Below, in pieces: positions 1 through 64,000 of a stretch of 64,000 bases of DNA. Source of the DNA: a virus (Duplodnaviria > Caudoviricetes); the IMG/VR virus record IMGVR_UViG_3300044611_001018. The stretch is one strand, 5' to 3'. Positions within the stretch are counted from its first letter, which is position 1. Each line of letters opens with the position of its first letter. The notes under the pieces were generated by a model, which saw nothing but the letters and a program-made list of their open reading frames with translations, was not told the origin of the DNA and searched no databases. The translations under genes were made by a program, and so were the position numbers.

Positions 1-986
1 TCTTTTTTCGCGGCAGCATCAAGTTGCTGCATTACTTCTTCAGTGAAATATTGATCAGGATTTTTTAGAATCTCCTTACCATATATTTTTTTACCATTGA
101 TTTCATAGCGTCCTGCTACATTCTTCCAGAGTCCACCAATCTCACCAAGTTCCAGAAGACCATAGTAACGATCAAGACCGCGCTCATCATAATACAAACG
201 GACTTCAACATCTTTGTTCTCCTTACTCAAACGCGATTTAGCAGTCTTAGCCTTGATAATATTGCCGACCACTTCTGTTCCATCCTTTTCTTTCTTTTTG
301 CTGAGATAAATGATCGTACTTGCTGCGTACTTGAGACCAGAACCTCCACCCATTTCTTTCGTTGGTACATAAGCTCCGATGACATCGTATGTATGATTTG
401 TGACAATGAGCGGGACATTTGCTTGACCTAGTTTGAGTGTGAGCATTCGGAATGCACCTTTAACCAATTGAGATTTGGTCATGTCACGAACTTGTTTGTC
501 GTTCAGTGCATCAGTGATTTCTTTCTCTGTGGAAAGCATACCTAAAGAGTCTAGCACAAACATGCAAGGTTTGCGTTCCTCTACAGGTTTCTTAAGATAC
601 AAATCAACTGCCTTTAATGCCTTCCCGCGAAACTCTTCAATAGTAACAACATTAACAACCACCAAACGAGAAGTATCAATTCCACGAGATTCAATCAAAG
701 ATTTAGTGATAGCAGCCTCAGTATCAAAGTAGAGGCAGTAACCATCGGGATTAGTATCAAGAAAGTTCTTAACAACGGCGAGAGAGAAAAAAGTCTTTCC
801 AGTAGAAGACTCTCCAGCAATAGCAGTAATCTTATTCCCAGATACACCACCAAATATGCTACCTGAAACCAGTGCATTAAAAATGTATGAACCCGTATCA
901 ACATAAGTCTCAGTCTCATCAATATCTGATGCTAACTTAGTAAAGTCATCACCAATTTCTTTTACAATATCTTTAAGAAAATCCAT
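1..986 (-). CDS. uvsX: RecA-like recombinase UvsX (3' end runs off the left edge; absent from ORF track)
   Basis: Hand translation from ATG at 986: MDFLKDIVKEIGDDF...VDTGSYIFNALVSGS...AIAGESSTGKT (Walker A)...FVLDSLGML...GGGSGLKYAAS; frame open to position 1; follows gp43 as in T4-like cyanophages. Confidence 0.93.
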   Translation of the reverse strand, partial: MDFLKDIVKEIGDDFTKLASDIDETETYVDTGSYIFNALVSGSIFGGVSGNKITAIAGESSTGKTFFSLAVVKNFLDTNPDGYCLYFDTEAAITKSLIESRGIDTSRLVVVNVVTIEEFRGKALKAVDLYLKKPVEERKPCMFVLDSLGMLSTEKEITDALNDKQVRDMTKSQLVKGAFRMLTLKLGQANVPLIVTNHTYDVIGAYVPTKEMGGGSGLKYAASTIIYLSKKKEKDGTEVVGNIIKAKTAKSRLSKENKDVEVRLYYDERGLDRYYGLLELGEIGGLWKNVAGRYEINGKKIYGKEILKNPDQYFTEEVMQQLDAAAKK

Positions 987-1114
987 CACTTATCTCCAAT
1001 AAAAACATAATCTGGATGTTGAGATTTAAACGTCTCTACTGCCTCTTCAGTTTTAAAAAATTTAAAGAGTGATGTGTTTGGAAACTCTTTAATGTAATAA
1101 TTCAGTTTAATCAT
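986..1114 (-). CDS. Small hypothetical protein, 42 aa (MIKLNYYIKEFPNTSLFKFFKTEEAVETFKSQHPDYVFIGDK)
   Basis: Hand-translated; start and stop overlap both neighbours (TGATG-type coupling). Confidence 0.65.
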   Translation of the reverse strand: MIKLNYYIKEFPNTSLFKFFKTEEAVETFKSQHPDYVFIGDK

Positions 1115-1278
1115 CACGCTACCATCCCGTATTCTTTACGAAGTATTTCTTTATAAGGTAAACCTTGTTCTTTAAGTTCTTTAACTAATTTAAGTTTTTG
1201 ATAAAGTGCTGAATCTCCTCCCAGAGACATGGCGCGAATAATAGTATTCAGTTCGTTGTCATTAATAGGCAAATCCAT
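1114..1278 (-). CDS. Small hypothetical protein, 54 aa (MDLPINDNELNTIIRAMSLGGDSALYQKLKLVKEL...)
   Basis: Hand-translated; ATG overlaps the gp43 stop (TAATG); resembles a small ORF I recall between gp43 and uvsX in cyanophages. Confidence 0.75.
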   Translation of the reverse strand: MDLPINDNELNTIIRAMSLGGDSALYQKLKLVKELKEQGLPYKEILRKEYGMVA

Positions 1279-3773
1279 TAAGCAAAAAATAATTCAAGGT
1301 TTACAGTTTTTTCCACATTCCATCCAATTGAATCAAGAATAGATTTTAGTGGATCTACAAAACTTTTTTCAAATTGTAAGTCATAATCAATGTATTTGTC
1401 AAGATCAAGTTCCTTGGGAAAATCTTGAATAAACGAGATAATATTTTCTTGTATTGTATTTGGTTTTTTTAAATATACAAATTTAATTTTTTCTCCGTTT
1501 GCAATAAGAGAATATTTTTTAGTCAATTTTTTTTGTTTAACATAATGGTTAAACAAAAGTGCTCCTCGAATATGAATTGGAGTTCCCTTTACATAAATGC
1601 TTGAAGGGGACTGGTATTTGCGAACATCGGAAGCAGTACGGGGGAATGCAATCTGTTCTGGTGGAAGAGATTTGAATTCAGATCTACATTTATCAATGAA
1701 GTTAATTACATCCTCTTCAGTTCCACTCATCATAAGTTTTAAACCATCTTTAATCATCTTGCGACAAGGTGCAGGAGTAGAAGACTTAACCGCCTCAATG
1801 CCCATCATCTTGAGTTTAGGTTCTTCATAACGAACACCCTCACTATCCCAGACATTCAGAATGTATCTCTTCTTCGCAGTCCAGATTCCACGCTCAGCAA
1901 TGTTCTCACGCTTCATCTGCATCTTCTGGTCATAAGCATTCACATACTGAGCCAGTTCTTCGTAGCAACCTTCAATATACTTTTCAAGTTCCACTTTACA
2001 GACCTTATCAAGGAACGTAACAACGCCTTCAGTAGTTTTCTCTCTTCCCTTGTATACAGTTTCAACCATAGGACCCATATTAAGATAAATGGAGTCAGTA
2101 TCTGCAGCAATAACATAATCAACATCATCGGTTTTCAAAAGTTTATTAAGATATGCATTCATCTTATTCTCAATCCAACGGATAGATACCTGACCAGACA
2201 AGGTGATTGCCTCTGCATTTGCTAGTTTGTAATAACGGAAATACTGATTGCCGATAGCACCATAAGCAGAGTTAAGTTGAATCTTCCTCGCCATTTGGAT
2301 GTTGTTACATCTTGCAATTTCCTTTTCCAACTCTTTAGTCTTTTTCTTTTCATACTCCTGCTTTGCCTCAAGCATCTTCTTTTTATAGATGGTACGATCC
2401 TTATAAATCTTTTCCATCAACTCTGGCAAGAATCCACGAACATCCTTGCGAAACATTGCACCGTTAGCACAAACTGCTTTATCCTTATACAATTCAAATG
2501 TAATTTCTTGATTTAAAATCTTGTCAACAGTTACATTTGGATGCTTCTCTTCCAGAAGAGTTTCTGGTGAGATATTATATTGCATAATAAGATGAGGATA
2601 GAGTGAGTTAAGGTCAAAAGACACAACCCAATCATACTTACCAGGGACTGGTTCTTTTACATAAGCGCCAGCATACTTTGAATCCTTATCTGAACGTTCT
2701 TTTGGAGGAATAACAATATTTCTCTCCTTCAAATAATTAAAGATAATCGTATCCCACATCCTAACCTGATAGAATACATCCTCATAGTTTACTTTGGCGT
2801 CATATGCCATAGTAAGTGCAAGTTCAATCAATTTCATCTTGTCTTCCAAACGGTCAACAAGTTCTACGTCGATGATGTTGTATTCTACAAACTTCTGCCA
2901 ACCTTTAGTATAAAAGTCCTTGAACGTATCAAACTCAGAGTGGTCCAGTTTTTTCTGACCAAGTTCAACATTTGCAATGTGGTCCAAACGATAGGATTCT
3001 TGATTGGTGTATGTGAATTTTTTATACAAATCAAGATAATCTAATTGAGAAATTCCACCAATGTCATAAGATATTTGCTTTCTTCCAGTAACAAAAATCT
3101 CTTGTTCTGTTACTAGTCCCCAAGGAGACAATCTCTTCATCAACTTTTCACCAAGAACTCTATCTAATCGGCGGACAATATATGGAATATCATACAATTT
3201 ACTATTCCATCCAGTAATAACTTCTGGAGTATTTTCCATCCACCAATTAATAAAATCATTTAAAAGGTCATACTCATTATTAAATCTTTTATAGTAAAGA
3301 TTGCCTTTATTTAATTTAAATGGTCCTTGACCCCAAGTAATAATTTCTTTTGTTGTATAATCTTGAATTGTAATAAGTAAAACTTCTTCTGCTGCGTTTT
3401 CTACGTCTGGAAATCCATTTTCAGACGCAACCTCAATGTCAATTGTAAATAGTTTAATCTTACTAATATCAAATTTTATTTCAGATTGTGGGTATTTGTC
3501 CGATATGTATTGGTAAATATATCTTTCATTTCCGTAAACCTTAAATCCGTCTACACCTTCATATTTTTTTATAAATTCTCTACATTCTTTTACAAATCCA
3601 GGTTTAATAGATTCTACATATTCCCCAGATAAAGTTTTATAATTCGTTTTTTTATTTGAAGTAACAAAAAGGGTCGGAGTAAATTTCTCACGAGTCATGA
3701 AGTGTTTTCCATCTTCATATCCTCTTACGAGAAATTGATCCCCGACCATTTGGACGTTGGTATAAAACCTCAT
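1278..3773 (-). CDS. gp43: Family B DNA polymerase, 831 aa
   Basis: Exonuclease DIEV and polymerase motifs SFDLNSLYP, KIQLNSAYG, AADTDSIY, KKRY. Confidence 0.98.
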   Translation of the reverse strand: MRFYTNVQMVGDQFLVRGYEDGKHFMTREKFTPTLFVTSNKKTNYKTLSGEYVESIKPGFVKECREFIKKYEGVDGFKVYGNERYIYQYISDKYPQSEIKFDISKIKLFTIDIEVASENGFPDVENAAEEVLLITIQDYTTKEIITWGQGPFKLNKGNLYYKRFNNEYDLLNDFINWWMENTPEVITGWNSKLYDIPYIVRRLDRVLGEKLMKRLSPWGLVTEQEIFVTGRKQISYDIGGISQLDYLDLYKKFTYTNQESYRLDHIANVELGQKKLDHSEFDTFKDFYTKGWQKFVEYNIIDVELVDRLEDKMKLIELALTMAYDAKVNYEDVFYQVRMWDTIIFNYLKERNIVIPPKERSDKDSKYAGAYVKEPVPGKYDWVVSFDLNSLYPHLIMQYNISPETLLEEKHPNVTVDKILNQEITFELYKDKAVCANGAMFRKDVRGFLPELMEKIYKDRTIYKKKMLEAKQEYEKKKTKELEKEIARCNNIQMARKIQLNSAYGAIGNQYFRYYKLANAEAITLSGQVSIRWIENKMNAYLNKLLKTDDVDYVIAADTDSIYLNMGPMVETVYKGREKTTEGVVTFLDKVCKVELEKYIEGCYEELAQYVNAYDQKMQMKRENIAERGIWTAKKRYILNVWDSEGVRYEEPKLKMMGIEAVKSSTPAPCRKMIKDGLKLMMSGTEEDVINFIDKCRSEFKSLPPEQIAFPRTASDVRKYQSPSSIYVKGTPIHIRGALLFNHYVKQKKLTKKYSLIANGEKIKFVYLKKPNTIQENIISFIQDFPKELDLDKYIDYDLQFEKSFVDPLKSILDSIGWNVEKTVNLELFFA

Positions 3774-4033
3774 TACTTAGTCAAGTCATCATACAGTTCC
3801 TTGATTCTAGCAGTGGGTTCGGCAATAGTCAAGATTTTATCAGAATGAATCATGAATTCATTCTGAATGGTCATTTCTCCTAACCATGGTTGCAGCGTAC
3901 CATCAGAAATAATATTAAATGGTTGAACTAATTTACAATCAGGTTCTCCAATATCAGCAGATTCTGCTTCTTCAATTTGAGAAATCAGAGTTCCACCAGA
4001 AGTAAAAATAATTACCTTTGAATTTTTTGACAT
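3773..4033 (-). CDS. Hypothetical protein (Sm-like small beta-rich phage family)
   Basis: ATG at 4033 (track start 4048 is GTG); KVIIFTSGGTLISQIEE...CKLVQPF...LQPWL...DKILTIAEP pattern. Confidence 0.75.
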   Translation of the reverse strand: MSKNSKVIIFTSGGTLISQIEEAESADIGEPDCKLVQPFNIISDGTLQPWLGEMTIQNEFMIHSDKILTIAEPTARIKELYDDLTK

Positions 4034-4034
4034 A

Positions 4035-4385
4035 TCAGCAATCCTCACATGAATCGGTTAAAACAATAGATTGTTCTTGAGTTTCTTCAGTTTCTCTAAG
4101 AATATCTACAACATACATTTTGTGTAGTTCGTCTACTGGATCAATAAACGTAACAATCCAGTCAAGAGGAACTGGAAATCTAATTCCTTTGCCCAATGGA
4201 ATCCATGGACTCAATTTAATATCAAGTGATGCACTACCAGTTGATTTATTAACTTTTGGATCTGTAGTTTTTACTAAACAAGGTTTAATGAAAAAGTATC
4301 CAACTACTTTATCTTCAAGAAGCATTTCCTCAACTTTGGTAACAATCTGTTCTCCTGTTTTTACAACAGCTAATTTAATTGCCAT
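4035..4385 (-). CDS. Hypothetical protein (Sm-like small beta-rich phage family)
   Basis: IKLAVVKTGEQIVTKV...LSPWIPL...IVTFIDP pattern shared with the ORFs at 8298 and 19854. Confidence 0.8.
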   Translation of the reverse strand: MAIKLAVVKTGEQIVTKVEEMLLEDKVVGYFFIKPCLVKTTDPKVNKSTGSASLDIKLSPWIPLGKGIRFPVPLDWIVTFIDPVDELHKMYVVDILRETEETQEQSIVLTDSCEDC

Positions 4386-4408
4386 AATTTTGATAAAACT
4401 TTATTTAA

Positions 4409-4437
4409 ATACTAGCACAAAAAAGAAAATGGGGCAA
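4409..4437 (-). promoter_or_regulatory. Sigma70-type promoter TTGCCC-N17-TAGTAT with extended -10 TG, overlapping the terminator hairpin
   Basis: Minus strand reads TTGCCC cattttcttttttgtgc TAGTAT, followed by TTAAATA (4402-4408), upstream of ATG 4385. Confidence 0.55.
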
Positions 4438-4463
4438 GAGCTGATATTTGCCAGCTCTCGCCC
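4419..4463 (-). terminator. Intrinsic terminator, 12-bp stem
   Basis: GGGCGAGAGCTG-gcaaatat-CAGCTCTTGCCC (one G-U pair) followed by ATTTTCTTTTTT. Confidence 0.8.
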
Positions 4464-4488
4464 TTGCGCCGACGATATTCAGTATTAT

Positions 4489-4668
4489 TTATTCATCTCC
4501 GCCGCCACCATCACCACCATCACCCCCAGCACTTGATGCAGATCTTTTTGGAACTGCTCTGCCAGCACCAATGTTTGTCACTCTATTTTTACTATAAACT
4601 TTATGGGGTTTTGCCATTTTAAAACCTATGGTTTTAATTTCAGTAATAAATTGGCGGAATGTTTTCAT
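4489..4668 (-). CDS. 59-aa putative capsid-internal protein (MKTFRQFITEIKTIGFKMAKPHKVYSKNRVTNIGAGRAVPKRSASSAGGDGGDGGGGDE)
   Basis: Hand-translated, below the ORF-track cut-off; late-promoter motif CTAAATA at 4680-4686; N-terminus matches the T4 IPII/IPIII targeting peptide pattern MKTYQEFIAE. Confidence 0.7.
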   Translation of the reverse strand: MKTFRQFITEIKTIGFKMAKPHKVYSKNRVTNIGAGRAVPKRSASSAGGDGGDGGGGDE

Positions 4669-4682
4669 TGTTTTTATTTTAT

Positions 4683-5123
4683 TTAGAGATAATCTCTACG
4701 AGCATGATGATCTGGAACTACTTTACCAAGAACAATAGTCAACAATCCATTATCAAAGGCAACCTCTCGTACTTCAGTGTCATCAGCGATTGTCCACGCT
4801 CTTTTGAAAGATCGTTGAGCCAATCCCTTATGGAGGTAATGGGTATCAGTCTCTCTGTCCTCCTTTTGCCCTTCGACAAAAAGTTTTCCATACTCCGTGT
4901 ATACATGAACTTCCTCCTTTTTAAATCCAGCAAGTGCAAGTTCTAGGCGTGATTCCACATTGCTTACCTGAACAAGATTGTATGGTGGATAATTAGATGT
5001 AGTTTCATGAAGATTAAATAGACGATCAAAATATTCATCCATTCCAATGCTATTGCGGGTAATCCTGTCCATCAAGGCAGGCAAATCCGCAGATGTAAAC
5101 CGTGAGGTTACAAGGTTAGTCAT
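4683..5123 (-). CDS. hsp20: Small heat-shock protein (Hsp20 family), 146 aa
   Basis: NYPPYNLV, LELALAGFKKEEV, YLHKGLAQRSFKRAW, NGLLTI; AAAGGAG RBS before ATG 5123 (track start 5174 is too far upstream). Confidence 0.95.
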   Translation of the reverse strand: MTNLVTSRFTSADLPALMDRITRNSIGMDEYFDRLFNLHETTSNYPPYNLVQVSNVESRLELALAGFKKEEVHVYTEYGKLFVEGQKEDRETDTHYLHKGLAQRSFKRAWTIADDTEVREVAFDNGLLTIVLGKVVPDHHARRDYL

Positions 5124-5198
5124 TATGGTAGCTCCTTTAAAAGCGAGTTTGTATTTTGTGGACCCTTTCGGCACCCATTACTAATTATACAAGATTAC

Positions 5199-5224
5199 AA
5201 AAAAAGAGGGGTAGTAAACCCCTC
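5199..5224 (-). terminator. Intrinsic terminator downstream of regA
   Basis: GAGGGGT-ttact-ACCCCTC followed by T7; a TATAAT (5184-5189) just downstream may drive hsp20. Confidence 0.75.
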
Positions 5225-5244
5225 ACTTTTTTATACGGTTTCTA

Positions 5245-5685
5245 TTACTCATCGTCAGATGGTTTCTTCTTAGACCCAATATTATATTTTTGTTCTAGAA
5301 TCCAGTCTCCTTTATCTTTATAAGAGAGAACTTTAATTTGATTAAGTGGTGCAATGTCACTAATAGAGTCTCCATTCACAACACTAATCAGACCCCAATC
5401 CGAAAGAAGTCTTGCAATTCTATTCCTTCTTTGAATATCATTGACAGTAAGATTTGCGTGTTTGCCATCTAAAGCAAACAATTCTTTAAAGTGGGTAATA
5501 TAATATCTACCTTGCTTATGTAGAATATGGCAAGATTGATAGAGTTTTTTCTCCTTGCGCGATGCAACTCCGATGCGAGTTAAAGTTTCACGAACTTTAA
5601 GGAAGTCGTCAGGTTCATTAAGAATAACTTCCACCATCATATTGGGTGTCCAATTAACCTGAGGTTCAATAGTATTATTAGTCAT
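5245..5685 (-). CDS. regA: Translational repressor RegA
   Basis: DDFLKVRETLTRIG, LYQSCHILHKQGRYYITHFKELFALDG. Confidence 0.97.
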   Translation of the reverse strand: MTNNTIEPQVNWTPNMMVEVILNEPDDFLKVRETLTRIGVASRKEKKLYQSCHILHKQGRYYITHFKELFALDGKHANLTVNDIQRRNRIARLLSDWGLISVVNGDSISDIAPLNQIKVLSYKDKGDWILEQKYNIGSKKKPSDDE

Positions 5686-6065
5686 TTGTTCTTTCCACCA
5701 GTATCAAGTCTTTGTTTAATAAAATCGAGTTGTTCTCTAGATAAAATTTTCAGTGCTTGCATTGCTTTATCATTACTATAACTATAGTATTGTTTTACAA
5801 TATCAAGGTCGTTAACTTTATCTTTTCGGAGCCAAGGAGAGAATCTCTTCTTTTTCCTCAAACTATTTAGATAAAAAGAATATTGCAGTTCCTTGTCTAG
5901 AAAATGACTTTTATTCATTTCATTTGCAAAAAAAATTGCGTCAATATGAGATGATAGACACCTATTAATAATATAAGGTGGATAACTTTTAATTAAAGTT
6001 GGATCATCAGATACTAGATTATCTTTTGTGTGATTAATTGAATTTAACCAATCTTTTAATTCCAT
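5682..6065 (-). CDS. gp62: Clamp loader small subunit
   Basis: YPPYIINRCLS, KKKRFSPW; synteny with regA and gp44. Confidence 0.93.
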   Translation of the reverse strand: MELKDWLNSINHTKDNLVSDDPTLIKSYPPYIINRCLSSHIDAIFFANEMNKSHFLDKELQYSFYLNSLRKKKRFSPWLRKDKVNDLDIVKQYYSYSNDKAMQALKILSREQLDFIKQRLDTGGKNK

Positions 6066-6790
6066 TAATTTACTTCATTATTGTTTTCAGCATTATAGAA
6101 ATTTCCATACTTAAAATCATTAAAAGTATTTGTGGGTAATGGTTCTAAGTGTTGCATACTATCAATTGCAACATCTCCAGCTATACTAATTCGATATTCG
6201 TCACTAGTATGATATGGATAAACAATATGATTGAATTCTCCAGGGAATAAAATCATAGTTCCTTCATAATTCTTACCCAATCTATAGGGTTTTTTTTGAA
6301 TTCTTCCAACAGAATCAAGATAACAAATAGTCATATTTCCAGATTCTGGATATAATTCTGCAAGTTCTTCAGTTTGCTCATCCTGATATTCAAAAGGTAT
6401 CTTCATCCAAATAATAAAGCTCCAAATAGATTGGTGATTATGTATTGGTTGATATTCTCCTGCTCTTGAAATTCTGGTCCAAAAGCGATTAAGGCAAGGA
6501 ATTGGATAATGAGTTGTTTTACAACTCATTGGATATCCCCAACGACTAATATAAGAATTAACTGCTGGAATTAAAACTTCAGACTCAAAAAGTTTAGTTG
6601 TATCATACAAAGCCCATTGTTGATAAGGTCCCCTTTCAACAACGTTATTATCTTTATCAAGTATCCACCCATCATTAACAGTAGACTTTTTGATATAAGA
6701 CCAAAGTAAATCAATATGATATTTGTATAATTGAAACTCAAGTATACCTGGATTAATATGTGGTGTGAATTTATATTCGTAGGTAAGCAA
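6065..6790 (-). CDS. Putative 2OG-Fe(II) oxygenase-family protein, 241 aa
   Basis: EYQPIHNH..WSFIIW, GTMILFP..FNHIVYPY...EYRISIAG (cyanophage oxygenase-like pattern); TTG start with AGGAG RBS. Confidence 0.75.
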   Translation of the reverse strand: MLTYEYKFTPHINPGILEFQLYKYHIDLLWSYIKKSTVNDGWILDKDNNVVERGPYQQWALYDTTKLFESEVLIPAVNSYISRWGYPMSCKTTHYPIPCLNRFWTRISRAGEYQPIHNHQSIWSFIIWMKIPFEYQDEQTEELAELYPESGNMTICYLDSVGRIQKKPYRLGKNYEGTMILFPGEFNHIVYPYHTSDEYRISIAGDVAIDSMQHLEPLPTNTFNDFKYGNFYNAENNNEVN

Positions 6791-6803
6791 GATAATTCTC
6801 CTA

Positions 6804-6944
6804 TCAAAAAACAGCAGTTACTCCAACAACTTTTGCGCCAGGATTACGAGCGAGAGCAACTTGTCGGGCATCTTGATAATCCTTTGCAATCACTTCTTCC
6901 TTAAATACAGTTCCTGCCTTATACAATGTTACTTGACATTTCAT
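6804..6944 (-). CDS. Small hypothetical protein, 46 aa (MKCQVTLYKAGTVFKEEVIAKDYQDARQVALARNPGAKVVGVTAVF)
   Basis: ATG at 6944 within the track ORF; recalled as a small cyanophage ORF following dam. Confidence 0.75.
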   Translation of the reverse strand: MKCQVTLYKAGTVFKEEVIAKDYQDARQVALARNPGAKVVGVTAVF

Positions 6945-7761
6945 AATTAAAAAGCAATAGTTCTTTACGTTGTTTTTGCTCACGCATATATTCACCAACA
7001 GAACGCATTGTATAAGTCAAATCAAACTCAGCAGCGTTCCAGTCCTTAAATCGGTCTTTTACAAGTTGATCGGAGTTATAACTGATTAACTGATCCATAT
7101 CGTTAGTATCGCAATCAGCAGCAAACTTATCGTGATCAAATCCTTTGTGCATTGATCCCTTACGCCCATAGAGGTTGTCCTTAATATCGTAAGGAGGATC
7201 GAGATACATAAAAGCACTCTTGTTTCCATCCATCAGATAGTCGTAGGAATAATTAGTTATACGCCAATTTTTAATTAAAGCAGAATACGCAGGCAGTTTT
7301 TCGATCCCGCGCATAGAGAAGTTGGAGTTCGATGCTTGTTCTGAAAATGATGAACTCTCTGTGAGACCACTGAAGCTACACTTATTAACAACATAAAAAG
7401 CCACAGCACGATCAAAACTGGGCATATTTTTGTCATTTACATGCTCCTTTGACTTTAGGAAAAGTTCTTTAGCAAGTTCAGGAGTATTATACGCTAATTT
7501 ACAATCAACTAACTCATTTTTTAAATCATTACCAAACATCTGAAGTTGTTGCCAGAAGTTTACCAATGGTTCATATAAATCATTTACCCAAATATCTAGG
7601 TTAGGATATTTTTTTGTGATATAAATCGCAACACTTCCACCACCAAGGAATGGTTCTCGGAACTCATTATAGTTACGAAGATCTGGAAAGTATGGTCCCA
7701 TCTTCTCACAAGCACGAGACTTACCACCAGGATAACGAAGGGGAGTTTTAAGAGATTTCAT
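6919..7761 (-). CDS. dam: DNA adenine methyltransferase (Dam/D12 class)
   Basis: PLRYPGGKS, EPFLGGGS (motif I), YLDPPY (motif IV); ATG at 7761 (track start 7764 is TTG); target specificity not established. Confidence 0.92.
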   Translation of the reverse strand: MKSLKTPLRYPGGKSRACEKMGPYFPDLRNYNEFREPFLGGGSVAIYITKKYPNLDIWVNDLYEPLVNFWQQLQMFGNDLKNELVDCKLAYNTPELAKELFLKSKEHVNDKNMPSFDRAVAFYVVNKCSFSGLTESSSFSEQASNSNFSMRGIEKLPAYSALIKNWRITNYSYDYLMDGNKSAFMYLDPPYDIKDNLYGRKGSMHKGFDHDKFAADCDTNDMDQLISYNSDQLVKDRFKDWNAAEFDLTYTMRSVGEYMREQKQRKELLLFNYEMSSNIV

Positions 7762-8282
7762 CAAAGGATCTCCTGAAGATTTTCAAGAATCTGTGCAGAA
7801 GTAATTTTTTTTTCTGCTGGTTTTACATTTGAAGCAAGAATAGTAAAATCACCAGGAAGAAGTTTAAATTTTGCAACTGGAGATTTGGGAGTGAAGTAAA
7901 CGCGCTTATTAACAGTTTCCCAATCAGTAACTCCAAGTGTCATAGAATCAGTATCTACAAGGAGCATATAATCAAAAGTTTTTTCTACTACTTTTGTTTC
8001 CCCACGAAAATTCTTAAGATCGACAACACCAGTAGATCCATTTTTATTAAACATTTTAAGTTTACCTTTCATCTCATAGTTAACTTCATCAGCGGAGACA
8101 AAATCAACTCCATCTTTAAAATCACCAACATATTCAAGTTGACCATCACTCCACTTTGCAAAAGACTTTTCTTGCAACCAAGTGCGGAGAGTTTTAAATG
8201 CATTAGATTTCATTTGAGTTGTGTTAGTTGCTTTAACGCAACCAAAAAACTCTTCAAGGTTAATACGTTCAATGTTAATCAT
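7761..8282 (-). CDS. Hypothetical protein, possible PD-(D/E)xK nuclease, 173 aa
   Basis: LQEKSF...KDGVD-x9-EMK spacing; stop overlaps the dam ATG (TGATG). Confidence 0.55.
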   Translation of the reverse strand: MINIERINLEEFFGCVKATNTTQMKSNAFKTLRTWLQEKSFAKWSDGQLEYVGDFKDGVDFVSADEVNYEMKGKLKMFNKNGSTGVVDLKNFRGETKVVEKTFDYMLLVDTDSMTLGVTDWETVNKRVYFTPKSPVAKFKLLPGDFTILASNVKPAEKKITSAQILENLQEIL

Positions 8283-8297
8283 AATAAAAAATAAAAA

Positions 8298-8585
8298 TCA
8301 AAGGGATAGTTGTTTGCTAGGTGTGATGATTGGACTAAAAATTTGATTATATTGTTCTACAATTTGATCTTGAGTCTCAGATACATAAACAACATAGTGT
8401 TTATTAATTGTAATCTCTTTCACTTCTTTACTAAGAAGAGGAGACCAAGGTGCAAACCCAAGTTCACCTCTTCCAGAAGGAACCGCAACAATTGGATTTG
8501 ATAAAACAAGAGAATTTTCAGTCTCACTGATTAGATCAGCAATAACGTCTTCTCCAGTATTCAGTCTAATAAGTTTTACATTCAT
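8298..8585 (-). CDS. Hypothetical protein (Sm-like small beta-rich phage family)
   Basis: MNVKLIRLNTGEDVIADL...LGFAPWSP...HYVVYVSE; ATG 8585 overlaps the upstream TGA. Confidence 0.8.
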   Translation of the reverse strand: MNVKLIRLNTGEDVIADLISETENSLVLSNPIVAVPSGRGELGFAPWSPLLSKEVKEITINKHYVVYVSETQDQIVEQYNQIFSPIITPSKQLSL

Positions 8586-8821
8586 TGTGAACATCCTACA
8601 TGAATTTGAATTGATTTAAAGGCATTTGCCATTTCTTTGTATCCTAAACCAATATATACTTGTCCAGTAACAACAGCGATTGCCATAGAACCCCAAAAGA
8701 TATAGTACCACTTGGATTTAACTTGATGTTGTTTTTTGAGTTCATCAAGTTCCTCATGAATATCTTGATGATGAAACCTTAAAGGTTTTTGAATAAGTTC
8801 TTTGAGTTTTTTGTTTTTCAT
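8582..8821 (-). CDS. Hypothetical membrane protein, 79 aa
   Basis: Hydrophobic segment WYYIFWGSMAIAVVTGQVYIGLG; ATGA-type overlaps on both sides. Confidence 0.7.
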   Translation of the reverse strand: MKNKKLKELIQKPLRFHHQDIHEELDELKKQHQVKSKWYYIFWGSMAIAVVTGQVYIGLGYKEMANAFKSIQIHVGCSQ

Positions 8822-9765
8822 TTAAACTCACACTCCACCATAATTTCAGTAAGAGCAGCAAGAAGATTTATTTCTTGGTCAGCCACGAATGCACATTGGT
8901 ATTGGTACTTAGCAACAATAAGAACGGCAGCAGGAATAGATTGGGGTGAAAGATCATCAAGAGAGGAGTCATAAATCCTACGAAGTAAACTTGAAGCATC
9001 GTTATCCAAGTTCCCGACCACCCACTTTCGGACTTCAGTAAAGTTTTTAGTTTTGAGATTTTTAATAAGTTCATTTACATTAGTATCAGAGAATGATGCC
9101 AGGATTCCTGTATCAATTTTTCCACCAACAGCATAACGTTGGCACTCATTAAGTACTCGCCTCCAATCTGGAAAATGCTTATTAACCAATTCAATCAGTA
9201 CTTTTTGGTCATATTGAATTGACTCTTTTTGAAGGATGTCTTGAAGGCGAGTAAAAAATGCTGCAGCAAGTTTTGGTTTTTCCTTTGACTTAATTCCAAA
9301 TTCGACGACTGCACATCGAGAATGGAGTGGTTCAATGATTTTGTTCTTGTAATTACAGGTAAAGATGAATCTACAGTTGTTAGCAAACTCCTCAATAGAA
9401 GCACGTAGGAGGAGTTGTACGTCGTTTGTTGTGTTATCTGCCTCATCAATGATGATGACTTTGTGTTTAGCAGTTGACGAAAGTGAGACGGTCGAAGCGA
9501 AGTTCTTCGCATTGTTTCGGACAGTATCGAGGAATCTACCTTCGTCGGATCCGTTAATGACATAAACATCTACTCCCAATTCATTACAGAGTGCTTTTGC
9601 CACCGTTGTCTTGCCACATCCAGCAGGACCAGCAAGAAGCAAGTTTGGCACTTCGCCTTTATTTAGAAAGTCTGTAAATGTTTTCTTAATATTCTCAGGG
9701 AGAATACAATCTTCAATTGTTTTGGGGCGATATTTCTCAACCCACAAAAATTCATCACGACTCAT
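8818..9765 (-). CDS. gp44: Clamp loader large subunit (AAA+)
   Basis: LWVEKYRP, GPAGCGKTT, IIIDEAD, PLHSRC. Confidence 0.97.
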   Translation of the reverse strand: MSRDEFLWVEKYRPKTIEDCILPENIKKTFTDFLNKGEVPNLLLAGPAGCGKTTVAKALCNELGVDVYVINGSDEGRFLDTVRNNAKNFASTVSLSSTAKHKVIIIDEADNTTNDVQLLLRASIEEFANNCRFIFTCNYKNKIIEPLHSRCAVVEFGIKSKEKPKLAAAFFTRLQDILQKESIQYDQKVLIELVNKHFPDWRRVLNECQRYAVGGKIDTGILASFSDTNVNELIKNLKTKNFTEVRKWVVGNLDNDASSLLRRIYDSSLDDLSPQSIPAAVLIVAKYQYQCAFVADQEINLLAALTEIMVECEFK

Positions 9766-9771
9766 AATTTT

Positions 9772-10284
9772 TTATACCCAATCAGGTTTTCGTTCTGGCA
9801 TACGAAGATAATTAGATGCAACCCAAGATTTGGATGCGATATACATCTTGTAAGCAGTAAAAGTGTCAATGCTTGTGTCAAGTTTATACTCATCAGGCAT
9901 CGCTCTCGCAAACGGTGTTACTTCAGTAATCTTTCCTTTAGGAAAAAGATAATAAGCATCCACAAGTGTTTTATAACAAGAGTGAATCTTATTATAGCGA
10001 AGGGCGTACTCATCTGACAAGTTAAGTCCCCACTTAATTAACCAGTAGGCATTGTGGATTGATTCCATTGCCCACTTTGTACATGGATGATTACGGAATG
10101 CTCCCTTCTCTGTCTTGTATGGCGTTCCATCAGACTTTGGAAGAGTTCCGTATCCATGTCCCCATTTGTCAGATGCCACGATAGAGAGCATCTGACAGCA
10201 CTCTAATGGCATTTTGACAACGTGTTTATCAGGGAGACAGACAGCACTTTCAGCAGGCCAAGGAGAGGTTACAAAAATGTTCAT
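9772..10284 (-). CDS. Pyrimidine-dimer DNA glycosylase (DenV)-like protein
   Basis: MNIF...LPDKHVVKMPLECCQMLS...NHPCTKWA...EYALRYNKIH...ARAMP pattern. Confidence 0.7.
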   Translation of the reverse strand: MNIFVTSPWPAESAVCLPDKHVVKMPLECCQMLSIVASDKWGHGYGTLPKSDGTPYKTEKGAFRNHPCTKWAMESIHNAYWLIKWGLNLSDEYALRYNKIHSCYKTLVDAYYLFPKGKITEVTPFARAMPDEYKLDTSIDTFTAYKMYIASKSWVASNYLRMPERKPDWV

Positions 10285-10967
10285 CCAAATGTTGAATCAG
10301 GTTCCAGAGCAATATAATACTTCAGGTCATAATCCTTACTGTCAAAACGTGACAAAAGTTTACTTGAGATGCTGACCTGATATGTTCCAGGAATAATCTT
10401 AATATTTTCTACTTTAAAATTAAAGCAGAAGTTAAGTTCAGTCTCACCCACAATAACTTGGAAGTCATTAGAGGTATCATTCTTTTTATCGCGGACCACA
10501 ATCTTAACAACACCTGCTTCACCGATAACAGACAAATCAGGAAGTTGGAAGATATTAGCAGCTTTAATAAGACGAGTCAGTTGATCGGAAGTAATGCTAA
10601 ACGATACGTCTTCAGAAGGAAGAATAAGTTCTTTTTCTGGAGGAGTAATAATTACGTTTGGATCAGCAAAAAAGTAATTTGAACGAGTTTTACCCTCACG
10701 AATTACAACATAACTATCATGAGTAAAGTCAAGTGCAGGATCTTTATGTAGATCCAATCCATTCAAAAATTGATTGAGATCGTAAATTCCAAAGTCTTTA
10801 GGGATCTCTTCGGTGATGTCTGCTTCTGCAAGAATGTTCTTCATAACACTAATGGTGCGAAGCTTACTACCTTGTTTAAAAAGAATAGATTGATTAATGT
10901 TAGAAAAGTTCTTTAGAAGATTCAGAGTTTTATCAGAAAGTTTCATAGTTTGGGAGTTCAAATTCAT
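10281..10967 (-). CDS. gp45: Sliding clamp
   Basis: MKLSDKTLNLLKNFSNINQSI, FGIYDLNQFL, YYIALE. Confidence 0.97.
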   Translation of the reverse strand: MNLNSQTMKLSDKTLNLLKNFSNINQSILFKQGSKLRTISVMKNILAEADITEEIPKDFGIYDLNQFLNGLDLHKDPALDFTHDSYVVIREGKTRSNYFFADPNVIITPPEKELILPSEDVSFSITSDQLTRLIKAANIFQLPDLSVIGEAGVVKIVVRDKKNDTSNDFQVIVGETELNFCFNFKVENIKIIPGTYQVSISSKLLSRFDSKDYDLKYYIALEPDSTFG

Positions 10968-10969
10968 AA

Positions 10970-11497
10970 TCATCGAAATTCGGAAAGACCATTGTCTTTG
11001 CGAGAATAATGCCCATCAAAGTGAAGGAGTAGCATGGCATAGTGAATGACTTTCATCAGGTCACGTTTGTTGCGACCATCTTTGTCACCATAACGACTGC
11101 CATATTTAAGAATATTTGCTTGACAAAAACCAGGAGCAAGATCCTTAGCTGCCATCAAATCAATAGTTTGAATGTCTTTGTGATCTTGATTGTGCCCACA
11201 GTAATGACTACCATAAGTGCTAGTCACATAATCCTCAATATCTTTGAGGATTTTATCTTCATTGTATTTCCAAAGATGATTTTTAGTTTCACTCATATTA
11301 AGATTAAAAGTGTAAGGTGAATTCAAAGTAAGGTGGTCATCACCCATACCACCAGGGAGTCTAGATCCAAGAACAATCATGTCTGGTGAAGGATTGGGAT
11401 TACCTGTTAAACTAATTCCATCTTCAACCCAAAAATCTTGATTTGATAAGTTAGACATTAAATTAAAATCGTTTTCTGAATAAGGATGTTCGTCCAT
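10970..11497 (-). CDS. DUF3310-like (T7 gp1.7 nucleotide-kinase-like) protein with acidic N-terminal extension
   Basis: HY...IQTIDL...GFCQANILKYGSRYGDKDGRNKRDLMKVIHY; start 11497 or 11515 uncertain. Confidence 0.65.
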   Translation of the reverse strand: MDEHPYSENDFNLMSNLSNQDFWVEDGISLTGNPNPSPDMIVLGSRLPGGMGDDHLTLNSPYTFNLNMSETKNHLWKYNEDKILKDIEDYVTSTYGSHYCGHNQDHKDIQTIDLMAAKDLAPGFCQANILKYGSRYGDKDGRNKRDLMKVIHYAMLLLHFDGHYSRKDNGLSEFR

Positions 11498-11503
11498 AAT
11501 AAA

Positions 11504-11528
11504 GGGGAGGGTCATAATTTACCTCCCC
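11504..11528 (-). terminator. Hairpin downstream of the MoxR-like ATPase, possible terminator
   Basis: GGGGAGG-taaattatgac-CCTCCCC then TTTATT (weak U-tract). Confidence 0.5.
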
Positions 11529-11536
11529 CAATTATA

Positions 11537-12670
11537 TCAGAATGGGGTGGGTTGGTCAATGTATTCTGCAGTCAGTTCAGGACCAGTAGAAGGCATTTGG
11601 AAGTCAGCATCCACTTTATCATACAGTTCCAGGAAGGACTGTTTGGTTTCGTCATCAAAACGATTCACACACACTTGGATTGCCTTTGCCTTGTCTTGGA
11701 AGATGCTATAAGCACGAATGATATGGACAAGACGGCGGGTGCTAATGATTTCATCAATACCACCATCGTAGAAGGTCTTGCGAATGATGTCTGCCCAGTC
11801 AACCAGGCGCTTACAGAAGTCGCGGTCTTCCACGCCAAGGTCCAGAGCAATGCCTTCCAGAATCTTCTGTTCAGTAGCAGGAGCAGGATAGGACTGCTCA
11901 AAGGTCACAGGGAAACGCTCAAGGAATGCTTCGTTGAGAACGTTAGTGCCGATGAAGCGACCATCATCACTACCCTTACCTTTGGTGTTAGCGGTAGCAA
12001 CAACGTTGAAACCCGCAGCGGGTTTGACATACTTACCAATTTTCTTAAGGAAGACACCCTTGCCTTCCAGAACAGACTGAAGGCAGAGGATTTTATTGGA
12101 GGCAAGGTCAATCTCATCCAGAAGCAGAATTGCACCACGTTCCAGAGCTTCCACAACAGGACCATTGTGCCAAACGGTCTCACCATTCACCAGACGGAAA
12201 CCACCAATCAAATCATCCTCATCAGTCTCAATCGTGATGTTGACACGAATCATCTCACGCTTTAGTTGAGCACAAGCTTGTTCCACACTGAACGTTTTAC
12301 CATTACCCGAAAGACCCGTAATGAACGTTGGATAAAACAAACAGGACTGAATAATACGTTTAACATCTTTAAAATTACCAAACTGGACGAAGGTATCATC
12401 TTTGTCAGGAATAAGATTTTGTTCGATGGAAGGAAGAGCAGAGGGAGACTGGAATGTACGTTCAATTTCATTGACTCGCTCTTGGGTTACCTCAAGATTC
12501 CAACGCCCACGAGAAGTTTTAAATTGCTCAAGGCGACGAGTCACTGTCTGATAATTCAGACCATGAGAAGCACAGAAACCCCTAAGATCGCCAGAAGTAA
12601 TTTCAGAACCATAAAGTTCTTTGATGCTATCAAAAAGGGCTTCGTCGTTCACAGAAGATTTGCGAGACAT
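11537..12670 (-). CDS. MoxR/CobS-like AAA+ ATPase, 377 aa
   Basis: GLSGNGKT (Walker A), LLLDEID (Walker B), ATANTKG, LNEAFLERF, ISTRRL; usually labelled cobS in cyanophages. Confidence 0.92.
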   Translation of the reverse strand: MSRKSSVNDEALFDSIKELYGSEITSGDLRGFCASHGLNYQTVTRRLEQFKTSRGRWNLEVTQERVNEIERTFQSPSALPSIEQNLIPDKDDTFVQFGNFKDVKRIIQSCLFYPTFITGLSGNGKTFSVEQACAQLKREMIRVNITIETDEDDLIGGFRLVNGETVWHNGPVVEALERGAILLLDEIDLASNKILCLQSVLEGKGVFLKKIGKYVKPAAGFNVVATANTKGKGSDDGRFIGTNVLNEAFLERFPVTFEQSYPAPATEQKILEGIALDLGVEDRDFCKRLVDWADIIRKTFYDGGIDEIISTRRLVHIIRAYSIFQDKAKAIQVCVNRFDDETKQSFLELYDKVDADFQMPSTGPELTAEYIDQPTPF

Positions 12671-12702
12671 GATGTAGTTGGGTGGTTTGTTTCAACATAG
12701 TA

Positions 12703-12747
12703 ATTGTACACTGACTTTGAGGAAGATGGAGTTACCAGTGGACGGTT
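12703..12747 (-). promoter_or_regulatory. Promoter: AACCGTCCAC motif, 29 nt, then TACAAT (-10)
   Basis: Motif at 12738-12747, -10 at 12703-12708; same spacing as the copy at 15088-15132. Confidence 0.6.
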
Positions 12748-12912
12748 CTAAGATTGTCCCATCTGCTCAAAGAATTTTTTAGATATTATTTTAGCGGTAT
12801 ATCCTGGGTAATACTTTTTTACCCAGGACTCCACTCCCATTGCTGTGATTACACTATCACATAAAATGAATACTTCTTTAGTTTCTTCTTTAACTATGTG
12901 TTGCAAATTCAT
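12748..12912 (-). CDS. Small hypothetical protein, 54 aa (MNLQHIVKEETKEVFILCDSVITAMGVESWVKKYYPGYTAKII...)
   Basis: Hand-translated; ATG overlaps the vWA gene stop (ATGA-type). Confidence 0.65.
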   Translation of the reverse strand: MNLQHIVKEETKEVFILCDSVITAMGVESWVKKYYPGYTAKIISKKFFEQMGQS

Positions 12913-15065
12913 TTTGCTACCAACTCAATAAATTCATTAAGGATTTTTTTATTCATTTTTTTACCCCTAAGACTTTTAACAAAAGCGGATTTAATTTGTG
13001 ATTTAGTAGCACATTCCGCAATGTCAAACTCACTATCTTGGGCAAGAGCAGTTGCAGACAATCCAAAATAAGTATTGTAGGAAGATTTTTTAATAGAAAT
13101 TGTTTTTTCTTTTTTCCAAACGCTCATCATTTTATCCAATTCTTCTCCATACCAACCATAATAGCGACGAATAAAATTACCAGCATCCCTAGGTTCAAGG
13201 ACACGAATTCCAATAAAGTTGATGTTTGAGAATTTGTCCCTAAGATTTTGAAGAAGAATTTCAGTAATCGTATGATGATTACCATCGAACGCATATGTAT
13301 TCCCAGTTTTACGATCTCTTAGGTAAGCATTTGCTCCAATATGGGATGTTCCCAAATATGGTTCAGATTCCCAATGACGCTTAACTTCGCGGTGATAGGT
13401 AACATTACAAGCTTCACCATCAGTAAGAATAACACATTGAACTTTTTGGAGTTTATTATCTTTTTGAAATTTTGGAAGAATTTGATGCAAAGCGATTAGA
13501 GATTCATTTAATGGCGTTCCCGAAAGACTAAGACCAGAAGGAACACTATATTGACAATAAAAATGGCGATCAAATGAATGAGCAATTCGGAAAATATTTT
13601 TCATTTGTTCTTCCAGAATTTTTGAATTTGTTTTACTAGTCAACATATTCATCAAAGAAAACCATTCTACAACTTGAATGAGTCCATCTCTTTTTTTATA
13701 AGATAGCATACGAAGATCTGCCTTTCCATCTGAACTATATTTGACCAAAGGATAATCGGTAGTGAATGCGTATACTTCAAAAGGAATTGAGACTTTTTTA
13801 CAGAACCAAATCAGATTAAACAACTGTTTAATAGTATCGACAATTACATCAGACATTGATCCAGACCAGTCTAAAATAAACACCAATCCATGATTTTTTC
13901 CTTCAGCAAGAGTAGTTACTTTTTTAAAAAGATCTTCATTATGCTTATAGGTATGAAGTTTAGAACAGTCCAAAACACCAGTACGAGCAACTGTCGATCG
14001 AGAATAAGAGTCAGCTGCTTTACGACATTCAAACTCTTTAACAAGATATGTAACTTCTTTTTGTGCTGATTTTTTAAATTCTTGATATCGCTTGTCCACT
14101 TCACCAAAAATATGTTCTTTAGAGAAGTTGTGATTTTCAAGAAACTCATTCCAACTCTCACTACATTTAGAATGAATTTCGGAATTTGGAACAATAATTT
14201 TACCAAGATCTAGTTCGGGCAATTCTAGATAAACGTTTTCAAAACAAGAGTTATCTACAAGATCCTTAAGAGCTTCCTCAAGAGAATCCATAGTCTTAAC
14301 TTCTGGTTCTTCAATATTCTCCGCACCAATAGGGGATTTGATAGTTTGTTCTCTTTGTTGAGACTTTTCTTGAGAATTAGCACCTCCAGAACCATCAGAC
14401 TCTGGTTGGTCATTCTCACCTTCCTGCTGGTCAGTAAAGTCGGAAGCAGGTTGATTGTTAGCACCACTCTGCTGGGACTCAAGATTATCCAAAGAAATCT
14501 TGGTTTCTTCCTGTTGCTTGTGTTTACAATACTTATAGAGTTCCTCTGCTGCCACGAGCACATCAGCAAAGGTTTCAGTGTCGGCAATCAGATTGATAAT
14601 TTCAGTCTCTTCACCACGCTCAATGGGAATATCTGTGTAGTTACCAATCTTGAAATAAAGATTTGCGCGATCGGCAAGATTATAAGTTTCCAGTTTATCA
14701 TCACCAATCTGGAAGAAATCATCATCGGCAAGTTCCTTGTAACCGTTATAGAAGGTCTTGGCGAGACCAGCATAACGACGCTTCATCAGTTTCTCAATAC
14801 GAGCATCCTCTACTACATTCACAAACTGTGGGGGAATCTTATGCTCCTTCAACCAGTCTTCATCAGGTGTATAGAGAGCGTGACCAACTTCGTGACCCAC
14901 CAGAAGGTCATACACGGTGTTGCTTGCCTTCTCCCACATCGGCAGAGTCAGGACACGAGTATGAACATTAAAGCAAGCAGTCTCCACCTTCTTGTGCTCA
15001 ACCACAAGGTCTTCGGTAGCAAGCAGCTTGGCGAGTTGGGACTTGATTTCGTGGCGAACAGACAT
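12909..15065 (-). CDS. Metallopeptidase-like plus vWA domain protein (MoxR partner), 718 aa
   Basis: GHEVGH (HExxH), NVVEDARIE, acidic linker, FILDWSGSM (MIDAS), LSGTPL, ILTDGE. Confidence 0.88.
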   Translation of the reverse strand: MSVRHEIKSQLAKLLATEDLVVEHKKVETACFNVHTRVLTLPMWEKASNTVYDLLVGHEVGHALYTPDEDWLKEHKIPPQFVNVVEDARIEKLMKRRYAGLAKTFYNGYKELADDDFFQIGDDKLETYNLADRANLYFKIGNYTDIPIERGEETEIINLIADTETFADVLVAAEELYKYCKHKQQEETKISLDNLESQQSGANNQPASDFTDQQEGENDQPESDGSGGANSQEKSQQREQTIKSPIGAENIEEPEVKTMDSLEEALKDLVDNSCFENVYLELPELDLGKIIVPNSEIHSKCSESWNEFLENHNFSKEHIFGEVDKRYQEFKKSAQKEVTYLVKEFECRKAADSYSRSTVARTGVLDCSKLHTYKHNEDLFKKVTTLAEGKNHGLVFILDWSGSMSDVIVDTIKQLFNLIWFCKKVSIPFEVYAFTTDYPLVKYSSDGKADLRMLSYKKRDGLIQVVEWFSLMNMLTSKTNSKILEEQMKNIFRIAHSFDRHFYCQYSVPSGLSLSGTPLNESLIALHQILPKFQKDNKLQKVQCVILTDGEACNVTYHREVKRHWESEPYLGTSHIGANAYLRDRKTGNTYAFDGNHHTITEILLQNLRDKFSNINFIGIRVLEPRDAGNFIRRYYGWYGEELDKMMSVWKKEKTISIKKSSYNTYFGLSATALAQDSEFDIAECATKSQIKSAFVKSLRGKKMNKKILNEFIELVAK

Positions 15066-15087
15066 TAGATTCGTTTGAACTCAATCA

Positions 15088-15132
15088 AGTATACAAAAAA
15101 ATCCCTCTGGCAAAAGAGGGTGGTGGACAGTT
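15088..15132 (-). promoter_or_regulatory. Promoter: AACTGTCCAC motif, 29 nt, then TATACT (-10), with an embedded terminator hairpin
   Basis: Motif at 15123-15132, -10 at 15088-15093; spacer contains CCCTCT-tttgcc-AGAGGG-A-T7. Confidence 0.6.
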
Positions 15133-15142
15133 CAAAAATTGG

Positions 15143-15367
15143 TCAACTGTCTTGGAATTTTTTATTAACTTCTTCCATAAATTGTTCAAATGTTCTTTGG
15201 CGCGGATTATAATTTGGGGTTACATCAGATCTAATTGGTCTTCCCCCAACGTTTGGTCCTAAATTTTGCCTTCTCTTCTTTTCAAACTCATGTTGCTTTG
15301 CTGGAGATCTTTTCTTTTTAGGAATTGGTAATCCAGTAATACCAATTTCAGTTTCGTCTTTTGCCAT
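15143..15367 (-). CDS. Basic hypothetical protein, 74 aa
   Basis: ORF preceded by late motif ATAAATA (15381-15387); C-terminal RTFEQFMEE. Confidence 0.75.
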   Translation of the reverse strand: MAKDETEIGITGLPIPKKKRSPAKQHEFEKKRRQNLGPNVGGRPIRSDVTPNYNPRQRTFEQFMEEVNKKFQDS

Positions 15368-15375
15368 AATTTTTT

Positions 15376-15522
15376 TTAAATATTTATGAAAAAAGAAGAA
15401 GCGTCTCGATTGAGACGCTTTTTAAGTGCTTGACGACGTGCCTTTGCTTGTCGGAGTGCTTGCGGTTTTAGTTTCCGCTTCTGCTCCTTTTTAGAGTGGT
15501 GTTGCCAATTGGGGGTGTTCAT
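15376..15522 (-). CDS. Small highly basic protein, 48 aa (MNTPNWQHHSKKEQKRKLKPQALRQAKARRQALKKRL...)
   Basis: ATG at 15522; recalled as a small cyanophage ORF after the epimerase. Confidence 0.6.
   Translation of the reverse strand: MNTPNWQHHSKKEQKRKLKPQALRQAKARRQALKKRLNRDASSFFINI
15391..15424. terminator. Possible bidirectional terminator
   Basis: AAGCGTCTC-gatt-GAGACGCTT (15399-15420) with an A-run on the left and a T-run on the right. Confidence 0.6.
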
Positions 15523-16234
15523 TGATTGTATCCAGAACGTTAATGGTTGGGAACCATCCAATACTAGTTAGGATTGTAGTATCTGCCACGTTGTCTTGTC
15601 TTTCCCCTGGGGTCAGTTCTCTAACTGGTAGGTGACCCATTCCCATTTTTTCTGCCAAGTCTTTAACATAAACAGATTTACCAGACCCAACAGGAACTGG
15701 ACCACAGATAGAACTACTGACAAGATAACGAATTGCTCGACAAACATCTTTAACATGAATCCAATCTCGTTTATGATTGGTAACATAGGTTGCAGTTTTA
15801 TCTTCAAGCATTCTATACATCATATCAGAACGACTATCTGGACCATAAACTGTAGTAAACCTCATCCCAACTGAATTTGGAGGTGCCATTTGTTCATTAA
15901 TCCATTTTGTCATCGCATAAGGATTCTCCCAATAATCTTCTTCTACTGCACTTGAAGACGCATATAAAAGTCTAGTATTTGTTTCTCTACACCAGTCAAA
16001 AAGTTTTTTAGATTTTACTACATTATTCTCATAAAACTTTTGTGGATTTTCTAGACTCTCTCTGATATTTGCAAACGCTGCAAGATGAATGACTAAATCA
16101 TAATTATCTTCAACAAAATTCTCAATATCATATGGAAAATCCATTCCCACAACTAAATGATTATGAGTAGTTTGCCAATCAGCAAACACATTCCTTCCTA
16201 TAAATCCCCTATGCCCAGTAATTAAAACTTTCAT
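15491..16234 (-). CDS. NAD-dependent epimerase/dehydratase (NDP-sugar, extended SDR)
   Basis: ITGHRGFIG, HLAAFA, YASSS, YAMTK, RFTTVYGP, RDWIHVKD. Confidence 0.92.
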   Translation of the reverse strand: MKVLITGHRGFIGRNVFADWQTTHNHLVVGMDFPYDIENFVEDNYDLVIHLAAFANIRESLENPQKFYENNVVKSKKLFDWCRETNTRLLYASSSAVEEDYWENPYAMTKWINEQMAPPNSVGMRFTTVYGPDSRSDMMYRMLEDKTATYVTNHKRDWIHVKDVCRAIRYLVSSSICGPVPVGSGKSVYVKDLAEKMGMGHLPVRELTPGERQDNVADTTILTSIGWFPTINVLDTINEHPQLATPL

Positions 16235-17943
16235 AATGATACTTTACTAAATCCTTTAATTTTTTCAAATTTTAAGACTTCAGAAAATTTATCCCTCATA
16301 CCTTCTTTGTGAGAGATTACAAAAGTATTCGCATCTTTAATAACATAACGAATAATTTTCATAAATTCATCTGTGCCAAATGTATCCAAAGAAGAATCAA
16401 AAGTCTCATCAAATATAATTAAATTGCAATTCAAAGAATTTTTAATTTTTGCAATTTCTATCCAAGTAAAAAGTAAAGCCAAATCAATTCTCATTCTTTC
16501 ACCTTCACTAAAAGAAGTATATGAAAAGTCATCATGAATCGGAGATTCAATGGACTCATTAAATTCTTCGTCAAGTTTAAAGTTAATAAAAAACTCCATC
16601 ATCTGTAAGTACTTATTTACCTGTGTATTAATTACTGGCAAGTACTTTTTAATAATTTGAGTTTTTACTCCACCATCCTTTAATAACTCTGATACAAAAT
16701 TATAATTAATTAAAAGATCTTTTTTAGAATCGGTCTCTTTACACAATTCTTCATATTGGTCTTCTAACTCTTTTAATTTTTCGTGTTCAGTATTTCTGTT
16801 TTTAAGTTGATTGGTAATAGTTTGAATTTCCTGTTCAAGGTCCCCGATTTGTCTTTGGTATCCAGAGATCTTAGTATTGATTTGAGAAATTTCATGCGTT
16901 AGGTTAGTTACCTCTTTAGATAGTGAAGTAAAGTGACGCTCTCGATCTTCCTCCTCTTTAATTGCCTCCTCTAGTTCTTTGTAACCAGACTGCAACTCTT
17001 TTGCTCTATTTTGGGCGTCACTAATTTTATTTATCCTAAAATCCTCTTCAATAGATTGAGTACAAGTTGGGCAAACCGTATTACTAGTAAAGAACTTGTG
17101 GTCTTCTATTACAGTTGTGATTTTTTGAGATAACTTTCCCTTTAAATTGCCAAGTTTACGCAACTTATCATTTGCACCAGAAAATTCAACTAATTGCTCT
17201 TGTTTTTTAACTAAAGAATCTTCTAAAGTAAGAGAGTCAGTCAGCAATTTTTCATTTTCTTCTCTTATATTTTTAATTACATTATTTTTATTTTCAATAT
17301 CTTTCTTTCCAATATTTTCAATCTGTTCGATAAAACTTTTTTGCATGTTAAGTTTATCTTGAATAGATTCTCTTTTATATTCCAAATTTTTAATTTCATC
17401 TCTACACGTTTTAACTCTATCCTTTAAGACAGAATTCATTGATGAAAAGATTTTAATATCCAAAAGGTCTTCAATGACTTCTCTTCTAGTTGCTGCTGCC
17501 AACTGCATAAAAGGAACAAAATTGCTACTACCCAAAATAACAATTTGAGTAAAAGACTTGTAGTTCATTTTTAGAACAATACTTTCCAACCAAGTTTGCT
17601 GGTCTTTACTAGCAGCTTCTTGATTTAAAAGTTCGCCATTTTTATAAATTTCAAAAATCGTAGGTTTAAGACCCCTAACAATCTTCCAAGCATTAGTTCC
17701 TATTTTAAATTCAATTTCAACCAAACAATCTTTTTCATTTACAGAATTAATTAATTGTGGTTTGTTAACGCCCCTAAAAGATTTTCCAAACAAAGAAAAA
17801 GTCAAGGCATCAAGGATCGTACTTTTTCCAGATCCATTGTTACCAATAATTAAAGTGGTGGGTGACTTTGCTAGGTCAATTTCAGTAAATTGATTACCAG
17901 TGCTTAAAAAGTTTTTATAGCGAATTTTTTCAAATAATATCAT
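16231..17943 (-). CDS. gp46: Recombination exonuclease, SMC/Rad50-like subunit
   Basis: GNNGSGKST, CPTC zinc hook, FSEGE signature, IFDET. Confidence 0.97.
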   Translation of the reverse strand: MILFEKIRYKNFLSTGNQFTEIDLAKSPTTLIIGNNGSGKSTILDALTFSLFGKSFRGVNKPQLINSVNEKDCLVEIEFKIGTNAWKIVRGLKPTIFEIYKNGELLNQEAASKDQQTWLESIVLKMNYKSFTQIVILGSSNFVPFMQLAAATRREVIEDLLDIKIFSSMNSVLKDRVKTCRDEIKNLEYKRESIQDKLNMQKSFIEQIENIGKKDIENKNNVIKNIREENEKLLTDSLTLEDSLVKKQEQLVEFSGANDKLRKLGNLKGKLSQKITTVIEDHKFFTSNTVCPTCTQSIEEDFRINKISDAQNRAKELQSGYKELEEAIKEEEDRERHFTSLSKEVTNLTHEISQINTKISGYQRQIGDLEQEIQTITNQLKNRNTEHEKLKELEDQYEELCKETDSKKDLLINYNFVSELLKDGGVKTQIIKKYLPVINTQVNKYLQMMEFFINFKLDEEFNESIESPIHDDFSYTSFSEGERMRIDLALLFTWIEIAKIKNSLNCNLIIFDETFDSSLDTFGTDEFMKIIRYVIKDANTFVISHKEGMRDKFSEVLKFEKIKGFSKVSL

Positions 17944-18199
17944 TTTGTTCTGGAGGAATTACAATGTCATTTGCAGTAATAATTGCATATTCATAGCGAT
18001 TAATTTCGCATGTTTTTATAATTAAATCATCATCTATTTCAATCACTACTAGTGATGGATAATCATCTTCTTCTAACATCATTGCAAATCTTACAGCATC
18101 GTCTTCTTCTTCAAAGAGGTAAAGAATTTGTTGACCTTTTTGGTTGGTTACAGAATAAGCACCTTGCTCTTCTCTACCTTCTAAAGTAAGAATGTACAT
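17930..18199 (-). CDS. Hypothetical protein between gp47 and gp46
   Basis: 89-aa ORF (GAYSV...LYLFEEEDDAVRFA) tightly packed between gp47 and gp46. Confidence 0.8.
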   Translation of the reverse strand: MYILTLEGREEQGAYSVTNQKGQQILYLFEEEDDAVRFAMMLEEDDYPSLVVIEIDDDLIIKTCEINRYEYAIITANDIVIPPEQNDII

Positions 18200-18200
18200 G

Positions 18201-19247
18201 TTAGATTAACTCACAAGCTTGTTTATATACTTGTTGAATGATTCTTTTTACAGATGCTTTATTTATTGAGTCTTCAAAATCATCAACATACTTATTTAAA
18301 ATAGATACTGTATCTTCCGATTCTAAATCATATTCTTCATTTAAAGTTGTCGAGTCTGCGAAAGATTCTACAATTTTTAATTCTGCAATATTTGTTAGAT
18401 AAAGTTTGTCAATAAATTTTTCAAATTTTTTTTCATCTGTCTTTTTCTTGACTATCAATTTTACAATTTTATTTTCATAATTTCTTACATCAAATGTTTG
18501 ATAATTATTATCATCATAATAAATTGTTTCATGCATCGTATAAGGATTATTTACTGACTGTAAAGAACGAGTTTCTGTGTCAAAAATATGAAATCCACGA
18601 GTATCTCCAATATCATTAGAGTATATTTCGTATGGATTACCCAAGTAAAAAACCTTACCATTATCAGAGCGAGTGTGGTAATGTCCAGAAAAAACTAATT
18701 CAAATTTATCAAACAACTTAGAATCCATACCTTCTTGCATAGTAAAACCACGGTATGGTGGAAATCCAGAAAGTTCAAGATGCCCCATAGCACATGTACA
18801 ATTCGTAGATTTTACTGTTTTAAATGTTTCCTCAAAATTTCCTTCATTAATCCAAGGAATAAAAAGAACTTTGAGTTTATCAAGTTGTACTTCTGTTGGT
18901 TTGGAATATACCTTTACGTTTTCATATTCTCTTAAAAGAAGATCTACAGCATTAATCTCATTAGTATTCTTGTAATATGCTGTATGATTACCAACTATTG
19001 TATGAACAGTAACTCCAATTTTTTCTAAATTGTCGTAATAATTATCTTTTGCCCATGCAAGAGCAGCAAAATCAATTCCCTTTCTACTATCAAAAGTATC
19101 TCCCATATCTACAACGGTTTTAATACCATTTTTGATTAGGGTTGGGAAAAAGATATCATTATAAAATTTTAAAAAATAATCATGAAAAAGTTTAGAGTTT
19201 TTACGAGCACCAAAATGTTGGTCTGTAATAATTGCTACTTTCATCAA
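18201..19247 (-). CDS. gp47: Recombination endonuclease, Mre11-like subunit
   Basis: ITDQHFG, MGDTFD, VGNH, SGHYH. Confidence 0.97.
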   Translation of the reverse strand: MMKVAIITDQHFGARKNSKLFHDYFLKFYNDIFFPTLIKNGIKTVVDMGDTFDSRKGIDFAALAWAKDNYYDNLEKIGVTVHTIVGNHTAYYKNTNEINAVDLLLREYENVKVYSKPTEVQLDKLKVLFIPWINEGNFEETFKTVKSTNCTCAMGHLELSGFPPYRGFTMQEGMDSKLFDKFELVFSGHYHTRSDNGKVFYLGNPYEIYSNDIGDTRGFHIFDTETRSLQSVNNPYTMHETIYYDDNNYQTFDVRNYENKIVKLIVKKKTDEKKFEKFIDKLYLTNIAELKIVESFADSTTLNEEYDLESEDTVSILNKYVDDFEDSINKASVKRIIQQVYKQACELI

Positions 19248-19738
19248 TATCTAGATTTGGAATGAATATTATCCTTAATGGAATTATAGTCAGAATAATT
19301 CATACCGTCAATGAGGTTATCATCAAAAAAGACTTCATCAAATCCAGTCCTTTCCAAAATTTTATTTTTAATTTCTAATTGCTTTTTCTCTTTTTGAATT
19401 CTACGCAAAAAAGCATAGTGTATAATCTGAGTAAAATAAGCAAAGGGATTTTGAGATTTCTCTGGATCAAAATTATGAATGTACATCACACAATTTTCTA
19501 TGCCATCAGAAATCATATCATCTTTAAAGATGTAATTGACAAAATTAGGTTTAAATGATAGATGAGTTGCTATTTTTAAAAAGCACTCTCCCAAATAATT
19601 TGTAATTTGTGGTTTAGGATCTCCACGCTCTTGAGCTGCACTCAACTGCTTTCTATACTCAATCAAAGCTAAAAGAAATTCCTTGTTATTAACGTAGTGA
19701 ATTGATCTCTTTCTTTTAGGCACTGCCTGGATACCCAT
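19244..19738 (-). CDS. gp55: Late-transcription sigma factor
   Basis: HYVNNKEFL, YIFKDDMISDGIENC, NPFAYFTQIIHYAFLRRIQKEK. Confidence 0.96.
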   Translation of the reverse strand: MGIQAVPKRKRSIHYVNNKEFLLALIEYRKQLSAAQERGDPKPQITNYLGECFLKIATHLSFKPNFVNYIFKDDMISDGIENCVMYIHNFDPEKSQNPFAYFTQIIHYAFLRRIQKEKKQLEIKNKILERTGFDEVFFDDNLIDGMNYSDYNSIKDNIHSKSRY

Positions 19739-19772
19739 AAAATAACTTTATTAATTGTTCAAATTATAACAC

Positions 19773-19825
19773 TATTATACGAGAAGAATCAAGGCTTGAC
19801 AGAGGTATCCAAAAATGGGTATAAT
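19773..19825. promoter_or_regulatory. Overlapping divergent sigma70-type promoters upstream of gp55
   Basis: + strand TTGACA(19796-19801)-N18-TATAAT(19820-19825); - strand CTGTCA-N17-TATAAT pointing at gp55. Confidence 0.65.
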
Positions 19826-19853
19826 AGCATTGTTGCGCTTTCAAGTTTATATA

Positions 19854-20261
19854 TTAACTATTTTTATAGAGTTTTTCTAATATCTCTTTAGCATCATTAA
19901 CATTAGAGATATATCCCATCTTTCTATTAATTTTTTTTCTAATACCGTGAGGATTATCTTTAGGATCAAAATCAGTAGATTCTCTAATCCATGATTGATA
20001 CATAATAATCATTTCAACGTCCTTTGATTCGCTTAGTGTAAGGACATCATCCATATCAAGAATAAACATATCTTCCTTAGTTGTTTTTAACCAGGGTTCT
20101 AATTTATATCCAGTTACTCCTTTTCTAGTTGTAATTTCAGATACTGTAATTGGATGTGTTATGAGTAATAAGGTTTTGTCTTGTTCAAAGCAAGGCATTA
20201 CTTTTGAAAATATCTCTTCTCCACTTTTTAACTTAACTGTTGCATAAAAATCGTCTTCCAT
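19854..20261 (-). CDS. Hypothetical protein (Sm-like N-terminus) between uvsW and gp55
   Basis: FYATVKLKSGEEIFSKV...LEPWLK...DDVLTLSE; C-terminal KMGYISNVNDAKEILEKLY. Confidence 0.8.
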   Translation of the reverse strand: MEDDFYATVKLKSGEEIFSKVMPCFEQDKTLLLITHPITVSEITTRKGVTGYKLEPWLKTTKEDMFILDMDDVLTLSESKDVEMIIMYQSWIRESTDFDPKDNPHGIRKKINRKMGYISNVNDAKEILEKLYKNS

Positions 20262-20263
20262 AA

Positions 20264-21736
20264 TTATTCCTTTAAGTTAATTGTTATTATTTCATAATTA
20301 AACTTTTCTTCATTATAAATTTTAATTCTTTCTATTAAATGATTCAAAGTATAATTTTTTCTTGAATTATATGTGCAATCATCAGATATGTCATATAACA
20401 TTGCTTTAGTTTTATTTTTACCCTTCCTAAGAACTCTTCCGATAGATTGGAGATTACGAATTCTAGACTTACTCGGAGAGGCAAAAATTACATTGTGTAG
20501 GTTTCTTATATTTATTCCTGTAGAAAATACACCATATGAAGCAATAATGATTGCATCTTCTTCTCGTTCCGTTATTTCTCTAACAAGTTCTCTCTCTTCA
20601 GTATCAACACCACCATGAATAAAAAATACTTTTCTATTTGCTTTTTTAGCATTATATATTAATTCATACAAAGGTTTTCCATGAGTCTCAACCCTTGAGA
20701 ATAAAATAAGAGTATTGCCTTTTAGATCTAGGGATAAATTTTTAATAAAATTATTCCTTTTATCATGAGAAATTATAAATTGAACTTCATCTTCATATGT
20801 TGCAAATATTCTTGGTTTATGCTTTAATACTAAACATCTAATATCTAATTTTGATACGTGCCCTTTCTCCATCAACTCTGAAGTTCTTATAATTTTATAA
20901 GATGGACCAAATAATCCTTCAAGGACCCATTTATGAGTTTGGGTTCCATCTAAAGTTCCTGTAAATCCAAATCTATACTTTGCATGATGTAGCTTTGTCA
21001 TGATTTGTATTAATGATTTAGATTTAAATAAATGAGCTTCATCGCCAATTACAACATCAAAGTCTTCAAAGAAACCTCTTTCAAGTTTATAAATTGATTG
21101 CCAAGTAGTAATTGTTACTGGAGAGTTATTAGTTTTTTCCCTACCAGAATAAATTTTGTGACAGTACGATGAAGCATCCCAACTATAATCCTCAAAATCT
21201 TTGTACATCTGCTCTACAAGAGATGTCGTTGGAACAACTACAAGAATTTTTTGCCCTCTCTCCACATAATATCTTACGAGAGAGTAAATCATCAAAGATT
21301 TGCCAGATGCAGTGGGACTTATCAATAATTTTCTATTATGTTTTAGAGCATCGTATACTCCCTCTATTTGATAATCTCTAGGAACATGAGAACAAATAGA
21401 TTTCATATAATCTTTGACACCTTCATATGAAATGCCATCATTAACTTCAAATGGCATCCCATAGAATTTATTATCTTCAAATTTGTAATTGTAATTATAA
21501 TTACCACAAAAAGAAATTAATTTATCTAATAAACCTACGTAGAGTTGTTTGGTTCTAATATCAAATAAATGTATTTCTCCATTCCAATTTCTACCTCTAT
21601 ATTGAGGCATAAATTTTGCATTAGGGACTTCAAATTTAAAATAGTCCCTTAATTCATATTCTATGTGGGGTTCACATGTAATTTTTAAATATACTTCGTT
21701 TGATTTTGAAATCAAAAGATCAAAGTTATCAACCAT
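20264..21736 (-). CDS. uvsW: SF2 DNA helicase UvsW
   Basis: PRDYQ, SPTASGKS, GDEAH, GFTGT, STGINI, QSIGRVLR. Confidence 0.97.
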   Translation of the reverse strand: MVDNFDLLISKSNEVYLKITCEPHIEYELRDYFKFEVPNAKFMPQYRGRNWNGEIHLFDIRTKQLYVGLLDKLISFCGNYNYNYKFEDNKFYGMPFEVNDGISYEGVKDYMKSICSHVPRDYQIEGVYDALKHNRKLLISPTASGKSLMIYSLVRYYVERGQKILVVVPTTSLVEQMYKDFEDYSWDASSYCHKIYSGREKTNNSPVTITTWQSIYKLERGFFEDFDVVIGDEAHLFKSKSLIQIMTKLHHAKYRFGFTGTLDGTQTHKWVLEGLFGPSYKIIRTSELMEKGHVSKLDIRCLVLKHKPRIFATYEDEVQFIISHDKRNNFIKNLSLDLKGNTLILFSRVETHGKPLYELIYNAKKANRKVFFIHGGVDTEERELVREITEREEDAIIIASYGVFSTGINIRNLHNVIFASPSKSRIRNLQSIGRVLRKGKNKTKAMLYDISDDCTYNSRKNYTLNHLIERIKIYNEEKFNYEIITINLKE

Positions 21737-22166
21737 ATCCTGCTTGGAATTTTAAGAATTCAATAGCATTCTTTATTTGGTATGTTCTGTTTTGAATTAC
21801 CTTTAGAATACTTTCTAAGTAGTTTAAAATTGTTTCGTAATACTCAACTTTTAAACTAATTTGAGACAACTTTTCATCTGCATCCAAGTATTTTTGAAGA
21901 GTATCTTTATCTCTAATTTTTTTAGGGAAGGGATATTCTACGTAAACTTCTGGGTCTGCTTTACCAGTAAAATATTCATAACGCTCGTGACGAATATTTT
22001 TTCTTTGTTGTTCTGCTTTCTTTTTAAGAAGAATTACATTGTTGTAAATCTCAAAGTATTTAGCATGTAACAACGGAACATTAATTGATTCAGTATGTAA
22101 GTTATCCATATCAATGTGAGCATCCTTTTCCCACATTTGTTGGATTTGTTCAAGGTCAAGAATCAT
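21729..22166 (-). CDS. uvsY: Recombination mediator UvsY
   Basis: LHAKY...YFTGKADP...YLDADE...QIKNAIEFLKF. Confidence 0.93.
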   Translation of the reverse strand: MILDLEQIQQMWEKDAHIDMDNLHTESINVPLLHAKYFEIYNNVILLKKKAEQQRKNIRHERYEYFTGKADPEVYVEYPFPKKIRDKDTLQKYLDADEKLSQISLKVEYYETILNYLESILKVIQNRTYQIKNAIEFLKFQAGYG

Positions 22167-22726
22167 AATTTATTTCCTTTTGGGTCATATATATCGTAAA
22201 TAGTATACTTGAAAGATACCTCTGCAGTAAAGTATTCTACATCTGGATTGGTAGCATCAAATGTTAATTCTGACAAATCATATGGAAACATATCTTTAAA
22301 TATAACATCAAACTGTGGTCTTTGATTGCTATTCAAAATTTGCAAAGTTCCATCAGAATAAATGTTCATGGATTTGCTATCAAATCCTAACTGAGTATTA
22401 TCTTGTTTTTGTAAGTTATAAATTTCTTCTAATGACTCTGGAAATCCAAGACCACGCATCCATCTTTGAATCTCCATATAATTTTCTAAATTCTCATCTA
22501 CAATAAATCTTAGAGTAAAATCTTGAAATACTATTTTATCTCCTGGAATATCAATATTTTTTAGATAAGTTGGTTGCTCTGCAACACCTAAAGTCATTCC
22601 TGGTATATTTGCAGAGTTAGAAAAGAATGATACTTTACGTGCTCTATTCAAAGTAAATTTGAATGCAATAGAAGATAGAAAATTTCTATTTTGGATTTGA
22701 TTACTATAAAGATTACCTGTAGTCAT
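22163..22726 (-). CDS. gp3: Tail completion / sheath stabilizer protein
   Basis: RNFLSSIAFKF, ANIPGMTLG, LRFIVDENLENY, FKDMFP..LS...FKYT; CTAAATA at 22738-22744. Confidence 0.92.
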   Translation of the reverse strand: MTTGNLYSNQIQNRNFLSSIAFKFTLNRARKVSFFSNSANIPGMTLGVAEQPTYLKNIDIPGDKIVFQDFTLRFIVDENLENYMEIQRWMRGLGFPESLEEIYNLQKQDNTQLGFDSKSMNIYSDGTLQILNSNQRPQFDVIFKDMFPYDLSELTFDATNPDVEYFTAEVSFKYTIYDIYDPKGNKL

Positions 22727-22745
22727 TGTTTTCTAACTATTTAGA

Positions 22746-22773
22746 TAAAAAAAGAGACCCTTTCGGGTCTCTT
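22746..22773 (-). terminator. Terminator after the major capsid gene
   Basis: AAGAGACCC-GAAA-GGGTCTCTT followed by a T-run. Confidence 0.85.
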
Positions 22774-22792
22774 GATTAAATTGTGACCAGAC

Positions 22793-24202
22793 TCACATGA
22801 GGTTCTTGATTTGAACTCTTCTGTAGTAACGGTTTGCGTTAACTTGAAGTCTGCCGAGACCCTGAGTGGTGCCTTCAGCGAATGGGTTAGCAACAAGACC
22901 GTATCTGGTCTTAAAGCCAATCTTAGGCTGGAAGGTGTTCTCACCAACGGCACGAACCATTTGGAGAGGAACGTAAGGGCAATAGAACAGACCTGCATCA
23001 TAAGGGGAAGAACCCTTATAACCAACAACGTAGTACTGGTTAGCAGATACGTTTGCTGAATAAGGATCGATATATACGCGATACTTACCAAGCAGAACAC
23101 CCGCAAAGGTGTTACCAGTGTCATCAACGTTGAGGTTTGCGTTCAGAGCAGGAGTGTAATCAAGTACACCAGCCATGCTCAGTGCAGAAGCAACGTCTGC
23201 GGAACACATAACAACGTTACCCTTTCCTCTACGAGTTCTTTGTGCGATTGCGTTAGCATCACGCTCGATTTGGAACAGGAGACCCTTGAACTTTTCAACT
23301 GACCAACGACCATTGGAGTCGATGTCGAGGTCGAATACACCAGCGGTAGCAGTGTTAGCAGCAGCACCTTGCTCAGCAACCTTGTAGATGGTTCTGATGA
23401 CTTCTCTGTTGATTTCTGCGAGGATTTCAGTAGAGAGAATGTTAGCAAGTTCTGCTTCTGCATTCAGACCGTGAATTGCCTTCAGGTCTTGTGCAAGCTC
23501 AAGACTGTATTCTGCCTTCAGTGCTCTTGACTTTGCTTCAACAAGGACTTTCTCAATTGAGAATGCCATTTCGTTGAACTGGTTACCTGCACCGTTACCG
23601 AGATTCTCAGAATCTCCAGTGTACATACCCTGACCAACGTTGTAACCATCAGAACCAGTTGAAGAACCAGTACCAACTGGGTTCAGAAGACCTGGGTTTG
23701 AACCATACTGAGTAGTAGTACCCATACCAGCAGCAACGTTAGTTGCAGCGGTGAGACCAATACCAGAGTTCTGACCAGAGAATACTGTATCTGCTTCGTT
23801 AAACAGAGCTTCAGTGCCGCTCTGGTTGGTGTAGCGTGAACGCATTGCGAAGATGAGTCCAGTAGGACCACTCATTGGTTGAACGCCTGCGAGGTCATAT
23901 GCGACCAGGTTAGGCATTGCACGTCTGATGAGTGAAATCAGAACTGGATCAAAACCTGCTACAGGACCTGCAGCAGTAGCGGAACCTGAGAAACCACCTG
24001 AAGCACCAGCAGCGTTTCCGCTATTGGTTGGGGATTCCATCAGCATTCCATTTGAGAAAGCTGATTGCTCTCTCAGGAATTTTTCTTGGTTTTCTAACAG
24101 GACAGCGGTTACTGCTCTTCTGTGTGAATCTTTGATTGGATCAAGACCATCATAGTCGAGAAGTGGTGCCCACTTTTCCTGCAGATGCTCGGATTGGAAC
24201 AT
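22793..24202 (-). CDS. gp23: Major capsid protein
   Basis: EKWAPLL, FDPVLISLIRR, GVQPMSGPTGLIFAMR, KSRALKAEYS, FQPKIGFKTRYG. Confidence 0.99.
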   Translation of the reverse strand: MFQSEHLQEKWAPLLDYDGLDPIKDSHRRAVTAVLLENQEKFLREQSAFSNGMLMESPTNSGNAAGASGGFSGSATAAGPVAGFDPVLISLIRRAMPNLVAYDLAGVQPMSGPTGLIFAMRSRYTNQSGTEALFNEADTVFSGQNSGIGLTAATNVAAGMGTTTQYGSNPGLLNPVGTGSSTGSDGYNVGQGMYTGDSENLGNGAGNQFNEMAFSIEKVLVEAKSRALKAEYSLELAQDLKAIHGLNAEAELANILSTEILAEINREVIRTIYKVAEQGAAANTATAGVFDLDIDSNGRWSVEKFKGLLFQIERDANAIAQRTRRGKGNVVMCSADVASALSMAGVLDYTPALNANLNVDDTGNTFAGVLLGKYRVYIDPYSANVSANQYYVVGYKGSSPYDAGLFYCPYVPLQMVRAVGENTFQPKIGFKTRYGLVANPFAEGTTQGLGRLQVNANRYYRRVQIKNLM

Positions 24203-24251
24203 TTGCTTTTACCTTTGTAACGTGTTTGGTTTTGTTTGAATTATATTAAAT

Positions 24252-25511
24252 TCACTTTTTAGCAACTGCTGAAAGTGTTCTGAGATATGAATTCATATAT
24301 TCTGAGGTATAACCAGCAGAATTTAGTTCAACCTCTTCAATTAAACTTTCGGTTTTTGCCTTTGGAGTTTTCTGTGATGAGAAGTATGATTCTCTCAACA
24401 TCTCCAGTTTTTCACGATATTTTTCTCCACTTTCAAACTCAACACTTTCGGCAAGTGAAGCGAGCTTCTCTTTCTGAGAGAGTGCTAGACCCTCTGCTAC
24501 ATCATCAAAGATTCCTTCAGCAACCGACTCTGAGAGGCGCTTGTTTAAAGTAATATTCTTTTCAATCTGCTCGTTGAGTTTTGTCTCCATTTCATCAAGT
24601 TTTTCTACCATGCTCTCAAGAACATCATATTTATCTTCAGGGATTGATACATAATGTGCTTCAAAAAGTTCCTTCATACCTGAGAGGAATGATTCAGTCA
24701 TTTCTGACTTCAGACCGTTCTCAACTACAAGTTGATTTTCGGTCATCCATTCCTCAGCAACGTACTCAAGATATGAATCAACTCTTTCTTCAAGAGCTGA
24801 TTTAATTTCTTGTACTTCTTCTACAAGTCTTGCTTCGTATGCTTCATCATACTGAGTAATGAGTGCTTCTTTGATCTCAGTAACTTTTGATCTTAGAGCA
24901 GCTTCAAAGATGGTACGTGCCTTCTCTTGGAATTCCTCAGAGAGGTCTTCACCATCTAGAAGAGCATTAACATCTTCTTCAATGTCAAACTCTTCTTCTT
25001 CTTCTTCTTCCTCTTCGTCTTCGTCTTCGTCTTCTTCAACCTCTTCCTTCATCTTCTTCTTCTTTTTGTCCTCACCCTTCTCATCTTCATCTTCACCTTC
25101 TTCATCCTCTTCATCCTCTTCATCTTCTTCTGCAGCTTCTGCTACAATCTCTTCATCTTCAAGAATCTCTTCTTCATCAAGGAGATCTTCAGAATCTACT
25201 TCTTCCTCTTCCTTAACAGCATCGCTCTTCTTAAGACCTTTCATTGGGTCTGCTGCCTTAGCGCCCTTGTTAACAACATTTCTTACTTGTTGAAGGGTTT
25301 TGCCTGGAGTTTTGAGTTCTGCAGAATTATCATCTGAACGATAATTTTCTGGAGTAGGACCACCAAGGTCTTCCCAAGAACCTGTTTGACCTGCTACTGC
25401 GCCAGGAGCGAGCTTTTGCATTGGATCGCCTGCCTTTGCACCTGCATTGACAGCGGTCGAGGATTGCTTTGTGCCTGCTTCCATTTCGTGTAAATTGTTG
25501 CCACTAGACAT
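24252..25511 (-). CDS. gp22: Prohead core scaffold protein with a long acidic tract
   Basis: FQEKARTIFEAAL, VDSYLEYVAEEW, KLEMLRESYF; ATAAATA twice at 25548-25558. Confidence 0.95.
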   Translation of the reverse strand: MSSGNNLHEMEAGTKQSSTAVNAGAKAGDPMQKLAPGAVAGQTGSWEDLGGPTPENYRSDDNSAELKTPGKTLQQVRNVVNKGAKAADPMKGLKKSDAVKEEEEVDSEDLLDEEEILEDEEIVAEAAEEDEEDEEDEEGEDEDEKGEDKKKKKMKEEVEEDEDEDEEEEEEEEEFDIEEDVNALLDGEDLSEEFQEKARTIFEAALRSKVTEIKEALITQYDEAYEARLVEEVQEIKSALEERVDSYLEYVAEEWMTENQLVVENGLKSEMTESFLSGMKELFEAHYVSIPEDKYDVLESMVEKLDEMETKLNEQIEKNITLNKRLSESVAEGIFDDVAEGLALSQKEKLASLAESVEFESGEKYREKLEMLRESYFSSQKTPKAKTESLIEEVELNSAGYTSEYMNSYLRTLSAVAKK

Positions 25512-25585
25512 TTGGACTCTCCGATTAACCTTAATGAATTTAATCTATATTTATTTATTAAATTAGAATTTTTACCTATATATGC

Positions 25586-26239
25586 TCAAAGGGAATTCAA
25601 AAAGTCATTGAATAAGTTTAACTTATGTTCTTCTAATTCTCTTCTTCTAGAAAGATTTTCAATTCTTTGTCTGGTTTGGTTTGCAATCTTTTCACGAAGA
25701 ATTCCACCATCCCAAATCCACTCCTTACCTTCCATAATTCCCTGAACAAAAGCATCAGGGGCAGAAGGATCGGCAACAATATCTGCTGCAGTTGCAAGCA
25801 TGAAGTCTTCACCAACTTCTTTATAACCACCTTTAATATTTTCTCTTAAAGAACCAATACCACGAGAAGAAACACCGAGAGTTACTCCGTCTTTAAGAAG
25901 TGCTTCAGCAATCTTACCCATTGGGGTATGTAGGATTTGTGCTTTACCAATAAAATTATTACCGTCTTGCTTAAGTTCAGTAATCTTATGAGAAACTCTA
26001 TCGAGATTTACGGTGGGACCATCTGGGTGTCCTAGCTCCCCAAGTGCTCTACCTTTATTAACATAATCATTAGTATATCTCTTTACTTCTCTTTCCATGA
26101 TAGAGAAAGGATACATTCTACCATTGCGATTTACCATTTCGCTTTGGAGGAATACTCCTGAAATATACATTTGTTTTTTACCACCAACACTCTCGGTGAT
26201 AACTTCAACCTTTTCGATTTCTTCTCTGATAAGTTTCAT
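25586..26239 (-). CDS. gp21: Prohead protease
   Basis: NRNGRMYP, ALGELGHP, LGVSSRGIGS, DIVADPSAPDA. Confidence 0.97.
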   Translation of the reverse strand: MKLIREEIEKVEVITESVGGKKQMYISGVFLQSEMVNRNGRMYPFSIMEREVKRYTNDYVNKGRALGELGHPDGPTVNLDRVSHKITELKQDGNNFIGKAQILHTPMGKIAEALLKDGVTLGVSSRGIGSLRENIKGGYKEVGEDFMLATAADIVADPSAPDAFVQGIMEGKEWIWDGGILREKIANQTRQRIENLSRRRELEEHKLNLFNDFLNSL

Positions 26240-26243
26240 TGGT

Positions 26244-26513
26244 TTAATTTGTAAATCCTACTTTTGTTACTTTTATTGATGATGCTGAAGCCCAAATAAT
26301 ATCAGTAGGTAATTTTTGTACAAATTCAACAGCACCAGTGGGCAAGGTAAATGAATAAGATGCACTTGCCCCAACAGATTCTGAAATTACAATTGTAGTT
26401 GCTGCACCAGCTCCATTGTATAATCGTACACATGTTGCAGAAAGTATACTTGTTCCAGCACCAGAAGAAGTTGCTAAATCAGTTTCTATAGAAAGTGGTT
26501 TTGTTACTTGCAT
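26244..26513 (-). CDS. Hypothetical beta-rich protein in the head module, 89 aa
   Basis: ATCVRLYN...FTLP..AVEFVQK.PTD; late motif ATAAATA at 26540-26546. Confidence 0.75.
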   Translation of the reverse strand: MQVTKPLSIETDLATSSGAGTSILSATCVRLYNGAGAATTIVISESVGASASYSFTLPTGAVEFVQKLPTDIIWASASSIKVTKVGFTN

Positions 26514-26555
26514 TATTATATAATAAAGACCTTGTTAGTTATTTATTGTTCTTTA

Positions 26556-26717
26556 TTATTCTGCATCTAGTGCAATGGAATCAAACATTGAATTTGAAAC
26601 GGATGGTCTCAACACTTCGATTTTTTCTGCTGAGCGAGTGTAGAGCAAATCTTTAATCTTATCAGAAATTGTAGATGGTGCTTCATCACCAACAATCATA
26701 TCTAGAAGTTCTTCCAT
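26556..26717 (-). CDS. Small prohead-region protein, 53 aa (MEELLDMIVGDEAPSTISDKIKDLLYTRSAEKIEVLRPSVSNSMF...), syntenic with T4 gp67/gp68
   Basis: Hand-translated, missing from the track; CTAAATA at 26742-26748; an in-frame upstream ATG exists at 26729. Confidence 0.75.
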   Translation of the reverse strand: MEELLDMIVGDEAPSTISDKIKDLLYTRSAEKIEVLRPSVSNSMFDSIALDAE

Positions 26718-26741
26718 TGATATTCTCATGAATTACTCTAG

Positions 26742-26756
26742 TATTTAGAATAAATA
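26742..26756. promoter_or_regulatory. Back-to-back divergent late-promoter motifs
   Basis: CTAAATA on - (26742-26748) and ATAAATA on + (26750-26756). Confidence 0.6.
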
Positions 26757-26757
26757 G

Positions 26758-27678
26758 ATGACGGGTAAAATATATTTGATTATGAGTTGTGATAAATTAA
26801 AAAATTTCCCTCATGTATTTTATTTTACTTTAGACAATGAAGTAAAACGACAAAAATATATGGAGGAACAATTTAAATTATATGGCATTACATTTACAAA
26901 AATCTCAATGCCATTGGGGTTTCCAGAATACTTAAAGGAAAAAATATTAGATGTTCATTCAGAATTAGCATCTAAACGATGTTTAGCATACAATTATTTT
27001 TTAATTGATACTTTAAGAAATTGGTATTTTGAAACAAATGAATCTTATGTAATATTAATGGAAGATGATTATGATTTGAGTTTTATCAATCATTGGCATT
27101 TTAGTTGGGATGATCTATTAACATATCTTCCTTATGATTGGGATTCTATACAATTGGGACATGAGTGCCCAGACATAGTTAGATTTTATTTGCATCCAGT
27201 TCAAAGTAATTATTCTCTTGGTCCAGTATTATTAAAACGAGAACATGTTGAAAAACTTTTGAATCTTTTTTATATCAATGGTAGATATAAATTTAATGGA
27301 GTTGTTGCCAACTCAATTTATATCAATAGAGAATCTGGAATAGGCGATAATTATTTCTTTAACGATCTTGCAGGGACTCCAGATTATTTTTTATGTCAAA
27401 CTGGGAATACGTATACTGTACCATTAATTCCATGTAATCCTTTTTTTAAAGGATCAACTCATGTTACTGAATGGTATCCAATGAAATCTTTTATTTGTTG
27501 TTATGAAGCATATAAAGAATGGTGGGAAAACGACAAAGATAATTTTAGTTTAAATGATTTTTTTAGTTTTGGTAAATCCAATGACAACTTAATGGAGAGA
27601 GATATTAGGCGATGGGACGATAAATATTTCCATCAAAGAGCAATCGAACAACATAATAAGGTTATCTCTACGTTATGA
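26758..27678 (+). CDS. GT25-like (GT-A fold) glycosyltransferase
   Basis: FYFTLDNEVKRQKYMEEQF, YVILMEDD, DWDSIQLG patterns; true start may be ATG 26782 given the promoter position. Confidence 0.65.
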   Translation: MTGKIYLIMSCDKLKNFPHVFYFTLDNEVKRQKYMEEQFKLYGITFTKISMPLGFPEYLKEKILDVHSELASKRCLAYNYFLIDTLRNWYFETNESYVILMEDDYDLSFINHWHFSWDDLLTYLPYDWDSIQLGHECPDIVRFYLHPVQSNYSLGPVLLKREHVEKLLNLFYINGRYKFNGVVANSIYINRESGIGDNYFFNDLAGTPDYFLCQTGNTYTVPLIPCNPFFKGSTHVTEWYPMKSFICCYEAYKEWWENDKDNFSLNDFFSFGKSNDNLMERDIRRWDDKYFHQRAIEQHNKVISTL

Positions 27679-29480
27679 AAAATATATATTTTATCCAACC
27701 ACAATATAGTGTTAATGTAAGAGACACTAAGAATTATTGGATGCCTTATAGTGTTTCTTGCTTATGGAGTTATTGTAAACAATTTAAAGATATAGCAGAG
27801 TCATTTGAGTTAAAAGATATTATCTTTAAAAGAGAAAATCCAGAAGAACTGCTAAAAAGATTAGATAATCCTACAATTTGTGCTTTTAGTTGTTACCTAT
27901 GGAATGAACAATATAATCTACACCTTGCTAAACTAATAAAACAAAAATATCCAAACTGCATTATTGAATTTGGTGGTCCCCAAGTAACCGCAAAAATGAT
28001 GGAAGAAAATCCATTCATTGATTGTGTTATTCTTGGTGAAGGTGAAGAGGCATTTTTAGAATTATTGAGATGCATTAATACTGGAAATCCAATCAATAAA
28101 GTTCATGAAAGAACGAGGATAAATTCTTTAGACTTTAAAAGTCCCTATCAATCTGGAGTCTTTGATTGGTTATATGATAAAAATCCAGATGTTATTTGGG
28201 CAGCAATTTTAGAAACAAATAGAGGTTGTCCTCACAGATGTACTTTTTGTGATTGGGGTGGAACAACTATGAGTAAAATTAATACATTTGGACTAGAGAG
28301 AGTCGCTGAAGATATTGAATGGATACGAACACATAGAGTTGCTTATGTCTTATGCGCTGATGCAAACTTTGGAATATTTAAAGAACGTGATATTGAAATA
28401 GCAAAAATGTTGCGTAAAGCAGCTGAAAATAGTTTAATTCTAGACAATATAGATTTGCAGTATTCAAAAAATTCAAACGAATCTGCTTTTGAAATAGCAA
28501 AAATTATGGGAGAATACTCTAGAAGAGGAGTTACTTTGAGTGTTCAAAGTATGAATATGCCGACATTAAAAGCTATCAAGAGAAAGAATTTACACGTTAA
28601 AGATATTGCTGGACATGTAGAATTAGCAAAAAAACATAATGTAAAATTATACACAGATTTAATTTTGGGGATGCCCGAAGAAACAGTAGATTCTTGGAAG
28701 GATGGAATTGATTTGTTGATGGAAAACGGGCAACATTTTTCTGTAGACTCCTGGTTCTGCCAAGTATTTGAAAATGCTGAATTGGGTAGTGAATTTAGTA
28801 GAAAAACTTATGGTATAAAAACAATTAAAGCAGAAGATTATATATCATTCTGTAATGATGAGTTTGATGCTACAAAAGAATATGTCGAATTAATTTGTGA
28901 GACTGATACAATGTCTAAACAAGACTTTTTTGATGCTCATATGTTTTCTTGGATAACAATTAAATTTCACTATGTTGGATACACACAAATTTTATCCAAG
29001 TATTGTCGCCATGTATTAGGAATAAGTTATAGAAAATTTTATGAATCATTGTATGAATATACAATGAATGATTCTGGATTCTTAGGAACTGAGTTTAGGG
29101 AATATTTAAAGGCAATAAAGGAATACTTTAATACTGGAAAAGTTCCTTCTAACCACTCAAGTGGACATGGATTGGGAGTTGGTATGCCAAATGATACTTT
29201 ATCTAGATTTGAAAATAAAGATAAGATACTAGATTTTGTTGAAAATTTTGCAAGGACAACTTTTAATATAGAAGAAAGTATCTTTGATATCCAGAGAAAG
29301 TTTGTTTATGACCCAGATGTAAATTATCCATATGTTGATAGTTTACCGTTTGACTTAGATACATGGGAAAAAAGAGATACAAAATATTCCATAGAAAATG
29401 AAAGAACCGAAGATGAAAGATATAATTTGTTCGTTATCAAAAGAAAGTATCTTACAAAAAATACAATGGTAAAACTATGA
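27675..29480 (+). CDS. Cobalamin-binding-domain radical SAM enzyme (class B-like), copy 1, 601 aa
   Basis: B12-domain pattern AFSCYLWN...AKLIKQKYP..IIEFGGP...DCVILGEGE; RGCPHRCTFC (CxxxCxxC); DANFG; DLILGMPEET. Confidence 0.9.
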   Translation: MKNIYFIQPQYSVNVRDTKNYWMPYSVSCLWSYCKQFKDIAESFELKDIIFKRENPEELLKRLDNPTICAFSCYLWNEQYNLHLAKLIKQKYPNCIIEFGGPQVTAKMMEENPFIDCVILGEGEEAFLELLRCINTGNPINKVHERTRINSLDFKSPYQSGVFDWLYDKNPDVIWAAILETNRGCPHRCTFCDWGGTTMSKINTFGLERVAEDIEWIRTHRVAYVLCADANFGIFKERDIEIAKMLRKAAENSLILDNIDLQYSKNSNESAFEIAKIMGEYSRRGVTLSVQSMNMPTLKAIKRKNLHVKDIAGHVELAKKHNVKLYTDLILGMPEETVDSWKDGIDLLMENGQHFSVDSWFCQVFENAELGSEFSRKTYGIKTIKAEDYISFCNDEFDATKEYVELICETDTMSKQDFFDAHMFSWITIKFHYVGYTQILSKYCRHVLGISYRKFYESLYEYTMNDSGFLGTEFREYLKAIKEYFNTGKVPSNHSSGHGLGVGMPNDTLSRFENKDKILDFVENFARTTFNIEESIFDIQRKFVYDPDVNYPYVDSLPFDLDTWEKRDTKYSIENERTEDERYNLFVIKRKYLTKNTMVKL

Positions 29481-31249
29481 AAAATCTTTACATGCTCCAA
29501 CCACAATATGCGGTTGAAATTAGGAAAGAAGATACTTATTGGTTGCCATATAGTGTCGGATGTTTATGGGCATATTGCTCACAGTTTGAAGATATAGTAA
29601 AAAACTACACATTAAAAGATCTCATATTCAGAAGAGAAGACCCAGAAGAATTAATTGATAGGTTAGATAACCCTGCAATATGTGCTTTTAGTTGTTATGT
29701 TTGGAATGAACAATACAATCTTCATGTAGCAAAATTAATCAAAGAAAGATTTCCAGAATGTATTATTGAATTTGGCGGACCACAAGCAACACATAGATTA
29801 AATGAATATGATTTTATCGACTGTATTATTGTATCAGAGGGTGAGGAAGCATTTTTAGATTTTTTAAGGAAAGTAAATAACAAAGAAAAAATTGACAAAA
29901 TCTATGCAAAAAAAAGAATTGAGGATTTAAACTTTCCAAGTCCATATCAAATTGGGGTATTCGATAAAATTATTGAAGACAACCCAGGTGTTTTATGGGC
30001 AATGACTATGGAAACTAACAGGGGTTGCCCTCATAGATGCACTTATTGTGACTGGGGTGGATTAACTTATACAAAAGTAAGGCACTTTGATATTCAAAGA
30101 GTTAAAGATGATATTGATTGGGCCAGGAAAAACAATGTTGGATTCATTTTTAATGCTGATGCAAATTTTGGTATGTTTAAAGAACGAGATTTAGAAATTG
30201 CAAAGTTATTCAGAGAAGCAGCAGATGAAGGCAATCTTGAAGCAATAAACATACAATACTCTAAAAATTCTACTGAAGTAATTTTTGAGATAGCAAAAAT
30301 ACTTGGAGATATTAGTAGAGGTGTAACTTTAAGTGTACAAACCATGAATGAACCAACACTTAAAGCAATCAAAAGAAAAAATATGAGTATTAATAAAATA
30401 TCAGAACAAATTGAAAAAAGTAAAGAATATGGTGTAAAAACATATACCGAATTGATTCTTGGTCTACCCGAAGAAACTTTAGATACTTGGAAAGATGGGT
30501 TTTCTAAAATTCTTGAATGTGGTCAGCACGAATCTATTGATGTTTGGTTTTGTCAAATGTTTGGTGATACTGAATTAAATAGTACTACTTCAAGGGAAGT
30601 TTATGGAATAAAAACAATTAAAGCGGAAGATTATGTATCTTTTGGAAATGATAGAGATTATGATGGTGTTACTGAAACAATCGAATTAATCTCAGAAACT
30701 AATACAATGACAAATAATCAATTAATTGAAGCGTATATGTATGGATGGTTAATTGTTCAATTTCATATTGCTGGATATACTCAGATAGTTGCTAAACACT
30801 ATTATGAAAATTTAAATATATCCTATCGGGTATTTTATGATACTTTATTTGAATTTATTAAGTTGGATAATGGATTAATAGGTGAACATTATCGTGAGAT
30901 TGAATCTGCGGTAAATCATTATATGAAAACTGGAAAAATATTGAAAAAAGGAAAGCATGGGCATACCTTACATGCGGGAAGTTTTGCTTTTATGTTTACG
31001 CATAAGGATGAAATTTTTAAACTCGTAGAGAATGCAACACAAAAAATAACACCAATCAAAACAGATATTATATCTTTACAACGTGCGTTTATTTTTGACG
31101 AGGAGACTCAATATCCTTTTTATCTCACATGTGAAGATAAAAAGTACAAAATAGATACTGAATTCAAATCATTTGATAAGAATGATCCTCATACTGTGTT
31201 TATTTTGCGGCGCAAAGGTCTATTGAAGAATCAATTATGTAAGGTTTGA
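29477..31249 (+). CDS. Cobalamin-binding-domain radical SAM enzyme (class B-like), copy 2, 590 aa
   Basis: Same architecture; RGCPHRCTYC; ELILGLPEET; ATGA overlap with copy 1. Confidence 0.9.
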   Translation: MKNLYMLQPQYAVEIRKEDTYWLPYSVGCLWAYCSQFEDIVKNYTLKDLIFRREDPEELIDRLDNPAICAFSCYVWNEQYNLHVAKLIKERFPECIIEFGGPQATHRLNEYDFIDCIIVSEGEEAFLDFLRKVNNKEKIDKIYAKKRIEDLNFPSPYQIGVFDKIIEDNPGVLWAMTMETNRGCPHRCTYCDWGGLTYTKVRHFDIQRVKDDIDWARKNNVGFIFNADANFGMFKERDLEIAKLFREAADEGNLEAINIQYSKNSTEVIFEIAKILGDISRGVTLSVQTMNEPTLKAIKRKNMSINKISEQIEKSKEYGVKTYTELILGLPEETLDTWKDGFSKILECGQHESIDVWFCQMFGDTELNSTTSREVYGIKTIKAEDYVSFGNDRDYDGVTETIELISETNTMTNNQLIEAYMYGWLIVQFHIAGYTQIVAKHYYENLNISYRVFYDTLFEFIKLDNGLIGEHYREIESAVNHYMKTGKILKKGKHGHTLHAGSFAFMFTHKDEIFKLVENATQKITPIKTDIISLQRAFIFDEETQYPFYLTCEDKKYKIDTEFKSFDKNDPHTVFILRRKGLLKNQLCKV

Positions 31250-31862
31250 ATGCTTGCAATGCCTCATCCCACAAAATACGATGTTCATAATCTTTATCCT
31301 TGTCAATTAAAGCAATAGTTACTGTAAATCTTTTATCATCTGTTGGATTATGTGAACTATGTAATGGACCAACATTCACTAATCCGCATGTGCCTATCTC
31401 TACCTCATATTCTTTTTTACAGTATTCTTCTCTACTGACTAAAACTTGTCCATGATAATGATCATCAGTTCTATCTCCAACACTATATTGATTACGTTCT
31501 GGTATAACTGTTGAATAAACTTGCTCAGCACTGGTACTTACTCTTAAAACCATATCCGATGTCCACCATCTCATGGTGCTTCCTTTTGCACCAAATTGAA
31601 ATATTAGTTTTGCCCAATCAGCATAATAAACATTATCAGAATGTATAACTCCATCATCATGTGGTGGAGTATAAAAAAATTCTATCCAGTGTGATGTAAA
31701 TCCCAAACTATTCAACCAGGGTAAAATTTTATCATTACCCAGGTCTTCAAATTGAAGTTGTTTATGAAACTCTGGCCATCTCATACCTTCAGTTTGATAC
31801 TTTGATGTATCAATATTAGGGATATAGTCCCTAATATCCAAAAATCTATGATAACGATTCAT
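31200..31862 (-). CDS. Putative Fe(II)/2OG dioxygenase or cupin (DSBH) protein, 220 aa
   Basis: GVIHSD (HxD), LVNVGPLHSSHN (distal His), KRFTVTI (Arg); starts 3 nt after the gp20 stop. Confidence 0.6.
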   Translation of the reverse strand: MNRYHRFLDIRDYIPNIDTSKYQTEGMRWPEFHKQLQFEDLGNDKILPWLNSLGFTSHWIEFFYTPPHDDGVIHSDNVYYADWAKLIFQFGAKGSTMRWWTSDMVLRVSTSAEQVYSTVIPERNQYSVGDRTDDHYHGQVLVSREEYCKKEYEVEIGTCGLVNVGPLHSSHNPTDDKRFTVTIALIDKDKDYEHRILWDEALQAFKPYIIDSSIDLCAAK

Positions 31863-31865
31863 AAT

Positions 31866-33512
31866 TTAAATTTGTGGCGGTTCTACAGATTTACTTTGAC
31901 TATCTAAGTTTGGTTCGTTAATCGGTGCTCCAAGATTCTGATCTGCGGCAACTGGTTGACCAGTTGCAGGATCAATAGGAGCATTTGGGTCTGGAATAAT
32001 GCCAGCAGCAATTTCCTTTTTGATAAGTTTATCTTGCTCAATGATTTCTTCATCTGTTTGACGTAAAATTTTACGTCTTACATAATCTTGAGAATAATAC
32101 TTGCCAATATATGGTTCTGCTGTTGCTGCAATATTTAACCTTTCAGTCATTAATTCAGCATCTTTTAACTCTGCAAAATGATTATCATATAAGAAGTCAT
32201 ATTGAATATGCTCTTCCATTAACTCCCAATCTTCTGGAGTAACTATGTTTTTAAGAAGTAGTTGAGTTCTTAACATGTCACTAAACATGTTTGAGAATCT
32301 CTTTCTTAATCTTCCAACAAATTTAGTAAACTTTAATTCATCTCTTAAAATTTCTGAAGACCTTCCTAAGTTAAATCCTTCTTGACCACCAATTCTTGAA
32401 GATGGTACGTTTAATGAACGGTATAACTTTTCTTGGAAGTATTTGATATCGCTCAATTCACCTAAATTTTGACCACCAGGAAGAGTAGAAATTTCTGTTC
32501 CTCTACCACCTTCCCTCCTAGGGAGCCAAAAATCCTCAAGCATACTCATATATTTTTTATCATCACGAATCTCACCAGTATTTGCATCATATACCAGTTT
32601 GTTACGATATCTCATCATAACATCACGAAGATATTGTTCTGCCTTCATTTTAGGCAAATTGCCAACATCAATATAAAAAATTCTACGTTCTGGTGCTCTT
32701 GATAATCTGTAGATAACCAAAGAATCTTCAATCATGCGAAGTTGATTGAGTGATTTAATTGCTTTATGCAAATATGATAGAGTTAAATTTTTATTTCTAT
32801 CGACTAGACCAGAAGTACAAAATGTAATAGAATCTTTTGAAAATTTTGTTCCTTGATTTACTTGATTTGAACTATTATTGATTGTTCCTATTTGAGTTGC
32901 TGAGGCATTGTAAATAAAGTATTCCTGAATATCTGGAAATGCAGAATCCATTGGATCCTTTTCACCATTAGGTCCAAGTCTTCCATCATCTTTCTTACCC
33001 TTAGAAGACTGCCTAACATATCGCATTTTCAATGCGTCAATATATCTTAGTTCCTGAATGCCATCTTGTGGATTTTTTAAGTCAATAACTTTATGATAAT
33101 AAAGTCTACCGTCAACATACCAATTTCTATAGATCTCATGGGCTTTTTTATCAAAGTCCATTAATTCTAAAATATGCTTAAACTCTTCTCTTATTTTTTT
33201 CTTAAGACCATCACTAGCATTTAGATTGTCAAGATCAATTTGAACTGGACTATCATTGGTATCACTTACAATTGCCTCATTTACAATATCTTCAATAGCA
33301 CCATCAACTTCTGGATGCAATGCCATCTCTCGATATCTTTTGATTAAATCATATTCACTTCTATATACCCCTTCAATATCTACATAAGACCCAAAAAATC
33401 CACTAGTAAGATAATAGTCAACCCCGTCCTCATTATTTTGAGGTACGGGGGAGACCACTCCTGGTGATTTTTTATTACTATCCTCTATAGAGAATCCAAA
33501 TAGTTTTGCCAT
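31866..33512 (-). CDS. gp20: Portal vertex protein
   Basis: MAKLFGFSI, YREMALHPEVD, RAPERRIFYIDVGNLPK, EDFWLPRREGGRGTEI; ATAAATA at 33541-33547. Confidence 0.99.
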   Translation of the reverse strand: MAKLFGFSIEDSNKKSPGVVSPVPQNNEDGVDYYLTSGFFGSYVDIEGVYRSEYDLIKRYREMALHPEVDGAIEDIVNEAIVSDTNDSPVQIDLDNLNASDGLKKKIREEFKHILELMDFDKKAHEIYRNWYVDGRLYYHKVIDLKNPQDGIQELRYIDALKMRYVRQSSKGKKDDGRLGPNGEKDPMDSAFPDIQEYFIYNASATQIGTINNSSNQVNQGTKFSKDSITFCTSGLVDRNKNLTLSYLHKAIKSLNQLRMIEDSLVIYRLSRAPERRIFYIDVGNLPKMKAEQYLRDVMMRYRNKLVYDANTGEIRDDKKYMSMLEDFWLPRREGGRGTEISTLPGGQNLGELSDIKYFQEKLYRSLNVPSSRIGGQEGFNLGRSSEILRDELKFTKFVGRLRKRFSNMFSDMLRTQLLLKNIVTPEDWELMEEHIQYDFLYDNHFAELKDAELMTERLNIAATAEPYIGKYYSQDYVRRKILRQTDEEIIEQDKLIKKEIAAGIIPDPNAPIDPATGQPVAADQNLGAPINEPNLDSQSKSVEPPQI

Positions 33513-33546
33513 TATAAGTGAGTTATTTAAACTGTTCTACTATTTA

Positions 33547-34146
33547 TTATACAATAGCAGTGTTAGTTTGGTCGTTACCCTCAGCTTGCCACCACTGAAC
33601 TTGGAAGTCTACAGTATACTCCTCAATAGTATCTGATGTATCATATGAAAGATCAATTTGAGATACATTTGTTGGGAATATATCGTAAAGTCTGTATGTT
33701 CTTAATGGAGTATTTGTAGTGTTTGAAGTATTTCTGGTGGAGAATCTTGCCTCACCTCTACCAAGTTGATGTACATATGCATCAACCATATAAGATGCGG
33801 GACTAGTTGCACCAGTAGCATTGTTCAATTTGCTAATCTGATTCATCCACTGTTCAAATGAAGTTCTTAATTTAAAGTCTTCATCATTGATAACTGTAAC
33901 AGTCCAAACATCGAATGTGCGATCTCCAGCAACTTTTAAAATTCTTCCTCTAAATGGAACATCAATTGATGCAACATTTGATGCAGGTAAAGCAGCTGCT
34001 TTACAAAGAAAGTTAAAGGTCTCATCATCCCAACCAGCTACAGAAGCTGGAAAACGTGGAATACTAACCTCAAATAAATTTGGTCTTGCTGCACCGCCTT
34101 GAAGTCTTGCTTTAAAGTCGGTGATAGTTCTAATTGTTCTTGCCAT
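33547..34146 (-). CDS. gp19: Tail tube protein
   Basis: GGAARPNLFEV, FLCKAAALP, AGDRTFDVWTVT, IEEYTVDFQVQWW. Confidence 0.97.
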   Translation of the reverse strand: MARTIRTITDFKARLQGGAARPNLFEVSIPRFPASVAGWDDETFNFLCKAAALPASNVASIDVPFRGRILKVAGDRTFDVWTVTVINDEDFKLRTSFEQWMNQISKLNNATGATSPASYMVDAYVHQLGRGEARFSTRNTSNTTNTPLRTYRLYDIFPTNVSQIDLSYDTSDTIEEYTVDFQVQWWQAEGNDQTNTAIV

Positions 34147-34184
34147 TGTTAGGGTTCCTCCTTTTTATTTAATCATTAAGTAGG

Positions 34185-36980
34185 TTAAACTCTACCAGCG
34201 ACTTCTTCAAAACTGACTCCAGTTCTTGTCGCAACAAATGTTAGGGTGATATAGTTAATTGATTTAGCTGGCTTCAAGAATATATCAGCTCTAAATTCAT
34301 TGTTATCAATAATATCTGGAGTGTTGTTGGTTTCGTCGCAAATTACAAGGAAGTCATAGATTCCACGCTTAGCTTGGATATCACGTAAGTATGGTTCGAC
34401 GATATTTACAAAATTAGATCTCGTAATTTGATCATTAAATTCAAAGAGTTGAGCTTCTGCTGCTCTTTCGAGTGCTTGTTCAACAGTTAAGAATAATCTA
34501 CGAACGTTAATTCTATCAAATGCAGATGCATATGATAATGCAGTTTTATCTCCGAATAGAAGAATACCTGCACCATTTTGATTTACGATAGAATTAATTC
34601 TCGCTGAGTATAAAGCATCTCTTTGAGTTTTATTTGGATTGAATGCCAACTTGATAGCATTCTTCAGAACACCTCTTTGCTGACCAGCAGGTGAGAACCA
34701 TGGATAAGCAATTAAGTTTGTTCTTGCCATTAGACCAGCAACGTCTGGGTTGCAAGGAATATATCGGAATAAGTTATTAAATCTATCATAAGTGTACTTA
34801 TAACCACTATCAAAAATTGCATATGATGAAGATTGAAGTGGACCAAAGAATTCAATAATATTATTAGTTTGAACAATTGGGTTTGTTAGATCAACAACAG
34901 ATGCTCTGTGTGGAGATACTACCGCAATACAATCTTTTCTACCGTCAGCGATAGAAATTAGTTTATTTGCCTTTGCTTGGGAATCACTAAGAGAATCCAA
35001 TCCTGGTCCCATAAGCAGGTAGTCTACAGCAACATCTTCTTTATTATTGAATAACTCATATGATTCAATAATATCTCCTAGGGTAGATTTTAAATTACCT
35101 TGAGTTGTGTAATTTTTACCCTTGCCTAAGTCATAAACAACTCTACCAATGGAAGAGAATACTGAATCCTTAGAGTTTCTATCCCAAACTGTATTTGCTA
35201 ATGATGGAACACTAAACGTAGTTGCTGGATCTGATAAATTATAAATTGTTTGAGTTGCTGCTAAATTAAATATTGTTGATGTTGGGAATGTATTCCAAAC
35301 TATATCATTTTGAGTTGATTGGTTGGCACCAGCGTACAGATAGTTTGAATAATTTGCAAGATAATTCTTGTACCACATTTTTTGTGGAGAATTAACTTCA
35401 GATACAGTGTCCTTTGCTTTGGACATAAAGAGATGCTTCTCAAGAATATTTCCCTTTACGCCAGTTAATGTACCATCGTCATCAACAACTATAACGTGCA
35501 TCTCATCATTTTCTCCACCTCTTTCAGAAACATAATTTGATGTTCCTGGTTTTGGTGCAACTGTTCTCCAATAAATGGTTGAATTACTTAATCCTAAAGT
35601 TTGAGAATCATACCAGTCATCAACGCCTGCAATCACAACTCTCGAATTGCTATTTGTTACTGTAAGAACAACTTTATCATCCCTTAAAGATGTGATGGTT
35701 AAAGTTGCATTATCTCCAGGAGTTACACCACCAATTGATGCTCCAGGAATAGTAACAACTGTATTTGAACCATATCCTAGTCCAGGATTGACCATTGTAA
35801 CAGTTCCAATTCCACCAGAACTATTTCTATAAACATTAAACGACACACCAGTTCCAACTGTGCTTACTCCAGCAACAGCAAGATATACTCCATTAGATGC
35901 TGCTACAACTACAGGAGCAGTTGTAAGTCCAATATTGTTAATAACACCTTGGGATAAATTGTAACCACCGACTGCAGTTCCAGCAATAGATACTGTGTCA
36001 CCTACAGTGTAACCTAATCCTGCATTTACAATACTTGCACTCAAAACATTACCATCAGTATTATTTCTAGTGATGGTGAATGTTGCTCCAGACCCAGTTC
36101 CCGCAGTTGTTCCACCAACTCCAGTATATGATTGTCCTTGTTGACCATTTATTGCGGTAGATGATGTAACTCCTACTGCAGAAATAGAATCTGTTGGTGA
36201 GGCAACTTCTCCATTATTATCAATAACGGTAATCCTTTGATCTTTTAAGAAAGATGCAAAAGCACTATTTTGGGTATAATATGTTCTAAAATGTCTTCCA
36301 GGCTCAGTTCCACCAGTAGAAACTCTAGAATGAATTTTTACGACTACAGCACTAACACCAGTTTCTGGAGAATCAATTGCTTGAGTAATAACTCCTTTTA
36401 AATATCCTTGGAAGACAGCAGTCGTTCCAGTTCCAGGAATAACTTGACCACTAATATCTACTGTTACTGCATATCCAACTTGAACACCAATGCTGCTTAA
36501 AGCAGTTGTTGCAATACCAAGAATTTGATCTCCTAAATCATCAATGTAGCAAACCTTTAACCCATTTGCCCATGTTCCTGGGTTTTTTGCAGCGTAGTAA
36601 AAACTTGCTGCAGTATTTGTGAAGTTTGCATTAAAATCATCAAAGTTTTTGATTTTAACACCAGTTACGCTAGTTGTACCAACACCAACGTTAGCGTTTG
36701 AAAGGTTAGCACCATCAGTTCTAACGACCTTTAGAACACCGCCATATGAGAGGTAAGATGAACCACTCATCCAATATTCATACTGGTTATCTGCTGTTTG
36801 TGGCTTACCAAAGTTGTTGATTAGTTCCTGTTCCGTAGCAACAGTAATTGGTTCGTTTACAGGACCAATTTCAAAAGGTCCTGCAATACCTCCAATATTA
36901 TCTAATACGTTGTCAGCTCTTCCTACGGTTAAATCAACCTCTCTAGTCAGTACACCAGGAGATAATTGAGGAGTCGCCAT
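34185..36980 (-). CDS. gp18: Tail sheath protein, enlarged (931 aa)
   Basis: LSPGVLTREVDLT, FSPAGQQRG, FDRINVRRLF, KPAKSINYITLTFVATRTG; CTAAATA at 37018-37024. Confidence 0.97.
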   Translation of the reverse strand: MATPQLSPGVLTREVDLTVGRADNVLDNIGGIAGPFEIGPVNEPITVATEQELINNFGKPQTADNQYEYWMSGSSYLSYGGVLKVVRTDGANLSNANVGVGTTSVTGVKIKNFDDFNANFTNTAASFYYAAKNPGTWANGLKVCYIDDLGDQILGIATTALSSIGVQVGYAVTVDISGQVIPGTGTTAVFQGYLKGVITQAIDSPETGVSAVVVKIHSRVSTGGTEPGRHFRTYYTQNSAFASFLKDQRITVIDNNGEVASPTDSISAVGVTSSTAINGQQGQSYTGVGGTTAGTGSGATFTITRNNTDGNVLSASIVNAGLGYTVGDTVSIAGTAVGGYNLSQGVINNIGLTTAPVVVAASNGVYLAVAGVSTVGTGVSFNVYRNSSGGIGTVTMVNPGLGYGSNTVVTIPGASIGGVTPGDNATLTITSLRDDKVVLTVTNSNSRVVIAGVDDWYDSQTLGLSNSTIYWRTVAPKPGTSNYVSERGGENDEMHVIVVDDDGTLTGVKGNILEKHLFMSKAKDTVSEVNSPQKMWYKNYLANYSNYLYAGANQSTQNDIVWNTFPTSTIFNLAATQTIYNLSDPATTFSVPSLANTVWDRNSKDSVFSSIGRVVYDLGKGKNYTTQGNLKSTLGDIIESYELFNNKEDVAVDYLLMGPGLDSLSDSQAKANKLISIADGRKDCIAVVSPHRASVVDLTNPIVQTNNIIEFFGPLQSSSYAIFDSGYKYTYDRFNNLFRYIPCNPDVAGLMARTNLIAYPWFSPAGQQRGVLKNAIKLAFNPNKTQRDALYSARINSIVNQNGAGILLFGDKTALSYASAFDRINVRRLFLTVEQALERAAEAQLFEFNDQITRSNFVNIVEPYLRDIQAKRGIYDFLVICDETNNTPDIIDNNEFRADIFLKPAKSINYITLTFVATRTGVSFEEVAGRV

Positions 36981-37067
36981 GGATAATTCTCCGTAAAATT
37001 CTCAGTTTATCTGAAAATATTTAGGAAAATGGGTAATTACATGGGGGAAATTGTGGGTGAACATTAA

Positions 37068-37298
37068 TTACCAGTCAGGATATTCCCATTCAGCAACTTT
37101 GACTAGTTTTTTTCTAGAATTTACAATTCTTTTTACCGTGCAATCTTTACATTCATAGGAATATGATGATGCAACTGTTCCCCTTTTTTTACGAGTTCTG
37201 TAAAATCCATCAATTAAATTTTTATTTTCTCCACATACTCTGCATTTTCTATCTACAAGCAATAAGTGACTTAGTTTTATCTGCTTGTCTAACTCCAT
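37068..37298 (-). CDS. Small Zn-finger-like protein (CRVC...ECKDC)
   Basis: Two CxxC pairs; ATG 37298 overlaps the gp17 stop. Confidence 0.75.
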   Translation of the reverse strand: MELDKQIKLSHLLLVDRKCRVCGENKNLIDGFYRTRKKRGTVASSYSYECKDCTVKRIVNSRKKLVKVAEWEYPDW

Positions 37299-38944
37299 TA
37301 TTTGTACTCCCACATGTAAGACATATCCCCATATTCATCAGTAAACCATCTATCACCATCACCATCAACAAAACTATTTGAATCTAAACCATCAACAATA
37401 AATCCAAATGGTGCCATATCTTGTTCTATTTGATTTTTTTGCTCTTCATACAATCTTTTCCTAACATCTTGATCTGTAAGTTCTTTAAAATAATCCTGAA
37501 CAACTAACCAAGCATATATTACTAGGCACATTGCTAAATCATCATTACACCCATCTTCCGCTTCAAAGGAATTTGATTTTTGAATGAATGTAGTTAATTC
37601 ACTAATAATATCGTAATCTTTAAATAAAAGTTTACTTTCTTCAACTAAAGTTTTAAGGTTAAGACATCCAACTTTTTTAACAGTTTTTGACATCTTGACA
37701 CCAAGTTGGGTCTTTTTGCCAGAAAAACCTTGCCCAACAATTTGACCTGCTCTACCCCTCATTGAACACATAAGCAGGTTGTTGTACTCTAAATCATATT
37801 GTAAAATACTAGCAACTTGATCTCCAACATCATTTACTTCACATAATATGTAAGCATCATTGTAATTTTTAGCCACCTCATGAATAATACTGGGAAATAT
37901 CATTGGTTTTATTTCATTATCTCTATACTTTGCTACTAAAGTATGTGGGAATTGTGTTATATCAATAACAGTAAACGCTGAATAATCACTACCAACTCCT
38001 CTAGCAACGTCAACGGTTATGACATAATTGTGCTCTTCCTTAGAATCTTCAAAAACATCAAGTCCCTGGTTACTAATTGCTGGAGATTCGTAAACCAAAT
38101 TTCTTAGTTTACTTGGACTAATCAATGTATCAACAGATCCTAAGAATTCACATTCAAACTCAACCCTGAATTGCTGCTCTGATGTATTTGCAATAGTTTG
38201 CTTCTTCCATACTTCATCTCTCCCAGGAACATCACTCCAATGAACCTCAGTCGGAATATATTCATTTTTACCCCTTTCTGCATCATGCCAAAGTTTATAA
38301 AAATGATTCATACCATGTGGGGTAGAAACAATTATAACCTTTGTATTTTTACCAGACGAAATTGTAGGATAAACTGAGCTAAAAAACTGATCAGCAATAT
38401 GATTTGCAACGAACGCAAATTCGTCAAGGAAAATAATATTATAAGATCCACCTCGAACTGCAGATGCGGATGTTGATGCTGCAATAATTTTAGATCCGTT
38501 TTCTAGTTCAAGAGATGCCTTGTTCCATGTCAAAACACCTTGTTGTAACCAACGAGGTAAATTTTCATATGCAGTCTGTAGTCTATCTAGCAAGTCTTTT
38601 GCAGTAGATGCTTTGTTAGCAAGAATTGCAATATTTACATTATCATTAAAAATAGCATAATGTAGAAGATAAGAAACAACAATTGTTGATTTACCAGACT
38701 GTCTAGGAAGTTTACAAATATTGAATCGATTATTGTGAAATCGGTCCAACATTGTTTCTTGGAATGGATATGGATTAAATGTTTGTAATCCATGGTCCAA
38801 AGTAACAATATTAATATAATTTCTTGCAAAATAAACTGGGTCATCAATACACTTAGCAAATTCAATAACCTGCTCTTCAGTAAATCCCTGAGAAGTATTT
38901 GCTTTTTTTAATAGTGGATTGCCAAGATAATGATCAACTGCCAT
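37298..38944 (-). CDS. gp17: Terminase large subunit
   Basis: PRQSGKST, IFLDEFAF, VSTPHG, FRVEFEC, DDLAMCL. Confidence 0.98.
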   Translation of the reverse strand: MAVDHYLGNPLLKKANTSQGFTEEQVIEFAKCIDDPVYFARNYINIVTLDHGLQTFNPYPFQETMLDRFHNNRFNICKLPRQSGKSTIVVSYLLHYAIFNDNVNIAILANKASTAKDLLDRLQTAYENLPRWLQQGVLTWNKASLELENGSKIIAASTSASAVRGGSYNIIFLDEFAFVANHIADQFFSSVYPTISSGKNTKVIIVSTPHGMNHFYKLWHDAERGKNEYIPTEVHWSDVPGRDEVWKKQTIANTSEQQFRVEFECEFLGSVDTLISPSKLRNLVYESPAISNQGLDVFEDSKEEHNYVITVDVARGVGSDYSAFTVIDITQFPHTLVAKYRDNEIKPMIFPSIIHEVAKNYNDAYILCEVNDVGDQVASILQYDLEYNNLLMCSMRGRAGQIVGQGFSGKKTQLGVKMSKTVKKVGCLNLKTLVEESKLLFKDYDIISELTTFIQKSNSFEAEDGCNDDLAMCLVIYAWLVVQDYFKELTDQDVRKRLYEEQKNQIEQDMAPFGFIVDGLDSNSFVDGDGDRWFTDEYGDMSYMWEYK

Positions 38945-38964
38945 AATATAAACCTTTTAATTTT

Positions 38965-40854
38965 TTAGTTACAATTCCAACGACGAAGTGCTTTGTTGAT
39001 TCTAGAATCTGGATCTCTAGAAGTTTCTGCAGAAGTCAATTTTGACTTCATGCCTTTCATGCGACTACAAAAATTTGAACGACGTTTTGCTCTTTTTCCT
39101 TCTGGATTTTTTTCAGTTACTGCAGTTTGTAACTTTGAACCTGGATTTTCACGACGATATGCATTTACTGCTTTTTTGCTCAATCCATCGGTTTTATCTT
39201 GACGATTAACTTTTTGCCAATCTTCATCAACCTCGAATTCTTCGCCCATTGGCTTTACATAATTTTTATTTGGTCCTGGTTTACCAAGATTTCCTCCATG
39301 ATAACCAACTCTAACGATTGGAGCATCAATTGCAGAATAGTTGCTTGCAATATCAGTAATACCAAAGGTAATTACTTTTCCACCAGGATAAATCTTTTCA
39401 ACTTCCCTTTGAACATCTTTTTTAGATGGCATTTTTGCCTGAGGGAAGAACATTGTAAGTTGTTGTGTTCTTCCTCTCCACATTACAATTGCTGCAATTA
39501 AATTACCAAATTCTGCAGGAAGTCTTACTGCTTCTCCAATTTCATGCTCTTCCTTATTCATTAATTGTCGAGCAAGATCATTTGCTCTTCTTTGTTGTCC
39601 ACGATAAAGTTTTTGTCTTGCATCAGAACTTGCTCTGGCAGTATCACGATCCGCAACTGTTTTAATTTTGCTACGAATTGTATTTGCTTGTCTGCGCTTT
39701 TTGGGATCTGGTGAATTACTTAAAACTTTTGCTCTTCTTTCTGCTTTCTCTTCACCAGTCTTTCCTGAATATCTAAATTCACCTGCTTGACGAGTCACAG
39801 GAATTTTTGCTTCGTCAATTTCATATTCTTCATTTTTACCTGCCATATAATTTGCTGCAGAATCCATGTAGTCTGTAGCAAGAGTAATTTTTGATTGTAC
39901 CCAAGCAGGCACTTGCATTTTTGGATTTTTAATCTCTTCCCTCAAACGCTTACAATGCATTTCAATTTGTTCTAATTGATTTAGAATCATTGAACCTTCA
40001 TCATCCAGTTCTTTACCCATAGCAATATCGACATGGTTTTCAACATTCAATGTTTTTGGATAACCTTTTTGTCCTGGTTTTTTGCGAGGTAGTCCTTTTT
40101 CTCTACGATCATGAATGTTATCCCACAATCCTTTTTTCTCATCTATTACATCTTGTGGTGTAATTAGATCAATAAATTCTACAAATTTATTGCCAAACAT
40201 ATCTTCTATTGTCACACTTTCTGAAGTTGTAGATTTTGATTCAACTTTTTTTAATTTTGTATAATAATCTGGAACTTCATCTAAATGCTGAAGTGCAGTA
40301 ATCCTTGCTGCAGTTTTATTTGAAGTATGTTCTCCTTCTACCTTAATACCCATCTCAAGTTGCTTTTTAATTTCTTCAACTGATACATTATGCTTTGCAG
40401 CAATTTCTTTTGGAGATTTATATTTTTTAACTGGTCCTTTAGGATCTCTTTCTTCCTTTACTGTACAATCATCATTCCCATGAATTGGACAATTTTTTCC
40501 TTTTTTAGAATGATTGCATTCTTTCTCTTCTGCGACTGGTTTACCAATTCCTACTTCAGTTCTTTTAGTTCCAGTTGGTTGTCCATCAATCTTAAATCCT
40601 GATGGAATTTTTTTACATTGTTTATCTGTATTGCACCAATAGTGACCCTTACCACACATCTCTTCACCAAGAACTAACTCTGCTAAAGATGGTTGATATT
40701 CATTTTTTAATGGTAAAGACACCGCTGCTGAAGGTCTTAATTTTTTTGCAGCAACCTTTGCTTCATTTTCATTAGGAGATTTTGTCATACTCCTAATTTT
40801 TTCTTGTTTTTGTGCATCTTTATGGGTTGCTTTATTAATATTAAAACTCGTCAT
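38965..40854 (-). CDS. Modular Lys/Glu-rich virion (probably head-internal) protein, about 630 aa
   Basis: ATG 40854 (track start 40866 is TTG); ATAAATA at 40877-40883; string of short modules incl. GIKVEGEHT...QHLDEVPDYYTKL and RSNFCSRMKG...ALRRWNC. Confidence 0.8.
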   Translation of the reverse strand: MTSFNINKATHKDAQKQEKIRSMTKSPNENEAKVAAKKLRPSAAVSLPLKNEYQPSLAELVLGEEMCGKGHYWCNTDKQCKKIPSGFKIDGQPTGTKRTEVGIGKPVAEEKECNHSKKGKNCPIHGNDDCTVKEERDPKGPVKKYKSPKEIAAKHNVSVEEIKKQLEMGIKVEGEHTSNKTAARITALQHLDEVPDYYTKLKKVESKSTTSESVTIEDMFGNKFVEFIDLITPQDVIDEKKGLWDNIHDRREKGLPRKKPGQKGYPKTLNVENHVDIAMGKELDDEGSMILNQLEQIEMHCKRLREEIKNPKMQVPAWVQSKITLATDYMDSAANYMAGKNEEYEIDEAKIPVTRQAGEFRYSGKTGEEKAERRAKVLSNSPDPKKRRQANTIRSKIKTVADRDTARASSDARQKLYRGQQRRANDLARQLMNKEEHEIGEAVRLPAEFGNLIAAIVMWRGRTQQLTMFFPQAKMPSKKDVQREVEKIYPGGKVITFGITDIASNYSAIDAPIVRVGYHGGNLGKPGPNKNYVKPMGEEFEVDEDWQKVNRQDKTDGLSKKAVNAYRRENPGSKLQTAVTEKNPEGKRAKRRSNFCSRMKGMKSKLTSAETSRDPDSRINKALRRWNCN

Positions 40855-40875
40855 CTTTTTGGACAAACCTTTTTT

Positions 40876-41307
40876 CTATTTATCTGGAAGATCATTTCCC
40901 TTTTGTTTCTTTAGAAATTTAGATAACTCATCAGTAGAACCAAAAAATACTGAATTATTGGTAACATTAGTTGTGCTCCCTCTTTTAGAATTATTATCAT
41001 CAAGATCTTTTAATTTCTTTTGAAGGTCTAATAACTTATCAGTTGCATCTGCAACATTTTTAATTAACTGTCCAACAACTTCATATGCTCTAGGTTGACC
41101 ACCATCAATAGCTAATTCTAAAGCACTGTTTAGTGCTTCTTGTCCCTTCTCTATAATTGAATACAAATTACCTCTAGTATATTCATAATCTTTAGTTACA
41201 TCAAAGTCATCACTTTTAATATCTTTAGATACCTCGGCAGTTTCTTTTTTTACTATTGATGATTCAACATCAAAAGCACTACTTAAATTTTCAAATTTAT
41301 CTTTCAT
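40876..41307 (-). CDS. gp16: Terminase small subunit
   Basis: KDYEYTRGNLYSIIEKGQEAL, PRAYEVVGQLIK, VFFGSTDELSKFLK; start 41307 or 41319. Confidence 0.93.
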   Translation of the reverse strand: MKDKFENLSSAFDVESSIVKKETAEVSKDIKSDDFDVTKDYEYTRGNLYSIIEKGQEALNSALELAIDGGQPRAYEVVGQLIKNVADATDKLLDLQKKLKDLDDNNSKRGSTTNVTNNSVFFGSTDELSKFLKKQKGNDLPDK

Positions 41308-41311
41308 AACA

Positions 41312-42301
41312 TTATCCATTAAATCCAAAATCGTCTCCAGCAATAATTAAACTATTATCTGCTGAAGAAATTAAATAAACACCACTTCCACCAACGTGCT
41401 CAACATTATCTGTTTTATAAGCACCTCTAGTTACAGTTAGAGTATTGCCATTTTTTGATCTTACATAAATTGTTTCATCATCAATTGTAATGTAAGATTG
41501 CTCTGGAATATTTGATGCATTAGTTACTTCAAGTGTCGATAATGTATCTGTAATGTCAATTGCTAAATTTGTTACCAAGTTACCTGCATAACTCTTTGTA
41601 GCAACTGGTTCTTTGTAGATTAATCCTCTTGATGCTGCAGTGCTGTATTCTCCACCAGCAATACCAATAGAAACCTTTTTGATAATATCTTTTGAAGAAT
41701 CTGGAACTGGTCCAAACAAATATGTTTTAGCAACAAATTTTAAGGTATAAAGTAAAACTCTTCTTGAATTGTAATCACCATCATAGTTATCTTGGAATGA
41801 TACATTTTCTAAAGATATTGGAATATCTCTTTTTTCACCTATAGATTCTACAAGATCAATTGTAAGAGTAAAATTTGGTTGAAAATATGGAAGTATTTGT
41901 TCAATAATTTGAAGAGCATCATCATTCAAAAGAGTCATTATGGATAACTCAAATTCCATATTGTATGGAACTGGGAAATACATTCTACGTATTTCTTTAC
42001 CGTCATTCTTTAAACTAGTAGTAAAAGCTTGTGTTGCTGCCAACTTTCTGGTATTGTCATAAGAAATGCCAGTAAACTCAAATGACATTCTTGGCAAACT
42101 AATTTGAACAGGTTTATTCAAATCTGGTTCTTGTTCAATTCTAGCCAGAAATTTTTGTGTTGGACCATAAGCTAAAGGAACTTGTATTATTTCAGAAGGA
42201 TCATTACCAGAACCATCTCTTTTTATTGTAATACCATTAAAAAGTGTTCCGAATGCAATAACAGTTTTTCTAAAGACTTGGTGATAAAAATGATCAAACA
42301 T
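41312..42301 (-). CDS. gp15: Tail sheath stabilizer / completion protein
   Basis: FYHQVFRKTVIAFGTLFN, VPLAYGPTQKFLAR, LPRMSFE, EQILPYFQP; C-terminal extension. Confidence 0.95.
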   Translation of the reverse strand: MFDHFYHQVFRKTVIAFGTLFNGITIKRDGSGNDPSEIIQVPLAYGPTQKFLARIEQEPDLNKPVQISLPRMSFEFTGISYDNTRKLAATQAFTTSLKNDGKEIRRMYFPVPYNMEFELSIMTLLNDDALQIIEQILPYFQPNFTLTIDLVESIGEKRDIPISLENVSFQDNYDGDYNSRRVLLYTLKFVAKTYLFGPVPDSSKDIIKKVSIGIAGGEYSTAASRGLIYKEPVATKSYAGNLVTNLAIDITDTLSTLEVTNASNIPEQSYITIDDETIYVRSKNGNTLTVTRGAYKTDNVEHVGGSGVYLISSADNSLIIAGDDFGFNG

Positions 42302-42317
42302 TGTTTATATCTCTCCT

Positions 42318-43718
42318 TTATGGAATCCCAAATGGATTTGTTTCACTAAAATCTATAATTTGATCTGCTTCGATTTCAATATCTTGATTTTGAGCAAATT
42401 TATTTTCAGGGATATTATTCTTATTTAGAATTGTAACTGCATATGCTGCTCCACTAACTTGTCCAATTATTGCTTCACCTTCAATAAAATCACCTAAAAT
42501 ATTACCAAGTTTTAGTATTTTATTGACGCCATCCCAAGATTTGACTTTTGCTCTAGAACTACTTGCAGCACCGATTACATTTTCATTGTATAAGTACGTT
42601 CCATACCCAACTGTTTGTTGTGGACCTGCAATAATAATTGTTGGAATCCCTTCATAAAAACCACCAGCATCTTCAAGAATAATTCCAGTTACAGTTCCTG
42701 CAGTTGACACAATTGCTTTACCGACAGCATTAATTGTAGTACTTCCAATACCAGGTTTTACAAATGTGACTGTAGGAATACCAATATATCCACTACCACC
42801 ACTAGTTATTGTAATAATTCCAACTGCTCCATCAGATATTGATGCAGTAGCGTATGCGCCCTTACCACCTCCACCAACAAAAGTAACTCTTGGTGGAGTT
42901 GTATAACCATATCCTGAATTAATAATGTTGACTGCTTGAACTCTTGAAGTGTCTGGACTTGTATCACAAAAATCAACAATTCCTTTAATCATTGAGGCAA
43001 TGCCAACAGCAGTTAATCCACCAGAAGGTGCAGAAGTAATTGCAACCCTAGGAATAGAACTATATCCAGATCCTCTTCTAGATACAGCAATTCTCCTTAC
43101 GGAACCATTTCGTAGACTTGTGATCGCAGTAGCGGTCGAACCCAAACCAACCATGTTGAAAGTTTGAATATAACCTTCATCACTAATATTATCATCAATC
43201 TCAAGAATTCCAGTATCAATTTCTTCATCATTATATGCATATAGTTCACATCTCAATTCATAAACATAATTTTTTTGCAGCTGATAAAATGGTTTTTCAT
43301 GCTCAACATACTTAATTTCAAATAAACGATCACCTAAAGGAAAATATATCAAATCTCCTTCTTTAGGTCTACTTGTTAATTTTGATTTATTTCTTATTTC
43401 TATAAATGGTCTAACAGCAATCTCGTAACGTTCTTGTGATATTATTAAATTTAAATCATCAACTTCTTGAACTCCAAATTTGGATAGTAAAGTTCCAGCA
43501 CCACTATATCCATCATAAGTATCTACATACGCTTCTATAGGAATAGCATCTCTAAATTCTGATCTAGATACTTCTTCCATAATAGTTTTTTCATTTACAA
43601 AGATTCTGGGGATGTAATATATTTCAACCCCAAACATTTTTAAATGTTCATTTACTAAATCTTGGATTAAATTCTGTTCTCCAGAAGAACCATGTAAAAA
43701 AAATGGATTTAATGCCAT
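42318..43718 (-). CDS. gp14: Neck protein with inserted Gly-rich beta repeats
   Basis: EQNLIQDLVNE, RPKEGDLIYFP, VEHEKPFYQL; repeated GSGY/GYGY..P.V motifs. Confidence 0.93.
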   Translation of the reverse strand: MALNPFFLHGSSGEQNLIQDLVNEHLKMFGVEIYYIPRIFVNEKTIMEEVSRSEFRDAIPIEAYVDTYDGYSGAGTLLSKFGVQEVDDLNLIISQERYEIAVRPFIEIRNKSKLTSRPKEGDLIYFPLGDRLFEIKYVEHEKPFYQLQKNYVYELRCELYAYNDEEIDTGILEIDDNISDEGYIQTFNMVGLGSTATAITSLRNGSVRRIAVSRRGSGYSSIPRVAITSAPSGGLTAVGIASMIKGIVDFCDTSPDTSRVQAVNIINSGYGYTTPPRVTFVGGGGKGAYATASISDGAVGIITITSGGSGYIGIPTVTFVKPGIGSTTINAVGKAIVSTAGTVTGIILEDAGGFYEGIPTIIIAGPQQTVGYGTYLYNENVIGAASSSRAKVKSWDGVNKILKLGNILGDFIEGEAIIGQVSGAAYAVTILNKNNIPENKFAQNQDIEIEADQIIDFSETNPFGIP

Positions 43719-43722
43719 ATGA

Positions 43723-44562
43723 TTAACCTATCATATCTAATGGTGGTAATTCATAAGTTGATGACATCTTCGACATAATTTCACTCAATTCCTTTTCACC
43801 ATCATCATAAATCTGTCTTCCATTTAATTCCACGCCACCTGGTAATTTAACTCCTTGGAATTTTATGAGGTTTTGTCCCCATTGCTTTTTAATTAATGCT
43901 GTTAAGTATGGTTTTAAAAAGGAATCATTCCAAATTCTTGGAGATTCGGTAGGGTCTAAGATTCTATAACAATCTATAATTAGATACTGTCCTGGAGTAA
44001 TAGCAGACCAGTCTACATCAAGATATAACCTATCTTGTCTTTGATTAAATCTAATTTGTTTTTGCGTTGTCAATAAGAAATCAATATCTTCCAAATATCT
44101 TTTAACCATTGAATATGTCAATAATTCAACTGACCCCCAATAGTAAATATCATTCAAAAATAATTGATATTTAATACTAAACATTCCGCTTGATAATGAA
44201 TTAGAACCCTCAAAACTAAGAACCTTATTAACACCAATTACATGAGGTGGTATTTGAATATAGTTACTTGTTTCAAAGTAATTAAAAGTTTTTGCAACAC
44301 CAACAATATTAGTTGTTGTTGAAGTTACTGCTATTCCAGGACCACCAAATTTAGCTCGTCCCCTATCAATATCTTCTTGAGTTACTTGATACTTTAGATA
44401 AGTTTGGGTTACTCCATCAAAATGACGCTCATAAAAAAATTGCAAGGCATCATCAACTAAGTCTTCAATCTGCTCATCAGCAACATTTATTTCAAGGACT
44501 GGATATCCAAGTTTTCTCTTGCAGTAATCTATAAGTTCTTGTCTAGATGTTGGTTGAGCCAT
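43723..44562 (-). CDS. gp13: Neck protein
   Basis: LIDYCKRKLGYPVLEINV, KKQWGQNLIKFQGVKLPGGVELNG. Confidence 0.96.
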   Translation of the reverse strand: MAQPTSRQELIDYCKRKLGYPVLEINVADEQIEDLVDDALQFFYERHFDGVTQTYLKYQVTQEDIDRGRAKFGGPGIAVTSTTTNIVGVAKTFNYFETSNYIQIPPHVIGVNKVLSFEGSNSLSSGMFSIKYQLFLNDIYYWGSVELLTYSMVKRYLEDIDFLLTTQKQIRFNQRQDRLYLDVDWSAITPGQYLIIDCYRILDPTESPRIWNDSFLKPYLTALIKKQWGQNLIKFQGVKLPGGVELNGRQIYDDGEKELSEIMSKMSSTYELPPLDMIG

Positions 44563-44584
44563 GTTTTAGTACCTTTATTGATTA

Positions 44585-44812
44585 TTATTTTAATAATGAT
44601 TTCAATAAATCTTTAATTTCATTAATGTCATTTTTTAAAGAGGACAAATCAGACTCAATTTGATCCATCCTCATTTTTTCCAAAGACTTTGTTTTTTTCA
44701 AAGATTTATAATGGTCATATCCTTTTTTATCAGTATTAATAATTGCATTGCTACGAATATCTCTTACGAGATTGCTGTGATTTTCTACCTTTACGTGATA
44801 GTTGTCGTTCAT
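44585..44812 (-). CDS. Small hypothetical coiled-coil protein, 75 aa
   Basis: VENHSNLVRDIRSNAIINTD...LKNDINEIKDLL; ATG at 44812. Confidence 0.8.
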   Translation of the reverse strand: MNDNYHVKVENHSNLVRDIRSNAIINTDKKGYDHYKSLKKTKSLEKMRMDQIESDLSSLKNDINEIKDLLKSLLK

Positions 44813-44813
44813 G

Positions 44814-47800
44814 TTATGCAAGTGCAATTACTCTTAAATCTTTAATTCTTGGAGGATATGCTTGATTTGTTGAAGAACCAATTATTTTAATACTAAAGTA
44901 TCTAAATTCTGGTAATCCATCAATACTAAATTCATAATCTCTAAATACCAAGTTTGCAGAATCTGCAGATAAAATGTCAGTTTTTGGTACATTTTTATCT
45001 GGTTTACCACTATTTTGACCCACATTAATAATATTTCCATTAGTATCTAAATTATCATATCCAGGGAATGGATAATAAATTGGTTCAACAGATGGATCAT
45101 TACTAATTGAATAGAGTACTCTTACATCATTATATGTGTTAACATATGCAGCAAATATAACTTTTATTGAAGTAGCTGCATTTTCCAATTCAACTGGTTT
45201 ATTTGCATATATGAATGCTGATGGATCTTCTGTAATAGAGGAAACTCTAGGGTCATTTATATAATCTGTTATTTGACTATCAATTCTATTTGATATAAGA
45301 ACCATACCAATTCTATCAAGGTCAATAACAGGAGAGATTTTTGGATTTGAAGTTGATAATGTAAATGTTAACTCCATTGACTTATTTCCTGGGAAATTAG
45401 TTGTTTGAGTTAATTCATTGACTCTAGATGCAATTATTCTTGGTTCTGGTAAATATGTATCCTCACTTAAATTAATTGGAGTTGCCTCTGTTTCGACAAA
45501 TGAGATTTCATTACCATCAACACTTGTACCAGTAATTCCTTTTAAAGTTGCCTTAACTGATGTTCCAGGTAAAACCATAGTTTGAACTATTGGATTTACA
45601 GTTTCATATTGTATATTTTGTGTTGCTTGAATAGCATCTCCACCACTAGACTTCGATGAATTAATATAAAGTTTAGGGAAGGAAGACCCAGAACTTCTAT
45701 CTATTCCATTTTCACTTGTGTTAATTCTAATATAATAACTATCAAGGTCTACTGGTCTTTCAACTAAAGCATCTTGTAAATAATGGAGTTTATTGATTCT
45801 TCTTAATGAAATGCCATTGTTTTCATATTTTTGAATACTAGTTCTGTTTGGATAACTGAATGCTCCAGTTCCCTCAACAGATCTTGTAATACCAATTAAT
45901 TGACCATTTGCAACACCAGTATATGAAATAATTTCATTATCCAAAAGTGCATATCCTGGATTTGTGGCACCAATTGATACATTTTCAAATACTTCAAATC
46001 CAGTAGTATTTGCAATACTAATCGGACCAGAGTCGGAATTATTATAATCAGCAGTTAATACTGTTGGTTTAGAATCTCCTTTAACGCCACTAATTCTAAC
46101 AACGTTTGTTGTAGAGTGCATAGCATGATTCTTATGATTTATTTTAATATGTAAACCATCTTCAGAAAGAGATGCTAATTCAAAATCGTTTATAACAGAG
46201 TTTGACCCAGTAGCATTTAATATTGTAGTTATTCCTGTGGTAGGACTTATATATTGTAATGGTTTAGAAGCATTAATTTCAAATTCTCCCTGAACATTAT
46301 CGAGTATTAATTGATTTGCTCCAACAACATTTGATAAAGATAATTGAAGATTTCTACCTAAAGAATCATTTCCAATTGAAGGAACTGTCAACACGTCTCC
46401 AATTTGATATCCATATCCACCATCTCGTATTGTTGCTGCAAGAGCAACTCCATTTACTCCACTTGCCTGTCCAATGGTAATATCTGCAGTAGCATTTTTA
46501 CCATTTCCACTAAAAGAACTTAGTGGTACATTATTAAATGTGAATGATGTACCATTCGATGGAGTATAACCAATACCAGCATTAATAATAACTAATGAAC
46601 CAGTTGCAGATCCTCCTACACCAACATAATCACCTCTAGCAGTAGTATTTTGTTGAATAATAGTATTTCCAAGAACTAATGGAGATGTGTTGATAATATT
46701 ATTTGTGCTAATAATAAGTTTTTTAGCATCAAATTCCAAAGCGTCCTTAACTAAGGTTGCAATTTGCTTATTACCAGTATTTAATTCTGGATTATAGAAT
46801 GATACTGTTCCTGATTCTTCTATAAACGATGCTGAATAAAGATTAAACTTTAAATCTTCATATTGGCTTGGTGTCCATGATGATCCATTTTGAGATTTAA
46901 ATAATGACCCCAAATATGGTTGAGCAGAAACAATAACTTGTCTAGATTCTGGTTGAAGTAATGTAGAAATATCAGTCTCTCCCATTCTTGAAATCCAAAC
47001 TGTGTATTCGTTTGAATTTGACAGCAATACGACAGCATGATCTGTATTTGTATGCAGATATACTGGTGATGGGAAATTAACCCTAGTTGGTCTAGTAGCG
47101 TCAAATGTTTCAATAACATCATCAGATTCTACAACTGCTTCTCCAAAAGGATATATTTGGTCAGAAGGAACTCCATTAACCATAGGACGCAACTGAACAG
47201 TTACTGGCAGTAATGGGTCTTTAGTTCTGAAATAAAGATCTACTCCCGTAATGAATGCTCCAGCCTCATCATTAACTGTAAATGATTGTGCAAGAGGATC
47301 TTTTCCACCCCTTGGTCTTGGGGGATCGGGTGGATTTCTTGGCGGTGGTGGTGGCGGTGGTGGTGGCGGCGGTGGTGGCGGCGTGGGTGGTCTAGGTGTA
47401 ACTGGAGTTCCTGGGAAACTAACTTGAGGTGTTGGTGGTGGTGGAGATGGAGATGGTGGTGGTGGTGGAGGTGGTGGTGGAAGCGGCGTAATACTTTGGG
47501 TAGTAGAGTTACTAACTGTAGTTGTTGATTGAACATCAGTAGCGGGTCTACTTTCGCTTGAAGCAACGACATCAAATCTTGGTTTTCTTGTAGATCTTAT
47601 CGTTTCTTGCATATTATTAATTGTTCCAGAAGCAAAATATGCCTCTTGTCCAGAAGTTGATGTTAAACCACCTAAAGAACTATTTGAAGACTGTGATGTT
47701 AATCTAAAGATTTTTGTTCCAACTTCAAAAGATGGATTTGAAGGTAGATTGGGATCTGGTATAAAGAATGAACCAAGAACGGTTCCTACATTATCACTAA

Positions 47801-50800
47801 ACAATCTAACAGAAATAACTTCTGCTTCAGCTGAAGCACTTCTCAACCTCATTCCAGTGCGAATAAATCCACTATATAATGATTGATTATTTTCTGCCAA
47901 AGTTCTTGTATCGACATTTAACAAAATACTAGAACTCGAATAATTTGCAGGAATAGTATAACTTTCATCATATGGACTTGTAACAAAAATATCAGTAGGA
48001 TTTGATATTGGACCATATTTATGATTAGAGTTTGCAACTCTAAATCTTATAGATGGTGTAGAACCTGTTGTTGCTGTTGTAGAACCAGTTGTCATGGTTC
48101 CAGTAACTAATTCGCCTACAGTAAATGAACCACTAAGCATTCTAATTTCAATTAGTTTTGGAATAATAAAATTGTTTACATCTTCACCATCAAAAAATCC
48201 ATAGAGTCTTGTATATGGTCTAAATTTCCTACCAGTGAATTCAATATTTCTAGACCTCATAAATGGAATTGTTGAGGTACTTACAACTCTATCCCCTTCA
48301 TTTGTAGTTTGTACTTGCTCAGAAACTCTAAGTTGACTTCCAGATCTATTTTCTGTGCCCGTTCTTGTTGTAGTAACAACTGTTGTAGTTTGTAATTGAT
48401 TTGTAGTTACTAAAGCACTACCAGTATTTTGTGTACTAGAACCAGTTACAACAGTATTGCTAGTTGTCGATGTACTAGATCCTGTCCAAGTAGATTGCCA
48501 TGCTCCCCATCTAATAGGACCTAAACCAGTTTGTTGATCATATCCAGCATACTCTAATTGTAATCTGGTTTGTGTATAATCATCAACATCTATCCTAAGT
48601 GATTGTAGTCTAACCTGGTCTACCCAAATATCAGAAGATGGGAATAATTGAATATTTCCAGTATATGTTACAACCAGGTATGGAGTAACATTTTCAACTC
48701 TTGTTGCAAAAGGTTGTGCAAATTGTAAAAATTCGCCATAATCTAGGGTAATAAGTTGACCTGTTCTCCTGATATTTGAACCAATAATATCAGTTACAAA
48801 AGCAGGATCTGCTGTTGGACTTGCTGTTGTTCCTATACCAAGAAGAGATTTTGAACCAACTAAAAGATCTATAGATGTTGTAAAGTGAGATGGTCTCAAT
48901 TCAAGATTTATAGGATCGATACTATTGGTAACTTTACCAATTTTAAGTTGAGATTTAGTTCCACTAAAATTATCTACATAAATTCCAGATTTAAATCTTG
49001 TCAGACCACTTTCATCAGGAATGAATAAAGATTCTGTTTTGGATTCTAAAATTGATAACGCTGTATAATATTCTAAATTTTTAATTCTATCTTCAAGTAA
49101 AGAGATATCTTGCATTCTATATCTCTTATGGGCATTTAATGATACTTGCACATTTTCTGTGCTACAAATATAAGGTGGCAGATTTATTGTAGCAACTTCA
49201 AGAGAGTCTTCTAAAGCAATTGGAGGTAAAGGAGTTTCGGAAGGAACTCCTTTAATCAATTGAAATCCACCATCAATCTTCAAGAACAGTTTATCAATTC
49301 TTGGCAAATAGTGTGAATATGTAAGGATGATTGATTCATCCGAAGCTAAAATATTTTTAGATGAATTAGTTGCATCTTCAAATGCTCTAGAGGAAAATTC
49401 AAATGGAGAATAACTAGTTGAACTTGAATTAAATTTACGAACTCTTGGACGTATATCAAGTACATCAGTTAATCTTTCATTATTTTTAATTAATGGCAAA
49501 TCACAATAATTAAATTGGTTATAAGAAGAAACTGTTGTAATATCTCCTTCTGTAGAATCACTATAAGTTGCAGACTCATATATAACTCTTAACTTTCTTC
49601 TTGGTTCTTTAGTATTTGGTTTTCTTACCAACCTAGAATAATCACAAATAGTTTCTCTTTGACCAGAATCCAAAGTAAACCTATCAATAATATTTTCATC
49701 CCCAGGATCAAAATCATTTATAGAACCAGAAATTCCACTAGTCTCAGACCTAATTACCTCACCAATTTCAAATCTAAGGTCATTTAGATATACTAATCCT
49801 ATGGTAGAAGTTCCAACTTTTTCAACATAAAGTGCTACAGCACCACTTGTAGTTCCTATTAATTCTTCGCCAACAATAAAGTCATCAACCTTTCCAGTTG
49901 GACCATCAAGATTAAATAAACTTATAGAGGGTAGAGTGGGATTATTTGTATCATTTGCCTCATAAACAGCATACACTTTAGTTACATCTGGTTCAAGTAA
50001 ACAAATTTCTTTATCTTGAACTCGTAAACCATACCCAAAACTACCATATTCTAATCCATCATCTAAAGTAGTTGAACCAATTCCAGATGCAGAAAGTATA
50101 GACTTATTAACAATAACTGAACCAGTTCTGTTTAAAGATTTTACCTTATTAGTTACATTTATTTTACTAAGTGTTGCGATTAATCTTGCAGAACCAGAAA
50201 CATTCAAACCAAATATTCTTAATTCTTTTCCACCATTACTAAATCTAAATTTATCTTCAGTTAGTTCCTCAAATCCACCAGTAGAATTTATTAAAACATA
50301 TCTTTCTTCATCAAATGGTAAAAAGGTTTCATTTGACCCTGCTTGAATTGTATTAGTTGCATTTGCAGTAATAATAACATTAAATTCTTTTCTAATTGAT
50401 AATGTAGATTTTGTTAGATCGACATTAGCAATGAATTTTTTAGGTAATGGTGTATATAATGAATTGTCTATGGATGATCTTAAATTTGCTCCAATTAAAC
50501 TAAAATTATTGACTGATATTGAAGACGTTGGAAGTCCACCATCATTGATATTTGCAACTGTAGTTATCCCAGCAATAACAATAGAATTACTGCTATTAAT
50601 ACTGGAAATTCTGGCATATGTTTTTACATTTGTGCTTCCTAAAAGTGGATTGCTAAATGATACCAAATCCCCAACTTTAGCAATAGTTCTAAAATCAAAA
50701 TCAGAACTAGTTACAGTAGACACTCCTGGAGCAGTTCCAGATTTTGCAGAGATACTAACTCCACCAATTGAAAAAATATCAGATAATTTTGTATCTCCAT

Positions 50801-52469
50801 TAAATGTTTGCCCAGTTCCAACAGAACTATAAAGAGACTTAACATCAGATATTTTATACTCTACAGGAGAGGTAACTATTCTATTACTATCAATACCATT
50901 AAATATTAGTTTTTCCCCATTAATAAAAGATCCATTTGTACAATATGCAGTAACAATTCCTGTAGTTGTATTAAATTTTAAATGTCCTGTTGCTCCACTT
51001 GACTTTCCAACTATAAAAGTTGGAACATTCAATGTTATTGGTTCATTCAAAGTTAAATCAGTATATGTTTGGATATCATATAATGAGATGTCCCATTCAT
51101 TTAGGTCACCGACAACAGATGAATATGAACCAGACTCTAAAGCATAATCATAAACTCTGGCAACTCCTATTTCTTTTCCCGAAGCAGTTGTTGAAGTAAC
51201 ACCTATTCTAGAGTCCCTTAAACTAATTACTGATGATGTACTAAATCCAATTCTAGGAGCACCAATAACCCTATTTAAAGATAGTGTGGGACCAGTGTAA
51301 TAATTAACTGCTTGATCTTCTAAAGTTTTAGTTGTTCTTGTTTTCTCAAAATCCAAATAATGTATAGTTCTTGAATCTACTTCAAATCCCCGAATAAAAG
51401 CTTTTCCTGGAGATATTTTATATGTTCCTAACTCTTCTGCTGGAATATTATTATTGTACGTTAACTGACCTTTTAAAAATATGCCGTTATTGCCCTTTCT
51501 ATTATTTAAAGACTCTCTAGCAGTAATAGAAAATGGTTTTACATAAAAATTACCAGATTCATTGTAAGTTCTTCTTGCTAACTCTTGTGCTAACTCATTA
51601 TATTGAGATTTATCTTCAATATGTTGTATATTACCTTGTCTTAATACTAAGAGTTCAACAAAATTCTCATTTTTTTCAGATTCTAATGGTTTTTTTGTTA
51701 AAACTGCAGTTATTTTTAATCTATCTGCGCCAGGAGCTGCGAAATTATTAAATCCTTTAGCATTATCTGTAAGACTTGAATCTAATCCAGATGTTACAAT
51801 TTCTTCAAATATTTCTAAACCAACTCTGTAAGTTGGAAATTGACCATGTGCATCAAGAATTAATGTTTGTGGAAATACTTTTACAAATGTTCCTCTAAGA
51901 TAGTATACACCCTCAGATAAAAATACTGCAGAACCTATTGAAGTTGAATCAACTGCCGCAGTAATTCCAAATCCTTGTCCTGCCTGAAAATTTATAATCG
52001 AAGTTGAAAGATTTGATTCCAAAGATAAAACTTCATTATCATCAAAAACTTCTTTCCCATCTATACCAGTAGATACATAACTAACAAATAAAGTGTAGTA
52101 ACCTCTAGTAGAATATTCTGGACCAACAGTGGAAACAATTTTTGCTTTTACATTAGAAGATTGACCTCTAATGTAGACATTAACAAGGTTAATTGCATAA
52201 CTGGAAATTGGTATTCCAAGGTACTCCTTCTCAATTTCTACAGCAAAAAGTGTATTGTTATAATTAATTTGACCTGGAATTACTACAGATCCTTCCTTAA
52301 ACAAATGAGTTCCGACTTGCTCAATTTGATTTTGGAGAATTGATTGTAAAGAAGTTAATTCCCTAGATTGAACTGGCAATCCTGGTTTAAAAAGTACTTT
52401 ATAATATCCTTTGTTTGGATCAAAGTCATCAAAATATGGAGATACATTTAAATTAGTTTCTTGTGGCAT
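44814..52469 (-). CDS. Large virion structural protein (DUF4815/VrlC-like), 2551 aa
   Basis: NLNVSPYFDDFD, KVLFKPGLPVQSRELT, APGADRLKI, YLPRIDK, RFKSGIYVDNF, DPLAQSF, PPRIKDLRVIALA; position after gp8. Confidence 0.85.
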   Translation of the reverse strand: MPQETNLNVSPYFDDFDPNKGYYKVLFKPGLPVQSRELTSLQSILQNQIEQVGTHLFKEGSVVIPGQINYNNTLFAVEIEKEYLGIPISSYAINLVNVYIRGQSSNVKAKIVSTVGPEYSTRGYYTLFVSYVSTGIDGKEVFDDNEVLSLESNLSTSIINFQAGQGFGITAAVDSTSIGSAVFLSEGVYYLRGTFVKVFPQTLILDAHGQFPTYRVGLEIFEEIVTSGLDSSLTDNAKGFNNFAAPGADRLKITAVLTKKPLESEKNENFVELLVLRQGNIQHIEDKSQYNELAQELARRTYNESGNFYVKPFSITARESLNNRKGNNGIFLKGQLTYNNNIPAEELGTYKISPGKAFIRGFEVDSRTIHYLDFEKTRTTKTLEDQAVNYYTGPTLSLNRVIGAPRIGFSTSSVISLRDSRIGVTSTTASGKEIGVARVYDYALESGSYSSVVGDLNEWDISLYDIQTYTDLTLNEPITLNVPTFIVGKSSGATGHLKFNTTTGIVTAYCTNGSFINGEKLIFNGIDSNRIVTSPVEYKISDVKSLYSSVGTGQTFNGDTKLSDIFSIGGVSISAKSGTAPGVSTVTSSDFDFRTIAKVGDLVSFSNPLLGSTNVKTYARISSINSSNSIVIAGITTVANINDGGLPTSSISVNNFSLIGANLRSSIDNSLYTPLPKKFIANVDLTKSTLSIRKEFNVIITANATNTIQAGSNETFLPFDEERYVLINSTGGFEELTEDKFRFSNGGKELRIFGLNVSGSARLIATLSKINVTNKVKSLNRTGSVIVNKSILSASGIGSTTLDDGLEYGSFGYGLRVQDKEICLLEPDVTKVYAVYEANDTNNPTLPSISLFNLDGPTGKVDDFIVGEELIGTTSGAVALYVEKVGTSTIGLVYLNDLRFEIGEVIRSETSGISGSINDFDPGDENIIDRFTLDSGQRETICDYSRLVRKPNTKEPRRKLRVIYESATYSDSTEGDITTVSSYNQFNYCDLPLIKNNERLTDVLDIRPRVRKFNSSSTSYSPFEFSSRAFEDATNSSKNILASDESIILTYSHYLPRIDKLFLKIDGGFQLIKGVPSETPLPPIALEDSLEVATINLPPYICSTENVQVSLNAHKRYRMQDISLLEDRIKNLEYYTALSILESKTESLFIPDESGLTRFKSGIYVDNFSGTKSQLKIGKVTNSIDPINLELRPSHFTTSIDLLVGSKSLLGIGTTASPTADPAFVTDIIGSNIRRTGQLITLDYGEFLQFAQPFATRVENVTPYLVVTYTGNIQLFPSSDIWVDQVRLQSLRIDVDDYTQTRLQLEYAGYDQQTGLGPIRWGAWQSTWTGSSTSTTSNTVVTGSSTQNTGSALVTTNQLQTTTVVTTTRTGTENRSGSQLRVSEQVQTTNEGDRVVSTSTIPFMRSRNIEFTGRKFRPYTRLYGFFDGEDVNNFIIPKLIEIRMLSGSFTVGELVTGTMTTGSTTATTGSTPSIRFRVANSNHKYGPISNPTDIFVTSPYDESYTIPANYSSSSILLNVDTRTLAENNQSLYSGFIRTGMRLRSASAEAEVISVRLFSDNVGTVLGSFFIPDPNLPSNPSFEVGTKIFRLTSQSSNSSLGGLTSTSGQEAYFASGTINNMQETIRSTRKPRFDVVASSESRPATDVQSTTTVSNSTTQSITPLPPPPPPPPPSPSPPPPTPQVSFPGTPVTPRPPTPPPPPPPPPPPPPPRNPPDPPRPRGGKDPLAQSFTVNDEAGAFITGVDLYFRTKDPLLPVTVQLRPMVNGVPSDQIYPFGEAVVESDDVIETFDATRPTRVNFPSPVYLHTNTDHAVVLLSNSNEYTVWISRMGETDISTLLQPESRQVIVSAQPYLGSLFKSQNGSSWTPSQYEDLKFNLYSASFIEESGTVSFYNPELNTGNKQIATLVKDALEFDAKKLIISTNNIINTSPLVLGNTIIQQNTTARGDYVGVGGSATGSLVIINAGIGYTPSNGTSFTFNNVPLSSFSGNGKNATADITIGQASGVNGVALAATIRDGGYGYQIGDVLTVPSIGNDSLGRNLQLSLSNVVGANQLILDNVQGEFEINASKPLQYISPTTGITTILNATGSNSVINDFELASLSEDGLHIKINHKNHAMHSTTNVVRISGVKGDSKPTVLTADYNNSDSGPISIANTTGFEVFENVSIGATNPGYALLDNEIISYTGVANGQLIGITRSVEGTGAFSYPNRTSIQKYENNGISLRRINKLHYLQDALVERPVDLDSYYIRINTSENGIDRSSGSSFPKLYINSSKSSGGDAIQATQNIQYETVNPIVQTMVLPGTSVKATLKGITGTSVDGNEISFVETEATPINLSEDTYLPEPRIIASRVNELTQTTNFPGNKSMELTFTLSTSNPKISPVIDLDRIGMVLISNRIDSQITDYINDPRVSSITEDPSAFIYANKPVELENAATSIKVIFAAYVNTYNDVRVLYSISNDPSVEPIYYPFPGYDNLDTNGNIINVGQNSGKPDKNVPKTDILSADSANLVFRDYEFSIDGLPEFRYFSIKIIGSSTNQAYPPRIKDLRVIALA
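47310..47487 (-). repeat. Polyproline tract (CCA/CCG repeats) within the 2551-aa protein
   Basis: PLPPPPPPPPPSPSPPPPTP...PTPPPPPPPPPPPPPRNPPDPPRP. Confidence 0.95.
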
Positions 52470-52478
52470 GATTCTCTA

Positions 52479-54062
52479 TTAAAATTGCAAAATAACTTTG
52501 ATATCTTCTCTTTGATTCACAGACCTGGTAATGGATGGTCTATTATCAACATATAAAATGGTTCCAGAATATTTTTGAACTTCTGGTGATGCTATACCTT
52601 TGATAAAAGTTTGACCCAAGTAGTAGGTCTTATTATTTATCACAGTACTGATACCAGGATTACTATCAGTTCCAAATCCATCATCAATATAAAGATCTTT
52701 AGAACCTCCAACAATTCTTAAGGAACCTCCAGCAGTAATAGTTGGCGTAAAACCATTAAGTTTATAACCATAAGTTGGATTTAATTTTTGAGTTCCATCT
52801 GTGTTAAATCCAACCAATGATCTATCTTGCCAATACTTCAATACTCCAGTTTGAGCATCATAAGATACCACTCTACCAATAGCTGTGGCACCTGTTCCGA
52901 CAGTTTGAGTAATATATGAATTTTGTATAAAAGTAGTCAACTTGTAATCATCAACATTTGGTGCAAGACCCTTTAATTTTATTGCATATAAAGAACTGAC
53001 CCTATCTTCAGTAATTACTGTAGAAGACTCAAAAGCTTGTGGATTTTCAACAATACCAATCCTTGCAATAGAAGTTCCTGTCACAAAGTCTGGATTTTGC
53101 TCATCATTTTCAATTCTTGAATAAATCAAGACATTTGTTGCACCCAACTCTTTATATACATCATACCCATGCCCACCAGGAGGCGGAATAATTACATCAA
53201 ACACTGGTGTAAGAGACCCAGTAGGAACGTTGCCTCCAATTAAATCAATGCTTGCGTAAGTATATCCACTTCCCCCATTGGAAATTGTTACTGATTCTAC
53301 TTTTGCGTCATTGTTAACTACAATTGTACATTCTGCACCATTACCATCACCTTTAATTGGAACTCTTGTGTACGTTGTATTTGGAGGACCAACCAAGTAT
53401 CCTCTATTTTTTATAGTAACAGTCTTTAATTGTCCACTTGTTTCTGCATTATTTCTAATCGTCACATAATCAGAATTAGTTTCCCAATCAACTGGTAGTG
53501 GAATAAAATTCAAGGAATCAAACTTAATAACATCACTTGGACTGATTGTATAAAGATACTTCCAAACATATCCATCACCACTGGTTCCAGCAGCTCTTGG
53601 TTCTAAATCCGTAAATTTTGGTTCATCGAGAGATGGTTTTCCATTGGGATTTTCTGGGTCAATTCCATTATTTAAACAAATATAAACTCTAAATTCACTA
53701 TTTACTACAAAATAATTTGAGGAATATAAACTTGTTTTATTTGATGGTTTAGATAAGTTATTTCTATTAACATCATGTCTGTACATATCATAAATTGTTG
53801 CTGAAGCCCATTGTATCTTTCTAACAACTGGTCTAATGTCATCGGCAGCAATTTTTTTCAAAGCAATCATAGTATCCCAATAAAAATTGGTATCATCAAA
53901 ACAATCTCTTGGAGATGGTGGAGTAGTATTCCAATTATCTTGTACTTCAGTTGCGTTGGGCAATCCAATAAAAGTATAATAGGAATTGCTAGGGTCTCTA
54001 ATTTTATCAATAAAACTTCTAGCGTTCTTAACTCTCAATAAATCAGTTATAATTGCTGCCAT
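52479..54062 (-). CDS. gp8: Baseplate wedge subunit
   Basis: MAAIITDLLRVKNA, YDMYRHD, YRVYICL-like FRVYICLNNG, DGYVWKYLYTI, REDIKVILQF; ATAAATA at 54091-54097. Confidence 0.93.
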   Translation of the reverse strand: MAAIITDLLRVKNARSFIDKIRDPSNSYYTFIGLPNATEVQDNWNTTPPSPRDCFDDTNFYWDTMIALKKIAADDIRPVVRKIQWASATIYDMYRHDVNRNNLSKPSNKTSLYSSNYFVVNSEFRVYICLNNGIDPENPNGKPSLDEPKFTDLEPRAAGTSGDGYVWKYLYTISPSDVIKFDSLNFIPLPVDWETNSDYVTIRNNAETSGQLKTVTIKNRGYLVGPPNTTYTRVPIKGDGNGAECTIVVNNDAKVESVTISNGGSGYTYASIDLIGGNVPTGSLTPVFDVIIPPPGGHGYDVYKELGATNVLIYSRIENDEQNPDFVTGTSIARIGIVENPQAFESSTVITEDRVSSLYAIKLKGLAPNVDDYKLTTFIQNSYITQTVGTGATAIGRVVSYDAQTGVLKYWQDRSLVGFNTDGTQKLNPTYGYKLNGFTPTITAGGSLRIVGGSKDLYIDDGFGTDSNPGISTVINNKTYYLGQTFIKGIASPEVQKYSGTILYVDNRPSITRSVNQREDIKVILQF

Positions 54063-54096
54063 TTTAGTAATTTAAACCTTCTATATCTTATATTTA

Positions 54097-57000
54097 TTAA
54101 CCAAGGTAACCCAAATATTTTAAAGAATTTTTTCTTCGTATAACTGGATTAGTGCCTATACCAGATTGCTTTGTACCATGCTGAGCTAAGAATTCAGCGG
54201 GACTTACTCTTACTGGCATATTTATTTTACCCCAAGTATATTTACCATAAAATGCTGTTGTTCCAAACCCAACTATATTACTTGGAGGATTGTTTAATAG
54301 TTTAACAACAACAGTTGTTACAGTAGTTGCAATTCCAACAGTTGAAGCTAAACCACTAATACCAGGTGGTATAACTGCTTGTTTTGTGTACCAATGTGTA
54401 CACTCAAAAGTCATATTAACAAACTGAGTAGAAATTCCTAGAATAGACCCATCACTTCTTAAAGATGTTTGTGGTGCTGTTCCAAAACCAGAATCAACGA
54501 CGTTGAATAGATATCCAGTAGTAATTCCAGTCTTTGATATATTTAAACTCTTTCTAATTCTAGAATCTAGAGGAATGAATAAATCAAGTTCTAATCCTAA
54601 ACATGTAGTAACTCCTGAGCATGATGTTGTTCCAACTCCAACAATAATTCCATAATCACCCTCATAATCAACTCTAATTACTTCTTCAACTGATCTTTTT
54701 GGTGGTGCAATTAAAACTGGGGGTGGTAAAATTGAAGATACGCTAAATTTCATTGGTGATCTTAATGCCCACTTTCTAGAAGTAGTTGCCAATCCAACAT
54801 TGTCAAACGTATCAACATATAAAATATCTCCTACAGCATAATTTGCACCACCATTAGTAATTGATATTGAGGCAATATTAAAGTTTAATACGCTAATCTG
54901 GATATCTGCAGTTGCTCCTCTACCAATACCACTTTGAGACTTTAATTTTGCATTATAGAAAGTGTTTTGTCCAACTTGCAATGGTGGGAATCCACTACCT
55001 TGCTGTGATATTGACAATGAACCTAAAGGACCATAATAATAATTCGTTCCACCTGTTCCTACAGTTATTGAAGTTATTGACCCCCCAGCACCAATAGTTG
55101 CAGATGCAGTTGCCTGGGTTCCAAACCCATATGGTCTCTGTACTGTTATCTCTGGAGCAATAGTATATCCATATCCAGGATTTGTTATTGTAATATTACT
55201 AATTGAACCACCAGCGCCGATTGTTGCAGTTGCAGTTGCAGTATCAAGATTTTCTTGATTAATTATTTCTATAATTGATCTTTCTTGAAGAGGAATACCC
55301 TCAAAAGAATCATCAAATAGTGGTCTAATATTATAGACAAAGACATATGTTGATCCAATTCCAACAGATTCAATTATATTTGTACTTGGATTAATTATTG
55401 GTTCATAATAAATGCGGTCTTTACCAACAAATTCATTGTCAATAATCTTATCAACAGTTTGTTTAAACCAGCTGATTGGTCTAGAGAATAATTCATTAAG
55501 AGTTACACCTTGACCACCATAGTTATTGGTAATAATTTTATCTGCTGATACTACATCCATTACCAATCTTTGTTCCTCTGTAAAGGTATCATCAGTATCA
55601 CTGTACAATTGAACATCATCACCAACTTTAACACTTGGCAACACATCAACTGTTTTAACGTCAATTGATTGAGTTCCAGTGTACATTAAAACTTTAGCTT
55701 TATCGCCAATAGTACTAAACCCAGCGACTGCACCCTTAGGTGCTTCAGTAAATCTTAAAGTACTTCCTCCATTAAATTGGTATCCTTCTCCTGGTGTTTG
55801 TAAGGTATCGTTTATAAAAACAAGTAAATTGGATTGTAAATTAATTCCAGAATTTGCTTTAGCAAAGAAAGATATACTTTCACCATTTATAGTTAATGGG
55901 AATAATCTTCTTCTTCCATTAAAATAAACTGAAATATCATCAAGAACAATAAACTCACCAACATTCCATCCAGAGAATTTACTTTGATATGTTCTATCAA
56001 TTGTAAGTTCAAAGTTTTTAAACGTCGAAATTCCTGTAGTTGGAATTCCAGTTGTTCCTCCAATAGCAACTGTTAATATCTCTCCAGAACCATACCCATA
56101 TCCAAAGTTATTGATCTCAAAATTTAAAATTGTACTATCTTGACTTGGGACCAAATCAACTGTTGCTCCTGTTCCAAATCCAACAACACCTTGTTTGTAA
56201 ATTAATGGTATATTGTAATAGTTTAAAGGATTGTCAAATATTACATCTAAGGGTTTTGTAACACTTCCACACTTTTTATAAAAATGAGTGTATGGGGATG
56301 TTCCTGAATTAATAATAAATGTATAATCATCAACAATTTTAACCACACCTGTTCCGTTTGCTGCAGGATCTTGACCAGTTGGAGAATTATTAATTTGTCT
56401 AGGAGCAATAATAATCTCTTCAACCGTTCCTCCAGAAACATATGTTAGTGGAGTAGATCCAACTCCAACATTAAGTTCAAATTGACTTATATTATTAATT
56501 CTTGTTACTTGAGTTCCACAATAATCTGTAGTGTTTATATTTGGGTGTGTAACTATTCCAAGAGAACCTGTAAATCCTAGTCCTGTTAAAATTATATCAG
56601 TTCCAACTTTTAACTTGTGTCCAAGAGTTAAAGTTCCACCACTCACATATGAATGTGGAATTGTAGATATTCCAGAATTAAAAGTAAATGTATAATAATC
56701 TGGTGCTGAAAGAACTTTAAAGGTATTTCCCAATGGAGATACTGTTAGGTCTCCAGGGAATATATCAGTGTTAATACCAACTTGAACTACACCACCAGAA
56801 ACATAGGTGTGTGGTATGGTAGATGCCCCAACATTAACAGTAAATGAAGTTGTTGTTCCTACTGTATTGACTGTGAAGAAATAACCTTGAGTTCCATCTG
56901 GGAATATTGTTGTGGTTACTCCTGAAGGACCTGTGCAGGAAAATTCCAATTCTCTCATTTTAAAATTATCACCTGGATTTAATCCATGATTTCCAACAAT

Positions 57001-60000
57001 GAACACTGTAGATAAACCAGTTGTATTATCATAAATGAAATCATAAACTGCAAAGGTTTGTCCATAACCAACACAAGTCAATGCTAATCCAGCAAGACTA
57101 AAGCTTCTACCAATTGCTGTTTGAGTTATTAAATTATGAGGCTGTGACGTGACAACGGTAGATAAACCAGTTGTATTGTCATATGTAAAGTTAACAACAT
57201 TTAAAGTTGTTAATCCAACAGTAGTAACTGTCATTATTCCAGTTAGATTATCATATATTGCTGTGCTAACCCCAATTGGTGGGTAATAATCACAGGTAAA
57301 CGCTGCTCCAACTATAGATATTTCTTCACCTAATTGCAATCCATGTGGAGTTGAAGTTGTTACTGTAGTAACTCCAGTAATGGAACTATAACCAATATTG
57401 GTAACCTGTCTTGGGACATAAAATACTTTTGAATTAGTTATTGCAACGCCAACAATATGTCCATCTAAAACCGACGCAATACCAATATAAGTTATATTCG
57501 CAGAACCATAACTAGCAGTTTGAATACCAACTTTTACCGTTTGTAAACCAGATCTATATCCAGAACCAGAATTACCTATGGAAATTTGGGTTATTGTTCC
57601 TGCTGATGAAACTAATGCTGTTCCTCCAGCAGCAACTAATGGTTGATAACCAAATCCTTCTGTAGATCCAACACTAACTATAATTCCTCCTCTAGGAGTA
57701 TTATTTACATTAATATCATTAGTTATGGATGGATTTGCAATTGGTCCACCAAAACCTACTTGCAACTGTCCACCACCACTGATTAGTTTATAATCACCAG
57801 GAATATTTGTTAAAACATTACCCAGTCTTTGTGGTCCTTGGAAAATATCATTTATTAAAATAATTGTGTTATCTGATGTAATATTATCAATGTCATTACC
57901 TTGATATTTTAAAGTAAATGTTGTTGTAATTCCATTGAATTGACTTGAAATATCATCAAAAACATAATTATTATCATATGCTTTTATAAAACTAGTTGTA
58001 AACGCTTGAGTTAGTGCCGATCTTAAAAATACTCTACCACTAAATCTGGAACTAGTTGTTAAACCAGTATAATCAACATCATTTGCTGAAGTTGCAGTTG
58101 TACCAAACCCAACAGGGATATTTCCCCACATAGGTTCAGAAAAATGAAGTTTATTCTGTGCTACATTATAATTACCAACAAATTTTGTGACTACTGTGTT
58201 GGTTGTATGGGTGGTTTCTGTGGTCCCCATCCATGCTCTTTTAACATTTAATACATTAGTAACTGAATTAACAGCAGAAACTAACATGATTTCATTATCA
58301 ATCTGAATTAAATCTCCACTAAAGATAGAGGTTACACCAACAACATTAATATTAGTTGTTCCAATTCCAACACTAGAAGTAGTTGCTATTGTGTATGCTG
58401 TTCCTACAAGTGGAGATTGAATTGTTCCATTGATAGTAACCAACATCCTATTATTTGGTGATATTGATCTAAAAGTATGAGTACTTCCTATTCCAACACC
58501 AGTAATTCCAACTCCAATTGGGTTAAAGAGTAGTGCATCCGTTGCCGAAACAGCAACTCTTATTTTTTGATTATCTTGTTTAATTACAATAAATTTTGAA
58601 GGAAGAAAACTTGTAGTTCCAATTCCAGGTCCAAAATTAGTTGGTGTAATTTTGATAGCTTTTGTAAAATCATTATCTGGTGGAATGTATTCAATCTCTT
58701 CTCCACTAACAAAATAATGATTTGTCAAATTCAGTGTGCCGTCTGTAAAGGAAATCAAATTAGGATCGCTACCATTTAAAGTAACTTCAAAAATTGGATA
58801 GTTTCCAGACTTTAATTCAAATCCTCTTTGAACTCCATTAAACTGATCACTAAAATCATCTACAGTCAGAACTCGATTTCCTATAAATTCTTGGTATTGT
58901 GCCAAAAATGGAAGATTGAATAAAATTTCATTTGATACTAAAGTATCGTTTACTTGGATACTCTTTTCTCTAGCAATATCAAAGTCTTTAATGGAATTTA
59001 AATCAACAATTTCAGTTAAGTCTGAAATTGCCACTAAAGCATTTAAATTTTGAGCAGTTGAAATTCCACCTACTGTTGGATCGTATGAGTCAATGATCAA
59101 CTCACTAAACTTTTTAAATCCTGCAGTATGAGTTAAATTACTTACCAAAGGATTCCAAACTTGATATTCTATTGGAGATCTAACAGAGTATGAAAAATAT
59201 TGATAATAATCATTATCATGCAATCTCTGGAATGATTGATTTAGTTTTCCTGTTTCTCTTAACCAACCTTTTTTGGTTATACTATTTGAATCTATCAAAT
59301 ATTTTGCTCTAATTCCATCTACAGAAGATATTAATCCTTTGTTTTGTGAAGAAGAACCGATTATAAGATCATCAACTTTAAATATTTTTTTAGATCTAAT
59401 TTTTAGATATTCATTTCTCCTATCGTAAGATTGAACTATACCAAAATTTCCATCCTGTGCTACTATTATTTCACCATCCCTAAAACTATCTTTTTCTAGA
59501 TCAATATCAAAAATTGGAAAATATGATTCTGGAGTTGCTGTACCAAAAGATTCAAATCCATCGAAAAGTCCAGGATCTTCTCCTGGTGATAAAAATCCAG
59601 TTAAATTAAATGTTAAAGTTGGATTATCTCCACCAATATCTGGATCTGCTGCTGTAATTCTAAATAACCTATAATCATACGCTGCAGAGTTATATCCCCT
59701 ACCACCAAAATTAATGTCAACGTTTGTGTTTTCAACAATAATTTTTTCACCAACGATGAATGGATAATCTTGAGATGATGCGAATGTAACTGCAAATGAT
59801 ACTGTTACATTTAAAGTTCCAGGATCAAATACAATATTATCAATTCTTACACCATTTGGGTTATTAATTGGAATAATTTTTGGTGTAACATTATATAAAC
59901 CAGTAGTATTACGTACAACTCTAACTTCAGTATCCCCAATATCATATTCAAGAGAAACTTCTGTATTTACTCTCCCAGTAAATCCATCAACAACTGCAAG

Positions 60001-63000
60001 TTGTGGGGCAACAAAATAATTTATACCAGGATTAACTATTTGTATACGTTTAAATTTTGATAGAGGTTCAATTTTGTATGTGTATGGAAAATTAGCTAAA
60101 GGTCTTAAAGTTTTATCTGATGGATAATCAAATCCAATGTCAGTGAGAACTACGCTATTAACTTTTCCAATTGTTTTACTTCTAGGTAAGAATAAAGCTG
60201 CTGTACCTAAACCACTAACAACTTGAGCCACGTTTGGTAAACGGATGTAATTTCTACCACCAGAATCAATATTTATTTTTGCTACTGGTCCTATAGCACT
60301 GGAAGATTTTGTAGTATAGTTAATTTTTGCTTCTGTTTTATTGTAATTAATTCTTTCTGGCGTTTGTTCTAATGCATATGTGAATGAATTTGTTGTAATA
60401 CCAGATACTGGAGTAATCTCGTTAAATTTACTGTTAATTAGTGATAACTTATTTCCATTTTTAATATTAAATTTATCACTAATAATCTCTAATTTTGATG
60501 CAGTTGCTCCAGAATAATCAATAGGAGTTAAATTGTAATATAGTGATGATGGGACAAAATCATCTATGACTAATTCTAATTTAGCACCTGGTTCACCAAT
60601 TACTCCACTTTTTCTAATATTAAATGCTCCTTTATTGCTATCTGTAGTATAGAATTCTTTTTGGAATAAAGCATCAAAATAAAAATTGAATTCAAATGCT
60701 GGGACTGAATTTGATGCTAAAGTTGGATCTGATAAATCAAATACTAGTGTTGAATTTTTTACCCCAAATAATTCTGGATTGACTGGTGCTATAGTTCCTG
60801 CTGCTTGAGTTCCTATTTCGACAATTTCAATAGCATCATTAGATGAAATAATATCATAGTAATAATTTGATAATAAAATAGTATTATCGTCAGAAACAAC
60901 AATATAGTACAATTTAGAATTAACCAATCCTGCAGATGGAGTTGCTGAATTATAAATTACCTTTTGCCCATTTATTAAACCATGATTTGGTATTGTTATA
61001 GTATTTCTGGATAAATTGATATCAGTGTCTATAAATGATCTTGGGTTAATTAACATTCTTCTGTTAATGTCATCATATGTCACATAAAAATTAGTAGAAA
61101 CTCCAGAAATTACTTTCAAATCAACAATATCACCATTTGTTAATCCATGCTCTCTTTCAGTTATAACTGTTGCAGTCTTTTTATAAACATCTCCACGAAT
61201 AGTTAAAGGTAGATCTGTTTTAATACTGTGTACTTCACCTGTTCCATAATTAGCAATTTTAAAAATCTCTAAAACATCTGAACCTATTCCAACAAATCCA
61301 CCAGTGCTTCCAATTCCGATTCTCTGAGTTGATACCCCGATAAAGTCAGAATCATATGAGGCAATATACAAAGTTTGTGAATTTAAAAGTGGTGTTGTTG
61401 TTGTTCCATAAGATACACTAACTCCTGTATATCCATGTCCAACGTTATATTTTACTTTATCTCCAGTTTTAAATCCATGATTTGGTAAATAAAATGTATT
61501 TGGAATTGTTTTAATTCCTTTTTTCTGGGTAACTCCTGGGTTACTAAAAAACAATAATCCAGATTTTTGAGATGCTCTTGATAATGGACTACCCGAAGTT
61601 GAATAATATGAACTAGTTAAAGACCCAAGTTCAACTTGAGCACCCCAAACATAAAACGTAGGAGATGAATTTAGAGTAAGACCTTGAGGACCATATGTTC
61701 CTATTCTTATTCTATGGAGTCCAGCACCAGTCAATACAGTAAGACTATATCTTCTCCAATTTGTTGTTAAAGTTACTAATTGAGAATAATATGAACCACC
61801 ATCGTCCAAAATAAAATAGACTTGTTCTCCACCAGTATGACCTCTTAAAAATACTGAAAATGTATTATTACCAGAGGACAAAGATACTGATTCATATTTT
61901 ATTCCAAATGCATCACTTGAACCTGTAGTAGAAGCAAATGCCACTTTTGCAGCATTATTTGAACCATCTGGAGAATTATCACTAAAATATTCTACAGATC
62001 CAGTTCCTACTCCCACAGAATAATAATCCCAAGCTGTTGGAACAAGTGACGGAGGTATTGGGTTTGAATACAGGATTAAATTTTCTGAAGGGATTATTGC
62101 ACTTTCTCTAGGATCAAAATAATATTCTGAGTTAAGTTTATATTCTGTAGAAGTGCTGAATCCACTATTGAAAGTAATTTTTCTACTTAATTCAATTAAA
62201 CTATCACCTGCAGTGTGTGCAATAGAAGTACTTCCACCAAAAGATCTATATACTTTTATTCTAGAATCTTGAGGATATACATTAATAATCTTAACTCTTT
62301 CTGGTCCAATTTTGTAAACATCATTTACTGATGCTACGGGAAAATTTAAATTACCAGAAACATTTAAATAAGTTACAATTCCAGTTTGTGAAGCATTTGG
62401 AGTATTATTTGATAGTGTTAGTGTATTTGTTGAGATACCTACTACATAAGAAGATGCAAAATTTGTTGAAAGAATATTTAAATTCTGTACAGATACAATA
62501 TCTCCATTGATTAAAGAGTGAGATGTACTTGCAAATCCAACAAATTTACCAAGAGATCCAAATGGAGTAAACTCAACATCAACTAATTTACTGAAAGAAT
62601 ATGATATTGAACTTACATCCCTACCTTTAATTTCTGATATTCTAGCATAAGCACCAGAACCACCTGTGCCTTGACTATTGAAGAATATATTATCCTGTAT
62701 TGAATAATTATCACCAGGGGAAATAATTTGTAACTCTGTTAATTCTCCAGAACTGACACTACTAACCTCAGTGAATCCCCTACTAAAAGTATCTGGTTGA
62801 ATAAATCCCTGATATCTTGTTTTATTTAATAGTAACCCTAATGGTGTTGTATATCTAATCCATCCAGTATTATTTAAATCTACAAAAGACAAGTTTGAAT
62901 ATTGATCAAAATTATAATCAATTATTTTTGATTTAAAAGTGTCCCCAATAATGTATGGGAAAACAGGTTTTAAAAATCCGTTAAATGGTCCAGAAGCATT

Positions 63001-64000
63001 TTTTATGGAATTTACAGTAGCAAAATATGCATAAACACCATTTGGAAATTCTGGAGTTTTACAATATCTTCCATTGTGTATATCTAAATCTCCATTGTTA
63101 GTGAATTCATAATCTTGTATAAAATATCCTGGTGGGAAAGATGATGTTGATGGTCTATATGCTTGTAAGTTTAATTCATACCCACTATTTAATCTTACAA
63201 CAGCACCTCCCTCTTTATCCGCATATCCGTATGGTCCATAAATTGGATTTCCATCATATGCCCACCCTATGATAGGTGAATGATATTTAACTGGATTGTT
63301 ATCATTCTCAATATCCTCCCGATAAACAGTATTACCAACAAGATCTAAAGAAGTTGCTAGTAATTTTTTACGCAGTTCTCTAGCAGCATATGCGTGAGTA
63401 AACTGTAAACCTCTTTCTGATGCAAGGGGTGTAGTGATTATTCCATCATCTGAATTTACTTGATCTGATTGGAAAATTCTTTCAACAACATTAATATTCC
63501 AAGATTTAATTTTAGCTTCAAATCTAGCATTGCTTCCTGTTGGAACTACTTTTACAGTAGTATCTACTTGAGAATAATTAAATCCACTTTCAATAATTTT
63601 TACGTCTACAATTGCTCCATTAACAATTATTGGAACCAATATTGCACCAGAACCAGAACCTAAAACTTCTAGTAATGGTGGTGAATTATAATTTGAACCA
63701 GGATTATTTACAATAGCACCAATAATTTTACCTTGAGAAGATACAATAACACTTATTTGTGCATTTTCTCCATTTAATAAACTTATGTCAGGTTGTCTAT
63801 TGTAATTTACAACGTTTGGATCTCCATAATTATCACCTTTATTTTTTAATGATACTGATTGTATTGAACCAGTAAATATTGGTCTAACCTTAGCATTGAA
63901 GTCTTGACCAGCAAAAGTTGTGACTCCAATTGGGGATTCAATTTTTAAAGTAATTGATTGATACTTTATACTATGCTGCCCCAATCCACCATCATTAAAA
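54097..64000 (-). CDS. gp7: Giant baseplate wedge protein (gp7-type), more than 3295 aa, 5' end outside the window
   Basis: Track start 63984 is an internal TTG and the frame is open to the edge; HSPIIGWAYDGNPIYGPYG / GDLDIHNGR domain, DNDYYQYFSY, HTAGFKKF, many G.GY beta repeats; lies upstream of gp8. Confidence 0.8.
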   Translation of the reverse strand, partial: FNDGGLGQHSIKYQSITLKIESPIGVTTFAGQDFNAKVRPIFTGSIQSVSLKNKGDNYGDPNVVNYNRQPDISLLNGENAQISVIVSSQGKIIGAIVNNPGSNYNSPPLLEVLGSGSGAILVPIIVNGAIVDVKIIESGFNYSQVDTTVKVVPTGSNARFEAKIKSWNINVVERIFQSDQVNSDDGIITTPLASERGLQFTHAYAARELRKKLLATSLDLVGNTVYREDIENDNNPVKYHSPIIGWAYDGNPIYGPYGYADKEGGAVVRLNSGYELNLQAYRPSTSSFPPGYFIQDYEFTNNGDLDIHNGRYCKTPEFPNGVYAYFATVNSIKNASGPFNGFLKPVFPYIIGDTFKSKIIDYNFDQYSNLSFVDLNNTGWIRYTTPLGLLLNKTRYQGFIQPDTFSRGFTEVSSVSSGELTELQIISPGDNYSIQDNIFFNSQGTGGSGAYARISEIKGRDVSSISYSFSKLVDVEFTPFGSLGKFVGFASTSHSLINGDIVSVQNLNILSTNFASSYVVGISTNTLTLSNNTPNASQTGIVTYLNVSGNLNFPVASVNDVYKIGPERVKIINVYPQDSRIKVYRSFGGSTSIAHTAGDSLIELSRKITFNSGFSTSTEYKLNSEYYFDPRESAIIPSENLILYSNPIPPSLVPTAWDYYSVGVGTGSVEYFSDNSPDGSNNAAKVAFASTTGSSDAFGIKYESVSLSSGNNTFSVFLRGHTGGEQVYFILDDGGSYYSQLVTLTTNWRRYSLTVLTGAGLHRIRIGTYGPQGLTLNSSPTFYVWGAQVELGSLTSSYYSTSGSPLSRASQKSGLLFFSNPGVTQKKGIKTIPNTFYLPNHGFKTGDKVKYNVGHGYTGVSVSYGTTTTPLLNSQTLYIASYDSDFIGVSTQRIGIGSTGGFVGIGSDVLEIFKIANYGTGEVHSIKTDLPLTIRGDVYKKTATVITEREHGLTNGDIVDLKVISGVSTNFYVTYDDINRRMLINPRSFIDTDINLSRNTITIPNHGLINGQKVIYNSATPSAGLVNSKLYYIVVSDDNTILLSNYYYDIISSNDAIEIVEIGTQAAGTIAPVNPELFGVKNSTLVFDLSDPTLASNSVPAFEFNFYFDALFQKEFYTTDSNKGAFNIRKSGVIGEPGAKLELVIDDFVPSSLYYNLTPIDYSGATASKLEIISDKFNIKNGNKLSLINSKFNEITPVSGITTNSFTYALEQTPERINYNKTEAKINYTTKSSSAIGPVAKINIDSGGRNYIRLPNVAQVVSGLGTAALFLPRSKTIGKVNSVVLTDIGFDYPSDKTLRPLANFPYTYKIEPLSKFKRIQIVNPGINYFVAPQLAVVDGFTGRVNTEVSLEYDIGDTEVRVVRNTTGLYNVTPKIIPINNPNGVRIDNIVFDPGTLNVTVSFAVTFASSQDYPFIVGEKIIVENTNVDINFGGRGYNSAAYDYRLFRITAADPDIGGDNPTLTFNLTGFLSPGEDPGLFDGFESFGTATPESYFPIFDIDLEKDSFRDGEIIVAQDGNFGIVQSYDRRNEYLKIRSKKIFKVDDLIIGSSSQNKGLISSVDGIRAKYLIDSNSITKKGWLRETGKLNQSFQRLHDNDYYQYFSYSVRSPIEYQVWNPLVSNLTHTAGFKKFSELIIDSYDPTVGGISTAQNLNALVAISDLTEIVDLNSIKDFDIAREKSIQVNDTLVSNEILFNLPFLAQYQEFIGNRVLTVDDFSDQFNGVQRGFELKSGNYPIFEVTLNGSDPNLISFTDGTLNLTNHYFVSGEEIEYIPPDNDFTKAIKITPTNFGPGIGTTSFLPSKFIVIKQDNQKIRVAVSATDALLFNPIGVGITGVGIGSTHTFRSISPNNRMLVTINGTIQSPLVGTAYTIATTSSVGIGTTNINVVGVTSIFSGDLIQIDNEIMLVSAVNSVTNVLNVKRAWMGTTETTHTTNTVVTKFVGNYNVAQNKLHFSEPMWGNIPVGFGTTATSANDVDYTGLTTSSRFSGRVFLRSALTQAFTTSFIKAYDNNYVFDDISSQFNGITTTFTLKYQGNDIDNITSDNTIILINDIFQGPQRLGNVLTNIPGDYKLISGGGQLQVGFGGPIANPSITNDINVNNTPRGGIIVSVGSTEGFGYQPLVAAGGTALVSSAGTITQISIGNSGSGYRSGLQTVKVGIQTASYGSANITYIGIASVLDGHIVGVAITNSKVFYVPRQVTNIGYSSITGVTTVTTSTPHGLQLGEEISIVGAAFTCDYYPPIGVSTAIYDNLTGIMTVTTVGLTTLNVVNFTYDNTTGLSTVVTSQPHNLITQTAIGRSFSLAGLALTCVGYGQTFAVYDFIYDNTTGLSTVFIVGNHGLNPGDNFKMRELEFSCTGPSGVTTTIFPDGTQGYFFTVNTVGTTTSFTVNVGASTIPHTYVSGGVVQVGINTDIFPGDLTVSPLGNTFKVLSAPDYYTFTFNSGISTIPHSYVSGGTLTLGHKLKVGTDIILTGLGFTGSLGIVTHPNINTTDYCGTQVTRINNISQFELNVGVGSTPLTYVSGGTVEEIIIAPRQINNSPTGQDPAANGTGVVKIVDDYTFIINSGTSPYTHFYKKCGSVTKPLDVIFDNPLNYYNIPLIYKQGVVGFGTGATVDLVPSQDSTILNFEINNFGYGYGSGEILTVAIGGTTGIPTTGISTFKNFELTIDRTYQSKFSGWNVGEFIVLDDISVYFNGRRRLFPLTINGESISFFAKANSGINLQSNLLVFINDTLQTPGEGYQFNGGSTLRFTEAPKGAVAGFSTIGDKAKVLMYTGTQSIDVKTVDVLPSVKVGDDVQLYSDTDDTFTEEQRLVMDVVSADKIITNNYGGQGVTLNELFSRPISWFKQTVDKIIDNEFVGKDRIYYEPIINPSTNIIESVGIGSTYVFVYNIRPLFDDSFEGIPLQERSIIEIINQENLDTATATATIGAGGSISNITITNPGYGYTIAPEITVQRPYGFGTQATASATIGAGGSITSITVGTGGTNYYYGPLGSLSISQQGSGFPPLQVGQNTFYNAKLKSQSGIGRGATADIQISVLNFNIASISITNGGANYAVGDILYVDTFDNVGLATTSRKWALRSPMKFSVSSILPPPVLIAPPKRSVEEVIRVDYEGDYGIIVGVGTTSCSGVTTCLGLELDLFIPLDSRIRKSLNISKTGITTGYLFNVVDSGFGTAPQTSLRSDGSILGISTQFVNMTFECTHWYTKQAVIPPGISGLASTVGIATTVTTVVVKLLNNPPSNIVGFGTTAFYGKYTWGKINMPVRVSPAEFLAQHGTKQSGIGTNPVIRRKNSLKYLGYLG

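Follow-up and report, generated by a model that had tools for sequence, protein, structure and literature searches.

What would a cyanomyovirus do with a glycosyltransferase-like protein, two cobalamin-type radical SAM enzymes and a putative oxygenase encoded in the middle of its head genes? The question is raised by a T4-like cyanomyovirus from a lake (virus record IMGVR_UViG_3300044611_001018), of which we analyzed a stretch of 64,000 nucleotides, hereafter the window. Here, four genes (GT, RS1, RS2 and orf220) separate the portal gene gp20 from orf57 and gp21 of the head module (Table 1).

Table 1. The head-module locus, in coordinates of the window.
Feature	Coordinates	Strand	Basis
Prohead protease gp21 (flank)	25586..26239	-	Match to S-SM2 gp21
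orf89, small Ser/Thr/Ala/Gly-rich protein	26244..26513	-	PHROG 19805
orf57, small conserved head-module gene	26556..26729	-	PHROG 14164, E 2e-21; synteny
Back-to-back late-promoter cores, TATTTAG-a-ATAAATA	26742..26756	both directions	Sequence, conservation in relatives
GT, GT25-like glycosyltransferase of GT-A fold, 298 aa	26782..27678	+	PHROG 2835, AF2/Foldseek
RS1, cobalamin-type radical SAM enzyme, 601 aa	27675..29480	+	Pfam domains, TokK homology
RS2, cobalamin-type radical SAM enzyme, 590 aa	29477..31249	+	Pfam domains, TokK homology
orf220, divergent double-stranded beta-helix protein, Fe(II)/2OG-oxygenase-like, 220 aa	31200..31862	-	AF2, VIA-align, Foldseek
Portal protein gp20 (flank)	31866..33512	-	Match to cyanophage S-CAM7 portal genes

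An insertion behind a late promoter

In S-CAM7 and P-SSM2, the interval between gp20 and gp21 holds a small orf57 homologue and nothing else, and the four genes are therefore a true insertion in the head block, at a site that is conserved across a broad phage clade with marine and freshwater members. GT, RS1 and RS2 occupy the plus strand of a window in which the remaining ORFs of 145 aa or more, apart from those nested inside longer ones of the minus strand, all lie on the minus strand. They are joined by 4-nt ATGA overlaps (GT/RS1 at 27675, RS1/RS2 at 29477), the 3' ends of RS2 and orf220 converge with a 50-nt overlap (31200-31249), and orf220 starts 3 nt past the gp20 stop. On the interruption of the head block, the strand of the three genes, their translational coupling and the position of the fourth gene, these comparisons and coordinates agree with a preliminary description of the locus. 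That description also called the block very AT-rich: the low G+C of positions 27001-27060 (11 of 60) is correct, but averaged over the whole cassette the enrichment in A+T is modest (29.9% G+C vs 33.7% for the window), and equally AT-rich stretches occur elsewhere in the window.

The flanking assignments are consistent with domain matches in relatives: Pfam Portal_T4 is found on the gp20 homologues of loci L088 and L089, and Peptidase_S77 on gp21 homologues. Between them, orf89 is hypervariable, sharing 41-48% identity even where the flanks of the two phages are 97-100% identical. The P-SSM2 homologue of orf89 (PSSM2_127) is located upstream of gp17.

The intergenic region ahead of GT contains two promoter cores in near-mirror arrangement. 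ATAAATA at 26750-26756 (aATAAATA at 26749-26756) faces the plus-strand cassette, 25 nt ahead of the ATG at 26782, and CTAAATA on the minus strand faces orf57, orf89 and gp21. Among 29 distinct relative sequences of this region, 24 keep ATAAATA and 4 keep CTAAATA, and the palindromic pair heads the operon in relatives regardless of the identity of the first gene. The plus strand carries only two copies of ATAAATA in 64 kb, and the motif is under-represented in the window overall (18 observed vs 37 ± 6.5 expected). Its spacing to ATG 26782 is -32; at gp20, orf89 and the gene starting at 54062, the spacing is -33 to -35. The published cyanomyovirus late promoter is NATAAATA (PMC2984593). A core of this type that precedes the first gene and is found again in relatives is what a T4-type late unit would have, and supports the late expression that the preliminary description had proposed from the same motif, as a prediction from sequence. 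An exact 248-nt contig from one RNA library matches RS1 at 29069-29316; it carries no timing or strand, and is weak evidence that RS1 is transcribed.

Enzyme families

RS1 and RS2 are 51% identical, and both match Pfam Radical_SAM (PF04055; 56 and 58.7 bits, respectively; cut-off 29.5). The B12-binding domain (PF02310) scores 37.5 bits in RS1, above its cut-off of 32.1, and 24.3 bits in RS2, below it; residues 21-130 of RS2, however, align without gaps to the cobalamin domain of TokK. Both proteins contain the CxxxCxxC motif within PF04055 (GCPHRCTFC in RS1, GCPHRCTYC in RS2), and the cysteines that would ligate the [4Fe-4S] cluster (C184, C188 and C191) do not vary among 40 family members. 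Together with the N-terminal Rossmann-type domain, which is predicted to bind cobalamin, these features place both proteins among class B radical SAM enzymes.

The strongest resemblance is to sequential C-methyltransferases of the cobalamin-dependent radical SAM type, namely TokK and ThnK, which act in carbapenem C6 alkylation, and CysS, which acts on cystobactamid. RS1 matches TokK (7kdx) with E 2.8e-74 and RS2 with E 4.4e-75 over residues 21-483, an alignment of ~460 residues. The three-domain architecture is also shared, with an N-terminal Rossmann cobalamin domain, a radical SAM barrel and a C-terminal domain. According to the TokK preprint, Trp76 sits beneath the cobalt and Trp215 is an active-site Trp in the sequence CDWG; both are common to TokK, ThnK and CysS and are not found in TsrM, Fom3, PhpK or GenK. 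RS2 has both: W76 aligns to Trp76 and is invariant in the 40 family members, and W193, also within CDWG, aligns to Trp215 and is conserved in at least 90% of them. By analogy with these enzymes, methylcobalamin would probably donate the methyl group and a 5'-deoxyadenosyl radical abstract the hydrogen. The residues that anchor the TokK substrate are not matched in RS2, where Arg280 is replaced by Asn and the alignment stops before Tyr652, and a substrate other than that of TokK is therefore expected. The best-scoring NCBIfam model, the KedN5 family (NF033712), gives 182.2 bits for RS1 and 179.6 bits for RS2 against a curated cut-off of 700 bits. Models of RiPP methylases match the RS proteins at E 1e-12 to 1e-8, compared with 1e-53 to 1e-75 for enzymes of the TokK/KedN5 type. 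A tblastn search of RS1 against 50,697 phage records, a set that may leave out records of this genome itself, returned a single weak match.

GT matches the glucosyltransferases of PHROG 2835 with E 3.8e-28, and its AF2 model (pLDDT 86.7; residues 1-9 below 50) adopts a GT-A fold. The best Foldseek matches include Mimivirus R655 and human COLGALT1, a GT25 enzyme (E 2e-7 to 1e-6, TM 0.41-0.45), as well as GT25 beta-1,4-galactosyltransferases (E up to 1e-5). An acidic motif, EDDxD, of the DxD type that binds metal and nucleotide sugar, is invariant at E102, D103, D104 and D106. No Pfam family matches GT at E up to 0.1, the GT25 profile PF01755 included; PF01755 is present on one GT homologue of 42% identity (P0107), and homologues of 26-34% identity in cyanophage records are annotated as GT25. 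The gene probably starts at the conserved ATG 26782. An upstream ATG at 26758 would give 306 aa, but relatives do not conserve it and only 1 nt separates it from the promoter core.

The AF2 model of orf220 (pLDDT 90.2) is a double-stranded beta-helix. Nearly all of its top 50 VIA-align matches are 2OG oxygenases or cupins, with Z from 8.8 to 6.4, where values below 8 are not decisive alone; at Z 8.8-7, 2OG oxygenases make up nearly all of them. Foldseek searches of the pdb, afdb and viral libraries agree. A putative Fe(II)/2OG facial triad with a basic residue that would bind the C5 carboxylate of 2OG, H-x-D...H...R, is invariant in 40 sequences (H74, D76, H168 and R178), and these residues lie on or adjoining model strands 73-75, 167-172 and 178-184. 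Curated profiles are silent: neither orf220 nor any of 40 homologues matches a Pfam, NCBIfam or PHROG family, an hhalign comparison with a phage Asp_Arg_Hydrox protein gave 1.3% probability, and tblastn against the same 50,697 phage records found no match. The three enzyme assignments of the preliminary description (a GT25-like glycosyltransferase, two B12-dependent radical SAM enzymes and an HxD...H dioxygenase) are supported, the first on a fold nearest to GT25 enzymes and an invariant motif, the second on domains and strong TokK/CysS homology, and the third on a model and its invariant residues.

Cassette variation among related phages

Across ~34 related complete loci, the portal-proximal RS2 alone is constant, and the proteins encoded at its position in 37 loci group in a single clade (support 100/100). 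Proteins in the RS1 position fall into at least five deep clades, and a second RS gene is missing from 3 of the complete loci. GT is missing from about a third (~11 of ~34), and orf220 from one, L088, which lacks GT as well. Where GT is absent, RS2 must therefore have a substrate that comes from another source. A few variants add a third methylase or a small acidic protein; in five loci without GT, the operon opens with a small acidic ORF bearing a conserved YPGPF..SDNDD.IAH motif, which is absent from the window.

The window and its relative L066 are 99-100% identical in the flanks and 55-85% identical exactly across GT-RS1-RS2, indicating that the cassette is swapped by recombination. A single backbone type carries three different RS1 types, and from locus to locus a given RS1 type mostly goes with a given GT type. 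By contrast with the cassette, orf220 is 99-100% identical to its L066 copy and belongs with the portal to the conserved flank, and its family also occurs elsewhere in cyanomyoviruses that lack RS genes. We conclude that orf220 is a portal-coupled, 2OG-oxygenase-like neighbour and not an obligatory part of the cassette. The self-contained pathway of hydroxylation, glycosylation and methylation envisaged at the outset is not supported as one four-gene unit: GT, the second RS and orf220 are each missing from some loci, and the expectation that the four genes travel together is partly contradicted by their independent occurrence.

For RS homologues outside this locus (31-39% identity), we examined eight contexts, in five named genomes and three metagenome contigs. 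Five of the eight are NDP-sugar or polysaccharide clusters, with genes for GHMP kinase, nucleotidyltransferase, 4,6-dehydratase, DegT, SIS, GT2 and ABC-2 proteins. One cellular homologue is in a RiPP-like cluster with YcaO, subtilase and P450, and one from a wastewater metagenome adjoins a kinase, an aminotransferase and another radical SAM enzyme.

Candidate products and acceptors

The reading that we tentatively favor, at somewhat less than an even chance, is a late tailoring cassette in the cyanomyovirus head module, exchanged by recombination, that C-methylates a glycan for which the virion would be the leading candidate acceptor. Its constant core would be RS2, as a TokK/CysS-like cobalamin-dependent radical SAM C-methyltransferase, with RS1 as the usual second methylase, of which there are at least five deeply diverged allelic types. 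The GT25-like GT-A glycosyltransferase, translationally coupled in most variants, would add a sugar late in infection, and the methylases, using host-supplied (pseudo)cobalamin, SAM and reductant, would methylate unactivated carbons of this sugar or glycan once or several times; orf220 may hydroxylate the acceptor in preparation. The product would be a glycan of differing structure between otherwise near-identical phages. We infer the sugar substrate from the ATGA coupling of GT and RS1, the co-variation of their types and the sugar clusters in five of eight distant contexts; we rank the virion first among possible acceptors and the host envelope second, because the cassette is in the head module under a late promoter. 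Several observations weigh against this glycan reading. About 11 of the ~34 complete loci have no cassette GT, and one lacks orf220 as well; the closest characterised relatives (TokK, ThnK, CysS and KedN5) have small-molecule natural products, and not sugars, as substrates; the RS proteins score far below the KedN5 cut-off (182 vs 700 bits); one cellular homologue is in a RiPP-like cluster; and GT has no Pfam GT25 match and moderate structural scores (TM 0.41-0.45).

Persistence of RS2 where GT is absent would also suit methylases that C-methylate side chains of a head or virion protein, such as orf89, or of a RiPP-like peptide, with GT and the oxygenase optional. The site within the head-assembly block under a late promoter, the hypervariability of the adjoining orf89, the small acidic ORF with its conserved motif in five GT-less operons and the cellular homologue beside YcaO, subtilase and P450 all point this way, and peptide methylation is known for class B radical SAM enzymes (TIGR03975 and ApyD matches). 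We nevertheless consider a protein or peptide substrate unlikely: RiPP methylase models match far more weakly than enzymes of the TokK/KedN5 type, the acidic ORF occurs in just five loci and not in the window, distant contexts are mostly sugar clusters, and orf89 does not co-vary with RS1, which is 93% identical between loci L004 and L005 where orf89 is 47-48% identical. The chemistry of the favored reading applies equally to LPS or another surface glycan of the host, modified late while the virion is left unmodified, for example to keep progeny from adsorbing to debris or infected cells, or to shut out competitors. Outside the structural module, cyanomyoviruses carry many LPS-like clusters that include GT25-like genes, and hypervariability fits a locus of phage-phage or phage-host conflict, but a late promoter and a head-module site are odd for remodelling a cell that will soon lyse, and the cassette has no flippase, polymerase or lipid-carrier gene; modification of the host envelope seems to us rather less likely still.

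Because the closest characterised relatives are natural-product methylases, the cassette might instead make or alter a diffusible, natural-product-like metabolite that has nothing to do with virion structure, using the head module only as a permissive location that offers a strong late promoter. Genes are commonly inserted between the conserved T4 modules, and the wastewater-metagenome homologue, with its kinase, aminotransferase and second radical SAM enzyme, is in keeping with such a role. The absence of PKS, NRPS and beta-lactam synthetase genes in or near the cassette, the replacement of substrate-binding Arg280 by Asn and the conservation of the insertion site over a broad marine and freshwater clade make it improbable. 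Least probable of all is hypermodification of a phage DNA base, which would be oxidized, glycosylated and C-alkylated before or during packaging. The cassette does adjoin the portal gene under a late promoter, base hypermodification systems use 2OG oxygenases and GT-A enzymes, and AlkB-family structures are among the fold matches of orf220 (Z 6.5-7.3). Yet orf220 has no specific similarity to TET/JBP, with protein hydroxylases ranking equal or higher, some loci do without orf220 and GT, most of the distant contexts are sugar clusters, and we know of no class B radical SAM enzyme that acts on DNA.

Our search of the literature yielded no characterised phage system made up in this way, in line with the preliminary description, and each partial likeness has its limits. 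Unlike TokK, ThnK and CysS, RS1 and RS2 are phage-encoded tandem paralogues in a head module, with no carbapenem or aromatic scaffold genes near the cassette. Mycobacteriophages reportedly carry virion glycosylation cassettes, with capsid and tail glycans that are said to have been shown experimentally. They resemble the present locus in having phage GT genes in or beside a virion structural operon and co-expressed with it, but belong to other host and phage lineages, and to our knowledge include no cobalamin radical SAM enzyme; the cyanophage system is known here from genes alone. GT shares the GT-A fold and acidic DxD-type motif with COLGALT1, a galactosyltransferase of collagen hydroxylysine, with bacterial LOS beta-1,4-galactosyltransferases and with Mimivirus R655, but differs from them in its lack of a PF01755 match and its low identity (11-15%). 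The pairing of a 2OG hydroxylase with a GT25-like enzyme recalls the collagen LH3/COLGALT1 system; no coding frame of the window contains a collagen-like Gly-X-Y repeat. Finally, GT25-like paralogues (26-34% identity) also occur in the LPS-like or glycan clusters of P-SSM2 and S-SCSM2R, together with many 2OG oxygenases, with sugar-nucleotide enzymes and, now and then, with radical SAM genes. Unlike the cassette, these clusters lie outside the structural module and have no TokK-like cobalamin enzyme.

It is possible, though doubtful, that a widespread cyanomyovirus clade in marine and fresh waters draws on host (pseudo)cobalamin and on tandem TokK-like radical SAM enzymes to build C-alkylated groups, perhaps of the ethyl or isopropyl type, on a virion sugar or protein. 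If so, frequent swapping of the cassette would give different surface decorations to otherwise identical phages, and phage fitness would depend on the B12 status of the host.

Gene order and late promoter of the cassette

The window covers the structural region of a T4-like cyanomyovirus. In it, the interval between the portal gene gp20 and the prohead protease gene gp21 holds six genes: a GT25-like glycosyltransferase (GT), two cobalamin-type radical SAM enzymes (RS1 and RS2), orf220, which encodes a 220-residue 2OG-oxygenase-like protein, and the small genes orf57 and orf89. Because gp20 and gp21 are separated by an orf57 homologue alone in S-CAM7 and P-SSM2, GT, RS1, RS2 and orf220 are a true insertion. 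Leaving aside ORFs that lie within a longer one of the minus strand, all those of at least 145 aa in the window are on the minus strand, with three exceptions. The G+C content of the cassette is only slightly lower than the window mean (29.9% versus 33.7%), and the local count in the preliminary description, 11 G+C in 60 nt, was accurate. The gene arrangement described there was also borne out, with one correction, to the start of GT.

Coordinates and strand of features in the gp20-gp21 interval
Feature	Position	Strand	Remark
Prohead protease gp21	25586-26239	-	
orf89	26244-26513	-	
orf57	26556-26729	-	
ATAAATA	26750-26756	+	half of palindrome TATTTAG-a-ATAAATA
GT	26758 or 26782 to 27678	+	ATGA overlap with RS1
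RS1	27675-29480	+	ATGA overlaps with GT and RS2
RS2	29477-31249	+	in ATGA-overlap chain with RS1
orf220	31200-31862	-	starts 3 nt past portal stop
Portal gp20	31866-33512	-	

The palindrome consists of two late-type cores placed back to back, the plus-strand core facing the cassette and the minus-strand core facing orf57, orf89 and gp21. Relatives keep this pair in the corresponding intergenic region regardless of what their first plus-strand gene is (GT, a radical SAM gene or a small ORF); among 29 distinct relative sequences, 24 carry ATAAATA and four CTAAATA. The published cyanomyovirus late promoter is NATAAATA (PMC2984593). The conserved motif and its agreement with this published core thus support a putative late promoter ahead of the cassette, as had been proposed. 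ATAAATA is strongly under-represented in the window (18 observed, 37 ± 6.5 expected), and only two copies lie on the plus strand of its 64 kb versus 16 on the minus strand. The deficit and the strand bias suggest that stray late promoters are selected against, particularly where they would be antisense to genes.

GT probably starts at 26782 rather than 26758. The upstream ATG is not conserved in relatives and lies too near the core for transcription from it, and an AF2 model of the long form shows residues 1-9 as disordered. The ATG at 26782 is conserved, is chosen by gene callers (298-aa protein P0086), and has a spacing to the core (-32 to -35) like that found for gp20, orf89 and the gene that begins at 54062.

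At the opposite end of the cassette, the convergent genes RS2 and orf220 share their last 50 nt (31200-31249), so the two late transcripts would be complementary at their ends. The overlap spans 27-52 nt in most relatives with both genes and is zero in two; there is no terminator-like site between the two 3' ends. In a single metatranscriptome there is one exact 248-nt contig inside RS1, at a depth of the order of that of the portal gene and far below that of gp23, and otherwise mostly related-phage reads on gp23 and gp22. The RS1 contig is weak evidence for transcription, silent on timing and strand.

Enzyme families

Both radical SAM proteins contain a Pfam Radical_SAM domain (56 bits for RS1, 58.7 for RS2), and the Pfam B12-binding domain scores above cut-off in RS1 and slightly under it in RS2. 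Their nearest solved structures are TokK (E = 2.8e-74 and 4.4e-75 across ~460 residues) and CysS, both methylases of natural-product pathways. The top NCBIfam model for both, the KedN5 methylcobalamin C-methyltransferase subfamily, scores 182 bits against a 700-bit cut-off; judged by sequence, RS1 and RS2 are relatives of this subfamily and not members. A TokK preprint describes Trp76 as lying under the cobalt and Trp215 as an active-site residue, and finds both, among the characterised methylases compared there, in TokK, ThnK and CysS only. RS2 is like these three enzymes in both hallmark residues: its W76 and W193 (of CDWG) align with Trp76 and Trp215 of TokK, and across 40 diverse family members W76 is invariant and W193 occurs in at least 90%. 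By contrast, TokK anchors its substrate with Arg280, for which RS2 has Asn, so the predicted substrate of RS2 is unlike that of TokK. The Pfam domains, the homology to TokK and CysS and the conserved tryptophans together sustain the original assignment of RS1 and RS2 as B12-dependent radical SAM enzymes.

GT matches PHROG 2835, and a Pfam search of it returned no match. Its AF2 model (pLDDT 86.7) has a GT-A fold closest to Mimivirus R655, human COLGALT1 and GT25 galactosyltransferases, and an E-D-D-x-D motif is invariant; fold and motif agree with the GT25-like identity first given to it. For orf220 and 40 homologues, searches against Pfam, NCBIfam and PHROG found no profile match, and hhalign against a phage Asp_Arg_Hydrox protein gave no support. 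In tblastn searches of 50,697 phage records, a set from which records of the window's own genome may be missing, orf220 had no match and RS1 a single weak one, and they supplied no cultured relative to compare. The AF2 model of orf220 (pLDDT 90.2) is a double-stranded beta-helix whose structural matches are nearly all 2OG oxygenases and cupins (Z ≤8.8), and H74, D76, H168 and R178 are invariant in the 40 homologues. Because profile searches gave nothing, the assignment of orf220 to the HxD...H dioxygenases, made in the preliminary description, rests on this predicted fold and motif, which uphold it.

Variation and exchange among related phages

We recovered 75 IMG/VR loci with an orf220 alignment, plus two assembly contigs; about 34 of these contain a complete gp20-to-orf57 interval. 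The window type (GT, two radical SAM genes and orf220) occurs in about 18, and in a further two or three with a third radical SAM gene upstream of GT. Ten loci have two radical SAM genes and orf220 without GT, three have GT, RS2 only and orf220, and one (L088, a 255-kb contig) has two radical SAM genes only. In a maximum-likelihood tree, the portal-proximal radical SAM proteins form one clade (100/100, 37 rows), and those in the second position split into five or more deep clades. Second-position type and GT type mostly co-vary, with some reassortment, and one backbone type carries three different second-position types. Homologues of orf220 (≤56% identity) also lie beside psbA/psbD or thyX/phoH in other cyanomyoviruses, without a radical SAM gene. 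By these architectures, the tree and the orf220 copies elsewhere, RS2 is the constant core, RS1 and GT are exchangeable modules, and orf220 is usual but dispensable. The enzyme families and late promoter of the earlier interpretation therefore stand, but its single obligate hydroxylate-glycosylate-methylate pathway of four genes does not, since GT, the second radical SAM gene and orf220 are each missing from at least one locus. The third radical SAM gene, seen in L014, L015 and probably L011, is very divergent (branch length 1.4) and is first behind the late promoter.

Pairwise nucleotide alignment of the window with L066, the nearest virus record compared, gives 99-100% identity from gp23 to gp21 and from orf220 to gp18, 55-85% exactly over 26780-31200, and 64-67% over orf89, with 98% over the intervening orf57-promoter segment. 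The breakpoints fall at the promoter at one end and at the RS2/orf220 3' overlap at the other. On this alignment, the pattern is the signature of allelic replacement via recombination, of the kind seen at loci under diversifying selection. The cassette forms a hypervariable island in what is otherwise the best-conserved stretch of the genome, and as such it is a candidate for determining how the phage interacts with its host or environment. It also offers a natural recombination marker for wild cyanophage populations. The small, Ser/Thr/Ala/Gly-rich orf89 is a separate, second hypervariable spot, 41-48% identical between phages whose gp21 and orf57 flanks are 97-100% identical. Its P-SSM2 homologue, PSSM2_127 (T4-GC 123), is located upstream of gp17 instead, and in some relatives a copy lies upstream of gp18.

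The exact window sequence is present in 19 lake-water metagenome runs, any of which may be the source sample, so these runs do not count as independent evidence. Relatives derive from marine as well as freshwater samples. In aquatic viromes the cobalamin radical SAM family is abundant. The Atlas counts no fewer than 55 viral clusters with 50 members or more, and metagenomes yielded many 90%-identity clusters.

Predicted chemistry, acceptor and significance

Eight gene contexts of radical SAM homologues outside the locus (31-39% identity) come from five named genomes and three unassigned metagenome contigs; four further distant homologues (P0252, P0261, P0270 and P0277) lie on contigs whose shortness left their context uninformative. 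In L103 (Ca. Methanoperedens) the neighbours are a nucleotidyltransferase, GHMP kinase, DegT, SIS, a TylF-type methyltransferase and ABC-2; in L099 (Oscillospiraceae), tandem radical SAM genes and GT2; in L105 (Rhodospirillaceae), a cytidylyltransferase and FkbM methyltransferase; and in L102 (Alphaproteobacteria), a RiPP-like set of YcaO, subtilase and P450. The neighbours in L097 (a Gammaproteobacteria MAG) and L093 (wastewater metagenome) are uninformative. Positions 1-13500 of L092, an unassigned 59.9-kb ENA metagenome contig, hold about five B12 radical SAM genes, among which two GT2 genes and one for a DegT aminotransferase are interspersed; one of the radical SAM genes encodes two such enzymes fused in tandem (1283 aa). 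In L107 (Pelagibacteraceae), a 33%-identical gene (7938-9965) lies inside a sugar-nucleotide/GT2 island with GHMP kinase, epimerases, a 4,6-dehydratase and a split transketolase. Pelagibacteraceae are commonly regarded as having little need of cobalamin, so this gene is odd there; the source is a single-cell/MAG contig, and contamination or a phage-derived island may account for it.

Because of these contexts, the coupled GT and its co-variation with the second radical SAM type, sugar or glycan C-methylation is, through guilt by association, the best-supported chemistry. The mechanism that we tentatively favour as the most likely is that the radical SAM enzymes would C-methylate a sugar or glycan late in infection in a B12-dependent manner, the likeliest acceptor of the methylated glycan being the virion. 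A serious, if unlikely, rival is direct methylation of a protein or peptide, for which speak the persistence of RS2 in loci without GT, the adjoining hypervariable orf89, and a small acidic ORF (51-115 aa) with a conserved YPGPF(T/N)xxSDNDD(A/Q)IAH motif between the late promoter and first radical SAM gene of five GT-less loci (L051, L057, L060, L064 and L065). The product of this ORF could be a substrate peptide or have an accessory role; we rejected it as a general precursor peptide, since it occurs in these five loci only and is absent from the window. As a co-varying substrate orf89 was likewise rejected: though hypervariable, it does not track RS1 type. That the target is a glycan of the host envelope we consider distinctly improbable, that it is a small molecule very improbable, and DNA the least probable target of all. 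A collagen-like acceptor, conceivable from the pairing of a 2OG hydroxylase with GT25, was dropped because none of the coding frames of the window contains Gly-X-Y repeats; the sole matches lie on the opposite strand of a real gene.

Glycan cassettes in phage structural operons are known from mycobacteriophages, and the component parts here belong to known kinds of enzyme. Full-text literature searches on cobalamin-related radical SAM enzymes in cyanophages and phage virions returned nothing relevant, and a viral methylase of this cobalamin-dependent type would, as far as that literature goes, be the first of its kind. Nor is the combination described there of a palindromic late promoter, tandem TokK-like cobalamin methylases that form the constant core, and exchange of the cassette at the population level. 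With RS1 and RS2, the reach of TokK-type chemistry would widen to new substrates, possibly carbohydrates. Should the enzymes be active, phages would tap the pseudocobalamin of their hosts, the most abundant phototrophs, in order to reproduce, an unrecognised viral demand for B12.
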